A stretch of DNA of 11,065 nucleotides, taken from assembly GCA_034722055.1 (NCBI GenBank), contig JAYENL010000098.1, positions 1-11,065 on the forward strand, in the 5' to 3' direction. The position numbers and the translations under genes are program-made. Numbering within the stretch: the first letter of the stretch is position 1; each line of letters starts with the position of its first letter. The notes beneath the pieces were generated by a model. It did not search any database and was not told the DNA's origin. It saw only the letters and a list, made by a program, of their open reading frames with translations. Below, piece by piece: positions 1-11,065 of the stretch. This DNA is from Armatimonadota bacterium (GTDB lineage: Bacteria; Armatimonadota; Zipacnadia; Zipacnadales; UBA5352).

Positions 1-1
1 G

Positions 2-265
2 CCTGAGCGGGCCGTTGACGTAGCGCCATAGGTCGCCGGCGTCGCGGTGGGCCATCACCGCCTGCATCGCCGGCGCCGGCGGCAGACGGCTGAGCAGCGC
101 CAGGGCCACCGCTGCCGGCACGCGCAGGGCGTCGGCCGGGTGCATGGCCAGGGCCTGGAGGTGCTCGTAGGTGGCCTCGTCAGATTCCCAGTCACGAAAC
201 TGACCCGGCAAATCGTGACAGACCTCCACCGCCTTCTCCCACTGGGCCAGTTGGCCGTCGGACAC
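2..265 (-). CDS. Partial hypothetical protein running off the left edge (VSDGQLAQWEKAVEVCHDLPGQFRDWESDEATYEHLQALAMHP...WRYVNGPLR)
   Basis: Hand translation: the frame is open from GTG at 265 to the window edge and has protein-like composition. It is not in the ORF track. No clear RBS, so the start is uncertain. Confidence 0.5.
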   Translation of the reverse strand, partial: MSDGQLAQWEKAVEVCHDLPGQFRDWESDEATYEHLQALAMHPADALRVPAAVALALLSRLPPAPAMQAVMAHRDAGDLWRYVNGPLR

Positions 266-400
266 ACCGCGGCGCCGCCCGACGAGGCCGACCGCTGACG
301 TGCCTCGACCTGCGGAGCGCCGCCGGCACGCCTTCCCCGCAGCCGTCCTTCAGGGGGGCGCAGCCCCGCGAAAATCGGCGGAAAAAAAGTTGCCCCACCC

Positions 401-429
401 TTGCATTATATAAGTGAATGTGCTATTAT
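401..429 (+). promoter_or_regulatory. sigma70-type promoter with extended -10
   Basis: TTGCAT (401-406), 17-bp spacer, TATTAT (424-429) preceded by TGn. It lies in an AT-rich island with an upstream A-tract, ahead of the + strand operon. Confidence 0.8.
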
Positions 430-481
430 ATAGCTGGTGATGAGAGAGAGAAGGGGAAATAGAGAAGAGGAGATGAGACGA

Positions 482-1198
482 ATGCAGCGGCGTGCGACGA
501 GGGTATTCTACCGCGCGGTCGGGCGGATCGAGGGGCGCCTTGCCCTGGCGATCCGCGACGAGGAGGCCGCTAGCGGTGACGAGCAGGCGGCGGAGTGCGC
601 CGGTCGGCGCCGGGCGCTCTGCGAGGCGTTGCACGACCTCGGCGTCTCGCAGGACTACATCGACGAGCTCGTGCAGCATTGCCGCGCGGGCAAGTTGCTG
701 GTCGAATTCAATCGGGCCCCCGACGTGGGGCTCGACGAGCTCGAAGCCCCGGAAGTAGAGATGAGCGCAGTGTGCAGTAGGGCACTGTGCACTAGTGAGG
801 AGTGGGACGCCGCGACCGCCCGGGCGCGGACGTCCCGAGCAAATCAGGACCCGCCCCGGTGGGCGGATCCGACCTCCCTAGATATTCAGGAGGAGGTTCG
901 CTATGTGTGGGCCATTGTGCCTGCACCGAGCCCCATCGCAGCCCGCGAGGCGGGCTGCGATGTGGAGCTGAACGAGCGGGGCGAACTCCTCGGAGTGGCC
1001 TGGTCCTTCGGTCACTTCGCCGTTGGAGAGGACGGGGCGCTGGCTGTAGGGCCGGACCAGCGTCACGAGATGCGTCGGCTCAGAAGCCTGGCACAGGCAC
1101 TGCACGTGCCCGTGGAAGCGGATGTGGAGGCGGACCTCGACAGGCTCGGGGCCCGCAAGGGACAGATCAAAGCGCGGCTGGTGGAGGTGGATGGCTGA
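482..1198 (+). CDS. Hypothetical phage protein (238 aa)
   Basis: AGGAG ends 9 nt before ATG 482, so the track's start at 437 is probably too early. Its stop overlaps the next ATG (TGATG). No family recognised. Confidence 0.7.
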   Translation: MQRRATRVFYRAVGRIEGRLALAIRDEEAASGDEQAAECAGRRRALCEALHDLGVSQDYIDELVQHCRAGKLLVEFNRAPDVGLDELEAPEVEMSAVCSRALCTSEEWDAATARARTSRANQDPPRWADPTSLDIQEEVRYVWAIVPAPSPIAAREAGCDVELNERGELLGVAWSFGHFAVGEDGALAVGPDQRHEMRRLRSLAQALHVPVEADVEADLDRLGARKGQIKARLVEVDG

Positions 1199-1290
1199 TG
1201 GAGCCGATCACCGGTGTCGATTTCCTCATTGCATTCATCCTCGTCGTCCTGCTGCTGATGGGCCGGGACCTCTGGCAGGGCACTTCGTGA
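1198..1290 (+). CDS. Small single-pass membrane protein (30 aa, MEPITGVDFLIAFILVVLLLMGRDLWQGTS)
   Basis: GGAGGTG RBS at 1183-1189, TGATG coupling to the upstream gene and one strongly hydrophobic segment. Confidence 0.65.
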   Translation: MEPITGVDFLIAFILVVLLLMGRDLWQGTS

Positions 1291-1545
1291 TGGAGCCAAG
1301 AGGTCTGAGAGTACCATCATGGCAGAGCGAGCCAACGGAGGCGAGAGCACCAATCTCGCGGAGCGAGCCATGAACGCGGAGAGCGCCATCAGAGCAGGAG
1401 CGAGCCATGAGCTCGGAGAGCGCCAGCAGGAGCCAGAGCGAGCCATGAGTTCGGAGAGCGCCAGCAGGAGCCAGAGCGAGCCATGAATGATGAGAGCACC
1501 ATCAGCTCGGAGCGAGCCATGGGTTGCGAGAGCGCCAAGGGAGCG
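1289..1545 (+). repeat. TIGR-like tandem interspaced guide RNA array (two alternating 10-nt repeats, ~36-nt period, 7 units)
   Basis: Repeat A (GAGCGAGCCA) at 1325, 1361, 1398, 1436, 1474 and 1510, with a degenerate copy at 1289. Repeat B (GAGAGYRCCA) at 1307, 1343, 1379, 1416, 1454, 1492 and 1528. Variable 8-10-nt spacers lie between them. Unit periods are 36, 36, 37, 38, 38, 36. Confidence 0.9.
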
Positions 1546-1548
1546 AAT

Positions 1549-2607
1549 ATGAGTTACACCGGCCTCGCCAAGGATATCAGGACCCTGGTCCGGGAGCGCG
1601 CGCATCGTGACATCGTGCGCGAGCTCCGGGACATAGCCGGCGACCTGCAGCGGAGGGAGGCCCGCACACTGGTGGACTGGTACTACCAGGTGCAGGAGTA
1701 CCGCAAGCGCGCTGACAACCAGCTGCTGGCGCAGGAGCTCGGCGACGTGGCCGCGCTGCCTTTCGTCACGTGGATGGGGGCAAGCGTGACCACGCTGGAG
1801 GCGGACCTCAAGCACATGCTCGAGGACTTCGCCGCCGCTGACCCGGTAGGTCAGTGGGCGATGAGTGTGCGGGGGGTCGGTCCGGTAATCAGCGCTGGCC
1901 TCCTGGCGCACATCGACATCGCACGCGCGCCTACCGTCGGCAGCATCTGGCGGTTCGCTGGCCTGGACCCCAGCCTCACATGGTGTGCGGAGCACGAGGC
2001 CAAGGCGCTGGTGGCGGAGGTCCTCGGCGACCGCGAGGTGACGCGCGAGCACATCGCCGCCGCCGCCGCCCGCCTCAACCGCAGCCCGCAAAGCCTCCTC
2101 AACCTCTGGCCGACGGATAAGGACACCGGCGAGCGTAAGCCCCTCACCCGCGACAACTTCGTCAGCGCGGTGAAGACCCGCCCCTACAACGGGCGGCTTA
2201 AGACGCTGTGCTGGAAGATCGGCGAGAGCTTCGTCAAGCAGAGCGGTCGCGACGATGACGTCTACGGTCACCTGTACCTCTCGCGGAAGCAGTACGAGCA
2301 CGAGCGCAACGATGCTGGTGAACTCGAGGTCCAGGCTGTGGCCATGCTCCGGCGCAACCCCAACCACGCACAGGCTGCCATCTACCGCCAGGGCCGACTG
2401 CCCGATGGCCACCTGCACAGCCGGGCGAAGCGGTGGGCGGTGAAGCTGTTCCTGTCGCACTGGCACGAGGTGGCCTACTGGGAGCATTACGGCGAGCCGC
2501 CGCCCAAGCCCTACGTGTTCACGGTCGGCGATGGCGACCACGCACACCGGCTGCGACCGCCCAACTGGTCGCCGCCGCTCAAGGCCGACAGAAAGGAGAA
2601 AGACTGA
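1549..2607 (+). CDS. tasA: TasA-like RNA-binding protein (IS110 C-terminal/Nop-like domain, no RuvC or HNH nuclease domain seen), 352 aa
   Basis: SVRGVGPVISAGLLAHIDIARAPTVGSIWRFAGLDP resembles the IS110/IS116/IS902 (Transposase_20) motif and is preceded by a helical/coiled-coil region. The N-terminal DEDD RuvC motif is absent. The gene lies directly after the dual-repeat array. AAGGGAG precedes ATG 1549; the track's start at 1483 is inside the array. Confidence 0.8.
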   Translation: MSYTGLAKDIRTLVRERAHRDIVRELRDIAGDLQRREARTLVDWYYQVQEYRKRADNQLLAQELGDVAALPFVTWMGASVTTLEADLKHMLEDFAAADPVGQWAMSVRGVGPVISAGLLAHIDIARAPTVGSIWRFAGLDPSLTWCAEHEAKALVAEVLGDREVTREHIAAAAARLNRSPQSLLNLWPTDKDTGERKPLTRDNFVSAVKTRPYNGRLKTLCWKIGESFVKQSGRDDDVYGHLYLSRKQYEHERNDAGELEVQAVAMLRRNPNHAQAAIYRQGRLPDGHLHSRAKRWAVKLFLSHWHEVAYWEHYGEPPPKPYVFTVGDGDHAHRLRPPNWSPPLKADRKEKD

Positions 2608-2954
2608 TGCATAACCAATGGGATACATCGCGCCACGATAAATTGCGGGCGTTGCGGAATCTGAGCAGTAGCAAGGGCCAGATGGTATCCGTTCTGCTGC
2701 ACGAGCTGGAGGTGCACCTACCAGAGGACTTGCCGCGGGAGGTTGGGGACCGTATCCCTGACGCGGTGCGCGGCCTCCTGGGGCGGCCAAACGAACCGAT
2801 GCTGGAGCGCAGGTGGGCGCGGGAGTACCTCCTGGATGCACTCTGGGAAGTTGGTGTCGATTGGGCCGCAACGTTCGCGGAGGACGTGGTAGCCGAGGCG
2901 GAGGCCCTGGTCAAGGAGACAAAACGACAGACCGCCACAGGCGGAGGCGAGTGA
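2607..2954 (+). CDS. Hypothetical helical protein (115 aa), paralogue of 6936-7274
   Basis: AAAGGAG RBS, TGATG coupling to the tas-like gene, and an ungapped alignment to the 6936-7274 product. Confidence 0.8.
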   Translation: MHNQWDTSRHDKLRALRNLSSSKGQMVSVLLHELEVHLPEDLPREVGDRIPDAVRGLLGRPNEPMLERRWAREYLLDALWEVGVDWAATFAEDVVAEAEALVKETKRQTATGGGE

Positions 2955-2956
2955 GC

Positions 2957-4210
2957 ATGGCTAAGCGCGGCACGGTAGCGCTGCCGGGCCTGTATGATGT
3001 GCGTCTGACACAGGACGTACGCATCGCCGTTGGCGAGAAGCGGCAGGATGAGAAAGCACCGCGCCCACTCGACCATTTCGAGCTTGTCCGCTGGCATTCG
3101 GTGGGCCGACAATCAGGCGGGGGACGGTCCGGCTCCGGGTTCTACAAACGCGACCAGGAGGCCATGCGCCTGCTCGCCAAGCAGCTCGGCGAACAGCCCG
3201 GACCGAGTTTCAAGCCACGCCGGGTGCCCATAAGGGTACTCGCCAATCTGGAGCGTGTGCCTGATCCGGTACATGAGGGCGAGTATCGGTGGGAGGTGCC
3301 CGGTCTGGTTCTCTGGACGCGCATGGCCCGGTACGGGGGCAGCCGCCGAGTATGCGCGTGTGACAGATTCCGCCTGAAGACCAAAGAGGAATGCCAAAAA
3401 AGCGGAACGCCGTATCCGCCCGACCCGTCCACTCGGGGCGCATGGATCGGGAGGGCTTACGCGCGCGATTTCACCGGCGATACCATGCGGGAGTACAAGC
3501 GCTTATGTGACCCGGCGACCTGCCAGTTTGCACAGGACGGGACCTGCGCCCCCCAGACGGTCGTGACTTGCATGCTGGACTTTATGCCGCGTTGCGGAGC
3601 CGTCGCCAAGTTCGTGACGCGGAGCTGGCAGAGCACGCAGAAGATACGCGGGTCTCTGCTGCATATTGGGGCGCTGAGCCGGGGGTGGCTGCTGATGCTC
3701 GACCTCTGGCTCGTCGTAACCCAGGAGACCGTCAGTGCACGCGGCTGGCAGGGGCCAATCGTGCATGTTGAGTATGATGGCGACGTGGCGGCCCTCCGCC
3801 AGGAGAGCCTCCAGAAGAAGCGCGAACTCGTCGGGCTGGAGGAGGAACTGAAAGCGCTCGATACCGGCGAGGACCTGACGCCCCTGGATGATGGCGAGGA
3901 TGCCGCCGCCTGGCAGCGGGAGTTCGCCCCGGAAACCCAGGAGCTTTCACTGGACGATGTCGGCATAGAGGAAACGCTGCAGGAGTTCGCCGCGCAGGCG
4001 GGCTGGTCCAACGCCAAACTGACAGCCGAATTGGAGACGTGCGACGGTGACCAGCAGGCTGTCATTGAAATCCTGGAGGCCGAACTCGGCTACCTGCAGG
4101 ACGCCGAGTTCGAGGACGCCGAGGCGGAATCCGAACCCTGTCAATATGAGGATGACACGCCGCCGCCGGATTTCGAGGACGGCGGGCAGGCCAGGATGGA
4201 GGTGGACTAG
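2957..4210 (+). CDS. Phage recombination protein, Gp3-like/recombination-directionality-factor-like family (417 aa), with acidic C-terminus
   Basis: GGAGG RBS before ATG 2957. The N-terminal RIAVGEK...PRPLDHF and Cys-rich CACD...C-x4-C-x7-C segments resemble this family. It is adjacent to a PD-(D/E)XK exonuclease gene. Family call from recall. Confidence 0.6.
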   Translation: MAKRGTVALPGLYDVRLTQDVRIAVGEKRQDEKAPRPLDHFELVRWHSVGRQSGGGRSGSGFYKRDQEAMRLLAKQLGEQPGPSFKPRRVPIRVLANLERVPDPVHEGEYRWEVPGLVLWTRMARYGGSRRVCACDRFRLKTKEECQKSGTPYPPDPSTRGAWIGRAYARDFTGDTMREYKRLCDPATCQFAQDGTCAPQTVVTCMLDFMPRCGAVAKFVTRSWQSTQKIRGSLLHIGALSRGWLLMLDLWLVVTQETVSARGWQGPIVHVEYDGDVAALRQESLQKKRELVGLEEELKALDTGEDLTPLDDGEDAAAWQREFAPETQELSLDDVGIEETLQEFAAQAGWSNAKLTAELETCDGDQQAVIEILEAELGYLQDAEFEDAEAESEPCQYEDDTPPPDFEDGGQARMEVD

Positions 4211-5398
4211 GTGCGTGAATGGAGCCACTCTTGCCTCGCCCTCTACGAGCGCTGCCCGCTCGCCTGGAAGTTGCGCTACATCAACGGCGAGAAGGGCATA
4301 CCAAGCCCCGCGATGATTCGGGGTAAGCAGGTGCACGAGTTCTGCGAGGCGTACACGCACCATTGCCATGCAGAGAACGCGGAGACTGATTACGACTATG
4401 GCCGCGAACTGATGGCTTCGCTGCCGGCGGACGTGCGCCAGGTCTGTGAGACGTTCATGGAGACCACCCCCTTTGACTGGAGCCTAATCGTGGCGGATGG
4501 GGAGAGCGTCGAGCGCGACTTCTCAGTAGCACTTCCGTATGACCTCGGCCAGTTCCGCGGCCGCGTGGACCTCGTGCAGTGGAACGCCTACGCAGAGAGC
4601 CTCATCGTTACCGACTACAAGTCCGGCTGGGCGCCTTACCCGAAGCCCGAGCGGTGCCCGACGCAACTGCGCTGCTATGCCTGGGCCATGATGCAGGAGT
4701 TTCCGGCGGCGCGGGAAGTCACCGCTATCTACCGGCACCTCGGCGACAACGTAAGCCACGACTGGATACTCTATCAGCCCGAACCTGAGTGGGCTATCAG
4801 CCTTATCCGGCGCATCGAGGCTGATGACCGTTACGAGGCCACGCCCTCGCCACGCTCTTGTGCCTGGTGTGATTACACGCACGTGTGCCCGCTCGCCAAT
4901 GTGGACCCTGAGACCGTACTGACTTCGGAGGCGCAGGCGAAGCACACGCTTGAGCAGCTTGCGGCTATTGAGGCACGGCGTGACAAGCTGCGGCAGGCAC
5001 TCAATGACTGGGTGGACGAGCATGGCGAGGTCCGCGCGAACGGGCAGCGGGCCGGCAAGTACCCGCCGAAGTCGGTCGAGGAGATTGCGCCGGGAGAGTA
5101 CGTCTATACGGACCGATACGACCTGGCTTGCGATGGCGCTGATGAACTCGTTGAGGCACTTATGGCAGCAGGCCTTGATGATGATAGGATACAGGCCCTG
5201 TGGCCAGAGCCTCAGTTTGACGCTAAGGCCGCCGCTAAGCTCGTCGCCGAGCGCGAGCGCGACGAGGACCCCTTCGGCAGCGGCGAGGAGGACCCCGTGC
5301 TTGAGGTACTGCGCGAGTACCTGGTGTGCCCAGCATGGACCGGCAGCATGAGGTTCCGGATAGACCCGATAGACCGGAGGAAGGAGGAACGTAGGTGA
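4211..5398 (+). CDS. PD-(D/E)XK nuclease, Cas4/AddB/RecB-like, with probable Fe-S cluster (395 aa)
   Basis: WSHS...RCP, GxxVH, GRVDLV, DYKSG, QLRCYA and C-terminal CAWCDYTHVCP (one plus three Cys). GGAGGTGG RBS before GTG. Confidence 0.9.
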   Translation: MREWSHSCLALYERCPLAWKLRYINGEKGIPSPAMIRGKQVHEFCEAYTHHCHAENAETDYDYGRELMASLPADVRQVCETFMETTPFDWSLIVADGESVERDFSVALPYDLGQFRGRVDLVQWNAYAESLIVTDYKSGWAPYPKPERCPTQLRCYAWAMMQEFPAAREVTAIYRHLGDNVSHDWILYQPEPEWAISLIRRIEADDRYEATPSPRSCAWCDYTHVCPLANVDPETVLTSEAQAKHTLEQLAAIEARRDKLRQALNDWVDEHGEVRANGQRAGKYPPKSVEEIAPGEYVYTDRYDLACDGADELVEALMAAGLDDDRIQALWPEPQFDAKAAAKLVAERERDEDPFGSGEEDPVLEVLREYLVCPAWTGSMRFRIDPIDRRKEERR

Positions 5399-5589
5399 CC
5401 GCGTATGAGGTGACGGTCGATATCCGCGGACGTTACGGCACCGCAGTGTATGACACCAGCAACATGGCGCACGCAGCAAAGCTGGGTGTGGCGGATTGTA
5501 TCGACGACGAGGAACCAGAGGCCGTGCATGTCACGGTGCGAACACTGCCGACGGGCGTACGCTGGGAGCGCGACGAGGACTTGGGCTGA
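5395..5589 (+). CDS. Hypothetical protein (64 aa)
   Basis: AGGAGG RBS, GTGA overlap with the nuclease stop, acidic protein-like composition. Confidence 0.65.
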   Translation: MTAYEVTVDIRGRYGTAVYDTSNMAHAAKLGVADCIDDEEPEAVHVTVRTLPTGVRWERDEDLG

Positions 5590-5665
5590 TCGCCCTTACC
5601 ATCACAGCAGTAATCGCAGTTGCACCTGATCGCACCGACAGATAGCAGCAATGGAGGCGGCTAAA

Positions 5666-6253
5666 ATGAGATTAGGGCAGGTCGCGCTACTCTCAATTCT
5701 GACGGTGATGCTGGTGGACACGGCAGACGCGCGAAAATCGGCTCTAACGGGGCCAGGGCTGCTGCCAGCGGACCCCTGCCTGCGCGCGGCCACCAAGGCA
5801 CTCCGCGGCGATTACGGCCAGCTGCAGGAGTGGCAGCGGGTCGGCTACCAACAGGCCCTCCGCCATGGGGTGGTCTGGGCGGACGCGTGGGTCACCGTCT
5901 ACTACCCGCAGGAGGGCCATCGGCCCGGAGATCGGACCCGGTGGGGATGGCCGGTGGACGAGCGGTGTGCCGCCGCCAACGAGCTGCCTGGCTACGCCTT
6001 CGTCTGGTGCAATGCTAGTGGCATTCGCCAGGTGCTCGACACGGGCGCCGACCGCAATGATCGGGTGGCCCGCCGCAAAGGCGCGGAGCATTGGGTGGAC
6101 TTCTGGGTGCCGTACCCGACCGCGCTCGGCTTCTGTTCGGCGATCGTACACGTGGCGGCGATCAGGGGTCGGCAGCCGGCGCAGTGGAAGCACGGCAGAT
6201 CGCCGTCTCGCCCCAGAGGACGTCCGCCAGCTCACGCGTGGCTGGCTTACTGA
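5666..6253 (+). CDS. Secreted 3D-domain-like (double-psi beta-barrel) putative cell-wall-modifying protein (195 aa)
   Basis: GGAGG ends 8 nt before ATG 5666. Signal peptide MRLGQVALLSILTVMLVDTADA. Motifs VTVYY, AAANELP, VLDTGA and WVDFW parallel the 3D-domain TAY, AxD, DTG and ID motifs. Confidence 0.65.
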   Translation: MRLGQVALLSILTVMLVDTADARKSALTGPGLLPADPCLRAATKALRGDYGQLQEWQRVGYQQALRHGVVWADAWVTVYYPQEGHRPGDRTRWGWPVDERCAAANELPGYAFVWCNASGIRQVLDTGADRNDRVARRKGAEHWVDFWVPYPTALGFCSAIVHVAAIRGRQPAQWKHGRSPSRPRGRPPAHAWLAY

Positions 6254-6257
6254 GGAG

Positions 6258-6576
6258 GCAACATAGAATGTTGCGCCGGGCCACAAGCCAGCAGAAAGGA
6301 GGCGGAATAGCAGGTTCCGTGATCGGTGCCGCCCGTGTCGCCCATACCCCGGTGCGCTTGCGCACCGACCCCTCCCCCCTCGGCGCGGGCGGCGCAATCA
6401 TGATTTCCGGGGCGGGAAATCCGCCTTGGCCCCCCCGATGGACGCATCGGGTGCGTAAGGAGAGGTCCGGCGACGAGCGACCGTTGCGCCGCGAGTCGGG
6501 CCTCACAGTGCCCCGCCCGCGACGGCGGGTGCGCAACCGGGGCACTGTCCAAACTCATCGCCGACGCGCGCGTTGG
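6258..6576 (+). ncRNA. Candidate structured non-coding RNA or cis-regulatory leader (family not recognised)
   Basis: At least seven consecutive hand-verified stems, with G-U wobbles that favour the + strand, CUUG and GACG tetraloops, and a 7-bp loop-bulge complementarity. Confidence 0.6.
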
Positions 6577-6588
6577 AGGAGGATGACG

Positions 6589-6939
6589 ATGTCGGGACAC
6601 GACCGTATTGACACTATACCCGCCGCCACCGCCCGTCACTACCAGCAGATGGCGGTGCGTGACCGGGCTTGGGAGGCCGTCGAGCGCGATTTCAACGCGG
6701 GCGGCTATCTGGACGAGCTGTGTGACGAACTGGGGCCTGAGGACTGGGTGTCGGAGCTGGTCCATGGCATATTCTGGCGCGCGCGAAGCCGCGCGATGGA
6801 TGAGGGGATTAGCCCGGCCACCGCCGACCGCGTGGCCATGGCCGAACTCCGCGACCTCTTTGCGGATGCTGGCCAGGCGGCGCGGTACGACCAGGCCCGC
6901 CATGCCGTCTGCGAGCGGATAGTGGAGGATATGCTATGA
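6589..6939 (+). CDS. Hypothetical protein (116 aa)
   Basis: Strong GGAGGAGG RBS at 6575-6582 before ATG 6589, and ATGA overlap with the next gene. Confidence 0.75.
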   Translation: MSGHDRIDTIPAATARHYQQMAVRDRAWEAVERDFNAGGYLDELCDELGPEDWVSELVHGIFWRARSRAMDEGISPATADRVAMAELRDLFADAGQAARYDQARHAVCERIVEDML

Positions 6940-7274
6940 GCGTCGATCCGAGCTACAGCGAACTGGCAGCATCGCGCATCCTCGGTGAGCAGAGCAGCAG
7001 CGCTGGTGAGCTAGTGCCAGCCCTGGTGCACGAGGTGCGACACCGCCTGCCCTCGTACGCGTCGCGCCACGCGCGGGACAATCTGGCCGCCGCCGTCCGG
7101 GACCTGCTGGGCCCACGAGGTCAGCCGCTGGCCGACCGCACACCGGCCCGCGAATGGCTGTGGGCTGAGTTGCAGTGCTTGGCAGCCGACTGGGCCAAGC
7201 ACTTTGGGCCAGAGGTGCTCGTCCGCGCGCACGAGATCGGCACGGCTACCCGCCCACCGTCGCGAGTGGACTGA
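6936..7274 (+). CDS. Hypothetical helical protein (112 aa), paralogue of 2607-2954
   Basis: GGAGGA RBS, ATGA overlap, and 32 of 83 identities (hand count) to the 2607-2954 product. Confidence 0.8.
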   Translation: MSVDPSYSELAASRILGEQSSSAGELVPALVHEVRHRLPSYASRHARDNLAAAVRDLLGPRGQPLADRTPAREWLWAELQCLAADWAKHFGPEVLVRAHEIGTATRPPSRVD

Positions 7275-7291
7275 TCCCTACGGGAGAGAAC

Positions 7292-7552
7292 ATGCAGTAC
7301 CGTTTGCAGCTTACTGACGCAGACCATCACACCCTCGTGCGCGATCTGGCGGCACACCTGCGCATCCCGGCCGTGCCTGGCGGCAGCACGCCGCGGTGGG
7401 TGACGATGCACGCCAGCCTCGGCAGTCAGTGGCTGGAGCGCGGCTGCCCGCCGTGGCGTGACGAGAGCAGCGACCGCTGCTCGTACTGCAACCGCTGGCA
7501 GCATCGGCAACTAGGCTGCTGGGAGACGTACCTGCTGGAGGTGGACCGATGA
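7292..7552 (+). CDS. Hypothetical protein with four Cys (C...CxxC...C), possibly Zn-binding (86 aa)
   Basis: GGGAGAG before ATG 7292; its stop overlaps the next ATG. Confidence 0.65.
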   Translation: MQYRLQLTDADHHTLVRDLAAHLRIPAVPGGSTPRWVTMHASLGSQWLERGCPPWRDESSDRCSYCNRWQHRQLGCWETYLLEVDR

Positions 7553-7725
7553 GGGCGGATGACCGTATGCGCGGCTGCCTGATGGGCGGCCTGTGGATGG
7601 GGCTGATGATGACGTTCACGGCCGTCATCGTCAGCGAGTTCGGCCTGGCGGGGCTGGGGATCCTGGCCGGCGGCCTGGTGCTCGGCATCCTGGCAACGGT
7701 CTGCTACTACGCAGCGCAGGAGTGA
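7549..7725 (+). CDS. Small membrane protein with two hydrophobic segments (58 aa)
   Basis: Hand translation MRADDRMRGCLMGGLWMGLMMTFTAVIVSEFGLAGLGILAGGLVLGILATVCYYAAQE. GGAGGTGG RBS and ATGA overlap. It fills the gap between neighbours and is not in the ORF track. Confidence 0.75.
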   Translation: MRADDRMRGCLMGGLWMGLMMTFTAVIVSEFGLAGLGILAGGLVLGILATVCYYAAQE

Positions 7726-7728
7726 GCC

Positions 7729-8445
7729 ATGGAGGAACGATCAAAGTACTGGGATAAGACGTGGAACTACGTGCGAGGCTGTACGCCGATAGGGGTCGGC
7801 TGCCGGCGCTGCTACGCCCGCCGCAACCACGACAGGCTACTTGCTAACCCGGCGGTCCCGAGTTACTCCCGTCCTTTCGACCAGGTGCACGTGGCGTGGG
7901 ACATGCTGGAGGACCCCGCGCCGCTGCACTGGCGCAAGCCGCGGATCATCTTCGTCAACAACCTCTCCGACACGTTCCACGAGGTCGTCCCCGACGAGGC
8001 GTTGTGGCACGCCTACCGGATCATGCGCCAGGCCCCCCAGCACACCTTCCTCTTGCTGACCAAGCGGGCAGCACGGATGCGGCGGTGGAGCTGGTCGATA
8101 GTGTGCCTGGAGAACTTATGGCTCGGTGTGACGTGCGAGACGCCGGCGTACATGGAGCGGGTGCGACACCTCACCTGCATACCGGCGGCCATCCGCTGGC
8201 TGAGCTGGGAGCCAGCAATCGAGGCGCTGGAGTGGGGGCCGTGGTTAGAGAAGATCGACTGGCTGGTGGCCGGCGGGGAGACTGGCGCGGACACACAGGC
8301 CGTGCCGGAGCGGTGGGTGCGAGAGGCCCGCGACGCCTGTGCGGAGTACGGCACCGCCTTCTGGTTCAAGCAGTGGGGGGGGACGGCGGCGCCGCCGCGT
8401 GACGCACCGCTGCTCGACGGGCGGGTCCACATCGCCCGTCCTTAG
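7729..8445 (+). CDS. DUF5131 (phage Gp37/Gp68) family radical-SAM-like protein (238 aa)
   Basis: TWNxxxGCTxxxxGCxxCYA, IFVNNLSDTFH, HTFLLLTKR, NLWLGVT, SWEP, WLVAGGETG and FWFKQWGG motifs. Confidence 0.92.
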   Translation: MEERSKYWDKTWNYVRGCTPIGVGCRRCYARRNHDRLLANPAVPSYSRPFDQVHVAWDMLEDPAPLHWRKPRIIFVNNLSDTFHEVVPDEALWHAYRIMRQAPQHTFLLLTKRAARMRRWSWSIVCLENLWLGVTCETPAYMERVRHLTCIPAAIRWLSWEPAIEALEWGPWLEKIDWLVAGGETGADTQAVPERWVREARDACAEYGTAFWFKQWGGTAAPPRDAPLLDGRVHIARP

Positions 8446-8491
8446 CTGCCGAGCGCATGAGTGATCAAATAACCAGCAGAGGTGACTGGAC

Positions 8492-8713
8492 ATGCCAGCG
8501 TGGTCAGAGAGAGAACTGGAGGACGCCTTGTGGGAGGACAGCCAGCTACTATGGCCCCAGGGCGGCTTCTGCTGGGTAGGCCGTCAGCTGTCTCTATTGG
8601 AGGGTCCTATCGACCTGTTGGGGATGTTGGAGACAGAGGGCGGTCGGCGCTTCGCCATCACCGAGCTGAAGGCCAGTGTGAAAGCACTCTCACACCAGGG
8701 GTTGGATCGGTAA
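8492..8713 (+). pseudogene. Truncated NucS/EndoMS-like PD-(D/E)XK endonuclease fragment (73 aa)
   Basis: ERELEDAL...GRQ...GPIDLLG...ITELK follows the NucS C-terminal pattern, but the ORF stops where the QxxxY helix should be. GAGGTG RBS is present. Confidence 0.5.
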
Positions 8714-9768
8714 TGGCCCGTCAATGGCGTCGGCTTTACAGCAAGCTGATCGAGAGCGAGAACCTAACGATGGCCGCAGAAGAGGACGGATTTGCCGAAC
8801 GCCTCTTTTTTCGCATGATCGCCGCATGTGACGACTACGGCAGGCTGCCGGCCGCTCCCTTCCCGCTTAAGGCGCGCACATGTCCTATGGTCTCACAAGG
8901 TCTTGACCAGGTCGCCAAGGCCGTCCAGATACTGGAGAAGCACGAGCTAGTAAAACGTTACGAAGTGAATGGTGAGGAGTATCTCGTGCTTTGCACATGG
9001 TTTGAACACCAGTCGCAGAAGTGGTTCGCGATGGGCGAGCCCGAGTACCCGCACCCACCGGGTTGGCGCCCACCAGAGAGCCTAGTAGAATGGCTTATCG
9101 AGAAACGAGAAGCGACGGGCGAGAAGGGATCTCCGATGTATCCCCCTACTCGTTATGGTCTGCCAGAAGACTTCCTCGACAGTCTGGTGACTAATAACCC
9201 GACTACAGAGGCGACTGTAGACGCGACTACAGTCGGGACAGAGACAGAGACAGAGACAGAGACAGAGACAGAGTACGACAACGACTCTAACGACCCTTTG
9301 TCGGCTGACGCCGACCGTGAGTGTGGAAAAGGTGTGGAAAACTCTCAGCGGGAGAAAACGCACGCAGAGAAGCTTGCGAGCTTGCGGGATGGCGTGCCGG
9401 GCGAGGACCTGGATCTCATCGACGAGTACCTGGACAACGCCGCGCTCGAGAATAAGACTAAGCGCATCACACCGGGGCGTCGAGTTAATGAGACGCGCGA
9501 GCTACTTGACCTGCGCCAGGAACTGGGGACGCCAGCCTGGCGGCATGGTATGCGCGCCGCCAACAAGGCGGCAGCGCCCAACCCGAACTACGTCCAAAAG
9601 GCCGCTGGCAACTACGACGCGCGCAAGAGCGTGCAGTCAGACGGCAGTGGGAGGAAGTACCACCCACCACAGGATTCCAAGCGGCCCACGAAGACGCTGC
9701 GGGGGTGGGATGCTGTGTTGGGCGAGGAGGGCGGAAGCCACGACGATGGCCGATGTGCAAACGCTTGA
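8713..9768 (+). CDS. Phage replication initiator/replisome organizer (351 aa)
   Basis: N-terminal winged-helix-type pattern (RLFFRMIAACDDYGRL...LVKRYEVNGEEYL...WFEHQ), a low-complexity (TE)n linker and a DnaD-like C-terminal NPNYVQK region. Directly upstream of a DnaC-like ATPase. TAATG coupling at 8711-8715. Confidence 0.8.
   Translation: MARQWRRLYSKLIESENLTMAAEEDGFAERLFFRMIAACDDYGRLPAAPFPLKARTCPMVSQGLDQVAKAVQILEKHELVKRYEVNGEEYLVLCTWFEHQSQKWFAMGEPEYPHPPGWRPPESLVEWLIEKREATGEKGSPMYPPTRYGLPEDFLDSLVTNNPTTEATVDATTVGTETETETETETEYDNDSNDPLSADADRECGKGVENSQREKTHAEKLASLRDGVPGEDLDLIDEYLDNAALENKTKRITPGRRVNETRELLDLRQELGTPAWRHGMRAANKAAAPNPNYVQKAAGNYDARKSVQSDGSGRKYHPPQDSKRPTKTLRGWDAVLGEEGGSHDDGRCANA
9200..9341. 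other. Putative phage replication origin within the initiator gene
   Basis: CGACT(AC/GT)AG three times at a 12-bp period (9200, 9212, 9224), (GAGACA)5 at 9241-9270, and two TGTGGAAAA (reverse complement TTTTCCACA, fitting the DnaA box TTWTNCACA) at 9322 and 9333. Confidence 0.55.
9241..9270 (+). repeat. Hexanucleotide tandem repeat (GAGACA)5 encoding (ET)n
   Basis: Five perfect copies flanked by the imperfect units GGGACA and GAGTAC. Confidence 0.95.
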
Positions 9769-10366
9769 GCGCCAAGTTAGTGATGCCTACCTGGCTGCCG
9801 TCGGCGTCGGGCGCCGTTACCGGATCGCGAGCTGGGCGGAGATCACGCCTGAACTGCGCGATGACGTAGCCGCCTACTGCCAGAACATCGACCAGCACAT
9901 GCGGGATGGCTACGGCCTGACGCTCGTGGGCGGCGTGGGGACGGGAAAGACGTGCGCCCTGGTCCTGGTGGCGGACGCGGCACTGGCCGTGCGCTGGCCG
10001 TATGGTCGGTATGGCGACCAGCCCGTCACCAAGCCGGCGACGGTGGAGTGGATGCTGGGGCCGGTGCTGTATCGGATCCTCCACCGACCGGACCAGCGCC
10101 ATCATCGAGAGCGGATCGCCGCGTTCGAGGCGGCGGACCTGCTCATCATCGACGACTTCGACCGCCTGTACGCCACTGAGTGGGATGTGATGCAGCTGGA
10201 GGCGCTGATGGAGCTGCGCCACAGCGAGAAGCGGTCGGTCTGCCTCAGCCTGAACAGCCTGGACCTGCTGCGGCAGCCCGAGCTGGAGCGGACCCTGGAC
10301 CGGCTGCGCGAGAACAGCGACATCGTGCAGCTGGCCGACGACGTGCAGAGCCGACGAGGAGGATAG
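9746..10366 (+). CDS. DnaC/IstB-like AAA+ ATPase, helicase loader (206 aa)
   Basis: Walker A GGVGTGKT, Walker B LLIIDD and C-terminal RTLDRLRE. It follows the initiator with a 23-nt overlap; the exact start is uncertain. Confidence 0.88.
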   Translation: MADVQTLERQVSDAYLAAVGVGRRYRIASWAEITPELRDDVAAYCQNIDQHMRDGYGLTLVGGVGTGKTCALVLVADAALAVRWPYGRYGDQPVTKPATVEWMLGPVLYRILHRPDQRHHRERIAAFEAADLLIIDDFDRLYATEWDVMQLEALMELRHSEKRSVCLSLNSLDLLRQPELERTLDRLRENSDIVQLADDVQSRRGG

Positions 10367-10370
10367 CCCG

Positions 10371-10691
10371 ATGACGGGCAGCGTCAACGCCATTCGCATT
10401 ATCCGAACCGCGTATGACCCACCCGAATGCAGGCTGTATCTGCTCTTTGGGGCGGAGGCAGACACATGGCTTGCAGACCTACAACGGGGTGAGCGGGTGC
10501 AGCTGCGGGTAGCAACCGGATGCCCCCAACCGGGGCCACAGGCCACCGTGGACTTCATGCTTCTCGAACGTAAGCAGACGTCCCAGGTGAGGGAGCTGGG
10601 GCTTGAGCTCGACCAGCAGGACGCGACCTGGCTGGCGTCCCGCCAGCTGGATGAGGAGATCACAGTCCTGCGGTGCAACGAGGACTGCTGA
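10371..10691 (+). CDS. Hypothetical protein (106 aa)
   Basis: GAGGAGGA RBS ends 7 nt before the ATG; operonic position. Confidence 0.7.
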   Translation: MTGSVNAIRIIRTAYDPPECRLYLLFGAEADTWLADLQRGERVQLRVATGCPQPGPQATVDFMLLERKQTSQVRELGLELDQQDATWLASRQLDEEITVLRCNEDC

Positions 10692-10694
10692 CCG

Positions 10695-10799
10695 ATGGGG
10701 TGGGCGGAGCGAGTTGTCGAGTTGGAGGTCGAGGTAGGGCGCCTACGGGCGGCGTGTGAGAGGCGTGTAGGAGGAAAGCTAAATGCCATACGCAGATGA
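10695..10799 (+). CDS. Possible short coiled-coil peptide (34 aa, MGWAERVVELEVEVGRLRAAC...)
   Basis: In frame with the preceding ORF, one codon after its TGA. Heptad-like sequence and weak RBS. Confidence 0.35.
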   Translation: MGWAERVVELEVEVGRLRAACERRVGGKLNAIRR

Positions 10800-11007
10800 A
10801 CTGCGAGACTACCGAAAGCGGCGGGGAGTGACGCAGACTGACCTCGCAGAGGCGCTTGGGTTCGCGCATGCATCGGCGGTCGCAAAGCGCGAGGCCGGGG
10901 ACGTGGCTATGAGCCGGGCCGATTTCTCCGCCGCCATCGCGGCGATAGACCGGATTGTGGAGCAGCGGGATCGGGACAGTGCGGACGTGCTTGGGGAGGC
11001 GCAGTAG
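10783..11007 (+). CDS. XRE/Cro-like helix-turn-helix transcriptional regulator (74 aa)
   Basis: LRDYRKRRGVTQTDLAEALG...SAVAKREAG fits the HTH_3 pattern; AGGAGG RBS. Confidence 0.9.
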   Translation: MPYADELRDYRKRRGVTQTDLAEALGFAHASAVAKREAGDVAMSRADFSAAIAAIDRIVEQRDRDSADVLGEAQ

Positions 11008-11008
11008 C

Positions 11009-11065
11009 GTGGCCGCAGATCGCATGGTTCGGTTCGTTCGGTGGCGCCTGGCGGTAGTCGCGGCG
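11009..11065 (+). CDS. Start of the next gene (partial)
   Basis: GGGGAGG ends 9 nt before GTG 11009; the frame is open to the window edge. Confidence 0.45.
   Translation, partial: MAADRMVRFVRWRLAVVAA

Follow-up and report, generated by a model that had tools for sequence, protein, structure and literature searches.

A short alternating repeat array that runs into the gene of a nuclease-less protein prompts the question whether these two form an RNA-guided system and, if so, which DNA its guides would address. We analysed this locus over the full length of its contig (C98; 11,065 nt, hereafter the window), which belongs to a binned genome (G000) of 330 contigs and 6.14 Mb. The original prediction, a dual-repeat TIGR-Tas array with a nuclease-less Tas protein, is borne out by array anatomy, family score and fold, which all agree. 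We conclude that this is very probably a TIGR-TasA locus of the dual-repeat type, placed among the early genes (recombination/replication operon) of a phage or prophage, and that its most likely role, by analogy with published systems, is to block transcription under RNA guidance.

As a class the system adds little: the class itself, its processing chemistry and the repressor function of TasA are already published, and the published catalogue counts 20,096 tas loci and 6,685 arrays. Its value is as a test case. The accessible literature describes natural targets and spacer origin as open, largely for want of host context, and the present locus comes with a probable host genome, with one guide in two alleles and with two leads to targets, both weak. 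Sequence comparison and structure modelling together show the anatomy of the array, the family and predicted fold of the protein, the absence of a nuclease domain and the conservation of the putative processing and unwinding residues.

Architecture of the array

A repeat-chain scan found 13 GAG-N4-CCA repeats between 1307 and 1537, spaced 18-20 nt and strictly alternating (Table 1), and no other chain of at least three such repeats on either strand of the 330 contigs (6.14 Mb). As predicted, both repeats start with GAG and end with CCA, and all 13 full copies keep these ends. Repeat B, GAGAG(T/C)(A/G)CCA (predicted as GAGAGYRCCA), is present in seven copies; repeat A, GAGCGAGCCA, is present in six, all identical. 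The predicted seven copies of repeat A are therefore to be corrected to six full ones, and the seventh unit is damaged. Of the 14 spacers, 13 had been read correctly, while the 14th (1538-1545) was a misparse of 3 nt (AGG) followed by a truncated edge repeat, GAGCGA (1541-1546). Spacers are mostly 8 nt, and the unit periods run 36, 36, 37, 38, 38 and 36 nt, such that three of the six complete units are off-length (37-38 nt). Units 4 and 5 are probably slippage products.

Table 1. Features of the array and of tasA, in window coordinates.
Feature	Positions	Strand	Description
Dual-repeat TIGR array	1293..1546	+	edge truncated at its 5' end, six complete units, seventh unit with shortened spacer B, edge truncated at its 3' end
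Unit 1	1293..1334	+	spacer A 1299-1306, loop 1307-1316, spacer B 1317-1324; period 36 nt
Unit 2	1325..1370	+	spacer A 1335-1342, spacer B 1353-1360; period 36 nt
Unit 3	1361..1407	+	spacer A 1371-1378, spacer B 1389-1397 (9 nt); period 37 nt
Units 4 and 5	1398..1483	+	near-duplicates; 10-nt spacer B ends GAGCCA, as the edge repeat does; periods 38 nt
Unit 6	1474..1519	+	spacer A 1484-1491, spacer B 1502-1509; period 36 nt
Unit 7	1510..1548	+	spacer A 1520-1527, loop 1528-1537; spacer B 3 nt in the window allele, 8 nt in run X2
tasA (352 aa)	1549..2607	+	short N-terminal helix, coiled coil, Nop domain; without RuvC or HNH
Wedge module, ~69 residues (roughly 143-211)	1975..2181	+	four short helices and a hairpin
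W222 and K230	2212..2238	+	align with the SpTasH unwinding-junction pair W203/K211
Y322 and H331	2512..2541	+	align with the SpTasH guide-processing residues Y289/H296 (alignment only)

Judged by sequence, the edge repeat is A and the loop repeat is B, because repeat A has an extra inner C-G pair (C4-G7, where the loop repeat has A-A or A-G), is truncated at both array ends and is identical at 9 of 10 positions to the SpTIGR edge repeat; both edge repeats have AG, not UG, before the inner bases. At the 5' end, the truncated copy, ending GAGCCA, occupies 1293-1298 ahead of the first full repeat. According to the accessible part of Faure et al. (PMC12045711), an extra inner C-G pair marks edge repeats.

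The array also reaches the ribosome-binding site of tasA, as predicted: spacer B of unit 7 doubles as that site, and the truncated edge overlaps it as well. No terminator of the kind that usually closes downstream arrays is present, and the array runs straight into tasA. Its folding z-score is -1.7, no Rfam match was found for the locus, and no promoter rose above the scan threshold. An A+T-rich intergenic stretch between divergent genes (380-470) contains TTGCAT-17-TATTAT, sub-threshold in that scan, and is the likely operon start. Separately, a 30-codon hydrophobic ORF without a family match (1198-1290) has its stop codon abutting the first repeat.

The element is present in four brine-metagenome runs of one study (X1 to X4), one of them possibly the source of the assembly. 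Run X1 has the window's length at spacer B of unit 7, where only three nucleotides precede the truncated edge; run X2 carries 5 extra bases and three substitutions there, which give a normal 8-nt spacer before that edge. By eye, a similar truncated-edge ending, 17-35 nt ahead of the start codon, occurs in 7 of the 12 distinct parsed relatives with upstream arrays. The Logan contigs break between 1442 and 1457, and the count of 38-nt units is taken from the window assembly alone. Elsewhere in the element, runs X1 and X2 skip 403 bp (10358-10762), which removes a 106-aa ORF, run X3 skips 93 bp (6295-6389), and run X4 has a 27-bp in-frame insertion at 4162 in the Gp3-like gene. There is no RNA run among the listed carriers of the element.

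The TasA protein, its relatives and its wedge

The 352-aa ORF has the GVGP...WRFAGLDP motif and lacks RuvC, as had been described. It scores 171.8 bits with the NCBIfam TIGR-Tas model NF052498 (cut-off 100); the label of that model, 'endonuclease', does not fit this protein because the nuclease domain is absent. A sequence search of the PDB matched only TaTasR (1.2e-10) and SpTasH (2.5e-7), and a profile search ranked TasR (5.7e-25) and TasH (7.3e-12) ahead of IS621 (1.7e-5). The AF2 model is all-helical (pLDDT 91.8), and all of its top ten Foldseek matches are TasH or TasR. It aligns with SpTasH (9w04) at Z 19.6 (rmsd 3.2, 227 residues) and with TasR (9mty) at Z 18.4 (rmsd 2.5, 194 residues), with IS621 following at Z 13.9. 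Thus the HMM and structure searches proposed for this protein place it with TIGR-Tas, above IS110. No N-terminal RuvC or HNH domain was found; about 40 residues that are helical in the model and lack a Pfam match precede the coiled coil. Among 120 sequences, H331 is invariant, and Y322, W222 and K230 are each at least 90% conserved.

The best structural match comes from SpTIGR-TasH of Salicola phage CGphi29 (PDB 9W04, 9W03, 21KL; PMC13421893), which, in the accessible part of its description, has 8-nt spacers and 10-nt repeats in common with this locus, and whose Y/H and W/K pairs align with those of TasA. Unlike SpTIGR-TasH, the present locus has no HNH, carries a 69-residue wedge and has its array upstream of the gene only. 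FpTasA (Faure et al. 2025, PMC12045711) is described in the accessible text as likewise consisting of a Nop domain alone and as occurring in phages next to a dual-repeat array of 36-nt units, but it has 9-nt spacers and other repeats and, by eye, lacks a large helical wedge. ISCro4, IS621 and archaeal Nop5 have the coiled coil and the Nop-like RNA-binding fold in common with TasA (Z 14.0, 13.9 and 7.4). In contrast to IS110 recombinases, TasA has neither the DEDD RuvC domain nor multi-copy spread, and an array takes the place of the bridge RNA.

Routine annotation does call this protein a transposase, as foreseen: PHROG 4285 carries that label, PF02371 scores 23 bits against a cut-off of 21.3, and database entries begin the protein earlier, with an in-frame ATG at 1483 that lies within the array (374 aa). 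Such false starts arise where CCA is followed by TG. A truncated IS110 transposase lying beside a chance or peptide-coding repeat is nonetheless extremely improbable, and we regard this reading as refuted: the IS110 family model reaches only 26.9 bits against a cut-off of 140, no N-terminal DEDD domain matches, tasA is a single copy in the genome, and the spacers are free. The 37- and 38-nt units would, moreover, break any reading frame.

Relatives of the locus bear on the same point. One search gave 2,655 TasA relatives among 7,999 candidates scored, the closest no more than 53% identical over the full length; 60 related genomes gave one weak partial match. For comparison we took 160 related loci on viral and metagenome contigs, namely the best 80 out of 530 and the best 80 out of 417 (partly redundant, many incomplete). 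The array lies on the gene's strand in 99 of the 160, and the edge consensus is identical to that of the window in 48. Units of 36 nt account for 773 of the 827 parsed units (the window's six included), and periods of 37 or 38 nt for 51. Where the side could be called (90 loci), arrays stand downstream in 67, on both sides in 16 and upstream in 7, which also speaks against a peptide-coding repeat. Across 645 distinct spacer pairs, bases are near-uniform at all 8 positions, and the nearest pair to one of the window array has at least 5 mismatches of 16. Because of this near-uniformity and the lack of a close pair among relatives, a peptide repeat conserved in frame, the alternative originally proposed for checking in homologues, is excluded; at the sequence level, repeats are fixed and spacers free across relatives. 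A further 23 minus-strand 'arrays' called among these loci probably reflect the near-symmetry of the repeats and were not used as a control.

The wedge sits between GLDP and PYN, where short-wedge relatives have 9 residues; among 120 proteins, 72 are long, 31 short and 17 unparsed. Modelled alone, it reaches a pLDDT of 87.7. No Pfam family matched more than 2 of 49 wedge members, no PDB sequence matched under E 0.02, and BFVD gave no match under E 0.001. The best structural Z was 4.5 (48,161 chains), Atlas scores did not exceed 0.84, and 586 candidates contained no stand-alone homologue of 37-177 aa; these searches do not show that the fold is new. On a tree of 103 parsed proteins (wedge removed, FastTree, midpoint root, weak deep support), the wedge state changes 14 times, against a shuffled mean of 27 and minimum of 22, and the ten nearest relatives are all short-wedge. 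The wedge is therefore optional. Of six long-wedge relatives looked up by contig name in the accessible part of Faure Table S1, at least three (L091, L092, L097) are catalogued there, and Xu et al., in their accessible text, describe dual-repeat Tas as retaining a compact core. In the accessible parts of the published Tas work (PMC12045711, PMC13421893, 10.64898/2026.08.11.744272 and 10.64898/2026.09.09.750476) we found no discussion of the wedge, which the Extended Data of the last may show.

Phage context and probable host

The neighbours of tasA encode a Gp3-like protein, a PD-(D/E)XK exonuclease, a DUF5131 protein, a replication initiator, a DnaC-like loader and an HTH protein. Because virion genes are missing from the contig and the terminase model PF03237 finds no match in the genome, the designation 'phage' is drawn from these early genes. 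A cut gene at 1-241, without a Pfam match, has a 76% identical paralogue elsewhere in the genome (C159:29088-29322), and a run of GACAGA hexamers (9237-9273) encodes a Thr-Glu repeat in the replication initiator.

This neighbourhood also suggests another role, in which TasA, instead of repressing transcription, would take part in recombination or in DNA architecture, either by bending DNA for an integrase or by assisting in partition. Downstream of tasA, at a distance of two ORFs, come a PF18897 'recombination directionality factor-like' gene and an exonuclease; the long wedge could give a partner a place to dock, and such a role is proposed in the accessible text of Faure et al. (PMC12045711). 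However, the best self-target on the contig, which is only part of the element, has 3 mismatches of 16, and a wedge whose state changes at least 14 times on the 103-protein tree is not a fixed docking part. We consider such a role quite unlikely and continue with transcriptional repression.

Community contigs provide evidence on the host. Those that match the window at 5699, 7083 and 9667 (a fourth position, 8451, is ambiguous) run on into a CRISPR repeat, and the same repeat occurs exactly at the end of a contig of the binned genome (C302:3844-3950), behind type I-C cas genes. The host lineage thus appears to carry spacers against the phage. This supports G000 as the host. The 20 CRISPR spacers assembled in this genome gave no match to the window, and the C302 repeat occurs in 0 GTDB contigs. 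A second CRISPR repeat, which we take to be type I-E-like, abuts window position 2291 inside tasA in run X4 and is absent from the arrays found in the genome.

Several other repeats and mobile genes of this genome were observed. Of two small contigs, C39 carries a serine recombinase with a C-terminal LuxR-type HTH and C283 a tyrosine recombinase, and both hold a short CRISPR-like array built on one shared repeat; by eye, no cas genes were recognised on either contig, and the two are possibly mobile mini-arrays. A palindromic repeat family, presumably REP, is abundant genome-wide, and one of its 330-bp two-hairpin units is duplicated around a Y1 transposase gene that we take to be a RAYT (C193:22657-22985 and 23588-23918).

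Guides and their candidate targets

Published work covers both the repression exerted by TasA and the processing role of the Y/H pair; in the accessible accounts, repression was observed in E. coli reporters with MbTasA and with dead TasR, that is, in another clade and a non-native host. By analogy, a transcript of the operon would run through the array, and a TasA dimer would bind one repeat of each kind, edge and loop, by its GAG/CCA ends. Y322 and H331 would then cut inside the edge repeats and release guides of 36-38 nt, each of which would open a PAM-free 16-bp site made up of spacer A and, after it, spacer B in reverse complement, a geometry confirmed in the accessible part of Faure et al. 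Table S3 (PMC12045711). Bound TasA, without cleavage, would block transcription. Because the last unit and the ribosome-binding site of tasA overlap, processing or binding at unit 7 could also limit TasA's own translation.

The search of phage and host genomes for spacer pairs, proposed as a check, returned chance-level matches only: no target passed the chance test in the genome, the contig, the CRISPR contigs, or the viral and pooled-relative searches. With all seven units at gaps of 0-4 nt and at most one mismatch, the host genome contains one perfect site, for unit 5 (16/16 with a 1-nt gap, C193:22783), inside the 330-bp hairpin segment by the Y1 transposase, with a 15/16 paralogue at C193:23718. 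The number of perfect matches expected at gaps 0-2 is 0.22 from 8-mer counts and 0.19 from decoy gaps (P ~0.2), and non-cognate spacer pairs score as well as cognate pairs. The X2 allele of unit 7 has one 15/16 site at gap 0 (C39:209), within the first 70 bp of the serine recombinase gene; this match is unsurprising because the decoy rate is 0.42 per gap. In SpTasH, the accessible data indicate that a mismatch at position 5 impairs pairing of spacer A. About 21 kb of the genome falls in recombinase or Y1 domains, and ~11 sites with at most one mismatch are expected over all guides; we estimate that 0.04-0.07 sites would fall inside recombinase or Y1 genes, a category chosen after seeing the matches. 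The idea of the C39 mismatch following a synonymous Gln codon did not hold: His occupies that place in the two closest recombinases, and of the 69 viral matches 0 lie in the motif.

No perfect target at gap 0 occurs in the genome, and this would also fit a system of the same kind whose array is decaying, with units 3-5 produced by local duplication or slippage, unit 7 having lost bases and most guides left without a useful target. With a mean distance of 4.86 against a median of 5.91, the spacers resemble one another more closely than those of any other array among the 51 compared, 37/38-nt periods occur in three of six units here as against 51 of 827 overall, and two alleles of unit 7 coexist. 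Yet all 13 full repeats keep their ends, the six edges are identical, tasA is intact with its key residues conserved, and unit 7 is intact in run X2; the self-similarity stems in part from the single duplication of units 4-5 and could equally reflect tracking of one variable target. Decay is possible, if on the unlikely side, and is compatible with the repressor reading preferred here.

The accessible published literature yielded no natural TasA targets. For the TIGR-TasA locus described here, we lean towards other mobile elements of the same host; host genes are unlikely targets, and the phage's own genes considerably more so. A specific and doubtful version would set guide 5, with its variant 4, against the duplicated REP segment and guide 7 against the serine recombinase gene, such that TasA would silence co-resident mobile elements while the optional wedge would tune binding or recruit a partner. 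Anti-CRISPR targeting found no backing, with 1 of 140 sites (at most two mismatches) in five CRISPR contigs against 0.47 expected.

Viral contigs were scanned as well. Independent matches at gaps 0-4 numbered 8, 3, 8, 8 and 4 for unit 6 (38 loci) and 13, 3, 3, 5 and 8 for unit 1 (60 loci), and none of the viral matches of these two units was similar to the host genome. The pooled relatives gave two independent perfect tandem matches, both with a 2-bp gap; gaps from -2 to 1 and from 3 to 15 gave no such match. These hint at an 18-bp footprint and at phage-phage targeting, at a level that is not significant after multiple gaps. Both matches lie in other TasA-bearing phages: a unit of locus L028 matches L080 at 1162, and a unit of L069 matches L001, L084 and L085.
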